NCBI GenBank assembly: GCA_963704885.1
Contig: CAVPIB010000004.1
Location: 480,001 to 544,000 of the forward strand
Source: an uncultured Actinomycetes bacterium
GTDB lineage: Bacteria; Actinomycetota; UBA4738; HRBIN12
Reading direction: 5' to 3'
Length of the DNA stretch: 64,000 bases
Below are positions 1-64,000 of this stretch, in pieces (position 1 is the stretch's first letter; each line of letters opens with the position of its first letter). The notes under the pieces were generated by a model. The model searched no databases, was not told the origin of the DNA, and saw only the letters and a program-made list of their open reading frames with translations. A program made the translations under genes and the position numbers.

Positions 1-405
1 GCCGGCGTCGTCGACGGCCGCCCACAGGTCGTTGGCGGGGTTCGCCAACACATCGTGGATGGCGCCGAGCGAGCGGCCCGATTCCGTGACTACCTGGCAG
101 CCGACCAGCTGATGAGGCCAGTAGTCGCCCTCAGGGAGCTCGGGGAGCATGGACAGAGGGACCACGAGCCACGAGCCGCGGAGCAGGTCGGCCGCGTTAC
201 GATCCGTCACCCCTTCGAACGAGACGAGCAGCCGGCCGCCGTTCGGACGTGAGGCGCCGATCCGCAGCTCCTTGCCGTCCTCGAGGAACACGGACGACCC
301 TGGGTCGAACCGGTCGGGGTTGTCCGAGATGACCAGCACGACGACTTCCCCGCGCAGGCCGTGAGCCTTCGTGACCTTGCCGACGACGACGGTCGGCTCC
401 GACAC
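1..405 (-). CDS. rimM: Ribosome maturation factor RimM (runs off window start)
   Basis: Manual translation VSEPTVVVGKVTKAHGLRGEV...DYWPHQLVGCQVVTESG; follows rpsP-khpA. Confidence 0.92.
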   Translation of the reverse strand, partial: MSEPTVVVGKVTKAHGLRGEVVVLVISDNPDRFDPGSSVFLEDGKELRIGASRPNGGRLLVSFEGVTDRNAADLLRGSWLVVPLSMLPELPEGDYWPHQLVGCQVVTESGRSLGAIHDVLANPANDLWAAVDDAG

Positions 406-406
406 C

Positions 407-637
407 TCAGTCGGCTATGTCGACGCGCGCGGACATGCCCTGGCGCGTCGCAGCCGCCCGGACCACCGATCGGATAGCCTTCGCGGTGCGGCCGCCCCTG
501 CCGATGACCTTGCCCATGTCGTCGGGAGCCACGCGAACGGTGAGCAGGACTCCCCGCTGATCCGTGGATTCCGTCACCGACACGGAGCCAGGGTCGTCCA
601 CGAGCTCTCGGGCAAGGAACTCCACGAGCTCCCTCAC
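407..637 (-). CDS. khpA: KH-domain RNA-binding protein KhpA
   Basis: [21 protein letters not shown] motif, 76 aa, between rpsP and rimM. Confidence 0.92.
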
Positions 638-1236
638 GCCTCCGGCGCCTCCTCGGCGGCCGTCTCCTCCGCGGGAGATACATCGGAGGCCGGCTCCTCG
701 GCGGCCGGCTCCTCCGAGGGTGTCTCGTCGGAGGGAGCGGCCGAGTCGGAGGCGGACCCTTCCCCACCATCAGACGTGCCCTCCGCCAGCGGCGACTCGG
801 CCGTCTCCTGCAACTCGGGGGCAGCTTCTGGCGCAGGGTCTGGCGCAGGCTCAGCGGCGATCGCCTCGGCGGGCGGTGCCTCGGCCTCGGCGGCGGCCTT
901 GGCCGCGGCCTTCTTCGAGACCTTCTCCTTGACTGGCTTCTCGGTCCTGGTCTTCACCAACGCAGCCGCGGCCGGGCGCTCGATCACGAACTTGTCCCAG
1001 ATGCCGATCTTGACCATCAGGTTCCGCACCTGATCGCTCGGCTGCGCGCCGACCCGCAGCCAGTGCAGGGCGCGGTCCTCGTCGATCTCGATCAGCGAGG
1101 GGTCGTCGAGCGGATGGTACTTACCGATGTTCTCGATGAATCGACCATCGCGGGGAGCCCGCTGGTCGGCCACCACCACGCGGTAGAAGGGTCGCTTCTT
1201 CGCGCCCAACCGCCGCAGCCTGATCCTCGTCGCCAT
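634..1236 (-). CDS. rpsP: 30S ribosomal protein S16 with long acidic Ala/Glu/Pro-rich tail
   Basis: [35 protein letters not shown]. Confidence 0.97.
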
Positions 1237-1251
1237 GTCGTCGATCCCTCT

Positions 1252-2610
1252 CTAACGCCTCTTGTTCTTCGGAGCGGAACCGGCCGGCATCTTCATCATG
1301 CCGGGCATCCGCTTGCCGCCGATCATCGTCCGCATCATCTTGCGGGCGCCCTCGAAATCCTTGAGTAGCCCGTTGACGTCGCTGGTAGTGGTACCCGAGC
1401 CGTTGGCGATCCGCAGGCGCCGGGACCCATGGATGATAGCGGGATTCCGCCGCTCCTCCGCGGTCATGGAGCAGATGATGGCCTCCGCCCGCCCGAGCTG
1501 ACCATCATCGACCTGGTCCGCGAGCTCCTTCATGGCGTCCCGACCTCCCGGGACGCCCGGGAGCATCTTCAGGACATCCTGGATGGGTCCGAGCTTACGC
1601 ATCTCGCGAAGTTGGGCCAGGAAGTCGTCGAGCGTGAACTGGCCTTTCAACAGCTGCTCGGCGGAGGCGCGGGCGGCGTCGGTGTCCATGGTCTCCTTGG
1701 CCTTGTCGATCAGCGTGAGCATGTCGCCCATGCCGAGGATCCTGCCGGCCATTCGATCGGGATAGAACGGCTCCAGATCCTCGGGTTTCTCACCTGTTCC
1801 AACGAAGTACACCGGCTTGCCGGTGACCGCGGTGATCGACAGCGCCGCGCCGCCGCGGGCGTCACCGTCCAGTTTCGTCAGAATGAACCCGGTGGTATCG
1901 ATCTGATCCATGAAGGCGCGCGCCTGCACCACAGCGTCTTGTCCGGTCATGGCGTCGCACGCCATGAGGACGTGGTGGGGCTTGGCGACGTCGCGGATCC
2001 TCCGCGCCTGCTTCATCATCTCGTCGTCCACGTGAATGCGACCGGCTGTGTCGATGATGACCACGTCCGCCTGCTGACGCTCCGCCTCCTTGAGCGCACT
2101 CTTGGCCACCTTGACGGGGTCGCGCCCATCTGAAACGACCGGCACGCCGATCTCACGGCCCAGTGTCTGCAGCTGCTCCACGGCAGCCGGGCGCTCTAGG
2201 TCGGCTGCCACCAGTAGCGGCCGCCGTCCCTTCCCCTTAAGGAGTTTCGCGAGCTTCGCGCACGCCGTCGTCTTGCCCGACCCCTGAACGCCCGCCATCA
2301 TCACGACGGCGGGGCGAACGGAAGGGAGCGTGAACGGTTGGTGCTCGCCGCCCAAGGTGACCGTGAGCTCTTGATCCACCACCTTCACGATCTGCTGGCC
2401 GGGGGTCAGGCTCCTCGTGACCTCCTCGGAGAGCGCGCGCTCTCGGACCCGTTCGAGCAGGTCGTCGGCTACCTGGACCGCGACGTCGGCCTCGAGCAGG
2501 GCCGTGCGCATCTCCGCCAGGGCATTGTCCACCTGCTTAGGGTGGAGCTTCCCCCGGGAGCGGAGCTTCCTGAAGACGCCGTTCAGGCGGTCGGTGAGGG
2601 TGTCGAACAT
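1252..2610 (-). CDS. ffh: Signal recognition particle protein Ffh
   Basis: MFDTLTDRL start, GVQGSGKTT, DTAGR, TKLDGDARGG, Met-rich M domain. Confidence 0.97.
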   Translation of the reverse strand: MFDTLTDRLNGVFRKLRSRGKLHPKQVDNALAEMRTALLEADVAVQVADDLLERVRERALSEEVTRSLTPGQQIVKVVDQELTVTLGGEHQPFTLPSVRPAVVMMAGVQGSGKTTACAKLAKLLKGKGRRPLLVAADLERPAAVEQLQTLGREIGVPVVSDGRDPVKVAKSALKEAERQQADVVIIDTAGRIHVDDEMMKQARRIRDVAKPHHVLMACDAMTGQDAVVQARAFMDQIDTTGFILTKLDGDARGGAALSITAVTGKPVYFVGTGEKPEDLEPFYPDRMAGRILGMGDMLTLIDKAKETMDTDAARASAEQLLKGQFTLDDFLAQLREMRKLGPIQDVLKMLPGVPGGRDAMKELADQVDDGQLGRAEAIICSMTAEERRNPAIIHGSRRLRIANGSGTTTSDVNGLLKDFEGARKMMRTMIGGKRMPGMMKMPAGSAPKNKRR

Positions 2611-2684
2611 GGTTACGTACGGAACAACGGCGGGTGGCACCGTGCCGGTGCCGCATCGTATCAATGGCGGGGAGTGCGGGGCCC

Positions 2685-4511
2685 ATGAGGCGAGACCTGG
2701 AGCAGGCTCGGAGACTGGAGCTTGGCCTGGTCAAGCTCCGATGGCTGCTGGTGGCATACGGGCTCGTCCAGACCTTGATCGAGACGGCGGATCCGGGGGC
2801 CCCCTCGTTCGCGGTGCCTCTCGGAGGGGCCCTCACTGCGGGGTTGTTCGTTTCCAACATCCTCATCGCTCGGATCGCCCGCAAAGCGAACGACGGCCGG
2901 ACACTCGGGTGGATCGGCGTCCTGGCGTTCGTCTTGGACTCGGTGGTCATCCTGGGACTCGTCTGGGTGGCCGCTCACCACCCCGCCGACCCCGCGTGGG
3001 TGATCGTCTATCTCCTGCCTATCGAGGGTGCGATGCGCTACGGCATGCCAGGGGCGCTGGCGCCGCTGTCGGTCATCCTCCTGTCGGAGCTCGGACGAGA
3101 GCTGTCGATGGCCGCCGAGTTCCCTAGATATGCGTTCGCGACGTCCGACGTTTCGTTCAGGGTCGGGATGGCGGCCGTGATCGCCGTGGTGTCTGGGATG
3201 TTCGCGGGTTCGCTCCGTCGAGAGGCTGAACGGGCCAGCGAGCGCACGGCGATGGCGGAGGAGGCCGCCAGGCTCGCGGAAGAGGCCGCCGGGCGAGAGG
3301 CCCAGGCTCAACGGGACCTGTCCGCGTTCCACACAGCCATCCTCGCCGGGATCGCCGCCGAAGATCCGGCCGATGGGATCCAGGCCATCGCCGAGGCCGT
3401 GGGGCGCGAGCTCGGATGCTACGCACTCGGAGTGCTCCTGCTGGAACCCGTCGAAGGCGGCGGGGAACAGCTGGTATCGGCGGGGGTCTTCGGCGATCCC
3501 GGCTATGGTCGCGGAACGCGGTTCGTCGGCGGCGCCGAGCCGTTCGAAGCCGGCCCCGGTTTCTCCCGGCCGAGCCTGCACGACGATCCGGCTGAGGCCG
3601 TGGTGCCCCTACGCGCAGGAGACACGGTGATCGGGATCCTCCACGAGAAGGGAGAGGCACCCGGGGCGATCGATCGCGAGCGACTGCTCCTGCTCGGCAG
3701 GCTCGCGGACCAGGTCTCGCTGGTGATCCAGGCCGCGCGGCTTCGGTCGCGGCAGGAAGAGACGTTGACCCGGCTGAGGGAACTCGACGAGTTGAAGTCG
3801 GACTTCGTGGCGATCACGAGTCACGAACTCCGAACGCCCCTCACCGCCGTCCGGGGTTTCGTCGACGCGCTCCGCCGGCGGCAGCAGGAACTCAGCCCCG
3901 AGGAGGTGCAGGAGTACTTGTCGATCATCCACGTTCAGACCGACCGGCTGATCCGCCTGGTCGAGGACCTCCTCCTGATCTCCCGCATCGAGGCCGGCAA
4001 GCTCACGTTCGTCCCCGAGCAGGTCCAGACCGCCGAGCTACTGACCTCGGTGCGTCACGGTCTGGGAGATCTTGCGGATCGGGTCGTGATGGTCGAATCA
4101 CCTGGCATGCCCAGGGAACTGGTCGCGGATCCTCAGCGAGTGATACAGGTACTCACGAACCTCTTGATGAACGCTCTGAAGTTCTCACCGCCCGATAAAC
4201 CGGTGCATCTGGCGGCCGGTTCGTATTCCACCGGAACGGTGACCTTCGCGGTGCGCGACCGGGGATCGGGTATCCCACCGGCAGAGCTGGACTTGATCTT
4301 CGACCGATTCCACCAGAGCGAGTCCACCGCAGCGCACTCCGAAGGCGCCGGCCTGGGGCTCTACATCGCCCGACAGCTCACGGAGGCGATGGGCGGATGG
4401 ATCACCGTGGAGTCCGCGCCCGGTCACGGGGCAACCTTCACGGTGACGATCCCGACGTCCCGGACCCTCGAAGAACCCGCTCCATTGTCCGGAGCAGGGC
4501 GAGCGGGCTGA
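2685..4511 (+). CDS. Membrane sensor histidine kinase with GAF-like domain
   Basis: Several N-terminal TM segments; H-box ITSHELRTPLT, NLLMNALKFS, DRGSGIP, GAGLGLYI; start uncertain (2664 or 2685). Confidence 0.9.
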   Translation: MRRDLEQARRLELGLVKLRWLLVAYGLVQTLIETADPGAPSFAVPLGGALTAGLFVSNILIARIARKANDGRTLGWIGVLAFVLDSVVILGLVWVAAHHPADPAWVIVYLLPIEGAMRYGMPGALAPLSVILLSELGRELSMAAEFPRYAFATSDVSFRVGMAAVIAVVSGMFAGSLRREAERASERTAMAEEAARLAEEAAGREAQAQRDLSAFHTAILAGIAAEDPADGIQAIAEAVGRELGCYALGVLLLEPVEGGGEQLVSAGVFGDPGYGRGTRFVGGAEPFEAGPGFSRPSLHDDPAEAVVPLRAGDTVIGILHEKGEAPGAIDRERLLLLGRLADQVSLVIQAARLRSRQEETLTRLRELDELKSDFVAITSHELRTPLTAVRGFVDALRRRQQELSPEEVQEYLSIIHVQTDRLIRLVEDLLLISRIEAGKLTFVPEQVQTAELLTSVRHGLGDLADRVVMVESPGMPRELVADPQRVIQVLTNLLMNALKFSPPDKPVHLAAGSYSTGTVTFAVRDRGSGIPPAELDLIFDRFHQSESTAAHSEGAGLGLYIARQLTEAMGGWITVESAPGHGATFTVTIPTSRTLEEPAPLSGAGRAG

Positions 4512-4825
4512 ACGGCTTCGTGATGTAGTCGTCGGCTCCCAAGGCGAGGGCGCGCTTGCGCCCCTCTTCGCCGGTCGCGGTCACGATGACGACGAGGACG
4601 CCTTCCGTGTCCGGATCGGCCTTGAGCGCCTCGAGGACGTCGCTTCCCGACACGACCGGGATGTTCAGGTCCAAGAAGGACCACGTCGGGCGGGCGCTCC
4701 CGCGCCATCGCGATCCCGTTCTCGCCGTCCACTGCCTCCTCTACCTGGTGGCCGTCCTCCTCGAGCACCAGTCGCATCGCTTCCCTCATCGTCGGGTGAT
4801 CCTCGACGATCAGGACGTTCGCCAT
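4438..4825 (-). pseudogene. Single-domain response regulator split by a frameshift near 4675 (possible assembly error)
   Basis: MANVLIVEDH...PPDVV continues in another frame as LDLNIP...IVTATG...GADDYITKPFSP. Confidence 0.85.
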
Positions 4826-4828
4826 CGC

Positions 4829-5824
4829 CTAGCTCCGCAGCAGGCCGTCGGCGAACGCATCGGCCCGGAACGGACGGAGGTCATCGGCGCCCTCGCCGAC
4901 GCCCACGAACCGAACCGGGACGCCGAGCTCTTCGCGTACCGCCAGCACCACGCCGCCTCGCGCGGACCCATCCATCTTCGTGAGCACGACTCCGGTGACG
5001 TCGACCGCCTCGGTGAAGGCCCGCGCCTGGGCGATGCCGTTCTGTCCGGTGGTCGCATCCAACACGAGCAGGGTGTCGTCGACCTCGGCGCCGGCCTTCT
5101 GGATCACTCGCTTGACCTTGGCCAGCTCATCCATGAGCGGCGTCTTCGTGTGCAGACGACCCGCGGTGTCGACGATCAGGACATCGGAGCCTCGCGCGGT
5201 GGCCGACTTCACGGCATCGAAAGCCACGGCGCCGGGATCGGCGCCTCGCTGCTGGGAAACCACGTGGGCCCCGGTGCGCTGCGCCCAGACTTGGAGCTGC
5301 TCCCCCGCCGCAGCACGGTACGTGTCGCTCGCTGCAAGACTGACCGCGTGTCCCTGCACCGCCAACCGGCGGGCCAACTTGCCGATCGTGGTGGTCTTCC
5401 CGGATCCGTTCACGCCGACCACCAGGATGACCGCCAGCTTGTCGCGCGCCAGCTCCATCTCGCCGTCCGCCCCCAAGATCGCGATCACCTCGGTCCGGAG
5501 CAGAGCGACCGGGTCGCTGCCCACTACGAATCGTTCGCGCACGCGAGCCACCAGATCTGCCGCCCCGCGAGGCCCCACGTCCGCCCGGATCAGAAGGGCC
5601 TCCAGCGCAGACCAAGTGTCCGGCGAGATGCCGCGTCCGAAGAGGGCGCGCACGCGTTCGCCGAGCCCCGTTCCCCCTCCCGGAGCCGTGATGACATCCA
5701 TCTGTTCGTCGACGTCGGAGTCGTCTTCCACATCGAACATGAGCGCCCGGCGGCGTCGGATCACCACGACACCGGCGACCACGCAGAGGATCGCGATCGG
5801 GATGAACAGGAGGGTGATGTTCAC
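4829..5824 (-). CDS. ftsY: SRP receptor FtsY with N-terminal TM anchor
   Basis: GVNGSGKTTT, DTYRAAA, DTAGRLHTK, TKMDGSARGG. Confidence 0.96.
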   Translation of the reverse strand: MNITLLFIPIAILCVVAGVVVIRRRRALMFDVEDDSDVDEQMDVITAPGGGTGLGERVRALFGRGISPDTWSALEALLIRADVGPRGAADLVARVRERFVVGSDPVALLRTEVIAILGADGEMELARDKLAVILVVGVNGSGKTTTIGKLARRLAVQGHAVSLAASDTYRAAAGEQLQVWAQRTGAHVVSQQRGADPGAVAFDAVKSATARGSDVLIVDTAGRLHTKTPLMDELAKVKRVIQKAGAEVDDTLLVLDATTGQNGIAQARAFTEAVDVTGVVLTKMDGSARGGVVLAVREELGVPVRFVGVGEGADDLRPFRADAFADGLLRS

Positions 5825-5833
5825 GGGTCCAGG

Positions 5834-8800
5834 CTAGTGGACCGGCTCCGTCTCCGGCAGAGAGAACGTCTGGGTCTGGTCCGCGATCCGTCGCGGTTCC
5901 TCCATCTGCTGGCAGACGATCTTCGTGGTGCCGTCCTTCGAGAGCGAGACCCCGTACATCATGCCGGCGATCTCCATGGTCCGCTTCTGGTGCGTCACGA
6001 TCATCACCTGTGAATCGCGGGCGAACCCTTCGATCAATCGCAGGAACCGATGCAGGTTCACGTCGTCGAGCGCCGGCTCCACCTCGTCCATCAGATAGAA
6101 CGGACTGGGTCGAGCCGTGAAGATCGCGAACAGGAACGCCATCGCCGTGAGCGACCGTTCGCCGCCGGACAGCAGCGAGATCCGCTTGACGCGCTTGCGA
6201 CCGGGACTGGCCTCGATCTCGATCCCGCTCGTGAGCGGCTGCGCCGGATCCGTAAGTATCAACCGCCCCGAGCCACCCGGGAACAGCTCGGCGATCAGCC
6301 GCTCGAACTCACGGGCCACGTCGCGGTAAGCCTGATCGAAGGTCTCGGTGATCTCGTGATCCACCTTCGCGATCACTTCCAGGAGATCGCGCCGGGCCTT
6401 GCGGACGTCGTCCAGCTCGCGCGCCATGAAGTCGTGGCGCTCCTGCAGGGCGTCGAACTCGCCGGTCGCGAGCAGGTTGACACGACCAAGCAGCGCCAAC
6501 CGGCGCTGAACCAGCTCGGACTTCTTCTCGAGCGATCCGACCGAATCCTCCTCAGTGAGCGTCGCGAGAGCGTCTGCGGGGGCGCACTGATGGCCCTCGC
6601 GCAACAAGCGCTCCGCCTCGCCGATCCGGCGTTCGATGTCGCCGCGCAGGCGGTCCTCATCCTCGTAGGTCTCGCGGAGCCGATCGAGCTCGGTAGACGC
6701 GTCGCGCCACGCCTTGTTGACCTCGGCCTCGCGCTCGGCGGCCACACGCTCTGCCTCGGCGGCCGCGTCGCGGGCGACGGAGGCCTCGGCCGCAGACCCC
6801 TCCGCACGCCTCACGGCCTCCTCTGCATGCGCGCGGGCGTCCTCGGCGGTCTGGACCGCGGCGCGTAGCTGCACCGGATCCTGCGACGCTAGAGCATCCC
6901 GATCGGCTCGTAGGTCCACCAGGCGGGCGTCCAGCGTCGCCCGATCCCGGCGGAGCGTCTCGACCGCGACGCGGGCGGACACGGGTGGTTGGGGTCTCGG
7001 AGGAAGCTCGGGCATCTCCTCGAGGAGCGGTTCCGAGTCCGCCAGGCGCTCTCGCCACATCGCCATCCCGTCCTCGACAGAGCCCGCTCGCTGACGCAGC
7101 AACTCCTCTTCCCTGCGAACGCCGACGAGCTCGATCTCGATCCGGGCCAGACGCTCCGCTGCCGACGTGATCTCGGCATCGGCCGCATCGATCTGTTCGC
7201 CCAAGAAGGCGACCTCGCCGCCGATCTCCTCGACGCGCTCACGCTTCGGCTTGAGCACGTTGCGGGTGGCGGCCAGGTCATGCTCCAACACCTGTAGCTC
7301 CGCCCGGATCTCACGGGCACGGGCGTCGGCCACCCCTGCCGTGTGGATCACCGCGGGGCCGACCAGCACACCATCGGGCGTCACGAACGACGCCGCGGGG
7401 TGTGATGCCTGCTTCTCGGCGGCCTCCTCCACGGTATCGGCCAGGTACACGTCCCGAAGGACGGTGCTCGCGATCCCGCGCGCCACGGGTTCGGCCTCGA
7501 TGACCGAGAGCAGCGCTCTCTCGCCGCGGAGGCCGATCGGCACCGGCCCCCCGCCCGCGATCGCCAGGATGGCGCCGTCCCCCTCGGGGGCGTCGGCGAG
7601 GGCCCTGTCGCCGTCCTGGTAGACCACCGCATCTGCCAGCGGGCCGAGGGCCGCCACCAGCGCGCGCTCCAGGCCGGCCTGGATACGGACCAGATCACGC
7701 AGCGGCCCGACCGCGTGACCCTTGTGCGTCTGCAGGAACCGAGAGCCGGCCGTCTCCTCGATATCGCGCCGGCGAGCCTCCAGCAGGTCGCGCCGGGCCT
7801 GGTGCCGACGCTCCACGTCCTCGAGCTCCTCGATCTTCTCGACCAGACCCCGCCGCTCCTGGTCGAGAAGCCGGCGCCGGTCGGTGAGCGGAGATGACTG
7901 CCCATCCAGGCGTTCGATGTCCGCCTCCAGCGCGTCGCGCTCTCGTTCGAGGGCTCCCAACGCGTCCCGCGACGTCGGCGATCCCGGTCTCCAAGCGCTC
8001 GCGCTCCCGTTCGGAGGACGCCATGCTCCGCCGGAGCGCCTCCACCTCGGCCCGCCGCCCCGCGGCCTCCTCGCCCATCCGGCGACGCACGTCCTCGACC
8101 TGGCGACGACGCTCCTCCGCCAAGCTGAAGGCCTCCTCGGCCTCGGCCAGCTCTCGTTCGCCGGCCTGGAGATCGGCCAGCACCCGCGCCAGATCCTTCT
8201 CCGCCCGATCGAGCTCGCCGCGAACCGCGTCCATCCGAGCGGTACGAGATGCCTCAGCCGCCAGATCCCTCCGGGCGGCGGACTCCAGCTCGACGGCGGC
8301 CCGGAACGCCTGCTCCGAGTCGCTCCGCTCGACCTGAGCGGCGCGGAACGCCTGCTCTGCGTCTACCAGCACGCGGGAGGCCGTGGCTCGCTGGTCGGCG
8401 GCCGCCAACACGCCTCCATCCAGCTCGTCCAGCCGCGCGCGCGCGGTCTTGCGGGCCTGGAGGCCCTCGTCCCAGCCGGTCTGGCGGCGCTCCTTCTCGC
8501 GGAGGAGCGCGCGCAGCCTGGCGGCGGCCAGCTGCCGCGACAGCTCCTCGGCTTGCGCGCTCAACGTCTCGTGCTTCTTAGCCATCTCCGCCTGCTGCTG
8601 CAGCGGCTTGAGCTGGCGCCGCAGCTCGGCCAGCACGTCCTGAAGCCGGAGGAGATCTTGGTCGAGGCCCTCCAGCTTCCGCTCGGCACGTTCCTTCCGA
8701 CGGCGGTGCTTGGCTATCCCCGCGGCCTCCTCGATGTACTTGCGCCGTTCCTCCGGACGGGACAGGAGGACTTCTTCCAGCTGACCCTGCCCAACGACCG

Positions 8801-9215
8801 TATGCAGCGCACGCCCGATCCCCGTTTCGGACAAGAGCTCCTGCACATCGAGTAGCCGCACCAACTGCCCGTTGATCCGGTACTCGCTCTCGCCCGAGCG
8901 GAAGATCGTGCGACTGACCTCGATCTCGGACATGGGGACAGGGATCTTGCCCTCGGTGTTGTCGATGACGAGCTTCACCTCGGCCATGCCCAGGGCGGGC
9001 CGAGACGGGGTGCCGGCGAAGATCACGTCGGCCATGTGTCCACCACGCAGGGCGCGAGCCCCCTGCTCGCCCAGCACCCAGCTGATGGCGTCGACCAGGT
9101 TCGACTTCCCCGCCCCATTGGGCCCGACGATCACGCTCACCCCTGGGAGGAACTCCAGGACGGTCTTGTCCGCGAACGACTTGAAGCCACGGATCTGGAT
9201 CTGGCGCAAGAACAT
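5834..9215 (-). CDS. smc: Chromosome segregation protein SMC, split by one frameshift near 7960
   Basis: N-half MFLRQIQIRGFKSF..GPNGAGKSN; C-half hinge, LSGGERS, MDEVEPALDD; frame change at GTTGGGAGCC. Confidence 0.93.
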
Positions 9216-9351
9216 GCGGCGCGATGCTAACAGTGGGCTTCCACCCAACCCGGGAGCCGCTCACAGATTCTTCGTCGCCGGCTCTCAGGACGGATCGCTT
9301 GCTGGCGGACAAGGCTCGGCGCGATACCCTGACACGCAAGGAGGTTCGGCC

Positions 9352-9936
9352 GTGCCCGCGTACAACCCAGAGACCGCGCTCATCGTCGTGGACGTTCAGA
9401 ACGATTTCGCGGCCCCCAAGGGGAGCCTTCGCGTCGCCGGTGGCGACCAGGTGATCCCGCTCATCAACCAGGAGGTCGAGCGGGCCCTGGATGCCGGCGC
9501 GTTCGTCGTATACACGCAGGACTGGCACCCTCCGACGACGCCGCATTTCAAGAAGGACGGAGGGATCTGGCCCGTCCACTGCGTCGGGGCAACGTGGGGC
9601 GCGGCGCTGCACCCGGACCTCAGGGTGGAGGGACCGCTGGTGCGCAAGGGTTCCGGAGGCGGCGACGGGTATTCAGGTTTCACGGTCCGCGACCCCTCGA
9701 GCGGCGAGACCACCGCGACCTCCCTCGACGAGCTGCTGCGCGAGCGCCGCGTCGAGCGGGTGGCTATCTGCGGTCTGGCCACCGACTACTGCGTCGTCGA
9801 GACGGTGGTGGACGCGCGCATGCTCGGGTACCCGGTGCAGGTGATCGCCGCCGCGATCCGAGGGGTCGAGCTGGAGCCGGGTGACGGTGAGCGGGCCATC
9901 GCCCGCATGCGCGACGCCGGCGCCGAGATCGTCTAG
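9352..9936 (+). CDS. pncA: Nicotinamidase/pyrazinamidase
   Basis: VDVQNDF, DWHP, WPVHC, GLATDYCV; AAGGAGG RBS before GTG. Confidence 0.9.
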   Translation: MPAYNPETALIVVDVQNDFAAPKGSLRVAGGDQVIPLINQEVERALDAGAFVVYTQDWHPPTTPHFKKDGGIWPVHCVGATWGAALHPDLRVEGPLVRKGSGGGDGYSGFTVRDPSSGETTATSLDELLRERRVERVAICGLATDYCVVETVVDARMLGYPVQVIAAAIRGVELEPGDGERAIARMRDAGAEIV

Positions 9937-9951
9937 TCCGTCTCAGACTAG
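9933..9951. repeat. CTAG-bounded near-palindromic 19-bp element, copy 1
   Basis: ctagtccgtctcagactag; 17/19 identical to 19866-19884. Confidence 0.6.
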
Positions 9952-9991
9952 ATGACTCACCGTTACCCCCCCTCGATCAACCCTGGCTCGA

Positions 9992-10834
9992 TCAGCTCTG
10001 GCATTGAGGACAGAAGTAGGCGCCGCGAGACGCGATCTTCACGGTCTGGATCGGCGTGCGGCACCGACGACACGGCAACCCTTCCCGGCCGTAGACCTTG
10101 AGCTCGCTCTGGTATTCGCCCGGCTTGCCGAACAGGTCCACGTAGGCCTCGTCGTCGAGCGTAGTGCCGCGCGCCTTGATGGCATCCTGCAATGTCTCCT
10201 GGATGGCCCTGTACAACCGTCGAACCTCCTGGGACGACAGCGTGTCGGACATCCTGTCGAAGCGGATCCCCGCCGCGAACAAGACCTCGTCGGAGTAGAT
10301 GTTGCCCAGCCCCGCGATGAACTTCTGGTCCATCAGGAGCTGCTTCATCTTCGACGCCCGCTCCGCGAGCAGGTACTGGAACGTCGGCCACGTGAACACC
10401 TGGTCGAGCGGGTCGATCGCCAGATGCTGCAGCTCCTTGATCTTGCCGACCTCGTCCGATGTCGAGACGAACATCTCGCCGAACGTCCTCGGGTCTATGT
10501 AGCGCAGATCCCCGCCCTGCTGGAACGTGAGCACCACGTGGGTGTGAGGTGCCACCGCGACCCGCCCGGTGCCCCGCTGGAACTGGCCACTCATCCCGAA
10601 GTGCGTGACGAGCACGTCACCGGAGTCGAGCGGCATCAAGAGGTACTTGCCACGCCGTTCGACCTTGCCGATCTTTCGACCGTCCAGGCGAGCGGTGAAC
10701 TCCTTGCGCTTGGAGTGTCGACGGATGATCCGCATGGCGTTCTTCGAGGGCTTCACCTCCGACTTCTTGATCCGCCGGCCGACGACGTCCTTCTCCAGGT
10801 CGCGACGCATCACCTCGACCTCGGGTAGCTCCAC
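9992..10834 (-). CDS. mutM: Formamidopyrimidine-DNA glycosylase (Fpg/Nei family)
   Basis: ELPEVE, RRGKYL, HFGMSG, GLGNIYSDE, C-terminal CxxC..CPQCQ zinc finger. Confidence 0.9.
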   Translation of the reverse strand: MELPEVEVMRRDLEKDVVGRRIKKSEVKPSKNAMRIIRRHSKRKEFTARLDGRKIGKVERRGKYLLMPLDSGDVLVTHFGMSGQFQRGTGRVAVAPHTHVVLTFQQGGDLRYIDPRTFGEMFVSTSDEVGKIKELQHLAIDPLDQVFTWPTFQYLLAERASKMKQLLMDQKFIAGLGNIYSDEVLFAAGIRFDRMSDTLSSQEVRRLYRAIQETLQDAIKARGTTLDDEAYVDLFGKPGEYQSELKVYGREGLPCRRCRTPIQTVKIASRGAYFCPQCQS

Positions 10835-10846
10835 TTCGTCCCCCCT

Positions 10847-11563
10847 CTACGAGCTCGAACGATCGCCGGGCTGCGAGATCCGCGCGAAGGCCTCCCGGGC
10901 CGCCTGCTGTTCGGCTTCCTTCTTGGACCGCCCCGTTCCCGTGCCGAACGGTTCTCCGGTCAGGTAGACGGTGGCCGTGAACTCCTTCTCGTGATCGGGC
11001 CCCCGCTCCTCCAGCCGGTACTCCGGCATGGAGCGCAGCTCCTGCGACGCGAGCTCCTGCAGGATGGTCTTGTAGTCGCGATCGCCTTCGCCGCGGACAT
11101 AGGCCTCCATCCGGGGACGGAAGAGCCGCTCGATCAGCTCGCGGGATACGTCGAGTCCCCGATCCAGGTATATGGCCCCGAACACTGCCTCGAGCGCGTC
11201 GGCCAGGATGCTCGCCTTGTCACGGCCGCCCGAGAGCTCCTCACCCTTGCCCAGCAGCACCATGTTCCCCAGGCCGAGCGAGCGGGCGACATCGGCGAGA
11301 GCGGTCATGTTCACGATCGCGGCCCGAAGCTTAGCGAGCGCCCCCTCGGGCATGTCCGGGTAGGTGAGGTACGCCATGTCGGTGACGATCAGACCGAGCA
11401 CCGAGTCCCCGAGGAACTCCAGCCGTTCGTTCGTCACGGTGGAGCCGCGCTCGAACGCGTGAGAGCGGTGGGTGAGCGCGGCCTCACGCAGCGAGGCGTC
11501 AAGGAACGACACGCCGAGGGCCCGGTCGAGCGACTCGAGCGCCACGACGGGGACGGAGCTCAC
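10847..11563 (-). CDS. rnc: Ribonuclease III
   Basis: ALTHRS, NERLEFLGDSVL, dsRBD DYKTILQE..GRSKKEAEQ. Confidence 0.97.
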   Translation of the reverse strand: MSSVPVVALESLDRALGVSFLDASLREAALTHRSHAFERGSTVTNERLEFLGDSVLGLIVTDMAYLTYPDMPEGALAKLRAAIVNMTALADVARSLGLGNMVLLGKGEELSGGRDKASILADALEAVFGAIYLDRGLDVSRELIERLFRPRMEAYVRGEGDRDYKTILQELASQELRSMPEYRLEERGPDHEKEFTATVYLTGEPFGTGTGRSKKEAEQQAAREAFARISQPGDRSSS

Positions 11564-11567
11564 GCCG

Positions 11568-11744
11568 TTACTCGACCTCGACGGCCTGCCGGCCGGCGTA
11601 GTAGCCGCAGTTGCCGCACACCCGGTGCGGAAGCTTGGGTTGATGACACTGTGGACACTCCGCGTAAGCGGGAGCCTGACTCTTCCAGTTCGCCGAACGC
11701 TTTGCGCTGCGTGTCTTGCTCTGCTTCTTCTTGGGAACGGCCAT
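11568..11744 (-). CDS. rpmF: 50S ribosomal protein L32
   Basis: MAVPKKKQSKTR..CPQC..PHRVCGNCGYY. Confidence 0.96.
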   Translation of the reverse strand: MAVPKKKQSKTRSAKRSANWKSQAPAYAECPQCHQPKLPHRVCGNCGYYAGRQAVEVE

Positions 11745-11763
11745 CGGTTCCTTCCTTCCGGGT

Positions 11764-12279
11764 TCAGTCCTCGAGGTCCTGGAGCACCAGATCCAGGTCG
11801 GCCCACCGAGGATCGATCTGAGGGTGGTCGCCTGGGCATTCGCCGAGGTTCCGGTCGCCGCCGCAAACGCTGCAGAGCCCCTGGCAATCGGGGCTATGCA
11901 GCGGGGAGAACGGCAACTCGAGCCCGAGGGTGTCACGGACCATCTGCTCGGCGTCCATGAGACCTTCGGCGTCTAGCGGGTACACGTCGGCGTCGTCGTC
12001 TGCGGGGTTGGGCGTGAAGAGCTCGTGCACGTCGACCTGGACCGGTAGCTCGAAGTCCTTCAGACACCGGGCACAGCGGAGCGCGAACGTGCCGGCCAGT
12101 CGTCCGGTCGCGAGGATCCCTTCGACCACCGACTCCAGCAGTAAGTCCCCCTCCACCGGTTCGTCCGCCTTGAGTGTGGCGACCTCTGAGCCGAGGCCTT
12201 CCAGCGTCCCGCGGACGTGCAAGGTGCGTGACGAGCCAGGGTGACCCAATAGGTCGCGCACGTCGACGGGGTCGATCAC
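11764..12279 (-). CDS. DUF177/YceD metal-binding protein
   Basis: CARCL and DCQGLCSVCG..DPRW motifs, upstream of rpmF. Confidence 0.9.
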   Translation of the reverse strand: MIDPVDVRDLLGHPGSSRTLHVRGTLEGLGSEVATLKADEPVEGDLLLESVVEGILATGRLAGTFALRCARCLKDFELPVQVDVHELFTPNPADDDADVYPLDAEGLMDAEQMVRDTLGLELPFSPLHSPDCQGLCSVCGGDRNLGECPGDHPQIDPRWADLDLVLQDLED

Positions 12280-12833
12280 CGGGCCTCCTCGTCGAACAGC
12301 TCGCCCTCCGGCTTGTCAGGGCTCCCGAACTCCTGCTCGGCAGCCGTGGTGGGCGCCCGCAGACGTTCGCGACCGATCTCGATCTGGTCCAGTGTCTTCG
12401 CGAGGGCTCGATTCGCGCCCTGCGACTCCTCGAGGATCCGACGTAGCGCGATCTCGAACTGGGCGAGCCTGGCGTCGACGTAGGTCTCGGCTTCGACGCG
12501 GCCGTCGTCGGCCTGTTGCTGCGCCTCGGCGACGATGCGGTCCGCTTCCTCCTCGGCGCGCTGGACGACCTCTCCCTTGCGGGCCATCCTGAGCTGGTCC
12601 TCGCGCGCCTGTTCGACGATCCGCTCAGCCTCCTGGCGAGCCTTCGCGAGCAGTTCCTCGCGATCCTTCACGATCCATCGCGCCTGCTTGATCTCCTCAG
12701 GTAGTGACTCCCGCATCTCCTGGATCATCTCGATGACCTCGTCGCGATTGAGCAGCGCAGAAGACGAGAGCGGCATCGACTTGGCGTCGCGCACCACGTC
12801 TTCGAGCTGCTGCAGGCGGCCGGCGAGGTCCAT
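12276..12833 (-). CDS. DivIVA-like coiled-coil protein (SepIVA/Rv2927c-like)
   Basis: AKSMPLSSSALLNRDE..LPEEIKQARWIVKDRE; sits between coaD and DUF177. Confidence 0.75.
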   Translation of the reverse strand: MDLAGRLQQLEDVVRDAKSMPLSSSALLNRDEVIEMIQEMRESLPEEIKQARWIVKDREELLAKARQEAERIVEQAREDQLRMARKGEVVQRAEEEADRIVAEAQQQADDGRVEAETYVDARLAQFEIALRRILEESQGANRALAKTLDQIEIGRERLRAPTTAAEQEFGSPDKPEGELFDEEAR

Positions 12834-13318
12834 CAGGAGCCGACCCCGAGCCGATCGATCAGGCGCTTGCGAACGTGATCGGGGACCAGCCCCTCCACGT
12901 CGCCGCCGAAACGCGCGACCTCTTTCACGAGGGAGGACGACAGGAACGACCACTTCGGGTTGGTGGGCATGAACAGGGTCTCGACCTCACCCAGCCGCAG
13001 ATTCATCTGGGCCATCTGGATCTCGTATTCGTAATCGGACACCGCTCTCAGGCCCTTCACGATAGCCGTAGCGCCCTGTTCCCGGGCGAACTCGACCAGG
13101 AGCCCGGAGAACGGCCTCACTGAGGCGTTCGACAGGGCCGAGCAGGCCTCCTCGAGCATGGCCACCCGCTCGTCGACGGTGAAGACGGGCTGCTTGGACG
13201 GGTTCTCCAGAACGCCGACGACCACGGTGTCGAAGGTTGCGCTGGTACGGCCGATGATGTCGATGTGGCCGTTCGTCACCGGGTCGAACGTCCCCGGACA
13301 TAGGGCGGTCAGGCCCAT
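12833..13318 (-). CDS. coaD: Phosphopantetheine adenylyltransferase
   Basis: PGTFDPVTNGH, KGLRAVSDYEYE, LSSSLVKE. Confidence 0.97.
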   Translation of the reverse strand: MGLTALCPGTFDPVTNGHIDIIGRTSATFDTVVVGVLENPSKQPVFTVDERVAMLEEACSALSNASVRPFSGLLVEFAREQGATAIVKGLRAVSDYEYEIQMAQMNLRLGEVETLFMPTNPKWSFLSSSLVKEVARFGGDVEGLVPDHVRKRLIDRLGVGS

Positions 13319-13872
13319 GAAACCTCCCGGTACAAGATGACGAGGCTGTCGCCGTAGCGCAGCTGCCTCGCGACGGCCCAGTGTACCGGAATGACAGGCG
13401 TGGAACTCTTGACGCCGCGCGTGAGCGCCACCGTCCAACCGTCCTCGGCGAGCCATCCCGAGGACAGTTCCCGCAGCACAACGGCAAGATCGGGCCCATC
13501 GAGATCATAGGGGGGGTCTACGAGAGCGAGGTCGAAGGGGTCTTCGGACCGATGATGCCCGGTGAGGAACGCATGGGTGTCCGCCGCCACCACGGTGGCT
13601 CGATCCTGCAGTTCGGTCAAGGCGAGGTTGCCGTAGATGAGGGCGCAGGCCTCGGGCGACCGATCCACGAAGATGGCCGCCTCGGCGCCACGCGAGAGCG
13701 CCTCGATGCCCATCGCCCCGGTGCCCGCGTATAGGTCCAGCACGCGGGCTTCGGGGATCTCGGCCGCCAGGCTTGAGAAGACGCCCTCGCGGGCCCGATC
13801 CGACACGGGGCGGACCCCGGGCGGCACCGGCCCGAGCTTGCGTCCTTTGGCGCTACCGCCGATGACCCGCAT
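13309..13872 (-). CDS. rsmD: 16S rRNA m2G966 methyltransferase
   Basis: MRVIGGSAKG, DLYAGTGAMGIEALSRGA, DPPY. Confidence 0.93.
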   Translation of the reverse strand: MRVIGGSAKGRKLGPVPPGVRPVSDRAREGVFSSLAAEIPEARVLDLYAGTGAMGIEALSRGAEAAIFVDRSPEACALIYGNLALTELQDRATVVAADTHAFLTGHHRSEDPFDLALVDPPYDLDGPDLAVVLRELSSGWLAEDGWTVALTRGVKSSTPVIPVHWAVARQLRYGDSLVILYREVSWA

Positions 13873-13898
13873 CGATCCAGCCTACGGGGAGCAACGAG

Positions 13899-16142
13899 CT
13901 AGGAATGGAACAGCCAATCGATCGACCCTCCGAAGCGCGACCGGAGCTCGCTCAGCAGGCCCCGGTGCCGGTCAAGGTGAGGGTCGTCCTCGATCAAGGC
14001 GAACGCGCGAGCGCGAGCGCGCTTCACCAGCTCCAGGTCCTCAGCCAGACGGGCGAGCCTCAGGTCGGGCATGCCCGACTGCTTCGTGTCGAAGAGCGTT
14101 CCCTCACCCCGCAGCCGGAGATCCTCGTCGGCCAGCTCGAATCCGTCGTTGGTTCGGACCATCGCGGCGATGCGCGCCCTGGCCTCCAAGTTGGTCTCGT
14201 CGGACTCGTCGAAGAGGATGCAGGTGCTGGCGTGCGCTCCGCGGCCGATCCGGCCGCGGAGCTGGTGCAACTGAGCCAGACCGAACCTCTCCGCGTTCTC
14301 CACGAGCATCACCGTGGCGTTCGGCACGTCGACCCCAACCTCGATCACGGTGGTGGATATGAGCAGATCCGCCTCGCCGCTGCGGAACCGATCCATGGCG
14401 GCATCCTTGTCCTTAGGGCGCATCCGTCCGTGCAGCAGGTCGACCTGGAGCTCTGGGAAGACCTCCGTGGCGAGCCGGTCCGCTTCCGCCTCGGCCGCCT
14501 TCACCTGTGAGCGATTCCCTTCGTCGATCGCCGCGCAGACCACGAACGCTTGCCGACCCGCCGCGGCCTCACCGCGGACCAGCTCGTACGCGTCGTCGCG
14601 TTCCTCCGGCGTGCGGACGGCAACCGTCTCGATCGGCTTCCGGCCCTTCGGCATCTCGTCCAGAACCACGACATCCAGGTCGCCGTAGTACGTGAGCGCA
14701 AGGGTGCGTGGTATCGGCGTTGCGGTCATGATCACCACGTCCGGGTCGGCGCCTTTACCCCTCAGCGCCATCCGCTGATGCAGGCCGAACCGGTGCTGCT
14801 CGTCGATCACGACGAGCGAGAGGTCGTGGAACTCCACGCCCTCCTGCACCAGGGCGTGCGTCCCTACCACCAGATCCACGCCGCCGTCGGCTATGCCACG
14901 AAGGATCCGCTGGCGATCCTTGCCGGTGACGGCCGCCGTCAGGAGCGCGAAGCTGACGACGGGTGCATCGGCGCCGACGGCCCCGGGCGGTTCGGGATCC
15001 AGGAGCGACGCCTGTCGGTCGGCCTTCACGGGGTCAGAGATGAGGTACGGGACGGCGCCGATCCCAGCCAGCAGCGAAGCGATCGAGCGCTGGTGCTGCG
15101 TGGCCAGGACCTCGGTCGGTGCCATGATCGCCGCCTGGTGACCCGACCGGATGGCCACCAGCGCCGCGTGCAGGGCGACCAGGGTCTTGCCGGAGCCGAC
15201 ATCTCCTTGCAGGAGCACGTTCATAGGACGGGGAAGGGCCATGGACTCGTCGATCCGCTCCATGGCCGCGCGCTGCGCCGCCGTCGGCTCGAACGGCAGC
15301 GAGGCGAGCGACAGCTCCAAGAGCGGGCCTTCGACCTCGTGAGCGACGCCGGCCTGTTCGCGTTCGACCCGATGCTTGCGGAACGCCACGCCAAGCTCCA
15401 GCGTGAAGAGCTCATCGAACTTCAACCGCTCCTGCGCCCGGGCCAGCTCCGACGGATCCTGCGGGAAGTGGATCCATCGGATGGCCCGGTCGAAGGGTCC
15501 GAGCCTCTCGGCCTTAACCAGCTCGCGCGGGAGCGGATCGGGTGATGGCGGGAGCTGCTCGAGCGCCCGATGGACCAGCTCGCGGATCGTTCGTGTGGTT
15601 AGGCCCTCCGATGCCGGATGCACCGGGGTGATGCGGCCGGTGTGGATCAGGTCGGCCTCGTCGCCGCTCAGTAGCTCGACCTCCTGGTTCGCCAGCTGGA
15701 GTCTGCCTCGGTACATGGTTGCGACACCTGAGACCGCGAGCTCCTGCCCCTCCTTGTAGAGCGTGGCCGCCCACGGCTGATTGAAGAACGTGAGATCCAG
15801 GTACCCGGTCCCGTCGTAGAGCGTGACGGTCACCATGGTCTGGTGACGACGGGTCTGGCGCCGAGCGACCTTGCGGACAGCGGCGATCACCGTCGCGTAC
15901 TGCCCCACCTTCAGCCCGCCGACGGTCTCCACTCGCGAGCGGTCGATGTACCGCCGCGGATAGTGACGCAGGAGGTCTCCCACCGTCCTTATGTCGAAGG
16001 CACGCTCGAGCACCTCATGGGCTTCCGGACCTTTGGTCCGGAAACCCGAACGCCTGGTGGCGAGACGCCTGTCGATCTGCAGGACAGGCGAGTCCAGTGA
16101 AAGGGTCACGAGGGGCTCCTCATCGAGGGTCGGTTCTATCAT
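13899..16142 (-). CDS. recG: ATP-dependent DNA helicase RecG
   Basis: QGDVGSGKT, DEQHRFG, MTATPIPRTL, QLHQLRGRIGRG; start trimmed from the long ORF. Confidence 0.96.
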   Translation of the reverse strand: MIEPTLDEEPLVTLSLDSPVLQIDRRLATRRSGFRTKGPEAHEVLERAFDIRTVGDLLRHYPRRYIDRSRVETVGGLKVGQYATVIAAVRKVARRQTRRHQTMVTVTLYDGTGYLDLTFFNQPWAATLYKEGQELAVSGVATMYRGRLQLANQEVELLSGDEADLIHTGRITPVHPASEGLTTRTIRELVHRALEQLPPSPDPLPRELVKAERLGPFDRAIRWIHFPQDPSELARAQERLKFDELFTLELGVAFRKHRVEREQAGVAHEVEGPLLELSLASLPFEPTAAQRAAMERIDESMALPRPMNVLLQGDVGSGKTLVALHAALVAIRSGHQAAIMAPTEVLATQHQRSIASLLAGIGAVPYLISDPVKADRQASLLDPEPPGAVGADAPVVSFALLTAAVTGKDRQRILRGIADGGVDLVVGTHALVQEGVEFHDLSLVVIDEQHRFGLHQRMALRGKGADPDVVIMTATPIPRTLALTYYGDLDVVVLDEMPKGRKPIETVAVRTPEERDDAYELVRGEAAAGRQAFVVCAAIDEGNRSQVKAAEAEADRLATEVFPELQVDLLHGRMRPKDKDAAMDRFRSGEADLLISTTVIEVGVDVPNATVMLVENAERFGLAQLHQLRGRIGRGAHASTCILFDESDETNLEARARIAAMVRTNDGFELADEDLRLRGEGTLFDTKQSGMPDLRLARLAEDLELVKRARARAFALIEDDPHLDRHRGLLSELRSRFGGSIDWLFHS

Positions 16143-16241
16143 GCGAGCGATGGCGCCTCGCCGGTCTCTACGACGCCGAGGGGATCTTCGTCTCGACGTG
16201 GCCACGGCCGGACGAGAGACGTCTGTTACCCTGAGCGGCCT

Positions 16242-16445
16242 ATGGCTGCGGTATGCGAGGTCTGCGGTAAGAAGCCGTTCTTCGGCAAATCCGTGACCTT
16301 CTCCCACAAGAGGAACAACCGGCGCTGGAACCCGAACATCCAGAAGGTTCGCGCCTTGGTGGACGGCACCCCACGCCGTCTGCACGTGTGCACGTCCTGT
16401 ATCAAGGCCGGCAAGGTCACGCGCATCCCTCAGCGCGTCACGTAG
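16242..16445 (+). CDS. rpmB: 50S ribosomal protein L28
   Basis: CEVCGKKPFFG..RRWNPNIQ..VCTSCIKAGKV. Confidence 0.96.
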   Translation: MAAVCEVCGKKPFFGKSVTFSHKRNNRRWNPNIQKVRALVDGTPRRLHVCTSCIKAGKVTRIPQRVT

Positions 16446-16447
16446 CC

Positions 16448-17266
16448 CTACCCGTCGCTCCACGGGATCGACCAGAGCTGATCCACCGGCCCTATGCCGC
16501 CGCCCATCGCCAGTGAACGTCGGAGCGCCTCCGTCACGAAGACCTTCCCAGCGCGCACCGAGTCCAGCGTTCCCTCGCCCATCGCCAGGTGCGCCGTGAT
16601 CGCCGCCGACAGGGTGCACCCCGTGCCGTGGGTGTTCGGCGTGTCGATACGCTCGGCCACGATCCACTCCTCCCGGACGCCGTCCGCGAACAGATCGGCC
16701 GCCTCCCGCTCCTCCTGCAGGTGTCCGCCTTTCACCAAGACCGCACCGGCTCCGAGCTCCAGGATCGACTCGGCCGCCCGGCGCATGTCCTGCCGGGACT
16801 CCACCGTGGTCCCGGCGAGTGCGGCGGCCTCGGGGAGGTTCGGCGTGACGAGAGCCGCGAGCGGGAGGATCCGCGACCTGAGCACTTCGACCGCGTCCTC
16901 CGCCAAGAGCGGGTGTCCGTGCTTGGACACGAACACCGGATCCACGACCAGGCTGCGGATCCCGGCCTGATCGATCGCATCTGCTACGCCCGTGACGATC
17001 TCCGCGCTCGCCAGCATCCCTGTCTTGGCCGCGTCCACGCCGATGTCCGTCACGACCGCGAGGATCTGCGCCCGCACCGTCGCGGGCGAGATCGCCTCGA
17101 AGCTCTGAACGCCCAGCGTGTTCTGGACGGTCACGGCCGTGACGGCGGTCACACCGAACACGCCGAGAGCGCTGAACGTCTTGAGATCGGCCTGGATCCC
17201 CGCCCCGCCGCCCGAATCTGAGCCGGCGATCGTGAGAGCACGGGGGCGGGGAGCGGAACCCGTCAT
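16448..17266 (-). CDS. thiD: Hydroxymethylpyrimidine/phosphomethylpyrimidine kinase
   Basis: [33 protein letters not shown]. Confidence 0.95.
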
Positions 17267-18219
17267 CGGAAATGGTCCCAACCCGTCGGCTCCATCGGAT
17301 GCTCCGACCCATCGGAGCCGACGGCTACCGTACCGTGGCCCTGCACCACTACGCCGATCTCGGTGAGCGACACGCCGAACGCTTCCTTCAGCTCCACGGC
17401 GGCCGCGTCGACCGCGTCCGGATCGGGAAGCGTGGCGAGCAGCTCGTAGTCCTCACCGCCTCCGAGCGCCTCCTCCAGCGTGGCGAGGTGCGCCACCGGC
17501 ACGCGACCGAGCTCCAACCGAGCCGCGACCCCGCTCGCCTTCAACAGACGCGACAGGTCGAGCGAGAGGCCGTCGGAGATGTCGATCATCGCCGAAGCTC
17601 CGTGGCGAGCCAGGACCCCGCCCTCACCAACGCGCGCGGTCGGACGCAGGTGTCGCCGGATCGCCGCCCGCTGCTCCTGCGTCGGCCTCCTCCGCAGACG
17701 TGCGAACCGCAACCCCGCCGCGGAGCCACCCAGCTCGCCCGTGACGACCAGCCGATCCCCCGGCCGTGCACCCGATCGAAGGACCGCCCGGCCCGGAGCG
17801 ACCTCACCGGTCACCGTGATCGAGATCGCGATCTCGCCGCCGCGGGACAGATCGCCGCCAACCAGCCACAGAGCGTATTCGTCGCAGGCCTCCCGCATCC
17901 CGCCGAACAGCTCCATCACCCACGATGCCTCGACGTCCGGCGTGAGGGTGAGGGTGCAGACGGCCGAGCGGGGGCTCGCCCCCATGGCCCCGATGTCACT
18001 CACGTTCACCACGATGGCTTTGTGTCCCAGGTCACGGGCACTCGTTGCTGCTCGGACGAAGTGGACGTCCTCCACCAGCGAGTCGGCGGTGATGACTAGC
18101 TCGCCGGCGGTCGGAGCAAGCACGGCCGCGTCGTCGCCCACCCCCACCCGTACCTCCGGGCCCGCTCCCGACAGCACCCGACGGATCGCCTCCAGCAGCT
18201 GCTCTTCGGTGAGATCCAT
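17263..18219 (-). CDS. thiL: Thiamine-monophosphate kinase
   Basis: [30 protein letters not shown]. Confidence 0.95.
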
Positions 18220-18354
18220 GGCTCCGTCTTCCTGCCTGCAGGGCCGAGGTTCGTCCCGCGGCGGCCCGAGATGACGTTCGGCTTCAGTAGACTCTAAGTC
18301 GTCTTCGCGGTGCGACCGCGACAACCCACGGTAACCAACGAGGAGGCCTCCAAC

Positions 18355-19863
18355 GTGCCGCAGACCCACGTCAACCCCACGCCCGGAGAGCTACGCAGCT
18401 TCACCGAAGAGATGCAGCAGTGCCGTATCACCGAGTTCGACAACGTGAACGTCCAGACAGAGGTCGTGTCCCGCAGCGCTGGCAGTACGTACGTCGTGAC
18501 CTCGGACCCCTCGTCAACGTCCGGCAAGTCCATGACGCGTGAGGAGTTCGATCGTATCGCCGCGCTGCAGGACACCTACCTCAACGAGTGCGACCAGATC
18601 GTGATCGACGGCTACATCGGCAACGACCCCGAGATGCGGACCGCCGCTCGGCTCACGATCGAGAAGGCGAATGCGAACATCGCTGGGATGCAGCAGAAGC
18701 TCTATTTCGAACGCACCGACGGTGCCGACCCGGAGGTCGAGGTGATCTACACGCCGAACCTCTTGGCCGAGGGATACCCCGACGAGCGAGTCATCGCGGT
18801 GGATCTGGAGAACGGCGTCACGCGGGTCCTTCGATCCGACTACTTCGGCGAGTCGAAGAAGGGCGGCCTGCGGATGTGGAACGACATCGTCTACCGCAAG
18901 GGCGGGCTCGCGCTGCACGCGGGATTGAAGGTCATCCCGACGGACACCGGCGAGAAGGTCTTCATGATCATCGGTCTGTCTGGGACCGGGAAGACCACCA
19001 CCACGTTCACCACGCAGAACGGGTCAGAACCCGTGCAGGATGACTTCGTGGGCCTGATGCCGGGCGGATACGCCTACGGCACCGAGAACGGTTGCTTCGC
19101 CAAGACGTTCTCGCTCGACCCCGACTTCGAGCCCTCGATCTACGGCGCCGTAACCAAGCCGACGGCGTTCCTTGAGAACGTCTATCAGGACGATGGCGGC
19201 AAGGTGAACTTCTTCGAGGAGAGCTACACGCAGAACGGGCGAGCCGTCTTCGAGATGTCGGACCTGCATCGGTTCCGCGACGCGCGCGACGTGGGCACGG
19301 TCGACTACCTGTTGATCCTGAACCGCAACGAGAACATCATCCCCGCGGTGGCGAAGCTCTCGCAGGCGCAGGCGGCCGCGTTCTTCATGCTGGGCGAGAC
19401 CACCGGCACCAGTGCAGGAGGCGCGGCCGAGGCGGGCAAGTTCCTGCGCGTCCCGGGCACGAACCCGTTCTTCCCATTGCCGCACGGCCTGCAGGGCAAC
19501 CGCATCCTGGAGCTCCTCGCGTCCCACCCGATCGACACCTTCCTGCTGAACACCGGACGTGTGGGGGGTAAGGACGACGACGATCGCTCGAAGAAGCTCA
19601 AGATCCCGCACACATCCGCATGCGTGAAGGGGATCGCCGAGGAAACGATCACCTGGACCGACGACCCGGACTTCGGCTACCTGGTGGCGGATGCCGTGCC
19701 CGACATAGACGACCCGGAACTGCTCCAACCGCGACGTCTCTTCGAACGACAGGGCCGCGCGGACGAGTACTCCCAGCTGGTGGACCGGTTGAAGACCGAG
19801 CGAGTCGCGCGTTTGCAGGAGTTCGTGGAGCTCTCGGACGACATCGTGAAGGCCGCCGGTTAA
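18355..19863 (+). CDS. pckA: Phosphoenolpyruvate carboxykinase (ATP), divergent type
   Basis: YFGESKKG, LHAG, GLSGTGKTT, QDD, ENGCFAKT, NTG; AGGAGG RBS. Confidence 0.85.
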   Translation: MPQTHVNPTPGELRSFTEEMQQCRITEFDNVNVQTEVVSRSAGSTYVVTSDPSSTSGKSMTREEFDRIAALQDTYLNECDQIVIDGYIGNDPEMRTAARLTIEKANANIAGMQQKLYFERTDGADPEVEVIYTPNLLAEGYPDERVIAVDLENGVTRVLRSDYFGESKKGGLRMWNDIVYRKGGLALHAGLKVIPTDTGEKVFMIIGLSGTGKTTTTFTTQNGSEPVQDDFVGLMPGGYAYGTENGCFAKTFSLDPDFEPSIYGAVTKPTAFLENVYQDDGGKVNFFEESYTQNGRAVFEMSDLHRFRDARDVGTVDYLLILNRNENIIPAVAKLSQAQAAAFFMLGETTGTSAGGAAEAGKFLRVPGTNPFFPLPHGLQGNRILELLASHPIDTFLLNTGRVGGKDDDDRSKKLKIPHTSACVKGIAEETITWTDDPDFGYLVADAVPDIDDPELLQPRRLFERQGRADEYSQLVDRLKTERVARLQEFVELSDDIVKAAG

Positions 19864-19864
19864 C

Positions 19865-19885
19865 GCTAGTCTGACTCAGACTAGC
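19865..19885. repeat. Perfect 10+1+10 palindrome, CTAG-bounded element copy 2
   Basis: gctagtctga-c-tcagactagc between convergent stop codons. Confidence 0.7.
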
Positions 19886-20216
19886 TGTCGGGATCCTGGG
19901 AACGGGTCGCGGACCGGCGCCCCAGGAAGTAACCCGCCAGGAACTGGATCGCGGCCGATCCCACGAACACCAGGGCGAACCAGTCGTAGTTGCGCACATC
20001 GTCGATGAACGCTCGTCCGCGCGTGTCCGTCAGCGCATAGAGCAGGAACAATCCGGCCGATCCGAACCACAGGCCGACGCGGCCCGTGACGAACAGTGCG
20101 AAGAGCACATGATCGCGAACGTCAGAGCCGTCGAACGGCCTGCGGACCCAATACAGCAGCGATCGCACACCCAACGCGGTGAAGAGGACGACCATCGTGG
20201 CCTCGAGGACCTTCAC
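19881..20216 (-). CDS. Small membrane protein (about 3 TM)
   Basis: Hydrophobic segments; start overlaps upstream PRTase stop. Confidence 0.65.
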   Translation of the reverse strand: MKVLEATMVVLFTALGVRSLLYWVRRPFDGSDVRDHVLFALFVTGRVGLWFGSAGLFLLYALTDTRGRAFIDDVRNYDWFALVFVGSAAIQFLAGYFLGRRSATRSQDPDS

Positions 20217-20878
20217 AGGCGTCCTTCGAGGATCTGGATGACCTCGTCGTCCGAGACCTGATCGAACGTCAGGTACCACTCCCCCACGGCGGCGAACGAG
20301 GGCGGCGTCTCCATGACGATCACCTCGTCGGCCTCCTGGGCGAGCCTGCGGACCGTCTCCCTGGGCCCGACGGGGACCGCGAACACCACGCGGACGGCTC
20401 CCTGCGCTCGGCACCACCTGAGCGCCGCCATCGCCGTTGCCCCGGTGGCCACACCATCGTCGACGACCACGACCGTGGTGCCGGCGATCGCCGTCGCGTC
20501 CCCTCCCGAGCGGTACAGCTTCGTCCTCCTGAGGATCTCCTCCTCCTGACGCCCGATCTCTTCCTCGACGTAGCGCTCAGGGACCCCGAGCGCTCGGAGG
20601 AGGCGCTCGTCCAGGACCCGAACGCCCGGCGCGATCGCACCGATCGCGAGCTCGGGATTGCCCGGAGCCCCCAACTTGCGAGGGACCACCACGTCGAGCG
20701 GGGCCTTGAGGGCGTCGGAGACGGGGGCGGCGACCACGACTCCGCCGCGCGGTATCCCTAAGACGACCACGTGTTCACCCCGGAACCGGCCGACGAGCGA
20801 CGCCGCCAGGAGCTCCCCCGCCTCCACCCGATCACGGAACACCCCTCGATGATGCACCTCCGTCGCCTGACCGGCCAT
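20213..20878 (-). CDS. Phosphoribosyltransferase family protein
   Basis: GIPRGG, RKLGAPGNPE, VVVDDGVATGAT. Confidence 0.9.
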   Translation of the reverse strand: MAGQATEVHHRGVFRDRVEAGELLAASLVGRFRGEHVVVLGIPRGGVVVAAPVSDALKAPLDVVVPRKLGAPGNPELAIGAIAPGVRVLDERLLRALGVPERYVEEEIGRQEEEILRRTKLYRSGGDATAIAGTTVVVVDDGVATGATAMAALRWCRAQGAVRVVFAVPVGPRETVRRLAQEADEVIVMETPPSFAAVGEWYLTFDQVSDDEVIQILEGRL

Positions 20879-20963
20879 CCGTGGTCAGGACGGCGGTGCG
20901 CGTTGCGCCCGCCGTCACGCCGGGGCTAGCATGGCGCTCCCATCGAGCACAGGAGGCGTCCAG

Positions 20964-21197
20964 GTGGTCAATGCGTACATCCTCATCCAGACCGAGGTCG
21001 GGAAGGCCGCGGCCGTGGCGCAGGAGGTCCGAGCGATCTCGGGGGTCGCCGAGGCGGAAGACGTCACGGGTCCTTACGACGTGATCGTGCGCGCAGAGGC
21101 CAAGTCGGTCGACGAGTTGGGCAAGCTGGTCGTGGCCAGCATCCAGGCCGTGGAAGGGATAACGCGCACCCTCACCTGCCCGGTGGTGCACCTGTAG
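20964..21197 (+). CDS. Lrp/AsnC ligand-binding domain protein
   Basis: AYILIQTEVGK..VTGPYDVI..ITRTLTCPVVHL; AGGAGG RBS. Confidence 0.9.
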   Translation: MVNAYILIQTEVGKAAAVAQEVRAISGVAEAEDVTGPYDVIVRAEAKSVDELGKLVVASIQAVEGITRTLTCPVVHL

Positions 21198-21200
21198 GGA

Positions 21201-22325
21201 TCAGGTTCCACCCAGCTCGCGGACGCCCGTATCCTTGCCCTGCTCGGTCGCGTGTCGTTCCACGGCCAGATCCAGGAGTCGCTCCACCAGCTCGCCGTAC
21301 GTCAGGCCTGACGCCTCCCAGAGCTTGGGATACATCGATATCTGTGTGAACCCGGGGATCGTGTTGATCTCGTTAACCCAGAGCTCGTCCTCGCCTCGCA
21401 GGAAGAAGTCGACGCGCGCCATGCCGGCGCATTCCGCGGCGCGGAACGCCGTCACCGCCATCCGCTGGACCCTGTCCATCAGATCGGGCTTCAAGTCCGC
21501 CGGCACCTCGAGCCGGGCGCCCGCCTGGTCCAGATACTTCGCTTCGTAGTCGTAGAACTCGTGACCCGTGGGGACGACCTCGCCGGCGACCGACGCGACC
21601 GGATCGTCGTTGCCAAGAACCGCGCACTCGATCTCGCGGATACCTTGGAGGCCTTGCTCGACGACCGCCTTGCGGGCGTACCGGAAGGCCTCCCGCATGC
21701 CGGCATCGACCTCACCGGGAGTCCGCACCTTGGTGATGCCCACGGAGGAACCCAACGTTGCGGGCTTCGTGAACACCGGGAACCCCAAGCCGCCGACTCG
21801 AGCGGCGGCGCCCTCAGGGTCCTCGTCCCACTCGGACTCGCGCACCACCTCGTACGGCACGACGGGCAGTCCCGCCGCCGCGAAGAGCACCTTCTGTACC
21901 GCCTTGTCCATCCCGACGGCCGAGCCGAGAACCCCCGCCCCCACGTAGGGCACCCCCGCGAGCTCCAACAGCCCCTGCACCGCTCCGTCCTCTCCGCGCG
22001 GTCCGTGCAAGACCGGAAAGACCACGTCGATCGGCTGGCGCGAGCCGTCGGCGGCCACGAGCTCTCGCGATCCGGATCCGCCCTTCAGCTCCACCGCGTC
22101 GCCGGCGCCGGCGGTGACCGCAGGCATGACGCCAGACTCACTCGGGAGCGCGGGCGGCCCTGGGAGCCGGACCCACGTCCCCTCCCGGGTGATGCCGATC
22201 GCGAGTATCTCGTTCGTCGCGGCATCCAGGGCATCCATCACGGACCGGGCGGAGATACACGAGATCTCATGTTCGGCAGATCGGCCGCCGAACAAGACGG
22301 CGACGCGACGCCTTCGGTGGCTCAC
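21201..22325 (-). CDS. ddl: D-alanine--D-alanine ligase
   Basis: GGRSAEHEIS, LHGPRGEDG, GSSVG, EINTIPGFT. Confidence 0.96.
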   Translation of the reverse strand: MSHRRRRVAVLFGGRSAEHEISCISARSVMDALDAATNEILAIGITREGTWVRLPGPPALPSESGVMPAVTAGAGDAVELKGGSGSRELVAADGSRQPIDVVFPVLHGPRGEDGAVQGLLELAGVPYVGAGVLGSAVGMDKAVQKVLFAAAGLPVVPYEVVRESEWDEDPEGAAARVGGLGFPVFTKPATLGSSVGITKVRTPGEVDAGMREAFRYARKAVVEQGLQGIREIECAVLGNDDPVASVAGEVVPTGHEFYDYEAKYLDQAGARLEVPADLKPDLMDRVQRMAVTAFRAAECAGMARVDFFLRGEDELWVNEINTIPGFTQISMYPKLWEASGLTYGELVERLLDLAVERHATEQGKDTGVRELGGT

Positions 22326-23509
22326 ACCTTCTCCAGCGCCCGATCGAAGTCCTCGATGATGTCGTCGAGGTCCTCGAGCCCGACGCTTACCCTGACCAGA
22401 CTGTCGGCGATCCCCGCCCGCCGTCTGGCCTCCGGATCCATCTGCCGGTGCGTCGTCGAGGCTGCGTGGCTCACGAGCGTGTGTGCCCCGCCGAGGCTTG
22501 TGGCGACCCACGCCAGCTCCAGCGCGTCACAGAAGGCCTTGCCTCCGTCCACGCCGCCGGATACCTCGACCGCGAGCACCCCACCGCAGCCGTGCGGCAG
22601 GATCCTTTCCGCCACCGCCTTCTGCGGGTGGGAGTCGAGCGCCGGGTACCAGACGCGCTCCACCTTGGGATGGATCTCCAGGAACGTCGCAAGGCGTGAG
22701 GTGCTCTCACAATGCCGCTCCATCCGGAGCGAGAGCGTCACCAGTCCACGCATGCAGAGCCAAGCCTCGAACGGCGCCATGGTGCCGCCGGTGTCGATGA
22801 CGGTATCTCTCAGGCCCTCGCACGCTGCAGCGGACGCGCAGACCACGCCGCCTATCAGGTCGTTGTGTCCCCCGATGAACTTGGTCGCCGAGTGCAAGAC
22901 GTAGTCGAATCCGTACCCCGTGGGGTTGCTCAGGTAGGGCGACGCGAACGTGCCGTCGACGACCGCGGGGATACCCTCGGCCCGGCAGAGCGCGCCGAGG
23001 GTCTCCAGGTCGGCCACGGTCACGTTCGGGTTGGCGATCGTCTCCACGTAGAAGAACGCTGCGCCCGGCAGGGCCGCGGCGACCGCATCCAGATCATGCG
23101 GATCCACCAGGTCGACGGCGATGCCGTAGCGGGGCATCACCTTCGTGAACAGCGAGTACGCGCCGCCGTAGAGCTCGTTGCTCGAGACTATGCGATCGCC
23201 CGACGCCGCCAGCGTGGTGAAGACCGTGTGCATGGCCGCCATCCCCGACGCGAACGAGAACGCGCTCTCGGTGCCCTCAAGGTCTGCCATGAGCGCCTCG
23301 AACGCCTGGGTGGTGGGGTTCCCGTAGCCGCGCGTATACGTGAACCCGGGTTCGCGGAAGCTGATGGTGTCCGCGTAGTGGTCCGAGTCGGCGAACCGAT
23401 ACATGGAGGTCTGGAAGATCGGCACGCTCGGGGTCTCTTGGTCGATCCAAGGCGTCTTGGCCCCGTGGACGGCCCTCGTCGAGAAGCGGCGTCCCCTCTC
23501 GTCGGCCAT
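22322..23509 (-). CDS. Cys/Met metabolism PLP enzyme (cystathionine gamma-synthase / methionine gamma-lyase family)
   Basis: YTRGYGNPT, FASGMAA, HSATKFIGGH, RVSVGLE. Confidence 0.88.
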   Translation of the reverse strand: MADERGRRFSTRAVHGAKTPWIDQETPSVPIFQTSMYRFADSDHYADTISFREPGFTYTRGYGNPTTQAFEALMADLEGTESAFSFASGMAAMHTVFTTLAASGDRIVSSNELYGGAYSLFTKVMPRYGIAVDLVDPHDLDAVAAALPGAAFFYVETIANPNVTVADLETLGALCRAEGIPAVVDGTFASPYLSNPTGYGFDYVLHSATKFIGGHNDLIGGVVCASAAACEGLRDTVIDTGGTMAPFEAWLCMRGLVTLSLRMERHCESTSRLATFLEIHPKVERVWYPALDSHPQKAVAERILPHGCGGVLAVEVSGGVDGGKAFCDALELAWVATSLGGAHTLVSHAASTTHRQMDPEARRRAGIADSLVRVSVGLEDLDDIIEDFDRALEKV

Positions 23510-23519
23510 GAACTCCAGC

Positions 23520-24218
23520 CTACCCGTCGGTCGCCCAGCGCTTCGGGTACCGGGTCCGTAGATCCTCCGCCACGACCGTGATCGCGGCCATGAGCTCGGC
23601 GGTCATAGAATGCAGCGCCTCGAGGTCGTTGGCCTGGTCCGCTCTCTCCGAGAAGTCGAGCGGAGGCCCGGTCTTCGTCCAGATCGGACGCCCGAACTTC
23701 AAGCTGCCCATGCCGGACTTCTGCCACACGGCCCGAGAGCCCCAGCTCGCCATCGGGAGGATGGGGACGCCGCTCATGAGCGATAGGCGAACGGTTCCGG
23801 TCTTGCCGCCCATCGGGAGGGAATCGGCCCGGTCGGTCACCGTTCCCTCCGGGTAGACGAGCACCACCTCCCCCGCCTCGAGTGCCTCCTGCGCCTCACG
23901 GAGCGGGGTCTGGTCACCGGTCCCGCGGCTCACCGGGATCTGACCGGCGCCGCGGAGCGCCGTGCCCACCACCGGGATATCGAACAGTTGGTCCTTCGCT
24001 AGGAACCGCGGACGACGGCCTCGGCGGATAACGGCCTCGGCGTTCGCGAACGGATCGAGGTAAGAGATGTGGTTACAGGCGATGAGGGCCGGCCCCTCGG
24101 CGGGGATGCGTTCGAGCTCCTCGAACCGCCACGAGAACCAGAGCCTCACCGGCGGAAGCCCGACGGCCTTCGCGACGTGGTACCAGGGTTCCAGTGGACG
24201 ACCTCCGTCTCCGCCCAC
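23520..24218 (-). CDS. Lysophospholipid acyltransferase (PlsC family)
   Basis: NHISYLD, YPEGT. Confidence 0.88.
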   Translation of the reverse strand: MGGDGGRPLEPWYHVAKAVGLPPVRLWFSWRFEELERIPAEGPALIACNHISYLDPFANAEAVIRRGRRPRFLAKDQLFDIPVVGTALRGAGQIPVSRGTGDQTPLREAQEALEAGEVVLVYPEGTVTDRADSLPMGGKTGTVRLSLMSGVPILPMASWGSRAVWQKSGMGSLKFGRPIWTKTGPPLDFSERADQANDLEALHSMTAELMAAITVVAEDLRTRYPKRWATDG

Positions 24219-24219
24219 G

Positions 24220-24873
24220 CTAGTGATGGTCCCTCTGGTCGGCGTCGGGGCGCAGACGGTCGAGCAGCCGCCACGCCAGGGGCAGCACACCGGCGGCCGC
24301 CATAAGCTTCAACGTGTCGCCGATGATGAATGGGTACAGCCCGAACGAGAGCGCCGTCTCAAGCGTCACCGGTGCCCCTTCGATCTCCGGTGGCAGCGCG
24401 TGGTAGAGCCACGGAACGCCTACCGCGTAGATGACGATCGAGCCGAGCAACATGGCGCCGATCGAGCTCCGGAGCGAGCGGTCCCAACCGCGGCGGGCGA
24501 GCCAGCCGACCACGGCGGCGGCGAGCACGAAGCCCCACAGGTACCCACCGGTGAGCGAGCCCGCGCGTAACACGGCCAGACCGGTGTCGTGGGAGCCGCT
24601 GGGGTCCGGGGCGAACACAGGGAGCCCCACCACCCCCCACAGCAGGTACAACCCCAGCGTGGCGGCCCCCAGCCCCGGGCCGTAGGCCGCCCCCACCAGT
24701 AGGACGCCGAGCGTCTGTCCGGTTACAGGAACCGGCGTGAACGGCAGGTTGAACGAGATCTGTGCCAGGCCGGCGATCAGCGCGCTGCCGGTCAGAGCGC
24801 ACGCGATCTGGAACGCGACGCGGGCTCCCGCCTGCGACCGCGGGGGCGCCAGGGTGAGCGCGATCGTGGACAC
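24220..24873 (-). CDS. bioY: Biotin transporter BioY
   Basis: PFTPVPVTGQT, GLPVFA, TGGYLWGF, PFIIGD. Confidence 0.9.
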   Translation of the reverse strand: MSTIALTLAPPRSQAGARVAFQIACALTGSALIAGLAQISFNLPFTPVPVTGQTLGVLLVGAAYGPGLGAATLGLYLLWGVVGLPVFAPDPSGSHDTGLAVLRAGSLTGGYLWGFVLAAAVVGWLARRGWDRSLRSSIGAMLLGSIVIYAVGVPWLYHALPPEIEGAPVTLETALSFGLYPFIIGDTLKLMAAAGVLPLAWRLLDRLRPDADQRDHH

Positions 24874-24940
24874 GTTGGAGACCCTCCTCCTGTGGTTGGG
24901 AGTGAGGTTACCGCGCGCGGTGGGCTACCCTTGGCACCCC

Positions 24941-25585
24941 GTGCGCGCCATCGTCCTGCCCGTGAAGTCCTTGTCCGAGACGAAGTCCCGCCTGTCTCCG
25001 GTGCTCTCGCTGCTCGAACGCGGGGCTCTCACCTTGGCGATGCTCGAAGACGTCATGGACGCGACCCAGGCCATGGCGGGGTGGGAGACCTGGGTGATCT
25101 CTCCCGACGAGGCCGTCTTGGAGGTAGCCGTCACGCGTGGTGCGCGTGCGATCATCGAGGAGAAGCCCCCTTTGTCGAACGCGATCCGCCAGGTGGAAGA
25201 GGAGGCGACGGGGCGGTCGGTGGACGCGCTCGCCGTGCTTCTGCCCGATACTCCGCTGGTAACGACGGAGGCGCTCACGCGGGCGCTGCATACGCTCGGA
25301 CCGGTGGTGCTTGCCCCCTCCACGGACGAGGGCGGAACGAACCTGCTGGTCCGCCGGCCGCCGAGCGCGATCCACGCGCGGTTCGGCACGGATTCGTATC
25401 GCAAACATCTCGAGGCCGCCGCCCTGGCGGATCTGCCCACGGCGGTGGTCGAGACGCCCGAGCTCGGCTTCGACCTGGACCTCCCGGCAGATATCCTCAC
25501 GGTGCTCGAGGCGCGGCGAGGTGGCCGGACGCGGGCGGTATGCCTGGACATGGACCTCCCGGCGCGCATCGGGACCCGCACCTGA
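24941..25585 (+). CDS. cofC: 2-phospho-L-lactate/PEP guanylyltransferase (F420 synthesis)
   Basis: LPVKSLSETKSRL, DTPL, GGTN, FGTDSY, DLDLPAD. Confidence 0.88.
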   Translation: MRAIVLPVKSLSETKSRLSPVLSLLERGALTLAMLEDVMDATQAMAGWETWVISPDEAVLEVAVTRGARAIIEEKPPLSNAIRQVEEEATGRSVDALAVLLPDTPLVTTEALTRALHTLGPVVLAPSTDEGGTNLLVRRPPSAIHARFGTDSYRKHLEAAALADLPTAVVETPELGFDLDLPADILTVLEARRGGRTRAVCLDMDLPARIGTRT

Positions 25586-25601
25586 AGACGAGGAGATCAC
25601 G

Positions 25602-25811
25602 GTGGCCCAAGGAACGATCAAGGAGTTCGACGGACCCAGTCGGAGCGGCTCGCTCCTGATGGAGGACCGCACGGAGGTCGCGATCGATGCGACGTCCCTG
25701 GAGGGAGCCGGGCTTCGCACGCTCCGGATCGGGCAGCGCGTGAAGTTCGACCTCTCCGACGAGGCCGGGCGCAAGGTGGCCCGGTCGCTCCGGATCGTGA
25801 CGATCGACTAG
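25602..25811 (+). CDS. Small OB-fold/cold-shock-like protein
   Basis: VAQGTIKEFD..LRTLRIGQRVKF; GAGGAG RBS. Confidence 0.7.
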   Translation: MAQGTIKEFDGPSRSGSLLMEDRTEVAIDATSLEGAGLRTLRIGQRVKFDLSDEAGRKVARSLRIVTID

Positions 25812-26107
25812 CCCTTCTTCTTGCGTCCCTTCGTCAAGACCTGCTGGCGGAACTCTTTGCCGGGCGTGAACGCCGGCAGATCGCGGGCAGGCACCACGAT
25901 CGGAACGTCGGGTCGGCGGGGATTCCTTGCGACGCGCTGGTTACGGTGCTTGCGTTCGAACGTGCCGAAGTCGGCGAGTGTCACCCGCTCGCCTTTCACG
26001 ACCGTCTCGCGGATGGCGTCGATGGCCGCGTCCACGGCTCTGCCGACATCCGCCTTGCTGAGACCCGTTCGCTTGGAGACCTCTGCGACCAAGCCACCTT
26101 TGTTCAT
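25808..26107 (-). CDS. hup: HU family DNA-binding protein
   Basis: MNKGGLV..GERVTLADFGTF..ARNPR..PAFTPGKEF. Confidence 0.92.
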   Translation of the reverse strand: MNKGGLVAEVSKRTGLSKADVGRAVDAAIDAIRETVVKGERVTLADFGTFERKHRNQRVARNPRRPDVPIVVPARDLPAFTPGKEFRQQVLTKGRKKKG

Positions 26108-26224
26108 GGACGCGCTCCCTCCGAGGTCGTCTGGCGTTCGGGTCACCGTAGTCCCAAGCGGCGCAAGGGGTCAAACCGGGTCCGCGCGTTCAAGAACCGC
26201 GGCTCAGAGAACGATGATGGATGG

Positions 26225-27097
26225 ATGAGGAACCTCGTCGCCGGGCTCGTGCTCGCGGTATCGCTCGTAGGTTGCGCCAACGCCCCGAGCGCCGGTGACG
26301 GCGGTGGAGCGATCGATCCCGCCGCGATCTTGATCGCGGCGGCCGAGAAGACGGAGGCGGCGGGCTCCGCCCATCTGGCGTTCGCCTTCTCGGTCCAGTC
26401 GGGAGACACCGCCCAGTCGTTCACCGGGGACGCCGACGTCAACTTCGGCAACGGCGATCCCGCGACCGCCGAGGCCCATATGCGATTCGCGTTCCCGAAG
26501 ACGCTGGGGATGGACATCGGTTCCATGGAGATGACCCTCGACGCGGGACCGGTCGTCTACTTGAAGTCCCCGGTCTTCACCGAGATGCTCGGTGCGCCCA
26601 CTCCATGGATCAAGATCGATCCCGCCACGGTCCCCGGGATGGCCGGCCAGCTGGGGTCACTCACCGGTGGCCAGTCCGACCCGACCGGCTCCCTGACGAT
26701 GCTCTACGGCCTGGTCGACGTGAAGGAGATCGGCGTGGAGGCGGTCGATGGGACCCAGGCGACCCACTACCGCGCCACGTTCGACCTCGCCAAAGCGCTC
26801 GAGCAGATCCCGGCCGCCCATCGCGAGGCGCTTCAACAGGCGATGGACGGGATGAAGCAACAGACGGGGGGTCACGACCTCACGAGCATGCCGATCGACA
26901 TCTGGGTGGATGACGATGGATACCTGAAGCAGCTTCAGTACGTCTTCGAGATCTCAGAAGGGGCGACCGGCGATGGGGGCTCGTTCGGGATGATCCTGAC
27001 GCTCTCGAACGTGGGCGATCCGGTGGATATCCAGCCGCCCCCGGCAGATCAGGTGACGGACGTCCTCGACCTGGCGCCGTCCACAGCCACGCCGTAG
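26225..27097 (+). CDS. Lipoprotein, LppX/LprAFG-like
   Basis: Lipobox LVGC; PWIKID, VDGTQATHY, WVDDDG. Confidence 0.75.
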   Translation: MRNLVAGLVLAVSLVGCANAPSAGDGGGAIDPAAILIAAAEKTEAAGSAHLAFAFSVQSGDTAQSFTGDADVNFGNGDPATAEAHMRFAFPKTLGMDIGSMEMTLDAGPVVYLKSPVFTEMLGAPTPWIKIDPATVPGMAGQLGSLTGGQSDPTGSLTMLYGLVDVKEIGVEAVDGTQATHYRATFDLAKALEQIPAAHREALQQAMDGMKQQTGGHDLTSMPIDIWVDDDGYLKQLQYVFEISEGATGDGGSFGMILTLSNVGDPVDIQPPPADQVTDVLDLAPSTATP

Positions 27098-27160
27098 CTG
27101 CTCGGTCCACGACCGGGTAGTTGGTATCCTGCCCCTCGAGTCGGCAACGGCTCGACACGG

Positions 27161-27231
27161 TGGCCCGTGGGGTAATGGTAGCCCGACTGACTCTGGATCA
27201 GTTAGTCTTGGTTCGAATCCAGGCGGGCCAG
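27161..27231 (+). tRNA. tRNA-Gln(CTG), CCA not encoded
   Basis: tggcccg/cgggcca acceptor stem, anticodon arm actga-ctCTGga-tcagt, GGTTCGAATCC. Confidence 0.96.
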
Positions 27232-27262
27232 CTAGGTTGCAGCGCAGACGCTCTCGAGACCC

Positions 27263-28882
27263 TCAGTTCCGCAGTGGCCAGAGATCCAGGATCAGCGGTG
27301 GGAGCGGCTGCTGAGTGAAGTCGAAGTCGTCGGCCAGATCTCCAAGGATCGCCACTTCCTCACGCACCGTCGGTCTGGAGTCGGGCCAGCCGTCGGTCGC
27401 GGGATCTAGCCGAGCCCCGCCCAAGAACCGATCCTCGATCAGCTTCAGATACGCGTCGTAAGACAAGACCTGGTGGTCGATGAAGCCGGGCCTCGCCCAT
27501 GGGCTGATGACCATGCTGGGCACGCGGAGCCCCCAGCCGTTCTCGTCCACCACGGGCGGCTCCACGTGGTCGTAGAACCCGCCCCAGTCGTCCCACACCA
27601 AGAAGATCGCCGATCGTTCCCATGCGGGGCCAGCCATGACGGCGTTCACGATCTTCGTCACCCACGACATGCCATCCTGGATGTTGTCCGGAGGATGCTC
27701 GGCCCGGTCCACCACCGGCATCACCCACGACACCGAGGGGATATCGCCGGTCCTGGCGCCCCGGAAGAACTCTGTGTTGGGCCTGATCTCGCTCAACTGT
27801 CCGGTCGCCTGCACGGACAGGAACCCCGGCAGAGGGTTCTGCACCGGGGCGGTCTCTATGCCCATGAGGTCCTCGCACGGCGGCGCGATACAGGTTCCCG
27901 GACCCACGTAGTAAGACCAGCTGACGCCGTGGGTGTAGAGCATCCACGTTATGTCCGCCCAGATGAAGGGGCGCGGGCCGCCGTCGGCCGGGACCCACTG
28001 CTTCCCCGTCTTGGCCCAGATCCCACCGGGGAACTGCTGGTCGGACGAGCAGCTCATGGGATCTTCCAGGTCCGTGCAGGTTGCCGACCAGCCCGAGACC
28101 AGGAACAGATGCGCGGGAAGCGTCCACGAGTCGGTCGGCGCGAACATGCGGTCGTGCAGCGTGAAGGCCTTCGCGTAGGCCCAGTAGTTCGGGATCTCCG
28201 CCTCGGTGTGATAGCCCATGACATCGGGCTGACCCTGGGGCCCGTCCTTCGACTGCCTGCACGGGAACTCCTCCGGATGCTTCATGCAGCCGTTCCCGAT
28301 CGCTCGGAGGGACCGTACGAATCCGTCCATCTGACCGCCGTTGATGTCGATGTCCGACGCGATCTCACCGTGGGGGCCGGCCTGATCGAACGTGTTCGTG
28401 TCGTGGTAGGGGCGATGGCAGACCCCGGGCTGATCGGGATCCGGGACGCACACATCGATCCTGCCTTGATCGTCGAGCGGGAACCCGTCAGCCCCGGGGA
28501 AGGTCCCGAAATAGTGATCGAAGGACCGGTTCTCCATGACGATGAAGATCAGGTGATCCAGGTTGAAGATCCCCGCCTCGGGATCGATCGGACGCTCGGG
28601 GTCTGGGCTCGGGCTCGGTTCGGGGGGATCCTCGAGCAACGAGGTGTCGACTCCGTTCGGAGCGGCGTCAGGGTCCGGCTCGTCGACCAGGTTCGGAGCG
28701 CCGAGCACCCCCTTAGGTGACGGCTCATCCGACGGCGCCGAGCTCGTGGACGCCGAGGTAGGAGACGCCGCGCTGGCGGCAGGGCTCCCGGATGGCTCGG
28801 CTCCCCCTCCCGTGCATGCGGCCGCCACCATCGCCGCGAAGGTCACAGAGGCCATCGTCCTGAGGGGTTCGCGGCGCGCCAT
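27263..28882 (-). CDS. Phosphoesterase (phospholipase C/AcpA family), lipoprotein-like paralog 3
   Basis: [38 protein letters not shown]; AAAC lipobox. Confidence 0.88.
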
Positions 28883-30363
28883 CAGCGATCCGGCCAGGGG
28901 TCGAGGATCAACGGCGGGATCGGCTCCTGATCGAAGTTGAACTCGAGCGCCAGGTCGCCCAACACGGGCACGTCCTCGCGGACCGTGGGCCGCGAATCCG
29001 GCCACCCATCGGTTCTCGGATCCAGACGCTCCCCGTCCAGGAACAGGTCCTCGATGAACTTCAGGTACGCGTCGAAGGAGAACGTCTGATGATCCACGAA
29101 ACCCGGTCTCGCCCAGGGGCTGATCAGCAGACCGGGAACCCGGATCCCGTAACCGTTGGCGTCCACCTTCGGTGGCTCCAGGTGGTCGTAGAACCCTCCC
29201 CAGTCGTCCCAGGTGATGAAGATGGCCGTGTGCAGCCAATCGGGTCCCTTCATGGCAGCGTTCACCACCTTGGTCACCCAGGCCTGTCCGTTGCCGATGT
29301 CGTCGGGGGGGTGTTCGCCCCTATTGACGGTGGGCATGACCCACGAGACCGCCGGCAGGGTCCCGTCGGCGGCCGCGCGGAAGTAGTGATCGTTCGACTT
29401 GATGTTCTTGAGCTGATGGTTCACCGCGACGGTCTTGAAGCCCGGCAGCGTGTTCTGTACAGGAACCGTGTCCTCCTGGTCGGGCTTCGGACCGCACCCG
29501 GGACGCAGGCACGTGCCCGAACCCACGTAGTAGGCCCAGCTGACGTGGTGCTTGTGGAGCAGCCAAGTGATGTCCGCCCAGATGTAGGGGCGGGGTGCGC
29601 CGTCGGCGGGCCTCCATGTCCTCCCATTGTCCGCGGCGTTGCGGCCGGGCAGATCCAGGTCGGAGCGGCAGCTCATAGGATCTTTCAGGTCGGGACAGGT
29701 GGCGGCCCAACCCGAGACTAGGTACAGGTGCGCCGGCAGGGTCCACGAAGACTGCGGAGCGAACATGCGGTCCTGAAGCGTGAAATGCCGAGCGTAGGCC
29801 CAGTAGTTCGGGATCTCGGCGGCCGTGTGGTAGCCCATGATGTCGGGTTGACCGGCGGGGCCCGGATCCGCCTGCCGGCAGGCGTAGGGATCTGGTCTCT
29901 TCTCGCATCCGTTGCCGTACCGGCGCAGAGCCCGGACGAACCCGTCCATCCGACCACCGCCGATCGACATCAGCGACCCTGCCATCCCGTGTGGCCCTCC
30001 TCGATCGAACCGGTTCGTGTCGTGGTAGGGACGCCGGCATCGATCGGACTCGGGATCCGGAAGGCAGACGTCGATGCGGCCGCGCGCATCGCGCGGGAAG
30101 CCCTCCGCACCCGGGAACGTGCCGAAGTAATGGTCGAACGACCGGTTCTCCTGCACCACCACGATGACGTGGCGGATGTTGTTGATCCCGATGTCGGGGT
30201 CGATGGGTGGGTCCAGGGACGGGCGTGGCGTTGGACTAGCGGCGGCGAGCGCCTGCACACCGGGTTCGGTGGGTCCCGCCGGTTCGCCGCTGCAAGCTGC
30301 GGCGACGATCGCCCCCAGGCACAACAGCGCGACCGGCATCGCGTTGCGTGAGGGTGGCCGCAT
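28882..30363 (-). CDS. Phosphoesterase (phospholipase C/AcpA family), lipoprotein-like paralog 2
   Basis: [28 protein letters not shown]; AAAC lipobox. Confidence 0.88.
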
Positions 30364-30410
30364 CGAGGACCGATGCTACCCGGTCGGTCCCCTCACCTCC
30401 CAGGCGGCCC

Positions 30411-31847
30411 CTAAGGCCGCGGGTCCAGGACGAGCGGAGGGAGCGGGACCTGCGTGAAGTCGAACTCCAGGGACAGGTCACCCAGCCGAGTGGCGTTCTC
30501 TCTAACGGTCGGCCGCGAGTCCGGCCAGCCGTCGGTCAGAGGATCGAGACGGGCGCCGCCGAGGAACAGATCCTCGATGAACTTCAGGTAAGCGTCGAAG
30601 GATAGGGTCTGGTGGTCGATCATGCCGCGGCGTGCCCATGGGCTGATCATGATCCCCGGCACACGGATGCCGTAGCCGTTCTCGTCGATCCTGATCGGCT
30701 TCACGTGATCGTAGAAACCGCCCCAGTCGTCCCAGGTGATGAAGATGGCCGTGTGGAGCCACTGCTCCTCCGGCCCGGTCATGACCGCGTTCACGACCTT
30801 CGTCACCCACTCCTGCCCGTCGGCGATGTCGTCGGGCGGATGCTCGCTCTTGCCGATGGTCGGCACGACCCAGGAAACCGAGGGCAGCGTGCCGCTCGCT
30901 GCGGAGTCGAAGAACTCGGTGTTCGCTCGGATGTTCTTGAACTGTTTGGTGACCTCGATCGTCTTGAACCCGGGGAGCGGGTTCATTATCGGGTTGGTGC
31001 TCTCCTGGGTGGGCTTGCTGCAGGGGGGCTTGATGCAGGAGTCCTTCCCCACGTAGTACGCCCAGCTGATCCCGTGGTTGTAGAGCAACCAGGTGATGTC
31101 CGCCCAGACGTAGGGGCGGGGCTTCCCGTCGGCAGGCACCCAGTACCGACCATCATCGGCCGCGTTGCGGCCGGGGAACCGCTGCTCCGAGCGACAACTC
31201 ATCGGGTCGTTCAGGTCCGGGCAGGTGGCCGACCACCCGGAGACTAGGTACAGGTGCGCCGGTAACGTCCACGAGTCCGACGGCGCGAACATCCGATCCT
31301 GGAGCGTGTACTTCTGGGCGTAGCGCCAATAGTTCGGGATCTCGCGGTTGTCGTGGTACCCCATCACGTCCGGCGTGCCATGCGGTCCCGGCTTGGCCTG
31401 ATCACACCCCGTTCGATCAGGGTTCGCGTTGCAAGCGTTGCCGATGCGGCGAAGAGCCACGACGGTGCCGTCCATCTTGCCCTTGTTGATGGTGAGACGC
31501 GACGCCTTCTCGTTGTGGGGTCCGCCCGCGTCGAGCGTGTTCGTGTCGTGGAAGGGCCGACGACAAACGGTCGAATCCGGGTCCGGGATGCAAACGTCGA
31601 TCTCGCCTCCGGCGGTGCGCTGGAACCCGTCGGCTCCGGGGTAGGTCCCGAAGTAATGATCGAACGACCTGTTCTCCTGCACGATGAAGATCACGTGCTC
31701 GATGTTCTTGATCCCCAGCGCGGGATCGATGGCGCTCGGCTGCTGACGCGCTGCGACGGCAGGAGGCTCAGACCCGATCGTGCCCGCAACGACGGCGCTC
31801 GCCAGAACCACGAGCGTGACGACACGGGGAAGTCTCCGCCGAACCAT
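30411..31847 (-). CDS. Phosphoesterase (phospholipase C/AcpA family), secreted paralog 1
   Basis: [29 protein letters not shown]; signal peptide without lipobox Cys. Confidence 0.88.
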
Positions 31848-31929
31848 GATCGCCCATGGTATCGGTCAGGGCGGGCCAAGACCTTGACGTTCCGATGGGT
31901 AGCATGGCGGACGACGCGAAGGAGGCCAA

Positions 31930-33396
31930 GTGAGTTCGAACGGTTCTTCCACCAACGGAACGATCCCAGTAACCCTGATCCCCGGCGATGGCATCGGTCC
32001 CGAGTGCGTGACCGCCGCCCAGCGCATCCTGGAGGCGGCCGGCGCCCCGATCGCCTGGGAGGAGTGTGAGGCCGGCGCCGAGGTATTCAAGAAAGGCCTG
32101 CCCTCGGGCGTTCCGGCCGAGACCATGGATTCCATCACCCGGACACGCGTGGCGCTGAAAGGACCGCTGGAAACACCGATCGGATTCGGCGAGAAGAGCG
32201 CGAACGTCACTCTGCGCAAGCTCTTCGAGACCTACGCGAACGTCCGCCCCGTACGCGAGATGCCGGGCGTGAAGACGCCCTACTCGGGTCGCGGCGTCGA
32301 CCTGGTCGTCGTGCGCGAGAACGTCGAGGACCTCTACGCCGGTATCGAATACATGCAGACGCCGGGTGTCGCCGAGTGCCTGAAGCTCATCTCGGTGAAG
32401 GGTTCCGAGAAGATCGTACGGTTCGCGTTCGAGTACGCGCGCTCGGAGGGACGCGCAAGCGTCGCATGCGCGACCAAGGCCAACATCATGAAGATGACCG
32501 AGGGAACCATGAAGCGCGTCTTCGAGGAGGTGGCGCCCGACTACCCGGAGATCGAGTCGTGGCACGTGATCATCGACAACTGCGCGCACCAGCTGGTCAA
32601 GCGCCCCGAGCAGTTCGACGTGATCGTGACCACGAACATGAACGGAGACATCATCAGCGACGAGTCTTCGGCCCTGATCGGCGGGCTGGGGTACGCCCCG
32701 TCGGCCAACATCGGCAACGAGATCGCGATCTTCGAGGCTGTCCACGGCTCCGCACCGAAATACGCCGGCAAGAACGTGATCAACCCGACCGCGGTGATCC
32801 TGTCGGCAGTCATGATGCTCCGGTACCTCGAGTTGTTCGAGCAGGCCGACGCGATCGAGCACGCGATCGGCGTGACCCTGGAGGCGGGCGTGCTGACGGG
32901 CGACGTCCTCGGGTACGACCGAGGCACGCCCACCACCGACTACACCGACGCGATCATAGGGAACCTGGGACGGCGCACCGAGACCTGGACCGTTCGCGAG
33001 CACACGGCACTGAAGCTCCCGCGGCTGGCGCCGAACCCGGACTACGTGAAGCCCAAGTCACGCGCTGTGGTAGGTCTCGACGTGTTCGTGGAGTCGCCGT
33101 TACAGGCCAGCGAGTTGGGGGCGTCACTCATGGAGCTCACCTCCGACACCAGGCTCTCGCTCAAGATGGTCTCGTCGCGAGGGACGAAGGTGTTCCCGCC
33201 GACGGGAGCGATCACCGACACCCTCGATCACTGGCGCGCTCGGTTCATCATCAAGGAGAACCCCGGCGACCTGCCAGACGACGACGTTCACGAGCTCCTG
33301 CAACGGATCTCCAGCCGTCACCGCTGGATGCACATCGAGAAGCTCCAAGAGTTCGACGGCGAGCTGGGATTCACGCGAGATCAGGGCGAGAACTGA
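31930..33396 (+). CDS. icd: Isocitrate dehydrogenase with C-terminal extension domain
   Basis: PGDGIGPE, KGPLETP..KSANVTLRK, TKANIMK, NMNGDIISD, EAVHGSAP. Confidence 0.92.
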   Translation: MSSNGSSTNGTIPVTLIPGDGIGPECVTAAQRILEAAGAPIAWEECEAGAEVFKKGLPSGVPAETMDSITRTRVALKGPLETPIGFGEKSANVTLRKLFETYANVRPVREMPGVKTPYSGRGVDLVVVRENVEDLYAGIEYMQTPGVAECLKLISVKGSEKIVRFAFEYARSEGRASVACATKANIMKMTEGTMKRVFEEVAPDYPEIESWHVIIDNCAHQLVKRPEQFDVIVTTNMNGDIISDESSALIGGLGYAPSANIGNEIAIFEAVHGSAPKYAGKNVINPTAVILSAVMMLRYLELFEQADAIEHAIGVTLEAGVLTGDVLGYDRGTPTTDYTDAIIGNLGRRTETWTVREHTALKLPRLAPNPDYVKPKSRAVVGLDVFVESPLQASELGASLMELTSDTRLSLKMVSSRGTKVFPPTGAITDTLDHWRARFIIKENPGDLPDDDVHELLQRISSRHRWMHIEKLQEFDGELGFTRDQGEN

Positions 33397-33827
33397 GCGG
33401 AGAGGAACTCCGCACGCACGCGATCGAAGAGCTCCCGGTCGTGCGGGTACGTGAGCAGCGAGCCCACGTCGGCCACGTCGACCCACCGGGCCTCGTCGAC
33501 CTCGTTGGCGGCTGCGATCGAGTCTCCCCCGGCCAGGGTCATGGTCCAGTAACGCACGGTCTTCGGGCGCATCCGGCTGTCGACGTACGAGATGGTCCCC
33601 AGGTCGCTCCCAGCGCGGCATGCAACGCCGATCTCCTCTTCGACCTCGCGTAGCGCGGCATCGAGCTCGGATTCCTTTTCATAGAGCTTGCCCTTGGGGA
33701 ACGACCAATCGTCGTAGGCGGGTCGGTGGACGAGAACGATCTCGATCCCAGCGGGAGCACGACGCCACACGATCCCGCCGGCCGCCCGTACGGGTGAGCC
33801 AGACTTGGACCGTCCTCCCTGACTCAC
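33381..33827 (-). CDS. NUDIX hydrolase (MutT1 N-terminal-like)
   Basis: VHRPAYDDWSFPKGK..AALREVEEEIG Nudix box. Confidence 0.9.
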   Translation of the reverse strand: MSQGGRSKSGSPVRAAGGIVWRRAPAGIEIVLVHRPAYDDWSFPKGKLYEKESELDAALREVEEEIGVACRAGSDLGTISYVDSRMRPKTVRYWTMTLAGGDSIAAANEVDEARWVDVADVGSLLTYPHDRELFDRVRAEFLSAQFSP

Positions 33828-35311
33828 AACTCATCCCGGGCTGACGCCAAGAGCTTCCAGGCCTTCCGCCAATGAGCCCTGGCCTCGATGGCGGCCACGC
33901 GCTCTATCCCCGCGAGCATCCCTGCCGCGAAGGCCGCATCGCCGGACCGATGGTCGGCGGCCCAGGTGCGGAGCCAGGCCGCCGCGACCACGGCGTCGTT
34001 GTGCTCGCCCAGCACGATCTGCAGCCGGGCCGCCGCCTCGGCGAACGATCGGGCCGACTTCCCCATCAGCGGCGCCAACGTGTCGGCCGCGTAACGAACC
34101 CGCTTCGCGCGGATCCTTATGGTGTGCAGCTCCACATCGCCCGGGTGCTTGCCCGCCGAGCGCACCGCCCGTCGCAGATGTCGCCAGGGACCCTGCAGCA
34201 GGTCCCTCACGATGACCCGGACCGCAACGTCGGCATCCGGCAGTACACCCGGCGCGTCGGCGGCCTCGACGATCCGATCGAGCAGCGCGTAGTAGCGGTC
34301 GGTGCGTAGCGCCTCGATCAGCGCGACATGCGCCTCCTTCCGGCGGTGATCCAGCCCTTCGATCACCCTCGCCACGCCCGGCGCCTCCGGCGATGGGATC
34401 GACTCCGCACGGCCCCGCACCCGGTCGAGCATCACGTCTGTGTCTCGGGCTTCACCCAGGACGGCACCCAGCCACCTGAGCTCCGCTCGGAGCGGTTCGA
34501 CCCACGTGGGATCGAGCGCTATGCGGAACGTTCGAAGATCCGAACGAAGCCTCCGCGAAGCGACCCGCGCCTGGTGCACACCCTCGGGGTCCGCGTCCAG
34601 CCGCATCACGACGTCGTGGCGGATCAGGTGGATCGCCGATCGGGAGAGCGCCCTACCCAGCACGGCAGCGACAGTGGCGTCGTGCCGCAGATCGCGGACA
34701 AGAAGCTCCGGCGGCTCGAGGGCCAGCGGTCCCAACGCGCGCACGTACTTGGTGGTCGGATCCGTCGCTCCGGCGCCGGCCTCGCGGAGCCGGCGGAGCA
34801 CTTCGTCGAGCAACCCCGCCGGCGTGTCGTCGGTGATCTCGATCTCGAGCTCCCGGAACCTCGCCGCGATCCGACGCCCTGCCAGCACCGACACCTCGTC
34901 GTCCACCACCTCTCCGAGGCCGTGATCGTCGAAGTCGAGCAGCTGCGTCTTGCGGCGGATCGTCCGCAGCTTCACAACGGGACCGAGGGTCGCCGTGCGC
35001 ACGTATGCGCGGATGAGATCGATCGCCTCGCCAGACGGGGAGTTGGGGTCCTCACCTGGGAACTCGAACTCACCGCGGATCAGCATCACCCCGTCGTCCT
35101 CGGGCGGGAGCTTCACCGTCCAGCCCTGGCCTTGGCGGTGACGCAGACTGATCCCCCACCGGGCCAGGCGAAGGTCGCTGGTGTCGAAGTAGACCGTCTC
35201 CAACCGCGCGGGGTCGTACGGGACGACCAGAACGTCGTCGCCCAAGTCGTCGAGAGCCGGCATCCGGAACGTGGGAGAGGCCGCAAGCTTGACCTCCCGC
35301 TCCAAAGACAT
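33824..35311 (-). CDS. CYTH + CHAD domain protein
   Basis: N-terminal ExExK (EREVK), YFDTSDLRL; CHAD HQARVASRRLRS, LHTIRIRAKRVRY, LGEHND. Confidence 0.9.
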   Translation of the reverse strand: MSLEREVKLAASPTFRMPALDDLGDDVLVVPYDPARLETVYFDTSDLRLARWGISLRHRQGQGWTVKLPPEDDGVMLIRGEFEFPGEDPNSPSGEAIDLIRAYVRTATLGPVVKLRTIRRKTQLLDFDDHGLGEVVDDEVSVLAGRRIAARFRELEIEITDDTPAGLLDEVLRRLREAGAGATDPTTKYVRALGPLALEPPELLVRDLRHDATVAAVLGRALSRSAIHLIRHDVVMRLDADPEGVHQARVASRRLRSDLRTFRIALDPTWVEPLRAELRWLGAVLGEARDTDVMLDRVRGRAESIPSPEAPGVARVIEGLDHRRKEAHVALIEALRTDRYYALLDRIVEAADAPGVLPDADVAVRVIVRDLLQGPWRHLRRAVRSAGKHPGDVELHTIRIRAKRVRYAADTLAPLMGKSARSFAEAAARLQIVLGEHNDAVVAAAWLRTWAADHRSGDAAFAAGMLAGIERVAAIEARAHWRKAWKLLASARDEL

Positions 35312-37395
35312 CAGCCCGCCCATCCCTCCGTCAACCGTTGGAGGAACGCCTGCGTCTCTATCCCCTTCTCCGATGGGACCTTCGACCAGCCGTCTGGGTG
35401 AAGCTCCCACGCCAAGACGTCATCCTTCAGGTTCACCTGAAGGATCTCGTCCAGCCGATCCTTCAGGCTGGGGTCCAGTACCTCCGTAACGCACTCCACG
35501 CGGTGGTCGAGGTTCCGCGGCATCAGATCGGCCGAACCTATGTATAAGCGGACGCCGCGGCGCTCGCTGCCGAACCGGAACACGCGGGAGTGCTCCAGGT
35601 ACCGCCCCACGATCGAGCGGATGTGGATGTTCTCGGACAGACCCGGGACGCCGGGCTGCAGGCAACAGATGCCGCGCACGATCAGGTCGATCCGGGTCCC
35701 CGACCGGGACGCTTCGTATAGCGCATCGATCATCTCGGAGTCCACCAAGCTGTTCATCTTCATGACGATGCGTCCGTCGTCGGCCTGGGCCTCCTCGCGG
35801 ATCAGGGAGAGGAGGCGTGAGCGTAAGCTGATCGGAGCCACCAGGATCCGGCGATATGCGAGTTGCTGGCTGTACCCGGTGAGGTAGTTGAAGAGGTCGG
35901 CTACGTCGGCCGTGATATCGGGGTCGTCGGTGAGCAGCCCCAGGTCCTCGTAAAGGGTGGCCGTCACCGGGTGGTAGTTGCCGGTGCCGACGTGCGCGTA
36001 GCGTCGGATCGCGTCGCCCTCGTCACGGACGACCAGCGAGCACTTGGCGTGCGTCTTCAACCCGACCACTCCGTACACGACGTGAACGCCAGCCTGCTCT
36101 AGGACGCGAGCCCACGTGATGTTGGTCTCTTCGTCGAACCGAGCGGTGAGCTCCACGAGCGCCACCGTCTGTTTGCCCAGCTCCGCTGCGCGGACCAACG
36201 CGCGAACGATCGGGCTCTCTTCTCCGGAGGTTCGATACAGCGTCTGCTTGATAGCCAGGACGGATGGATCGCGTGCTGCCTGCTCCACGAATAGCTCGGT
36301 CGACGTCGAGAAGGCGTCATAGGGATGATGGACGAGGATGTCTCCCTCGCGGATCACGCTGAAGATGTCAACGTGTCCGCTCGCGACGGGCTGGAGCCTG
36401 GTCTGAGTGACGCCGGTCCACGGCTCCCCGTTCAGGTCGGGGCGATCGAGCGATGTCAGCTGCCATAGATCGCCCAGACCCAGCATCGACTTGGTCACGA
36501 AGACGTCGGACTTCTCGACCCCGAGCTCGTCCTCGATCAGCGAACGGACCGCCTTGGGCATGGAACGATGAACCTCCAGGCGCACGGCCTCCGGCGATCG
36601 CTCCCGCTGGCGGAGGATCGACTCGATCGCAGCGAGCAGATCGTCGGCTTCATCTAACTCGAGGTCGAGGTCGAGGTCGCGCGTCACGCGGAACGGGTGA
36701 ACGGCCAGCATCTCCATGCCGGTAAAGAGAAGATCCAGGTTGGCTGCGATCACCTGCTCCTGCGGGACGAATCGCCCGTCCCCGGGGAGCGGTAGCAACC
36801 GGGGGATGTTCGGCGGCACCTTCACCCGTGCGAATCGCCGGAGGTGCGTTGCGGGATCGCGGACCACGACCGCCAGGTTCAAGGAGAGATCGGAGATATA
36901 CGGGAACGGGTGTGCCCGATCGACGGATAGCGGCGTGAGGATGGGGAACACGCGGCGCTCGAACGTCTGCCGCATGTGGATCCGATCGTCGGCGCCGAGG
37001 TCCTCCCAGTCCACGATGCTGACCCCGGCCGCATCCAGCCGGGGCCGTACGCTCTTTGCCCAGATCTGGTGCTGGCGAGTCATCAGGAACTTGACCCGCT
37101 TGCTGATAGCGTCCAGCTGCTGCCGCACGGTCAGACCGTCCGGCGAAGTGGTCGACAACCCTACCGACAGCTGATCCTTCAGTCCGGCAACGCGGATCTG
37201 GAAGAACTCGTCCAGGTTGCGGCTGAAGATCGCAAGGAACTTCACGCGCTCTAGGAGCGGACGCTCGTTGTCCTCGGCGAGCGCCAGCACGCGGGCGTTG
37301 AAGTCCAGCCAGGACAGCTCTCGGTTGGCGAACCGACTGGGAGGCGGCACTTCCTTGAGCGGGGTGGATCGTGCGACGTGCGCCTCGCTCGGCAT
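35311..37395 (-). CDS. ppk1: Polyphosphate kinase 1
   Basis: NRELSWLDFNARVL, HHPYD, KQTLYRT, KTHAK, RYLEHSR. Confidence 0.97.
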   Translation of the reverse strand: MPSEAHVARSTPLKEVPPPSRFANRELSWLDFNARVLALAEDNERPLLERVKFLAIFSRNLDEFFQIRVAGLKDQLSVGLSTTSPDGLTVRQQLDAISKRVKFLMTRQHQIWAKSVRPRLDAAGVSIVDWEDLGADDRIHMRQTFERRVFPILTPLSVDRAHPFPYISDLSLNLAVVVRDPATHLRRFARVKVPPNIPRLLPLPGDGRFVPQEQVIAANLDLLFTGMEMLAVHPFRVTRDLDLDLELDEADDLLAAIESILRQRERSPEAVRLEVHRSMPKAVRSLIEDELGVEKSDVFVTKSMLGLGDLWQLTSLDRPDLNGEPWTGVTQTRLQPVASGHVDIFSVIREGDILVHHPYDAFSTSTELFVEQAARDPSVLAIKQTLYRTSGEESPIVRALVRAAELGKQTVALVELTARFDEETNITWARVLEQAGVHVVYGVVGLKTHAKCSLVVRDEGDAIRRYAHVGTGNYHPVTATLYEDLGLLTDDPDITADVADLFNYLTGYSQQLAYRRILVAPISLRSRLLSLIREEAQADDGRIVMKMNSLVDSEMIDALYEASRSGTRIDLIVRGICCLQPGVPGLSENIHIRSIVGRYLEHSRVFRFGSERRGVRLYIGSADLMPRNLDHRVECVTEVLDPSLKDRLDEILQVNLKDDVLAWELHPDGWSKVPSEKGIETQAFLQRLTEGWAG

Positions 37396-37484
37396 GTGAA
37401 TGGTCCTTGCGGTTGGGGAACGCTGTTGCTTCCGGATGGTACTTCACGCTGCGCTGCAGCGCGACCGCCATCCGGTCATAGAAG

Positions 37485-38264
37485 ATGTCCTCCATGACCA
37501 CGGCGGAGGCGCTCCTGACAGTGGCGGTCGGGTTGGGCGCTGGTGTGCTGTCCGGCCTCTTCGGCGTGGGTGGCGGGATCGTGATGACACCGGGACTGAC
37601 CGCCCTGGCCGGCCTCGCGCCGATCGTAGCGATCGCGACGCCCCTTCCGGTGATCCTGCCGACCGCTTCGGTGGGCGCATACACCTACTATCGGGCCGGC
37701 GAGGTAGACATCCGGGCCGCCAAGTGGATCTCGCTGACCGGGGCGGGGGCTTCGGCCGTGGGGGCCGCGCTCACGCGGGTGGTCGATGCGAGGTTCCTGC
37801 TCCTGGTGACCGCCGCGCTCCTGGCCTGGCAATCCGCTCAGATCCTTCGCGGACGATCGCGCGTGGGCTCCGAGATCGAGGATGTCGCGATCCCGGCGTG
37901 GACGCTCGTCCTGGTCGGCCTGGTCGCGGGGCTCCTCTCGGGACTGCTGGGGATCGGCGGTGGCCTGGTGATCGTGCCCGCGCTCGCAGGCATCTTGGAC
38001 GTTCCGCTGAAGAGGGCGCTGGGCACCTCGCTGGTTGCCGTGGTGGTCTTGGTCATCCCGGGGACGATCGTCCACGCGGCGCTTGACCACCTGGACTGGA
38101 CTGCGGCATTTCTCCTTGCGATCGGGGCGCTGCCAGGGGCTCGACTGGGAGCCAAGATCGCCCTGGGCGCCGATGAGCGGACCCTCCGGTTGATGGTGGG
38201 CAGCTTCCTGGCGTTCGTCGCCGTGGCCTACGGGACCCAGCAGGCGATCGAGCTGCTCTCGTGA
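37485..38264 (+). CDS. TauE/SafE family membrane transporter
   Basis: Two SGL(F/L)G(V/I)GGG repeats, many TM segments. Confidence 0.9.
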   Translation: MSSMTTAEALLTVAVGLGAGVLSGLFGVGGGIVMTPGLTALAGLAPIVAIATPLPVILPTASVGAYTYYRAGEVDIRAAKWISLTGAGASAVGAALTRVVDARFLLLVTAALLAWQSAQILRGRSRVGSEIEDVAIPAWTLVLVGLVAGLLSGLLGIGGGLVIVPALAGILDVPLKRALGTSLVAVVVLVIPGTIVHAALDHLDWTAAFLLAIGALPGARLGAKIALGADERTLRLMVGSFLAFVAVAYGTQQAIELLS

Positions 38265-38317
38265 AGTCGGCGAGGGCCCAGTTGCTACACTTCCGCGCGA
38301 CCCAGTCCAGGTCGTTC

Positions 38318-38390
38318 GGTCCCATCGTCTAGTGGCCTAGGACACCACCCTCTCAAGGTGGAGACACGGGTTCGAACCCCGTTGGGACTA
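38318..38390 (+). tRNA. tRNA-Glu(CTC), CCA not encoded
   Basis: ggtccca/tgggact acceptor stem, ccacc-ctCTCaa-ggtgg anticodon arm, GGTTCGAACCC. Confidence 0.96.
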
Positions 38391-38661
38391 CGCAGGTCAG
38401 AGGCCCGTGCCATCCGGAAGGGTCGTCCACTCAGCATCCTGCGGTCGCTGACTCTACCGACGAACTCGCCAGGTTGAGCAGGCGTTTCGGGATCCCCTCG
38501 AACCCGTTTGCTTGTCGAGCCGGAATCCGACACGTGGGTCGTAGGCGTGAGGCGTGGAGGCAACCGAAAGGCCGGGATGACAGGCCGCAGCCGACGTCGA
38601 CCGACACAGCGTAGACGCTCGGTAACTGGGGCTTCGTATCGGCGAGACGCGCCCGCGGCGA

Positions 38662-39819
38662 TCAGGGCATCGGAGCCGGCGCGGCGGCGTATCGATCGGC
38701 CAATCGCGCGAGGAGCGGTCCGCCCACCGCTAGGAGAAGCACGTACGCGGCCGCGATCGGTCCGATGTCCGGCTCCGCACCCGACGCGACCGCGATGCCG
38801 GCGATCACGATCGAGAACTCGCCCCTGGCGATCAGCCCGACGCCGGCGCGGATCCGACCTCGACGGCCAAGCCCAGCCCGTCTGGCGGCGAGCCATCCTG
38901 TGGCGTACTTGCTCGCGGCGCCGACGAGCGCCAGCGCACCGGCGGATGGGAGCGCGCGGGGCAGCGTTCCAGGATCGACCTCGAAGCCGAAGAACAGGAA
39001 GAACGCCGCGGCGAACACCGAGCGCAGGGGGATGAGTAGCGATCGAGCTCGACCCGCCGATGGCCCCGAGAAGGCGATCCCGGCGAGGAACGCGCCCACC
39101 GCCGCCGAGACGTTGAGCGACTGCGTCGCACCGGCTGTCAGCAGCAGGACGGCGAGGATCGCGAACAGCAGCGCTTCGTCCGAGCGGCTGAAGACTGCGC
39201 GACTGATCGCCTCACCGTAGCGAGCGGCGACCGCAAGCACGGTGAGGACGACGAGGGCAGCGATGCCGACGGAAATCGCAACGCGCCAAGGACCGCCCCC
39301 CACAAGCAACACCGTCCCGAGCGGCAGGAACCCCGCCATCGCCAGGTCCTCGATCACCAGGATCGCGAGGACGAGCGGTGTCTCGCGGTTCCCCATCCAC
39401 CCGAGGTCGTCGAGCGTTCGGGCGATGACGCCGGACGAGGAGATGTAGGTCACGCCACCCAGGAACGCCGCCGGGACAGGATCCCAACCGAGCATGATGC
39501 CGGCAATGAAGCCGGGCGTGAAGTTCAGCACCAGGTCGAGCCCGCCGACGAGCGCGGTGGAGCGGAGCGACCCCACCAGCTCACGGGCTGAGTACTCAAG
39601 CCCAAGCGAGAACAGGAGTAGGATCAGGCCGATCTCCGCTCCTGCCGCGATGAACTCGTCCGCGGTTACAAGCGGGATCACACCGCCCTGTCCGAACGCC
39701 AGACCTGCCAGCAGGTAGAGCGGGATCGGCGAGAAGCCGAATCGGGAGGCCAGCCGGGCCAGGATCGCGAGCAGCAGCACGACGCCGCCGAGCTCGATGA
39801 GGAACAGCGAGTCCTGCAC
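38662..39819 (-). CDS. CPA2 cation:proton antiporter (KhtU-like)
   Basis: SPIPLYLLAGL, LGLEYS, YISSSGVI, IARGEFSIVIA. Confidence 0.9.
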   Translation of the reverse strand: MQDSLFLIELGGVVLLLAILARLASRFGFSPIPLYLLAGLAFGQGGVIPLVTADEFIAAGAEIGLILLLFSLGLEYSARELVGSLRSTALVGGLDLVLNFTPGFIAGIMLGWDPVPAAFLGGVTYISSSGVIARTLDDLGWMGNRETPLVLAILVIEDLAMAGFLPLGTVLLVGGGPWRVAISVGIAALVVLTVLAVAARYGEAISRAVFSRSDEALLFAILAVLLLTAGATQSLNVSAAVGAFLAGIAFSGPSAGRARSLLIPLRSVFAAAFFLFFGFEVDPGTLPRALPSAGALALVGAASKYATGWLAARRAGLGRRGRIRAGVGLIARGEFSIVIAGIAVASGAEPDIGPIAAAYVLLLAVGGPLLARLADRYAAAPAPMP

Positions 39820-39822
39820 CGC

Positions 39823-40317
39823 TCAACCCGAGCGGAGTAGGATGGCGAGCTCCTCGATGCCGCGGGGCGTGCCCACCACTACGAGTACGTCCCCGCCCCG
39901 CAGTCCGAACTCTGGACCAGGTGCCGGGTTCGCCGAACCCGCGCGAAGAACCGCCACGATCGACACCCCGGTCCGCGTCCTGGCGGCCGTGTCGCCGATC
40001 GTCCGCCCGTCGAACGGCGAGGTCCCGGGGAGCGGCAGCCGATCCACGGCGAGCCCCTCGACGTCCTGCTCGAGCTCCGCGAGATCCTTGGCCACCTGGG
40101 ACACGCCCAGCAGCTCCGCGAGCGTGCGGCTGTCATCCGCGCTCAGCCGGACGAGGTCGTGCGAGGTGTCGGGATCCTCACGCTCGAAGAGCACCAGCTC
40201 CCGCATCCCCGAGCGGTGGTGGACCACGCCGACACGGGCGCCGTCCTCGGTGACGAACTCGTACCGGACGCCGATACCGGGCAACGGCGTCTCGCTAACG
40301 ATGCGCACGAATGTCAT
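39823..40317 (-). CDS. Antiporter regulatory subunit with RCK_C domain (KhtT-like)
   Basis: ETPLPGIGVRYEF..RTRTGVSIVAVLR. Confidence 0.9.
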   Translation of the reverse strand: MTFVRIVSETPLPGIGVRYEFVTEDGARVGVVHHRSGMRELVLFEREDPDTSHDLVRLSADDSRTLAELLGVSQVAKDLAELEQDVEGLAVDRLPLPGTSPFDGRTIGDTAARTRTGVSIVAVLRAGSANPAPGPEFGLRGGDVLVVVGTPRGIEELAILLRSG

Positions 40318-40374
40318 CCCTCCTGCCAGGATGGAGCCAAGATCGAAACGAGAGTCTCCCGGGGGAAACTCTGC

Positions 40375-40694
40375 TCAGGGCCGGCAGCCGCTGCAGCAGT
40401 TCGTCTAGGAACTCGATGGCCCGCATCGCGTCGTGTTGATCTGGCTCGCTGTCCAGCCACGCCACGAGCTGCTCACGTGCTCGCATAGGGGCATTGATCG
40501 AGTAGCTTGTCGATGGTTCCGATCCCGCCGCGTTGGTCATGGAGGGAACCGGGAACGTCGGGCCGGCGTAGCGAAACGCGCTTGTCGTCTTTCTTGCGGG
40601 ACACATACAGACGCCGACCGTCGCGGAGATCGGCTGCGAAGTACTTGCCCCCTCGCGGACCCTCCAACTCGAGGATGTTCGGCTGCTCGGTCAT
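40375..40694 (-). pseudogene. Hypothetical gene apparently frameshifted near 40480
   Basis: MTEQPNILELEGPRGGKYF..DQCPYA then AREQLVAWLD..ELLQRLPA in another frame. Confidence 0.4.
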
Positions 40695-40941
40695 CCCATC
40701 CACCCGTGCATCTCCTCCTCCCAGAGCATCCCCAACACTACGCCTCGAGCGTGCGGCGACTCCTCCAAGTCGATCAGGAGCTCCGCGGACGTCCGCGTCT
40801 TGGCGATGCGAGAACAACCGGATCTGCCGCGCGCGGTCGAAGTCCGGAAGCATCAGTGTGGAGCAGCTCGGCGTGTGGAACGGGGCCGAGCGCGTCCAGG
40901 CGATCGTGGAGCAGGCGCTCGATGTCTTCGAGGTTGGTCAT
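40691..40941 (-). pseudogene. Degenerate small hypothetical gene
   Basis: MTNLEDIERLLHDRLDALGPVPHAELLH / LMLPDFDRARQI / KTRTSAELLIDLEE..GMLWEE needs two frame changes. Confidence 0.45.
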
Positions 40942-40961
40942 GTGCTTGCTGAGGGACGACT

Positions 40962-41405
40962 CTAGTGGGTCGATACCAACCGGGCAGTCACGCTGAGCTC
41001 GACGTTCCCCTTCAGCGCACCCGAGACTGGACAGCCATCCTTCGCCTGCTCGGCGGCGTCTCTGAACGCATCCTCCGTGATCCCGGGGACCAAGCCCTCC
41101 ACGTCCAGCGCCGAAGCAGTGATCCCTGTCCCCGGGACGAAGGTGACGGTGGCCGCGACGTTCAGGCCCTCCGGCGGCGTCCCGGCCTTGGCCAGCCCGT
41201 TGGACAGCGCCATCGAGAAGCAGGCGGCGTGCGCCGCCGCGATCAGCTCCTCGGGGCTCGTGAGCTCGGCTTGGCCCTCGCCGGTCCGCGCAGCCCAGGA
41301 CACACCGAGCGGTCCGAACGCCCCGCTACCCACGCGCTCGATCGTGCCGTTCCCACTCATCAGGTCGCCACGCCACGTGACGTCCGCTCGCTTCTCGGCA
41401 GCCAT
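40962..41405 (-). CDS. osmC: OsmC family peroxiredoxin
   Basis: SPEELIAAAHAACFSMAL..AKDGCPVS. Confidence 0.93.
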   Translation of the reverse strand: MAAEKRADVTWRGDLMSGNGTIERVGSGAFGPLGVSWAARTGEGQAELTSPEELIAAAHAACFSMALSNGLAKAGTPPEGLNVAATVTFVPGTGITASALDVEGLVPGITEDAFRDAAEQAKDGCPVSGALKGNVELSVTARLVSTH

Positions 41406-41670
41406 CCGTTCCCTCCTGACCGTCTCCGACGGGCCCAGCTAACCGCGTCCGGGACATTGGGAGCAAGCCGTGGCGACCGTTCCTCTCGAAAACGCAGGGG
41501 TCGTGATAGGCGAGATCAGGAAAGTCTCCCCATCAGTGCCGCGCTGATCGGAGGCTGTCCCTCCGTGACGATGCTGGATAGCTCGCCGTGCTGATCGACC
41601 TGGAAGAGGACGAAAGGGTACCTTCGACGGGAGGTTGCACGACGTCGATCCGACCGGCTACGGTTCGATC

Positions 41671-42147
41671 GTGAGCGACAGGAGGCCTTCGCGCGAGGGG
41701 TCCGGGCTCTCCGTCGGCCAACCGTTGGGACGCGCGGGCGTCGAGATTCTCGCAGCAGTTCCGCTGTTCTCGGAGTTGTCGAAGCGACGACTCCGATCGC
41801 TCTCCGACAAGGCCATGGTCGTCAGCTACGGCCCCGACCGGATCGTGCTGGGGGAGGGGGTGCGTGGGGGCGGTTCGGTGTTCGTGCTCTTAGAGGGCAC
41901 CGCCCGGGTGGTGGTCGGGAGTCGTACGATCAAACCTCTCGGCCCGGGAGACGTCTTCGGCGAGCTGTCCCTCTTGGATGGTTCACCCCGCTCGGCCAGC
42001 GTGGTCGCCGCATCATCCATCGTGACGGCTCGACTGTCGCGCACGGCCTTTCTCGATCTCATCCGGTCCGATCCGGACATCGCCTTCCACATCATGGAGA
42101 TGCTCGCCACTCGCCTGCGAGAGTGCCAGGGGAGCGGCGCGCTGTAG
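41671..42147 (+). CDS. Stand-alone cyclic-nucleotide-binding domain protein
   Basis: VPLFSEL, GPGDVFGELSLLDGSPRSASV; no HTH; start uncertain. Confidence 0.85.
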   Translation: MSDRRPSREGSGLSVGQPLGRAGVEILAAVPLFSELSKRRLRSLSDKAMVVSYGPDRIVLGEGVRGGGSVFVLLEGTARVVVGSRTIKPLGPGDVFGELSLLDGSPRSASVVAASSIVTARLSRTAFLDLIRSDPDIAFHIMEMLATRLRECQGSGAL

Positions 42148-42296
42148 CGAAGAGCCTCGATCGGGTGCCGGGTGATTGGGCACGGCGAGCAGTACTCGCC
42201 CAAACCGCCAATGAGACCGCAGCACGGAACTCGGCCCACCTTCAGCGGACCGAACGGCCCTTGCGGGTGGCGGCTCTCTCCCGGGAACATGGGTGC

Positions 42297-43418
42297 ATGA
42301 GGGTGGGGCTGCCACGCATGCACAAGGAGGCCGGGGAACGGAGGGATCTCCTACCGTCGTTCGTCGCAGCTCTATGCCGCGACGGGGCGACCGAAGTCGT
42401 GCTGGAGGATGGGTACGGCGCGGCGATGGACCTCGAACCGGTTGAATACGCTTCGATCGATCCCCGCGTGCGCTTCGCGACGTATCGCGAGGTCTTCGAA
42501 CGAGACGTCGTCGTCGTGATCCGTTGTCCCGACGAGGAGGCGATCCGTTGGATGCGACCCGGGTCGATGCTCCTGTCGATGCTGCACTTCCCGACCCGTC
42601 CATGGCGTGTTCGGCTGCTCGACGAGCTCGGGATCGGCGGACTGAGCCTCGAATCCGTGACCGACGACGCCGGACGTCGGCTCGTGGAGAACCTGCGGGC
42701 CGTCGGCTGGAACGGAGTTGAGGCAGCCTTCAAGGAGCTGGCCGCGACCCACGAGGACTTCTCACACGCAGGCCGTCGACCCCTGAGGGTGACATGCCTC
42801 GGATCGGGCGCCGTCGGAGGTCACGCGACGCACGCCGCGACCCGTTACGGCGACCCCGAACTGCGTGAGGAGCTGGTCGCGAACGACGTCCCGGGGGTCG
42901 AGGTCACGGTCGTGGACTTCGACCTCACGTGGCACGAGGACTACATGCTCGATCGGCTAGCGCGCACCGATCTCCTTATCGACGCCACCCACCGGATCGA
43001 TCCCTCGACGCCGGTGGTTCGAAACGCGTGGCTCGCGGCGCTTCCTGCGGACGCGGTCCTGCTCGACCTGGCGAGCGACCCCTACATCCCGGACGCGTAT
43101 CCGCCGATGGTCAAGGGCATCGAGGGCATCCCTCAGGGGAACCTCGACCAGTGGGTGTTCCGCATCGATGACCCCGCCTGGGATCGGCAGGACCCCGTCG
43201 TCGACGCGAGGGAGCGCCGGACCGCGCTGTCGTGCTACGCATGGCCCGGGATCCACCCGCTGAGCTGCATGGACGTCTACGGGAGCCAGTTGGAACCGCT
43301 GATGACACTGATCCTGACGGCGCCCGTCGACGGATGGGATGGCGTGGACGGTCCGTACGAGGAGCGTGCCGCCATGAGAGGGGAGCTGTCGACATGGAGA
43401 GCGGCTCTGGCCGATTGA
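42297..43418 (+). CDS. Alanine dehydrogenase/PNT-N fold oxidoreductase, paralog A
   Basis: GLPRMHKEAGERR, EDGYG, SMLHFP, Rossmann LGSGAVG. Confidence 0.8.
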   Translation: MRVGLPRMHKEAGERRDLLPSFVAALCRDGATEVVLEDGYGAAMDLEPVEYASIDPRVRFATYREVFERDVVVVIRCPDEEAIRWMRPGSMLLSMLHFPTRPWRVRLLDELGIGGLSLESVTDDAGRRLVENLRAVGWNGVEAAFKELAATHEDFSHAGRRPLRVTCLGSGAVGGHATHAATRYGDPELREELVANDVPGVEVTVVDFDLTWHEDYMLDRLARTDLLIDATHRIDPSTPVVRNAWLAALPADAVLLDLASDPYIPDAYPPMVKGIEGIPQGNLDQWVFRIDDPAWDRQDPVVDARERRTALSCYAWPGIHPLSCMDVYGSQLEPLMTLILTAPVDGWDGVDGPYEERAAMRGELSTWRAALAD

Positions 43419-44524
43419 CGGTCGGCTTCCCGCGGATGCGGAAGGAGCCAAGGGAGCGTAGGGATTTCCTTCCTCCGCTCATCGGCAAGCTCATCGACCA
43501 CGGGGCAGACATCGTGGTGGAGCGAGGGATCGGCTCCGGGATGGGCTATGAGGACTCCGACTACGCGGCCCTTGGCCCGCACATCCGATCAGGCTCGCAC
43601 GAGGACGCCTACCGGCAAGACATCGTCGTGGTCCTCCGCTGCCCGAACGACGACGAGCTGGGTCTCGTCCGGCGCGGAGCCGCCCTCGTGTCGATGCTCC
43701 ACTTCCCGACCCGTTCGGGGCGCGTCGCGCGGCTCTGTCGGCAAGGCGTCGACGCCATCGCGATGGACTGCATCGTCGACGACAGCGGCACTCGACTGGT
43801 CGAAGACAGCCGATCCGTGGCCTGGAACGGGCTCGAGGCTGCGTTCGACGCGCTCGAGCAGACCTACCCGAAGTTCCGAGACCGCGATCGGCCACCCATC
43901 CACGTGACCGTGATGGGAGCGGGGGCTATCGGGCGCCACGCGGTGGAGGCCGCCACGAAGTACGGGAAGACCGAGCGGGCGGGCGACCTCCTGTCCAGGG
44001 GCGTGCCGGGGGTGGAGGTGGTCACGGTCGGGCGCAACCTGACCGGGGACGCGCGATACATGGAGGAGCGCTTACGCGTCACCGACGTGCTGGTGGACAC
44101 CACGCTCCGATCGGATCCGAGCGTCCCGCTCGTCCCCAATGCGTCGATCGAGCTGTTGCCCGAGCATGCCGTGATATGCGACTGCGTCGTCGACCCCTAC
44201 CAGCTACACACCGACCCACCCACGGTCCGCGGGATCGAGGGCATCCCTCAGGGCGACCTGGACGGCTACGTGTTCCCGCCCGATGACCCGGCCTGGGAGC
44301 GCACGGTTCCCGACGGCGTACCGCACGAGCATCGCCGCACCGTCGTGTCGTGCTACTCGTGGCCCGGCGTCCATCCGGAGGCCTGCATGCGCCTCTACGG
44401 CGCCCAGCTCGCCCCGCTCCTCGAGACGCTGGTCGAGCGGGGAGGTGTCTCTGGACTGCGCGAGGACGGCCGGTTCCACGAGCGCGCCCTCGACCGAGCG
44501 GCCATCCGACACTGGGCCGTCTGA
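43415..44524 (+). CDS. Alanine dehydrogenase/PNT-N fold oxidoreductase, paralog B
   Basis: TTG start overlapping paralog A stop; GFPRMRKEPRERR, ERGIG, SMLHFP, MGAGAIG. Confidence 0.8.
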   Translation: MTVGFPRMRKEPRERRDFLPPLIGKLIDHGADIVVERGIGSGMGYEDSDYAALGPHIRSGSHEDAYRQDIVVVLRCPNDDELGLVRRGAALVSMLHFPTRSGRVARLCRQGVDAIAMDCIVDDSGTRLVEDSRSVAWNGLEAAFDALEQTYPKFRDRDRPPIHVTVMGAGAIGRHAVEAATKYGKTERAGDLLSRGVPGVEVVTVGRNLTGDARYMEERLRVTDVLVDTTLRSDPSVPLVPNASIELLPEHAVICDCVVDPYQLHTDPPTVRGIEGIPQGDLDGYVFPPDDPAWERTVPDGVPHEHRRTVVSCYSWPGVHPEACMRLYGAQLAPLLETLVERGGVSGLREDGRFHERALDRAAIRHWAV

Positions 44525-44540
44525 CCAGGTACTACGTGAC

Positions 44541-44568
44541 CGAGGGGCGCCCCGAAGGGCGCCCCTCG
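44541..44568. terminator. GC-rich hairpin between convergent genes
   Basis: cgaggggcgccc-cgaa-gggcgcccctcg, perfect 12-bp stem. Confidence 0.75.
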
Positions 44569-44584
44569 CTCTGCTGTCGGCGAG

Positions 44585-46376
44585 CTAGATCCACCACGGG
44601 AGGCGGATCAGAAGCAGCTGCCCTCCTTCGCGCTTGTACGTGAAGTCGGGCACAAGGTCGCCGTTGTTGTCTTCACCCGGCGCCTGCTCCACCCAGAGCG
44701 TGTGCGCCTGGATGGTGATCAAGAACGCTCCGGGACCGAAGGCCGCGGAGGCGTCGACGATGCCCGTCGACTCCCAGGCGCCCCAGTTGCCCGTCAGGCC
44801 CTACCGTCGACGTCCGTCGCCTTCGTCCGTCGGCCGACTGGTCGACCGTCGCGACGACCGTCGGGCGTAGCCCGAGAACGGGCACGTACCAGAGCCGTGC
44901 CGTGGTCGCGTTGGGTAGCCCCTGGTCGGCGAGGCGAACTGCTGACTCGATCCCGGGTCCTCCGTCAGCAGGAGGCCGTTGCGCGTCGTCTCGATGTTGT
45001 CCGGCTGATGGACCTCGTCGAACGTCTTGACGGGGTTGTCGTCGCCCTCGACGAACACGGTGAGCGAGGTCACTTCGTCGGGTCGTGCTTGTCGAGCTCC
45101 ATCTTCCAGACACGACCGTTCGAGGATAGGAACGGCGTGTCGGTGCCGCTCGCACGGCCCCGGCCAGAGTCGACGATGTAGACGACATTCCCCATGCCGC
45201 GGCGCTTGTCGTAGGCGATGTCTTCGACGCGGACGAACTGGAACACGTCGTTCATGTCGCTCCAGTACTCGAGCACCCACTGCGGGCCATCGATGCCGGT
45301 CGGAGTTGTCAGGCGAAGGTCCCTCTGCCAACTGCCATCCGTCGGAGGGAGCGGATAGCCCTTGTCCGCGGCCTTCAGCTCCGAACCGTCAGGATTGAGG
45401 CCGGTGGCGATGTCCTTCGGCACCTGGATGAAGTGGCCGGTGACGTCCGTACCCGAGCCGGGGAGCACGTCGTAGTAGTTCTTCACGCCCGGCGTGTCGG
45501 AGACGAAGGCCCAGAGATCGCCCTTGTCGGCCAGCAGCGAGTACGTGCTGGCGCGATGTAGGAGTAGAGCTGTGACTGAGCCGGTGCCAGCTGCGTCGGT
45601 GGGACGGCGAGCGGATCCGTGAGGGGACCGCTCGTGAACGTGTCGTCACCTGAGAGAACGACCGGCTTCCCATAGCCGGGGATGGCGACCGCGTTCTCGT
45701 GGTTGTGCCTGCCCATCCCGTAGATCGGGCGGTGCTGGCCGGTCCTGACATCGAGCGCGATGACGAGCGCCGGCTTCGCGCTCCTCCGGGCTCACCGGGC
45801 ACGGGGGGCCAGGATGCTTCCTGCCGCAAGAAATAGTCCGGAGACTCCTCGTTCGTGAACAGGATGTCCCGGCTGAACCCTTCCTTCCTGGTGGCGAGGA
45901 AATTGGAGCAGAATCGCTGATAGCCAGAATCGCTCGAGATGGCGAACGAGCCGTTGAGCACGCCAGCCGAGCGCCGATTGAGGATCAGCTTGCTCACCTG
46001 CGCGTTGTCGAAGTCGTTCTCCCCGTTCGCCGCGGTCGGTCGCCGCTGTGTTGTAGGGGAACGGCACCTTGCTGGTCTCGTGGTTCACGAAGATCTCGAC
46101 CCGGCCGTATCCGCGATCCCGGCCAACCCATGGTGGCTCGCACGGACGAGTCCCGTCCGGGACGGCCTCGAAGCGAAAACCGCTCGGAAGCACGTCTCCG
46201 ACGGTCAGGAGCGGCGTGATCCTCACGCCTGCCATGACCGAGGTGAGCATCGGATCTTGCCCTGTCTTGAACCCACTCCCACCGTGACTCGCGGTCGCGG
46301 ACGGCGTTCCAGAGACTGCGATCGCCGCTGCAAGGGCCGCGCACACGAAGACGGTGCTTCTTCTACTACTCGTCAT
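44585..46376 (-). pseudogene. PhoX/DUF839-like secreted phosphatase broken by many frameshifts
   Basis: Fragments in order: signal peptide, VPDG, FVNHE, RFCS, TNEE, GRHNHEN, RVED, NGRVW, QPDNI, TED, WESTGIVD, IQAH, EGGQL. Confidence 0.75.
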
Positions 46377-46570
46377 CTTCCCCCCCTGAGGTCTTTGTCC
46401 GCGAAGAGGTCTAACAGATTCCGTCAGCCCGGGTCTACCGCCGTTCGGCTATCGAACCGTCGAGCGGGGCTGCGGGTCTCGGCGCGTGGTGACGTACCGT
46501 ACTCCTCGGGGTTGCGACGGCAGGACAGACTCACTGCGCTGCAGGTCGTACGGGTGGTCAAGGTGAGGCG

Positions 46571-46786
46571 TTAGTCGCGGTGTTGGCCGATCACCGCGCT
46601 GATGTGGCACTCGCACTCGTCGTCCGAGCAGCCCTTCTGGCGATCGGAGCCAGGCTCCCAGACCAGGTCGCGGTCGTCCTCGGCGTATAGGTAGCGGCAA
46701 CCGCACCAGTAGCACACGTCGCGCATGACCTGATGCCAGTTGCCGTCGATGTCCTTTCGCTCCGGCAGGTTCAGCAGCTTCGACAT
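46571..46786 (-). CDS. Small Cys-rich hypothetical protein
   Basis: 71 aa, CYWCGC..CSDDECECH, purine-rich RBS (GGAAGGGG) upstream. Confidence 0.65.
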   Translation of the reverse strand: MSKLLNLPERKDIDGNWHQVMRDVCYWCGCRYLYAEDDRDLVWEPGSDRQKGCSDDECECHISAVIGQHRD

Positions 46787-46822
46787 CAGGACCCCTTCCC
46801 CAAGATCGTCCCGATACCCATG

Positions 46823-48145
46823 CTAGGACGATGGGTCTCCGGAGGGAAGTACCTCCACTCGTTCGATCTCAGCATCCTGCGGCGGCGTGATGTCACGCAC
46901 CATCACCACACGCCTCTCGACGGGCTCGGTGTCCGGAAGGACGACCACCTTCGACGCCCTAGCCGAGCGTGGGAGCACCCTGAAGGCCGCCAGACCCAGC
47001 AGCCCGACCACCGCTCCCCCGATCCCGCCGATCAGCAGCACACTCCTGGAACCTATCGTGACGACCAGGACGCCTCCGAGCGCTGTCGCACCCAGCTGGC
47101 CCGCCATAGCGATCCCGAAGTACGCCGAGAACACGCGCCCCCGTAGCTGATCAGGGACACGGTGGTGAAGCAGGCTCCGCATGGCGACGCTCACCACGCC
47201 GTTCGACACGCCGCCGAGCGCGAACATCGTGAGCGCCAGACCGATGGAAGGGAACACGGCGGCGATCGCAACGGCCACCCCGCCCCCGAACGCGGCGATC
47301 AGTACCCCCGGCGCCAATCGATCATTCGGCAACCGGCGCGCGATCACGGCCGCACCGACGACCATGCCCGCCAGCCAGACTGCGGCCAACGCGCCGTATC
47401 CCCAGTTGCCGGCATCAAGGACGTTGCGGGCGAAGAACACCTCGGCCACGTTGTCCATAGCCGCGAACAGGACCGTCGCCGAGATGGCGACGACAGCGAT
47501 CAGCAGCACGCGGTCCTTCGCTATGAACGCGAACCCCTTGCGGGCCTCTCCCTTCTGGCGCCCGCCCTCCCCCACGGGCTCTGGAGGCCGCCGGATGCTG
47601 AGCGATGCAGCCGCCGACATGATCACCAGGAACGTGATCGCATCCACCAGCAGCGCGGCGTCTGAGTTGCCCGTCGCAGCGGCGAGCCCTCCCGCGATCA
47701 GCGGACCTGCGACCATCCCGAAGTACCGGGCAGTCTCCATGTTGGCGTTGGCCTCGGTGAGGTCCTCTTCCTCCACGGCCTTGGGCATGATCGCGAACAC
47801 CGCGGGCGACGCCACTGAGGCCACCGAGCCCAGCAGGAACGACAACGCGACGATCGCCCATACGGGATCGACGAACGCCAACGCCAGCGCCAACCCTGCC
47901 TGGATCGCGGATGCGATGGCGAGCGTGCCCGTGCTCTCGGTCCTGTCCACGATCAGGCCCGAGAGGGGCGCGAAGACGACCATCGGGAGGATCCCGGCCA
48001 GGAGAACGGCGGAGACGGCGATCCCGGAATGGCTTACGTCGAAGACCTTGATGGTCAGGGCGACGAGCGCCAGCTCATCCCCGAGCGAGGACAACCCGTT
48101 CGACAGGACCAGCAGACGGAAGTCACGCAGCCTCATCAGGCGCAC
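46823..48145 (-). CDS. MFS transporter (DHA3/macrolide-efflux-like)
   Basis: RDFRLL..SSLGD, about 12 TM, VPDQLRGRVFS; start uncertain. Confidence 0.88.
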   Translation of the reverse strand: MRLMRLRDFRLLVLSNGLSSLGDELALVALTIKVFDVSHSGIAVSAVLLAGILPMVVFAPLSGLIVDRTESTGTLAIASAIQAGLALALAFVDPVWAIVALSFLLGSVASVASPAVFAIMPKAVEEEDLTEANANMETARYFGMVAGPLIAGGLAAATGNSDAALLVDAITFLVIMSAAASLSIRRPPEPVGEGGRQKGEARKGFAFIAKDRVLLIAVVAISATVLFAAMDNVAEVFFARNVLDAGNWGYGALAAVWLAGMVVGAAVIARRLPNDRLAPGVLIAAFGGGVAVAIAAVFPSIGLALTMFALGGVSNGVVSVAMRSLLHHRVPDQLRGRVFSAYFGIAMAGQLGATALGGVLVVTIGSRSVLLIGGIGGAVVGLLGLAAFRVLPRSARASKVVVLPDTEPVERRVVMVRDITPPQDAEIERVEVLPSGDPSS

Positions 48146-48226
48146 GAGGCGCATCGTAGTAGGGGCAAGATGTCGATGCATCGCCTGAACGGGTGAAGAC
48201 GAACGGCGGAGCTTGGTCCGAGGCGG

Positions 48227-48940
48227 TCAACAGGGGGGGTCGACCCAGGCGGGCCGGGGACCGACCCGGACACCCTGATGGCGGGCCAGCTCCCGAAGTC
48301 GCCGCCGGTAGACCCGCATCTCGGTGCGCGACCAGTCGGCGTGGGTAAGACATCGCCAGGATGGGTAGGCCTCGCGGTGGAGGGGACTCTTAAGGGTCTC
48401 GGCGTGGCCGATCACGTTCCGCGCCTGGACCTTGAAGCGGTCCATGAGCCAGAGCGTCAGCCGGAGTGAGGAGCGCATCATGGTCCGGTTCGCCAGGATC
48501 TCTCGGTCGCTCGTCCCGACGTGCTCGATGCCGATCGCGGTCCAGTTCATGCCGATCGCGTGGCGGCATCGGACCCGAAGGCCGACCAGCTGATAGATGG
48601 CTCCGTCGGTATCGATCACGAAGTGCGTGCACACTCCCGGCAGCTCCCCCAGATGGACGCCGTTCGCGGAGAAGGTGGCCCAAGCGCCCGACATGCTGCT
48701 GCCGTCGGTGTAGTGCTCCACGATCGCGTGCGGATGGGTCAACCGCCAGATCCACTCGCCGTAGTGGCGGTGAGAATAGGCGCCCATCTGCTGCCGCCGG
48801 TGCCGGCCGAACGGGATCGGCCGCCAGGTGATAGAAGGACGTGTGACGCCGGGCGGCTGGATGGGGACCGCCGTGCCGGGCTCGTCGGCGAGACCCGAGA
48901 GCGTCGCCGCCAGGAGCGCGGCGGCGATCGCTCGACTCAT
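48227..48940 (-). CDS. Secreted N-acetylmuramoyl-L-alanine amidase (Amidase_2)
   Basis: IVEHYT, HFVIDTDGAIYQLV, HAIGMN..IGIEH, NVIGHAE. Confidence 0.85.
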   Translation of the reverse strand: MSRAIAAALLAATLSGLADEPGTAVPIQPPGVTRPSITWRPIPFGRHRRQQMGAYSHRHYGEWIWRLTHPHAIVEHYTDGSSMSGAWATFSANGVHLGELPGVCTHFVIDTDGAIYQLVGLRVRCRHAIGMNWTAIGIEHVGTSDREILANRTMMRSSLRLTLWLMDRFKVQARNVIGHAETLKSPLHREAYPSWRCLTHADWSRTEMRVYRRRLRELARHQGVRVGPRPAWVDPPC

Positions 48941-50376
48941 CCGGAGGCGACCGCGCGCAGGCGGGCGACCGTGGCCTCCCGGCCGAGCAACTCGAGCGAT
49001 TCCGGAAGCGGCGGCGAGACGTTCGAACCGGTGACCGCCGCCCGAACGGGCTGCCAGCCCTTCGTCCGGTTGAGGTCGGAGGCGGCGGCGAGCTCGTCCA
49101 GCGCTGCCTGGATCGTGTCGTGGTTCCATGGGTCAACGGCGGTCAGCCGATCCGCGGCCCGCGTCAGATACCCCTCGGGCGCCTTCTCCATGATCGCCCA
49201 GGCCTTCTCGTTCGGCACGACGTCGTCGGTGAACAAGAACCGCAGCAGCTCGACCGATTCCGTCAGCGTCTTCATCCGCTCGCGGACCAGCGGCATCGCT
49301 GCCCGCAGCGTGACCGGATCGGGAAGCAGGCCGGCCTCGGTCAGGAAGTGCAGGCATCTCGCCGCCAGCTCGTCGTCGCCCAGCGACTGGATGTAGTGGT
49401 TGTTCATCCACTCCAGCTTCTGCGTGTCGAACGCTGCCGGGTTGCTGGAGACGCGAGACAGATCGAACGCCCCGATCAGCTCGTCGCGCGACAGGAACGT
49501 CGTCGATTCGTCCTTGGACCAACCCAGCAGCGCCAGGTAGTTCATGAGGGCCTCAGGCAGGAATCCCTGCTCGCGGAACGCCTCGACCGACGTGGAGCCG
49601 TGGCGCTTGGACAGGGGCTTGCCATCTATGCCGGCGACCTGCGGCAGGTGAGCGTACCGAGGCGGCGTTCCGCCCAACGCCTCGATCACCGCGGAGTTCC
49701 GGGGGGCGCTGGCCAGAAGGTCGTCCCCACGGATGACGTGCGTGATGTCCATCGCCATGTCGTCGACCGCAACGGCCAGCAGGAACACGGGCGTCCCGTC
49801 CGACCGGACCAACACGAAGTCGCGCAGCTGACCCGCAGGGAATCGCACCTCGCCCTTCACCAGGTCGTCCACGACCCACTCGCGGTCCGGCATCGCGAAC
49901 CGGATCGTGAACGGCCGAGCCTCCCGTTCGAACGCCTGGCGCTCGGCGTCTGCAAGCCGCAGGCATCGGCCGCCGTCACCCCCGGGCGGCACTCCCTTCG
50001 CGATCGCGGCTCGCTTGATGGTCTCCAGATCCTCGGCCGTGCAGTAGCAGCGGTAAGCGCTTCCGGTGGCGAGCAGCCGGTCCACCTGTTCCCGGTAGAC
50101 GTCGCTCCTTTGCGACTGACGGTAGGAGCCGTGCGGCCCGCCCACGTCGGGACCCTCATCCCAGTCCAGGCCCAGCCAGCGGAGCGATTCGATCACCCCG
50201 CGGAAACCCTCCTCGGAGACTCGGCTCGCGTCGGTGTCCTCTACGCGCAGGACGAACGCGCCCCCGTGATGCCGGGCGAACAGCCAGCTGAACAGCGCCG
50301 AACGAGCATTGCCCACATGGATCGAACCGGAGGGGGCGGGAGCGAACCGGCAGCGAACGGTGTCGGACACGGTCAT
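48937..50376 (-). CDS. gltX: Glutamate--tRNA ligase
   Basis: [25 protein letters not shown]. Confidence 0.96.
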
Positions 50377-51134
50377 GCCGCCACGGGGTTGGAGAGCGAA
50401 CCCACGCCTTCGACCTCGACCTCGACCACATCGCCTGCGGCGAGACGTCCGACGCCCTCGGGCGTGCCGGTAAGGAGGGCGTCGCCGGGCAGGAGCGTCA
50501 TGAACTCCGTGATGTACTCGATCAGGGTGGCTACGCCGAAGACCATGTCGGAGGTCTGTCCCGCCTGGCGGATCTCACCGTTCAACCGCGTCTCCACACG
50601 CACGTCGTTGGGGTCCAGCTCGGTCTGGATCCACGGACCGAGCGGACACGACCCGTCGAAGCCTTTCGCGCGCGCCCATTGGTCCTCGGTGTGTTGGAGG
50701 TCGCGGAGGGTGACGTCGTTCGCGCACGTGTATCCGAGGATGTACCTGTAGGCGTCCTCGCTCCTCACGTCGCGGGCCAGGCGACCGATCACCACCGCCA
50801 GCTCGCCCTCGTAGTCCATACGGCGACTGATCGGGAGCAACCGGATGGGGTCGCCGGGTCCGATGACGGCCGTCGAAGGCTTCAGGAAGAGAAGCGGCTC
50901 CTCGGGCACCTCCATCCCCCACTCCGCGGCGTGCGCCGCGTAGTTCCTCCCCACGCACACGAGCTTCGAGGGGAGCACCGGCGCCAACAGCCGGACGTCG
51001 TCGAGCGGCACGACCTCTCCGGTGGGGAGTGGATCCTCGAAGAACGTCCCCTGCAGGATCCGAACGCCGTTGGTGTCATCGTCGATCGCGCCGGTCGCGA
51101 TGCGATCACCGAATCTGAACCTGACGAGCCTCAT
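50373..51134 (-). CDS. Fumarylacetoacetate hydrolase family protein
   Basis: [32 protein letters not shown]. Confidence 0.92.
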
Positions 51135-51928
51135 GCCAGCTTGGTGCCACCGGCGAACGTGGCGCCCACCTGTCGCCAGTAGCCCGCGATCATCTCGTAT
51201 GGACGGAGCGCGGCGAGCTCCTCCCCCGGAGCCTCGTACAGCTCCACGGTCGGCTTGCCGGTGTACACCGGCCCCAGCTCGACGTCCTCCGATCGCATGG
51301 TCACGAGCTCGTCCAGCGCGTCAGGCTCCGCCGGATCGATCGAGGGCATCCAGCGCGAGTGGAGCATGGGGAGAGCGTTGACGAACCCAGCGGTCACCGA
51401 AGCACCGGAAAGGGTGAGAGTCACGTCGGCCAGGCGACAGTCGTTCGCCTGAAGCGTAGCCCCGAACCGCCCGTCCGCCTCCAATCGCGGACCCGCCTTG
51501 CCCACCGTGACGGGCCGGGTCATCCAGATCGAGCCCATCTTCTTGGGGTACCCCTGGTACCAGCCGCGCGCGAGGGCGAAGTCCTTGTCGACCCATATGT
51601 AGACGCAGCGCGAGTAGTGCTCACCGTTCCACTTGCATCTGACCACGACGAAGCACTCCTTGTATTGCGAGCGGACAGGATCCAGGAGCTCCGCTCCGCC
51701 TTCGCTGCACGATTGCCAGTCCGCCCAGATGATCGCCACCGCTCCGGGATCGTCGTCCGCCAGATCCACGCCATCGGGCAGCAGCGCGGCCACGTTGGCC
51801 GGCTCGGCGCGGTACTCGATCGTGAGCACGTCGCCTGAGTAGTGCCACGGCGGGCTGGGGACGATGGACGCCCGGCCCTCCGGCGTCCGCGGAGCCATGA
51901 ACCCCCTCAGCCGCGACACGCGCGCCAT
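51131..51928 (-). CDS. Acetoacetate decarboxylase-like protein (MppR/Sbi_00515-like)
   Basis: [30 protein letters not shown] with catalytic Lys. Confidence 0.82.
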
Positions 51929-51939
51929 ACTAGCGGCCC

Positions 51940-52785
51940 ATGGAGAGCCGACGGATCCTGCTGGACGGCGTGCCGACCTCCGTCACGCGAGACGGCGATG
52001 AGCTGGTCTCCTCCGACGGACGAAGGGTGGGGTTGGATGACGAACAGCACCTCCCGCCTGTCGAGCCGACCAAGATCGTCTGCGTCCACCTGAACTACGA
52101 GAGCCGCCGCGCTGAGTTCGGCATCACTCTCGCGCCAGCGCCCACGTTCTTCCACAAGCCGACGACCTCGCTCAACGCGCACGGCGGCGACGTGATACGG
52201 CCCCCGCGCTGCAAGTACCTCAACTTCGAGGGAGAGATCGCGATAGTGATAGGCACCGAGACGAAGCACATCGCGCCCGAGGAGGTCGCCGACCACATCC
52301 TCGGTTACACGGTGGCCAACGACTACGGCCTGCATGACTTCCGCGACACCGACGCCGGTTCCATGCTGCGCGTGAAGGGGTCGGACTCGCTCTGCCCCCT
52401 CGGACCCGGACTCGTCACAAACTGGGACTTCCACGGCAAGCGCATCCAGACCCGCGTGAACGGCGAGGTGAAGCAGGACGGTAACACCGACGAGATGATC
52501 TGGGACATGCACTACCTGGTGGCCGACATCGCCCGGACCATCACGCTCCTCCCCGGCGATGTGCTTCTATCCGGCACGCCCGCGAACTCAAGACCGGTGC
52601 AGCCGGGCGACGTGGTCGAGGTGGAGGTCGAGGGCCTGGGAACGCTCCGCAACACGATCGTCGAGGGTTCCATCCCCATCCGCGATGACGTCGGCGCGCA
52701 GCCCTCGGAGTCCGAGGAGGTCATCTCGACCACCCTCGGAGGCGATTGGGAGTTCCGGGGGATCCGTCCACCGCGCCGCGACTGA
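51940..52785 (+). CDS. FAH family protein (HpaG-like)
   Basis: VHLNY, NFEGEI, ANDYG, SGTPANS. Confidence 0.88.
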   Translation: MESRRILLDGVPTSVTRDGDELVSSDGRRVGLDDEQHLPPVEPTKIVCVHLNYESRRAEFGITLAPAPTFFHKPTTSLNAHGGDVIRPPRCKYLNFEGEIAIVIGTETKHIAPEEVADHILGYTVANDYGLHDFRDTDAGSMLRVKGSDSLCPLGPGLVTNWDFHGKRIQTRVNGEVKQDGNTDEMIWDMHYLVADIARTITLLPGDVLLSGTPANSRPVQPGDVVEVEVEGLGTLRNTIVEGSIPIRDDVGAQPSESEEVISTTLGGDWEFRGIRPPRRD

Positions 52786-52857
52786 CCAGACGGTGTAGCC
52801 TCCGACGGTCCTGACGGAGGGAGCGGAGACGGGCGAGCATCCAGGCACGAGCGCGAC

Positions 52858-53502
52858 GTGTGGTGGAGCGTCGCCGCGGGGACCGTGGGTTCGATCGCGA
52901 GGGCCGGCTTCAACATCCGCATCACGGGCCAGGAACAGATCCCCCGTCGTGGGGGCGCGCTGCTCGTCTACAACCATGTGAGCGTCATCGACGCGATCTT
53001 CGTCGCGATCCCCGCGCTACGCCGGGACCGGATCATCCGTTGCTTCGCGCTCGCCGAGGACTTCGAGCGGCCGATGATGGGACGGGCGCTGCGCGGCTTG
53101 GGCCAGGTCCCGATCCGTCGCGGCGCAGGCGCCTGGGATCCACTGGAGGAGATGGCGGGCGTGATCCGCGAGGGTTGGCTGGGCGGGATCGCGCCGGAGG
53201 GCACGGTCGGAACGGGCGAGGATCTTCTTCCCATCCAGAAGGGTCCGGCCCGGATCGCGCTGCTGGCGGGATGCCGGGTGATCCCGGTCGGCCTGTGGGG
53301 CCCCCAGCGCCGTTACCCCAAGGCCGGGCTTCACTTCAAGGCGCCGCTCAGACCAACCCTCGGCGTGGCGTTCGGCCCGCCGATCCAGGCGGAGGGGGAC
53401 CCGAAGCATCGGCCGGACGTGCAGGCGCTCACGGATCGCATCGGCGAGGCCCTGCGCGAACAGGTGGAGGTCGCTCGCCGCCTGGCACCCGCTACGACCT
53501 AG
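52858..53502 (+). CDS. Lysophospholipid acyltransferase family protein
   Basis: NHVSVID, APEGT; start uncertain. Confidence 0.82.
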   Translation: MWWSVAAGTVGSIARAGFNIRITGQEQIPRRGGALLVYNHVSVIDAIFVAIPALRRDRIIRCFALAEDFERPMMGRALRGLGQVPIRRGAGAWDPLEEMAGVIREGWLGGIAPEGTVGTGEDLLPIQKGPARIALLAGCRVIPVGLWGPQRRYPKAGLHFKAPLRPTLGVAFGPPIQAEGDPKHRPDVQALTDRIGEALREQVEVARRLAPATT

Positions 53503-54169
53503 CGCTGGACGCCCCCCGCAGGAACCGGTCCACCAGGGAGTCGGCGCGCACTCCCGCATCGCCTTCTCGCGCCCGGGTCTCCTCGAGGACTGCGGCGGGC
53601 TCTATCCCGGCCCGGCGGAAGTCCGAGTCGTCGTGATCGAGCCAAGCCGCGACCATCGACGCGGTCGCCTCGGGATGGAACTGCACGCAGAGGTGAGGAC
53701 CAAGCTCGTATGCCTGGACCCCGTTCGGTGTCCGGGCGATCGGCGTCGCGCCCGGGGGCAGATCGAACGTGTCCCCGTGCCACATGAACCACGGACCGAC
53801 CGGTATCGTTGCCGGGTCGACGGTCTCGACCTCGCGCCATCCGACCTCGTGGTCGTCGGCCGGGCGTGCACGTCCGCCCATGGCCTGCGCGAACGCCTGC
53901 GCGCCGAAGCAGATACCGAACACCGGCACGTGGTGCTCAACGGCGTCACGGATCGCGGCGAGCGCCCCCTCGATCCATGGGGCAACGTGCTCGCCGTAGA
54001 CGGACCACGGCGCGCCCATCACCAGGACGGCATCGAACGCCTCGGCGTTCGGTGGTCGGCCTTCCTCGGACAGCACGTGATCGACGAGCACCGCGCCGCG
54101 ATCCGACAGCGCCTCGCCTACGTGACCGGCGAGCGAGAGCCGGTGAGGCTTGAGGACGAGCGCCTTCAT
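53492..54169 (-). CDS. Class I glutamine amidotransferase (possible gamma-glutamyl hydrolase)
   Basis: GICFGAQ, WHGD, QFHPE catalytic triad. Confidence 0.88.
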   Translation of the reverse strand: MKALVLKPHRLSLAGHVGEALSDRGAVLVDHVLSEEGRPPNAEAFDAVLVMGAPWSVYGEHVAPWIEGALAAIRDAVEHHVPVFGICFGAQAFAQAMGGRARPADDHEVGWREVETVDPATIPVGPWFMWHGDTFDLPPGATPIARTPNGVQAYELGPHLCVQFHPEATASMVAAWLDHDDSDFRRAGIEPAAVLEETRAREGDAGVRADSLVDRFLRGASSARS

Positions 54170-54191
54170 GTCGTCCGGAAACCGGCGACGA

Positions 54192-54614
54192 TCAGACGGC
54201 CTTCACCCGGGCCCCATGCCTCGTCGTACAGCTCGTTGGCCTAGCCCAGGTCTTCAGTGAACCGTAGCGCCTCCAACGCTTCCGGCAGCGGAAAGATGAC
54301 CGGGTTCTCGAGCACCTCGAAGGGGATGAACTCCCTCGCCGTCTCGTTCCCGGTATCGACCTGGCTCGGCCTTCGACGGGCATCATGGTGGTCATCTCAG
54401 CCACCATGAGGGCGGTCGGGAGACTCCAGATGATCGGGGTGATGCCGAAGAGGAGCAGCCCCATCCCAGCCCCGCTCTCGCCGATCGTGTCTTCCAGACC
54501 GTACGGTCCGCCCGAAACCGAGAAGAAGATGATGCCGACGAGCGCGAGCTTGTGTGGAACTTCGCGGATCGCTACGCAGGGTCGTTCGGCCGGCTCTTCA
54601 GCCACGATCGCCAT
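54192..54614 (-). pseudogene. Chimeric remnant: APC permease N-terminus joined to polyamine-binding protein C-terminus
   Basis: VSGGPYGLED..WSLPTALMVAEMTTMMPVEG, then in another frame TGNETAREFI..LENPVIFP..EDLG*ANELYDEAW. Confidence 0.7.
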
Positions 54615-54673
54615 GTACCCCCTCCCGATGGTCGGCGTTGTGTACCACAGCCTCGCCGACGTGCGCTAGTCCC

Positions 54674-56083
54674 TCAAGCGCCCAGGAGGTAGGCCACCAT
54701 GTCGGCGGCCGAATAGGCATGATGGTCCGGGCCTAGGAGGCGGCCCAGCTCCTCGAGGTCGTTCCCGGCCGTCACGATCGGAGGCTCCTCGACCCCCTGC
54801 CGACGCTGCCCCAGGCCGACCGCCGCGGTCAGGCCGTTGCAGATGCACTTGCGGCTCGCCGCGTCGGACGGGTTGCCACCCTTGCGCACATAGTCCTCGA
54901 TAGGCTCCGCCGGGCAGCGGTAGCCGAGACGCCCGTCGGGAGCCACGTACACCTCGCGGAGATACCCGAGGTCGCACCGGCGCTCGCGCGCCTCCACGAC
55001 GTCGTCGTCCGAGAGCGTGCCCTCGAGCGCCACCACCTTGAACGGGAACCCGGTGGGAGAGGCCAGAGGATCGGTGAAGACCGTGACCCGGCAGGCCTCC
55101 GCTTCGGCGAGCACCCGTGCGCGGATCTCGGGCGCCATGCCCGAGTCCTCGCAGAACGCGAACGCCGTGCCCACCTGGATGCCCGCCGCGCCGCTGTGCT
55201 GCGCGCGCCGCAACCGCTCGGGCGTAGCCTGCCCGCCCGCGAGCCAGAACGGGAGCCCGAGCTCTCGGATCTTCTCGAGGTCGACCTCGTCCCGCAGTCC
55301 GTACAAGGGCTCGCCGCCGACGAGCCCGCCCGCACCCCGCGGCGGCGCGTTGTGGCCTCCGGCCGTCGGCCCCTCTATCACGAACCCGTCGACGCCCCGG
55401 GTCTTGCGAGCGAGGCTGATGGCGAGGGCCGTCGAGGCGATGATCGCCAGGAACATCGGGCGCGCCACCGGCGCGCCCGGAGCCGGCACCACGCTCCGCG
55501 GGTCGAACCGGAGGGCAACCCCGTCGCCGTCTGCGACGTGCAGCGGCAGCTCGACGGGTTCGTGCGTGGCGAGGCCGTCGAGCAGCCGCGGGATCTCGCG
55601 CGGGATCCCGGCGCCCACCAGCACGACATCGACACCCGCGACCATCGCCCCGTACAGCGTCGGCGGCGTCGGCATCTGGATCTTCTCGAGGAAGTTGATC
55701 CCCACTATCCCGTCGTGCCCCTCCTTCGCGAGCCACACCTCCACGAACCCGCCCATCGTGGCGAGGTCGAGGCTCCGACGGTGCGGCTCGGCGGTGAACA
55801 CCGGCACGGCCTTGAACGACCGGCCGTCGTCGATCCCACCCTCCACGAAGTAGCCGGCGAGTATCCGCTCGGCCACGGCGGGGGCGGGGAAGGCCGCCAT
55901 GGCCCGCCGGACGTCGCCTTCGGGGTCGCCGAGCTGCAGCCGGCGGGCGAGCACCATGTCGAGAGCCGTGCCGGACACCACCCCGAGCTGACCGGTCCGC
56001 GAGACCGCGCGAGCGAGCTGCCAGCCTGAGACGGCCACGCCCATCCCGCCTTGGATGATCGCCGGCGCGACCCTCATGCTCAT
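54674..56083 (-). CDS. Nitronate monooxygenase/FabK-like flavoprotein
   Basis: IIQGGMG, GAGIP, EGPTAGGHN, LAGG, QVGTAF, CICNGL. Confidence 0.85.
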   Translation of the reverse strand: MSMRVAPAIIQGGMGVAVSGWQLARAVSRTGQLGVVSGTALDMVLARRLQLGDPEGDVRRAMAAFPAPAVAERILAGYFVEGGIDDGRSFKAVPVFTAEPHRRSLDLATMGGFVEVWLAKEGHDGIVGINFLEKIQMPTPPTLYGAMVAGVDVVLVGAGIPREIPRLLDGLATHEPVELPLHVADGDGVALRFDPRSVVPAPGAPVARPMFLAIIASTALAISLARKTRGVDGFVIEGPTAGGHNAPPRGAGGLVGGEPLYGLRDEVDLEKIRELGLPFWLAGGQATPERLRRAQHSGAAGIQVGTAFAFCEDSGMAPEIRARVLAEAEACRVTVFTDPLASPTGFPFKVVALEGTLSDDDVVEARERRCDLGYLREVYVAPDGRLGYRCPAEPIEDYVRKGGNPSDAASRKCICNGLTAAVGLGQRRQGVEEPPIVTAGNDLEELGRLLGPDHHAYSAADMVAYLLGA

Positions 56084-57234
56084 CCCCATAGGCGGTCGGC
56101 GACTCTACCCACCCGATCGAGCTTGCGCCACTGGGTGTCCTCGTCGGTTTCGTTGCCCACTATCACGCTCGCGAACCCGCATTGCGGGCTGATCGCGAGA
56201 CGATCCATGCCGCCGACGATACCCGCAGCTTCCTCCATACGGCGCACCAGGCCGTCTTCGTCCTCCAGCTCCCGGACTTTCGACGAGATGATGCCCATAA
56301 CCATCACGCCGCCGTCGCGCAGGAACCGGATGGGCTCGAAGCCACCGTCGCGCCCGCGGTCATCCCACTCGACCAGGAACGTGTCGAAGGGCAGCTCGCC
56401 GAACACGCGCTCGGCCACCGGCTCCAACGAGCCTTCACACATCCACGAGGAGCGGAAGTTCCCGCGGCAGATGTGCAGTCCGACCGTGATGTCGTCAGGG
56501 ATCCCCTGGAGCACGGCGACGTCGGCAGCGATCGCCCGGTCGATCAGTTGGGCAATCCCATGGCCCGCAGCCTCGAACCGCTCGATCCATGCAGGGTCGA
56601 CCAGATAGGGGTAAAGCGGGAAGTCGAATTGGATGTAGCGGGCGCCGGCTGCGATCGCCTCTGCGACCAGGACGCGCTCGATCCGGACGGCATCCTCAAC
56701 GAACGCATCGAGGCTCCCGTACCCGCCGCCATCGAGACCGGCCACCGTGGTGAACGGATGCGTGAAGATCGAGGCTGCCGGAAACGTCACCTTGAACGGG
56801 TGACCGCCCGAGGTCTCGGACATGAACGCAGCCTCACGCGCCGCGGGCGAGTCGATCGCGCGCAGCCGCCCCACGATCTCGTGGATGTTCAACTGCACGT
56901 CCTCGCCCCGATCGTTGCGGAACGTCACGGTCTTGCCGGTCCGCACGCCCTCGACCGCGTCGTAGAACGAGTTCATGAACATCCACCGCCGGAACTCTCC
57001 GTCGGTCAGCACATCGAGCCCGCAGTCGATCTGCCGCTGGATGGCCGCTCGGATCGCCTCGTCTTCCATGGCGGTCAACTCGGAACGGTCACGCGTGCGC
57101 TCCACGTCGAGAGCCGAGGAATGGCCAGGGTCGTAGAAAGCCTCGACGGCTGCACGGAGCTTGGGCGGCCGGAGGAGCGAGCCGACCGTCTCAGCGCGCG
57201 ACGGGCGGCGTGGAGTGTTGGCGGGCCCGCTCAC
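56080..57234 (-). CDS. Cobalamin-independent methionine synthase II-like (single-barrel, YxjH-like) protein
   Basis: VGSLLRP, TDGEFRR, HICRGN, SPQCGFAS Zn ligands. Confidence 0.85.
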   Translation of the reverse strand: MSGPANTPRRPSRAETVGSLLRPPKLRAAVEAFYDPGHSSALDVERTRDRSELTAMEDEAIRAAIQRQIDCGLDVLTDGEFRRWMFMNSFYDAVEGVRTGKTVTFRNDRGEDVQLNIHEIVGRLRAIDSPAAREAAFMSETSGGHPFKVTFPAASIFTHPFTTVAGLDGGGYGSLDAFVEDAVRIERVLVAEAIAAGARYIQFDFPLYPYLVDPAWIERFEAAGHGIAQLIDRAIAADVAVLQGIPDDITVGLHICRGNFRSSWMCEGSLEPVAERVFGELPFDTFLVEWDDRGRDGGFEPIRFLRDGGVMVMGIISSKVRELEDEDGLVRRMEEAAGIVGGMDRLAISPQCGFASVIVGNETDEDTQWRKLDRVGRVADRLWG

Positions 57235-57614
57235 CCGCCGATCCTAAAGGGCTGGCGGCACACGGCGAGTCTGGTCGAAACCGGTCACGTGGAGCAGGTT
57301 AGGCGTTCCTGACCGGCTCCTTTGAGCAAGAAGGCGGACGGACAGCACCCACAAGATGAAACCCACGCCGACCAGCATCCCACGCTCTGACCGGGCGAGG
57401 GCTCAGATGCACCCCTTCACCCGCTCTCGAGCACCCTGACCTGCGGACTTGGAACCGAGACCGATCGTACCTCCGCCCGAAAGCCGATCGACGAAGGTTC
57501 CCTTCAAGGTCAACAGGAGTCGCTCCGATATGTAGGGAGACAGGCATCGCATCGCCGCCTGCGCAGAACGAGAAGGGGGCGCGAAGGGCTCCCATGGAAA
57601 CGAGGAGTGTCGTC

Positions 57615-59105
<1,491 letters not shown>

Positions 59106-59208
59106 GGGACCGCGCGAGCGAAACCACCGCGGCCCTCGGAGGAGGGCCCCGATGGTCTTCTCCGCAACCTGCGAGGGTCCCCGCCTTGCCGTCTTGGCCG
59201 CAGTGTAG

Positions 59209-60387
59209 TCACGCCGGATCCCAGCGCACCCACGTGGAGTCCGGCGCGCGGAACTCCCAGCCGGACAGCGTGACCGGCCGTTCAGGATCCAGCCTGAGGT
59301 TGGGCAGGCGGTCCAGCAGGATCTCGAGCGACACGCGCGCCAGGTGCAGGCCGAACCAAGCCCCCAGGCAGAAGTGTGTGCCGGCCGAGAACGCCATATG
59401 CGCTCCCTCCTTCCGGTGGATGTCGAACCGGTCGGGTTCTGTGAAGCGTTCCGGATCCCGGTTGGCCGACGTGAGCACCGCACCTATCAGATCACCCGCC
59501 GCCAGCTGCACCCCGGCAAGCTCGGTCGCCCTCGTCATCTGCCGGGTGGCGGTGCCCACCGGCCCCACCCACCGCAGCGTCTCCTCCACGGCCGGCTTGA
59601 TCAACGCGTGGTTCAGACGGACCTCGTCAAGCTGCTCCGGGTGCGTTCCCAGGGCCCAGATCACTAGAGCGATGATGTCGCGTGGCTCCTGCAGCCCGCC
59701 GGAGAGCATGAGCTTGGTGTTCGCGACGATCTCCCCGCGGGTCATGCGATCGCCGTCCGCCTCGTGGTGGAGCATCCACGACAACACCGAGCCGTCTGGT
59801 TCGTCCTCGAGACGGTCCAAGACGCGCTCGATGGCCTGCCCCAGCTCGGCGCTGGCCGCATCGGCCGGCGCCTGCTTATCGGGGTTGCCCTCGAAGTTAG
59901 CCAGGCCGGGCATCATCCCCTGATTCCAGCGAAGCAGATCCTCCCAGGGGACCTCGTCCAAGCCGAGCATGAAGCGCAACGCCCGCACGGACATAGGGTC
60001 GGCGTAGGCCGTGAACAGATCCACTTGGCCACGATCCGCGAAAGAGCCCACCAGCTCGTGAGCGAGCTTGGGGATCATGCCTTGGGTCCGCTCCTCAACA
60101 TCCCGCGGACGGAACGGAACCTCGGTGATACGCCGGATCCGTTCCTGGTCCGGACCCTCCGAGCCCAACATGTTCTTGCCCATGGTTCGGTTGAGCGTGG
60201 ACGGATCGGTTTCGGCCGTGAATAGGTCGGGGGTCATCACCACCGCGCGGACGTCGTCGTGGCGCGTTACCAACCAGAGCTGGACGGCTGGGACCCAGCT
60301 CACGGGCTCCTCAACGCGCAGGCGCGCATAGATGGGGTAGGGGTCTCGCTCCAGTTCTTCCAGCGTGATCGAGTCGCCGACCGTCAA
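59209..60387 (-). CDS. Cytochrome P450 with GGLQEP I-helix (GcoA/CYP255- or VirH2-like)
   Basis: DPYPIY, EETLRW, FSAGTHFCLG heme Cys; TTG start after GGGAGG. Confidence 0.9.
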   Translation of the reverse strand: MTVGDSITLEELERDPYPIYARLRVEEPVSWVPAVQLWLVTRHDDVRAVVMTPDLFTAETDPSTLNRTMGKNMLGSEGPDQERIRRITEVPFRPRDVEERTQGMIPKLAHELVGSFADRGQVDLFTAYADPMSVRALRFMLGLDEVPWEDLLRWNQGMMPGLANFEGNPDKQAPADAASAELGQAIERVLDRLEDEPDGSVLSWMLHHEADGDRMTRGEIVANTKLMLSGGLQEPRDIIALVIWALGTHPEQLDEVRLNHALIKPAVEETLRWVGPVGTATRQMTRATELAGVQLAAGDLIGAVLTSANRDPERFTEPDRFDIHRKEGAHMAFSAGTHFCLGAWFGLHLARVSLEILLDRLPNLRLDPERPVTLSGWEFRAPDSTWVRWDPA

Positions 60388-60456
60388 GATGCCTCCCGAG
60401 GCTCGGTGGAGATGGGTATCTTGGGCCCGAAGGATCCAGGCGCGCAAGGAGGGTCG

Positions 60457-61764
60457 ATGGACACCAAGGGCAAGCGGCTCAGGCTCCTCTACCCCGATCT
60501 CCACGGCCTCGAACGCGGCAAGTACCTGTTCGGCGAGAGCGCCCAAGCCGGGATCGCGGCCTTCTGCGTCGGCGTGTACCCGCTCACGCACGACAAGGAG
60601 ATCCTTCCGGTCCCGCGGACGCAGTTCGACGTGGGCCTGCACGACGTGGAGGCGACCCTCGATCGAGACACGCTGCGTCCGAGCTGGGAGCCGGAGACCG
60701 TCATAGGGATCGCTGACCTGGAGTCCCACGGAGAGCCCGCGCCGTGGGACTCTCGCCATGTGCTTCGGCAGGCGGTCGAGGCGTGGCGTCAGATGGGCCT
60801 GGAGCCGCAGCTGGCATTCGAGCTGGAGTTCTACCTCCTGGAGCCCGACGGCGGTGGCGGGTGGCGACCGGTGGCGGTGCCGTCACACCGCGTGTACGGA
60901 ACCGGCATGTCCGTCGACCCCGAAGGGGTGATCGACGACATCGTGACGGCGGCTCTCGCCATCGGTTTGCCGGTGGAGAGCTGGTGCAGCGAGTTCGACA
61001 ACGCCGCCTACGAGGTGAACATCAAGTACGCCGACGCCATACCGGCAGCCGACGAGGCGTTCCTGTTCAAGCTGCTCGTTCGGGAAGTGTGTGAGCGGCG
61101 AGGCAAGCTCGCCACGTTCCTCGGAAGGCCGTTCGACGATCGAGGTGGGAGTGGCCTGCACGTGAACTTCTCGTTCCGCCGCCCCGACGGGTCCAACGCC
61201 TTCCACGATCCCAACGACCCTGAGGGCCTGTCCGAACTCACGCGGAGGTGCATCGCAGGGCTGCTGGCACATCACCAAGGCATGGCGGCGATCCTTGCGC
61301 CCCACGTGAACGCCTACAAGCGGTTGCAGCCCGACATGCTGAACGGCTACTGGGCGAACTGGGGTCATGACGACCGCAGCGTCACCGTACGGGTCCCTCC
61401 CGCTCGTGGGGCCGCCACCCGGCTGGAGCAACGCACGTCCGACGCCGCCGCCAACCCATACCTGGCCGCCGCCGCAGTCCTTCACGCGGCGCGCCTGGGA
61501 GTGGAGCACGACCTGGAGCTGCCACCGCCCCAGCCGGTCGCAGGCGAGCCCAACACCGATGTGCGGATCCCGGGAAACCTGGAGGCTGCCCTGAACGCCC
61601 TGGCCAACGACACCGAGCTGGTGGACGCCATGGGGCGCGAGGTTGTCGATGCGTTCACGATCTTGAAGCGTGCCGAATGGGAACGGTACCTGGCCTCTGG
61701 GGCCGACCCACTCATCACCGACGTGACCGACTGGGAACTCAGGTACTACCTTCCCTTCCACTGA
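60457..61764 (+). CDS. Glutamine synthetase-like (gamma-glutamylamide ligase family)
   Basis: DLHGLERGK, ELEFYL, GSGLHVNFS, NAYKRL, WGHDDR, ANPYLA. Confidence 0.88.
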   Translation: MDTKGKRLRLLYPDLHGLERGKYLFGESAQAGIAAFCVGVYPLTHDKEILPVPRTQFDVGLHDVEATLDRDTLRPSWEPETVIGIADLESHGEPAPWDSRHVLRQAVEAWRQMGLEPQLAFELEFYLLEPDGGGGWRPVAVPSHRVYGTGMSVDPEGVIDDIVTAALAIGLPVESWCSEFDNAAYEVNIKYADAIPAADEAFLFKLLVREVCERRGKLATFLGRPFDDRGGSGLHVNFSFRRPDGSNAFHDPNDPEGLSELTRRCIAGLLAHHQGMAAILAPHVNAYKRLQPDMLNGYWANWGHDDRSVTVRVPPARGAATRLEQRTSDAAANPYLAAAAVLHAARLGVEHDLELPPPQPVAGEPNTDVRIPGNLEAALNALANDTELVDAMGREVVDAFTILKRAEWERYLASGADPLITDVTDWELRYYLPFH

Positions 61765-62353
61765 CGGACGGCTCGTGCTTGCCTGCTTCCCAATGCTCCC
61801 GGTATCGATCGGTGGCGAACCCTAGAGGGGTTTCCTCCAGCTCCGTCGCCATCGTGTCGTTCCACCGGTTCAGGAACCCGAACAGACCTACCACCGCCAA
61901 GATCTCCACGATCTGGCCGTCGTCCCAGTGCTTAAGCAGCTCCTCGAAATGCGCAGGCGTCACCTCGTTCGGCACTAGGGAGGCATCTCGAGCGAACCGG
62001 AGCGCGGCCCGCTCACCGTCGTCATACAGCGGTGAGCGCTCGAAGTCCCAGATCGCCGCGATCTTGCCGTCGTCCACGCCGCGCATCTTCGCGTCGACGG
62101 CCTCGTGCGCTTGGCAGTAGCGGCACCCGGCGGCAACGCTCGACACGATCCCCACCAACGGTTTCAGTGACATAGGCAGCGTCCCGGTCCGCCAGATCTG
62201 GGTGATCAGCTCGCTGAAGGCCCTCAGGATCTCGGGCCGCCGCGCCATCGTGAACAGGCTGTTGGGCACGAACGAGAGCGTGTCGTCGTACCGTTGGAAC
62301 AGCTCTTCGAGCTCGGGATGGTCCTGCCGACGGAGCGGCTCCATGTTCGCCAT
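61739..62353 (-). CDS. Carboxymuconolactone decarboxylase/AhpD-like protein
   Basis: GCRYCQAH, ERAALRFA, FLNRWNDT. Confidence 0.85.
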   Translation of the reverse strand: MANMEPLRRQDHPELEELFQRYDDTLSFVPNSLFTMARRPEILRAFSELITQIWRTGTLPMSLKPLVGIVSSVAAGCRYCQAHEAVDAKMRGVDDGKIAAIWDFERSPLYDDGERAALRFARDASLVPNEVTPAHFEELLKHWDDGQIVEILAVVGLFGFLNRWNDTMATELEETPLGFATDRYREHWEAGKHEPSVSGREGST

Positions 62354-62424
62354 CGGGCCTCCAGTGGCTCGTTCGATCGGTCCCGGATACGGCAGACTAT
62401 GCCGAACTACGGGCGGGGGTCCCG

Positions 62425-63222
62425 ATGCGACTGGCGAACAAGGTGGCGCTCATCAGCGGCGGTGGATCCGGCATCGGGGCCGCGACCGCCCGACTCTTCG
62501 CGCGGGAGGGTGCGAAGGTGGTCGTCACCGGCAGGCGTCCCCAACCCATCAAGGCGGTCGCCGCAGAGGTCGAAGGCGTTGCGATCGCCGGCGATACGAG
62601 CGACCCGGCGCATGCCGCCGAGGCCGTTGCCGCCGCGGTCTCGACGTTCGGCGGGCTCGACGTGGTCGTGGCCAACGCCGGGTTTGGGCTCGGCGGCTCG
62701 GTGGGCGACGTTGACGAGGAGAGCTGGCAGCGCACGCTGGACGTGAACCTGACCGGCCCGATGGTGCTGACGAGGGCTGCCCTCCCGGTGTTGATCGAGC
62801 GCGGTGGCGGATCGATCATCCTGGTGTCGAGCGTCTCGGGCCTGGTGGCCGCCACCGACTCCGCCGCCTACGTCACTTCCAAGGCCGGCCTTCTCGGCCT
62901 TGCCCGCTCGATCGCCGTCGACTACGGGCCTAGAGGGATCCGCGCCAACGCACTGTGTCCGGGCTGGGTGAGCACGCCCATGGGCGACGAGGAGATGGAC
63001 GGGTTGGCGGCCACCTTGGGCACCGACCGCCAAGGGGCTTACGATCTGGCCACCGCCGAGGTCCCGCTGCGGCGCGCGGCCACTGCAGAGGAGATCGCCT
63101 CGTGCTGCCTCTTCTTGGCCTCGGACGACTCGTCGATCGTGACGGGCGCGATACTCGTCGCGGACGGCGGCGGCCTGGCGGTCGACCTTTCCAGCACGGC
63201 GTTCTCGAGGATCGGCACATGA
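62425..63222 (+). CDS. Short-chain dehydrogenase/reductase
   Basis: GGGSGIG, NAG, YVTSK, CPGWV. Confidence 0.92.
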   Translation: MRLANKVALISGGGSGIGAATARLFAREGAKVVVTGRRPQPIKAVAAEVEGVAIAGDTSDPAHAAEAVAAAVSTFGGLDVVVANAGFGLGGSVGDVDEESWQRTLDVNLTGPMVLTRAALPVLIERGGGSIILVSSVSGLVAATDSAAYVTSKAGLLGLARSIAVDYGPRGIRANALCPGWVSTPMGDEEMDGLAATLGTDRQGAYDLATAEVPLRRAATAEEIASCCLFLASDDSSIVTGAILVADGGGLAVDLSSTAFSRIGT

Positions 63223-64000
63223 CACCGATCCTGTCGCCCGATGAGCTCGAGGAAGAGGGCTTCACTACGGTCATCGTGACGTCGGTCGATGTCACGGGCC
63301 GGCTCGTCGGCAAGCGCTTCCCTCCTCAGGTCTTCCGTCGGCTGCTGCACGAGGGTGTGGCGCTCAGCTCTTGCGTGCTGGGCTGGGACGTGGATCAGTG
63401 GCCCGGACCCGTGCAGGAGTACACCGGTCACCACACCGGCTGGCACGACGTCCGCCTGGTTCCTGACCTGCAGACGCTCCGCCCCGCAGCGTGGTTGGAT
63501 CGAACCGCGGTCTGCGTTGCCGACTTCGTGGAGATGCAGAGCGACGAACTCGTTCCTGTGGCCCCCCGGACGATCCTGCGGCGGCAGATCGAACACCTTG
63601 AGAACGCAGGGTTCACGCCTCAGGTGGCGACCGAGTTGGAGTTCGCGCTCTATCGCGGCACGTACGACCAAGGGCGTGCTCAGGGGTACGAGACGCTGCA
63701 ACCGTCAACACTCGCCCGCGCCGACTACACCATCCAGGCGGGCGATCGACACGAGGGATTCTTCGCCGGTGTGCGAGAGGCCCTTGGCGCGTCCAACCTG
63801 GGTCTGTGGACCAGCCAAGCGGAGTGGGGTCTCGGTCAGTGGGAGATCAACCTGGAGTACCAACGTGCGCTGGAGATGGCGGACCGCCACATCCTGTTCA
63901 AGCTGGCGCTGCGAGATCTGGCCGCGGCCGCCGGCATGGCCGTCACGTTCATGCCGAAGCCCTTCGGTGACACGACCGGCTCGTCGTGTCACCTGCATCT
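63219..64000 (+). CDS. Second glutamine synthetase-like protein (runs off window end)
   Basis: Manual translation MTPILSPDEL..DVTGRLVGKR..PDLQTLR..ELEF..EWGLGQWEINL..FMPKP..GSSCHLH. Confidence 0.88.
   Translation, partial: MTPILSPDELEEEGFTTVIVTSVDVTGRLVGKRFPPQVFRRLLHEGVALSSCVLGWDVDQWPGPVQEYTGHHTGWHDVRLVPDLQTLRPAAWLDRTAVCVADFVEMQSDELVPVAPRTILRRQIEHLENAGFTPQVATELEFALYRGTYDQGRAQGYETLQPSTLARADYTIQAGDRHEGFFAGVREALGASNLGLWTSQAEWGLGQWEINLEYQRALEMADRHILFKLALRDLAAAAGMAVTFMPKPFGDTTGSSCHLH

Follow-up and report, generated by a model that had tools for sequence, protein, structure and literature searches.

Several described enzymes are relevant to the locus presented here, which encodes two adjacent paralogs, designated A and B. 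Alanine dehydrogenase (AlaDH, EC 1.4.1.1; 1pjb, 2vhx, 2eez) resembles both proteins in its fold, its length of about 370 residues, its E-x-R motif, and a histidine and an aspartate residue. The sequence identity is about 20%, however, and the catalytic lysine of AlaDH is an arginine in A and B. In addition, the AlaDH segment PMSE(V/I)AG is replaced by DDxGxRLV...VAWNG, and the region between the glycine-rich strand and strand 4 is remodelled. A and B have their own motifs K/RGIEGIPxG and SCYSWPG and occur as an obligate pair of a putative NAD-type and a putative NADP-type protein. Domain I of PntA (dI; 1x13, 6qti) has the same fold and takes part in the hydride exchange between NAD(H) and NADP(H). 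In Pnt, NADP(H) is bound to the unrelated domain III, and a second dI-like subunit has no such role. In contrast, A and B possess no membrane helices, a search of their genome (97% complete, less 16,000 bases kept out of the search) with PntB (PF02233) gave no match and thus no PntB/dIII partner, and the positions of what we take to be the RQD-loop residues of dI are not kept in the alignment. The function proposed below for A and B, a soluble hydride exchange between NADPH and NAD+, is that of SthA/UdhA, which differs from A and B in being a flavoprotein and in belonging to the pyridine-nucleotide-disulfide oxidoreductases.

The superfamily fold of A and B is also found in saccharopine dehydrogenase (2qrj) and in the LKR domain of AASS (8dda), without a match at the level of sequence. 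The saccharopine pathway consists of two steps using NADPH and NAD+, and its second enzyme stems from another family, whereas in the present case both partners are paralogs, and their conserved pockets are identical. ADLP (TT_C1082), a protein of Thermus thermophilus, is, as a preprint describes it (bioRxiv 10.1101/2025.10.31.685773), an inactive AlaDH homologue, in which the lysine is replaced by alanine; it acts as an NAD+/NADH sensor and regulates a CoA transferase. It has the AlaDH fold, the replaced catalytic lysine, and a partner protein in common with A and B. The differences are that A and B carry arginine at this site and keep the other catalytic positions, and that the sole constant partner of each is the other. 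A literature search, conducted in main texts and mostly outside subscription journals, yielded no account of a comparable pair or of the subfamily.

Gene boundaries and neighbourhood

The window, i.e. the whole stretch of 64,000 nucleotides that was analyzed, contains gene A at positions 42297 to 43418 of the forward strand (373 residues). Its paralog B follows on the same strand, ends at 44524, and shares 47% identity with A over 369 residues (E 3e-113). The two reading frames overlap within 43394 to 43418: The stop codon TGA of A occupies 43416-43418, and B may start with the TTG at 43415, which gives the overlap TTGA and a protein of 369 residues. Alternatively, B may start with the ATG at 43394, resulting in an overlap of 25 nt; the Shine-Dalgarno-like run GAGGGGAG precedes this ATG, which the database gene call P0003 takes as start (376 residues). 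The earlier note, which was made from the sequence alone, had described two overlapping paralogs of about 370 residues with common motifs and a strong hairpin behind them. The motifs it listed are present, its overlap is the correct one if TTG is the start, and folding of the strand showed a GC-rich hairpin at 44541-44568 (forward strand). This hairpin consists of 12 bp, among them 11 GC pairs, and a loop of 4 nt; it lies 17 nt past the stop codon of B and has no T tract. A scan for consensus terminators made no call at this site; the hairpin is likely the end of the A-B transcription unit.

Upstream of A, the forward strand encodes a stand-alone cNMP-domain protein (41635 or 41671 to 42147; 158-170 residues, depending on the start; Pfam cNMP_binding 7.9e-16). 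This gene is a lineage-specific neighbour, which does not belong to the conserved pair: Among 74 other pair loci, it was found upstream in five, all from close kin, and was absent from the other 69. Moreover, the protein of the window is 26% identical to the copy of the nearest relative. The assumption that the cNMP protein regulates A and B is weakened by these numbers. A cyclic-nucleotide-controlled system of three genes would be in agreement with the location of the cNMP gene, which in the window as well as in the five relatives lies upstream with the same orientation; given its rarity, its divergence, and the gap of 150 nt in front of A, as compared to the overlap of A and B, we regard such a system as very improbable. 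No other neighbour is conserved across the pair loci beyond close kin; the largest cluster of flanking genes covers 9 of 74 loci, all of them close kin. The flanks contain housekeeping genes that vary by lineage, and no transporter or pathway genes conserved beside the pair were found in them.

Conservation and descent of the pair

The comparison covered 80 related loci, which stem from Actinomycetota, Myxococcota, and Chloroflexota; some of them belong to genomes that are also part of the samples of relatives and of the phylum mentioned below. Both genes were found in the order A then B in 78 of these loci. In total, 74 are clean pairs, in four further pairs one copy is split, cut, or duplicated, and two loci have a single gene. 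In the sample of relatives, the family occurs in 7 of 41 genomes, always as two adjacent matches; in the sample of the phylum, it occurs in 11 of 401 genomes (one of the 11 being unpublished), ten times as a pair. The 4-nt junction was observed in 23 of 34 loci from Actinomycetota, in all five from Myxococcota, and in one further locus; in Chloroflexota, the median gap is 8 nt. There are also natural fusions of A and B, namely P0295 (776 residues, nine members) and P0015, which share 81% identity and are each joined by a linker of about 25 residues. A functional unit of A and B is favoured by the conserved order, by junctions with an overlap or a gap of 8 nt, and by these fusions.

In the phylogenetic tree, the 19 sampled upstream (A) genes are on one side of a branch with a support of 87/99. 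The grouping of A and B, which includes one stray representative, is supported with 97/98, and the monophyly of the B clade is weak (55/36). Both halves separate Chloroflexota from Actinomycetota plus Myxococcota, and across 74 loci the pairwise identities among A proteins correlate with those among B proteins (r = 0.95). The pair represents an ancient, conserved unit rather than a local duplication. The earlier note had named as one counter-case a lineage-specific duplication lacking a conserved Asp versus Gly-Arg split; what was found is a pair that exists in three phyla and a split that is universal. The note had also suggested checking whether A/B pairs and the cNMP gene co-occur in other genomes: A and B do, whereas the cNMP gene accompanies them in close kin only. 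Note that lone genes exist as well, B-type in G327/L037 and L078 and A-type in L093; each protein can therefore persist alone.

Family membership, active site, and cofactor pockets

AlphaFold2 models of A and B have pLDDT values of 93.7 and 95.1, respectively. A superposition of B with AlaDH (1pjb) gave a VIA Z of 32.1 and an RMSD of 2.7 Å for 320 aligned residues, corresponding to the two-domain AlaDH fold. The best Foldseek match is domain I of PntA (E 4e-19; VIA Z 28.4). The values for L-lysine-forming saccharopine dehydrogenase (2qrj, Z 26.4) and for the LKR domain of human AASS (8dda, with a Z of 24.2) are lower than that for AlaDH. At the level of sequence, both proteins pass the gathering cut-off of Pfam AlaDh_PNT_N (PF05222, 30.4 bits; A 45.6, B 73.5). 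For AlaDh_PNT_C (PF01262, 23 bits), B scores 20.6, i.e. below the cut-off, and A gave no match at E-values up to 1. The NCBIfam equivalog of AlaDH (TIGR00518, cut-off 391.85 bits) is failed by A (39.8) and B (52.3), which match with the N-terminal 125 residues or so only. The PntA models TIGR00561 and NF006942 (cut-offs 444.4 and 383 bits) are likewise failed by A (19.7 and 31.8) and by B (55.5 and 63.6). No sequence match to saccharopine dehydrogenase (SDH), LKR, or carboxyethyl-ornithine synthase was found in PDB, Pfam, or NCBIfam. In the ESM Atlas, clusters named after saccharopine dehydrogenase or carboxyethylornithine synthase appear at 0.92, which are leads only. The distant relatives have generic labels: 'alanine dehydrogenase', 'saccharopine dehydrogenase', or 'carboxyethylornithine synthase'.

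At the site of the catalytic lysine of AlaDH, every one of the 75 A-type and 75 B-type sequences has arginine. Instead of KVKEP, both proteins contain (I/L)RCP, as noted earlier, and a canonical AlaDH with MKVKEP is encoded elsewhere in the same genome. These findings and the equivalog scores agree with the previous assessment that A and B are not ordinary AlaDHs. Thousands of these proteins are labelled 'alanine dehydrogenase' or 'hypothetical' in databases, and the former label is very probably wrong. That A and B are recent, lineage-specific duplicates of an ordinary AlaDH or PntA without special meaning would suit this label and the Pfam AlaDh_PNT_N matches. This idea is contradicted by equivalog scores that fall short by a factor of about seven or more, by the exchange of lysine for arginine, by the separate AlaDH, by a genome search that found no PntB, and by a pair with a fixed split in three phyla; its probability is practically negligible.

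Other features of the AlaDH active site are kept: R16, H97/96, and D261/260 (numbering of A/B) are invariant in both proteins. Alignments to 2eez generated with phmmer and hmmsearch place them at positions which we take to be the substrate arginine of the ExR motif and the active-site histidine and aspartate of AlaDH. These residues bear on the question of whether one or both proteins are non-catalytic sensors, which read NAD(H) and NADP(H) and regulate another protein in the manner of ADLP. The arginine in all 150 sequences and the precedent of a replaced lysine in ADLP, as the preprint describes it (bioRxiv 10.1101/2025.10.31.685773), are in line with such a role. However, arginine or lysine occupies the site across the wider family; the histidine, the aspartate, and about 50 further positions are invariant over three phyla, which exceeds the needs of cofactor binding, and no conserved neighbour was found that could be the regulated target. 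We thus consider sensors improbable.

The two proteins differ at the cofactor site, as deduced from the comparison of 75 A-type with 75 B-type sequences. In A, the glycine-rich loop G169-S-G-A-V-G174 plus G175 (42801-42821, forward strand) contains the invariant residues G169 and G171. It is followed by the strand 201-206, at whose C-terminal end D207-F208-D209 is located (42915-42923, forward strand; DSSP on the AlphaFold2 model). Position 207 is Asp in 73 and Glu in two sequences, position 208 is Tyr, Phe, or His in 73 of 75, and position 209 is Asp in 74 of 75. In B, numbered from the TTG at 43415, the loop G168-A-G-A-I-G173 is succeeded by R174 (43916-43936, forward strand), and the strand 200-205 ends with G206-R207-N208 (44030-44038, forward strand; DSSP likewise). 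G206 and R207 are present in 75 of 75 and N208 in 68 of 75 sequences. The residue after GxGxxG is basic in all B sequences (position 174; 59 Lys, 16 Arg) and in none of the 75 A sequences (position 175; Gly, Ala, Met, Ser, Val, or Ile). Thus, the motifs VTVVDFD of A and VTVGRN of B, on which the earlier note had focused, are part of a split far beyond chance. Judged by sequence and model, A has the acidic strand end without a nearby basic residue that would characterize an NAD(H)-type site, and B has the small residue plus arginine at the strand end and the basic residue at the start of helix A that would characterize an NADP(H)-type site. On this basis, we infer a preference of A for NAD(H) and of B for NADP(H).

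The earlier assignment of this element to the second Rossmann strand holds in part. According to the order of secondary structure elements in the AlphaFold2 models (DSSP), it is the only strand between the glycine-rich strand and the 'DxLxDAT' strand. In contrast, none of the profile alignments places the D or G-R residues on AlaDH β2: they put β2 on residues 183-190 or so of B, and hhalign puts GRN at the start of AlaDH β3. Because these alignments disagree with the strand order of the models, they were not used to place cofactor residues, and the adjacency of the D / G-R strand to the glycine-rich strand rests on the DSSP order and on topological reasoning. A precedent for the split comes from engineering: A table in PMC5817062 gives D198A in the Shewanella AlaDH and D196A/L197R in the B. 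subtilis AlaDH as switches from NAD to NADP, and these listed exchanges affect the same two positions. The pair can be seen as a rare natural experiment, in which paralogs were kept adjacent over three phyla and differ systematically solely at positions used for converting AlaDH from NADH to NADPH.

Outside this site, the conserved residues of A and B are alike. Of all alignment columns, only three are conserved to at least 95% in both subfamilies and yet differ (R183/K182, D207/G206, K273/R272), and R207 of B is the only residue that is invariant in one subfamily alone. Identity extends to another 53 conserved columns, among them the putative catalytic ones. Invariant arginines are R16, R101/100, R104/103, R128/127, R233/232, R307, and R308.

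A candidate two-part redox enzyme

The conserved pair points to an undescribed two-part redox enzyme. Our tentative proposal, plausible though short of probable, is that A and B form, as two subunits, a single soluble NAD(H)/NADP(H) oxidoreductase of the AlaDH / PntA-dI / saccharopine-dehydrogenase superfamily, which acts on a common substrate and links both cofactor pools or draws on both. Overlapping genes would supply the subunits at roughly equal levels, and in some organisms the two are fused into one chain. The pocket of A, with its acidic strand end, another Asp two positions further along, and a lack of basic residues, would accept NAD(H), and that of B, with Gly-Arg at the strand end and Lys or Arg after GxGxxG, would accept NADP(H). 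Since all else is conserved alike (Arg16, the arginine replacing the catalytic lysine, His97/96, Asp261/260, and more arginines), both subunits most likely perform the same hydride transfer on one common compound, which is probably anionic and resembles an amino or imino acid. One subunit may oxidize this compound with NAD+ while the other uses NADPH to reduce the product, or vice versa; the shared couple of substrate and product would thereby connect the pools of NADH and NADPH. In a weaker form, one reaction could draw on either pool. We infer the chemistry, the physiological role, and a physical heteromer, to which the geometry of the junction and the fusions point indirectly.

A bolder version, which we regard as doubtful, is a flavin-free, membrane-independent NADPH:NAD+ transhydrogenase made of two AlaDH/dI-fold subunits, one with NAD(H) and the other with NADP(H), between which hydride would pass via a tightly held couple of substrate and product or directly across a new interface. 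If true, a third kind of transhydrogenase would be added to PntAB and SthA. More generally, if A and B work together, cells could use them to link the two cofactor pools in a new way, or they could be a dual-cofactor amine/opine dehydrogenase of a new type; either outcome would be relevant to redox physiology and biocatalysis.

Several observations count against the proposal. The same genome already encodes an SthA-type soluble transhydrogenase (546.9 bits; NCBIfam cut-off 465). The distribution of the pair is not complementary to that of PntB, which was detected in two of the seven genomes that have the pair and in 14 of the 34 that lack it (small numbers, kin genomes, one of the 34 unpublished). 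Lone A and B genes exist, the B monophyly is weak, and the profile alignments place the D / G-R strand differently from the models. Finally, the catalytic lysine is replaced in 150 of 150 sequences, and ADLP with its replaced lysine is inactive according to the preprint.

The identity of the conserved pocket residues, combined with opposite cofactor signatures, would also be expected of independent isoenzymes, which do not touch each other and catalyze one reaction, being paired so that either cofactor can serve; the single-copy relatives evidently work alone. The strict A-then-B order, the overlaps, and the fusions exceed what unlinked isoenzymes need, however, and co-expression at a fixed ratio would form a hydride-exchange cycle anyway. 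For these reasons, we consider independent isoenzymes rather unlikely. The same applies to a saccharopine-like route in two steps: B would condense an amino acid and a 2-oxo acid with NADPH, and A would cleave the secondary amine on the other side of the nitrogen with NAD+, the net effect being a PLP-free transfer of the amino group. The structural matches to 2qrj and to the LKR domain, as well as opposite cofactor signatures suiting one reductive and one oxidative step, speak for this route; the many invariant arginines would fit a substrate with several carboxylate groups. In animals and plants, LKR and SDH form a fusion protein. However, cleavage of different C-N bonds should bring differing substrate pockets, whereas no column outside the cofactor site is invariant in one subfamily only. 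The missing sequence matches to SDH, LKR, and carboxyethyl-ornithine synthase in PDB, Pfam, and NCBIfam and the lack of conserved transporter or pathway genes by the pair are further arguments against it.

Returning to the two-subunit oxidoreductase, the sister subfamilies give an idea of its origin. They are single-copy, as seen in each of the 45 loci that extend for 1.2 kb or more in both directions, and their strand end is x-Arg in 62 of 70 sequences; the NAD-type protein A thus looks like a derived addition. Genes encoding a sigma-54 activator, RpiR, parts of an Opp-type ABC transporter, an NhaC-like carrier, and hydantoinase A/B were seen in the context of the single-copy sister subfamily, with labels read off representative sequences without a family scan. 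This context names no substrate and hints at an amino-acid-type catabolism. The pair itself is also present in Archangium violaceum Cb vi76 (locus L051), a myxobacterium that has been cultured, which makes the question directly testable.

Gene layout and conservation of the pair

The window has a high GC content (~0.67) and stems from an assembly of 3.0 Mb that is 97% complete. On its forward strand, a gene for a stand-alone cyclic-nucleotide-binding protein (41635/41671-42147; Pfam cNMP_binding, 7.9e-16) is followed, after a gap of 150 nt, by gene A (42297-43418, 373 aa) and by gene B, which ends at 44524. The stop codon TGA of A occupies 43416-43418, and TTG 43415 is a possible start of B, which gives the TTGA overlap described in the earlier note; the alternative ATG 43394, preceded by a GAGGGGAG run, is the start in the database gene call (376 aa). 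Below, residue pairs are given as A/B, with B numbered from TTG 43415. A and B share 47% identical residues over 369 positions (E 3e-113), and their comparison located in both the motifs that had been listed as common (RCP, SMLHFPTR, WNG, GIEGIPQG(N/D)LD, and SCY(A/S)WPG). The hairpin reported 3' of the pair was recovered by folding the sequence as a perfect 12-bp stem with 11 GC pairs (44541-44568); it has no T tract and was not called by a consensus terminator scan.

The genes flanking this cluster are unrelated; upstream are TauE, a Na+/H+ exchanger with a TrkA-C protein, and OsmC, downstream an MFS carrier and an amidase. The exchanger-family gene is directly followed by the gene of the small TrkA-C domain protein (38662-40317, reverse strand), and the two are likely a regulated cation/proton antiporter pair. 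Three overlapping ORF pieces of 138, 202, and 194 aa at 45070-46376 (reverse strand), which lie in different frames and match no Pfam family, resemble a single gene disrupted by frame shifts or assembly error, or else spurious ORFs due to high GC.

The pair is a conserved unit. The family occurs in seven of 41 related genomes, each time as two adjacent matches, and in 11 of 401 genomes of a phylum-wide sample, 10 of which contain it as a pair; among the 11 is the unpublished genome G269, which was left out of further analysis. According to tblastn, an A-type gene lies upstream and a B-type gene downstream in 10 of 11 regions (upstream genes: 54-86% identity to A and 44-49% to B; downstream genes: 57-81% identity to B); genome G327 has B only. 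A scan with one genome per species, which overlaps with these samples because several loci belong to the same genomes, found 80 loci in Actinomycetota MAGs, in Myxococcota including the cultured Archangium violaceum Cb vi76, and in Chloroflexota/Anaerolineales. With three phyla represented and a clean same-strand pair at 74 of the 80 loci, the duplication is not specific to one lineage. At four further loci, the upstream gene is in two pieces (2), is cut by a contig end (1), or belongs to a duplicated pair with truncated copies (1); single genes were found at two loci (L078, B-type; L093, A-type). At locus L118 (2978-7087), there are two tandem A-B pairs with truncated B copies, which reflects a genuine local duplication or an error of assembly. 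In 23/34 Actinomycetota, 5/5 Myxococcota, and one unnamed locus, the codon that aligns with the first residue of B begins 4 nt ahead of the end of the A stop codon; Chloroflexota have a median gap of 8 nt. Fused proteins exist as well: P0295 (776 aa, nine members) and P0015, which is cut at its N-terminus, are mutually 81% identical and consist of an A-type half (...DYD...), a linker of ~25 residues, and a B-type half (...GRN...). For the shorter fused fragments P0123, P0249, and P0030, an artefactual indel in the overlap of 4 nt could explain the fusion.

No other gene is constantly found beside the pair in the flanks of the 74 loci. The largest cluster of flanking genes covers nine loci, all close kin, and the flanking families are housekeeping genes that vary between lineages, for example aconitase, PFOR, glycogen synthase, and adenosine deaminase. 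A stand-alone cNMP gene, whose product the earlier note had considered as a possible regulator, is located upstream of A at only five of the 74 loci, all among the closest relatives of the window (L039, L041, L042, L044, L054; ~143 aa, 100-600 nt away). The L041 copy is 62-66% identical to the other four; the copy in the window is much more divergent, with 26% identity to the nearest of them.

Family and fold

AlaDh_PNT_N is the only Pfam family above cut-off (A 45.6 bits, B 73.5 bits); for AlaDh_PNT_C, B scores below cut-off and A has no match. Among solved structures, AlaDH and PntA domain I are nearest in sequence; the E-value is 1e-16 for B but no better than 1e-5 for A. AlphaFold2 models, for which alignments of 75 sequences were used, reach high confidence (pLDDT 95.1 for B, 93.7 for A). 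The B model matches AlaDH (1pjb) with Z 32.1 and an RMSD of 2.7 Å over 320 residues, the mycobacterial AlaDH/PNT protein 3p2y with Z 29.0, transhydrogenase domain I (6qti) with Z 28.4, saccharopine dehydrogenase (2qrj) with Z 26.4, and the LKR domain of AASS (8dda) with Z 24.2; D-2-hydroxyacid dehydrogenases and others reach Z 16.6 or below. The proposed AlaDH/PntA-type fold is therefore right.

That A and B are not ordinary AlaDHs, as the earlier note had argued, was borne out. Both fall short of the cut-offs of the NCBIfam equivalog models of AlaDH and PntA by a factor of ~7 or more, and the catalytic lysine of the AlaDH KEP motif is an arginine in all 150 sequences examined (75 A-type, 75 B-type); these results contradict an assignment as AlaDH proper. 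Moreover, a canonical AlaDH (ENRVAATP, MKVKEP, YLHL, VAIVD, DISIDQGG) is encoded elsewhere in the same genome (L003 1189-2313, reverse strand, near 280 kb of contig C4; 374 aa), with the KEP lysine and an aspartate ending β2. PntB was not found in this genome (97% complete). The family is large: Of the scored candidates clustered at 90%, 3194 match, and clustering at 50% leaves 105 representatives (E up to 1e-30). Databases name them only "alanine dehydrogenase" or "hypothetical". A literature search, with most subscription journals outside its reach, yielded no description of the A/B subfamily or of such a pair. We file A and B as an uncharacterised branch of the AlaDH superfamily, defined by an apparently obligate pair of an NAD-type and an NADP-type gene.

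Predicted cofactor sites and proposed function of the pair

In a joint alignment of the 75 A-type and 75 B-type proteins, 53 columns are conserved (at least 95%) and identical in both; R16, H97/96, D261/260, the arginine at the lysine position, and several other arginines belong to this set. In just three columns, each subfamily conserves a residue of its own: R183/K182, D207/G206, and K273/R272. Invariance confined to a single subfamily was seen for R207 of B only. After GxGxxG, none of the A-type proteins has a basic residue, whereas B-type proteins have K (59) or R (16). At position +1 of the strand end, A-type proteins possess D (73) or E (2) and all B-type proteins G; at +2, Y (38), F (28), H (7), E (1), or A (1) is opposed to R in all 75; at +3, D (74) or A (1) is opposed to N (68), D (5), or T (2). 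The split into Asp and Gly-Arg noticed in the single pair is thus general, with an acidic residue in 75/75 A-type and Gly-Arg in 75/75 B-type sequences. An acidic strand end and Gly-Arg or basic residues are textbook marks of NAD(H) and NADP(H) preference, respectively; the best-supported prediction is an NAD(H)-type site in A and an NADP(H)-type site in B. The split positions correspond to those mutated in true AlaDH to gain NADPH use, as listed in a table of PMC5817062: D198A (Shewanella) and D196A/L197R (B. subtilis).

Compared with AlaDH, A and B have a remodelled segment between the Gly-rich and the DxLxDAT strands. Sequence-profile alignments put AlaDH β2 onto a helix inserted in B, and GRN of B was aligned with AlaDH β3 by hhalign. 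Both AlphaFold2 models contain one strand only between strands 1 and 4, which by sheet topology should pair with strand 1; from this strand order we infer that the strand with D or G-R would take the β2 position.

In the best-supported reading, A and B would form a two-subunit dehydrogenase, with a predicted site for NAD(H) in one subunit and for NADP(H) in the other and no further difference in catalytic equipment. As the pockets are alike, both subunits would perform the same reaction, and the pair would then connect the two pyridine-nucleotide pools through its substrate or work as a dual-cofactor enzyme. A saccharopine-like route, in which A and B catalyze two steps, ranks lower, because it would require a different positioning of the substrates. 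Several points speak against a role as transhydrogenase: A gene of the SthA type that exceeds the curated NCBIfam cut-off is already present in the genome (contig C4, 1085008-1086390; 546.9 bits versus 465), PntB is not distributed in a complementary manner (2/7 genomes with the pair, 14/34 without it, including the unpublished G029), and single genes, although rare, occur (G327, L078, L093). Three further SthA-type paralogs in the genome score ~282 bits. Given the Lys-to-Arg change and the precedent of an AlaDH-like protein from Thermus, presented as an inactive NAD+ sensor in a preprint (bioRxiv 10.1101/2025.10.31.685773), a function of A and B as sensor is possible.

Origin of the pair and sister subfamilies

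In an ML tree, 19 sampled upstream genes constitute one side of a branch (support 87/99), and A and B group together with one stray representative (97/98); monophyly of B alone is weakly supported (55/36). The two halves agree in their substructure by phylum, and Myxococcota lie within Actinomycetota. The A-A and B-B identities correlate with r = 0.95 across 74 loci, which indicates co-inheritance of A and B and by itself not interaction.

Distant full-length relatives (30-39% identity) keep the core motifs of the family. With one such sister subfamily as query, a metagenome scan gave 80 loci (L119-L198), Clostridia-like and from digester and fermentation metagenomes. Two adjacent copies were found only at L179, the other loci having one; a single copy is present at each of the 45 loci whose flanks extend for 1.2 kb or more in both directions. 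The strand end is x-Arg in 62/70 cases, mostly Pro/Thr/Ser-Arg, and acidic in 7/70. For these reasons, a single-copy NADP-type state looks ancestral and the NAD-type A a derived addition. Genes often found beside the sister genes, labelled from representative sequences and not from a family scan, are those of a sigma-54 activator (at 19 loci), of RpiR, of parts of an Opp-type ABC system, of an NhaC-like carrier, and of hydantoinase A/B; they hint at amino-acid-type catabolism without naming a substrate. Protein P0145 and its cluster, which branch near the A/B clade, have lost the glycines of GxGxxG (...GSSELS...) and may thus have lost dinucleotide binding.
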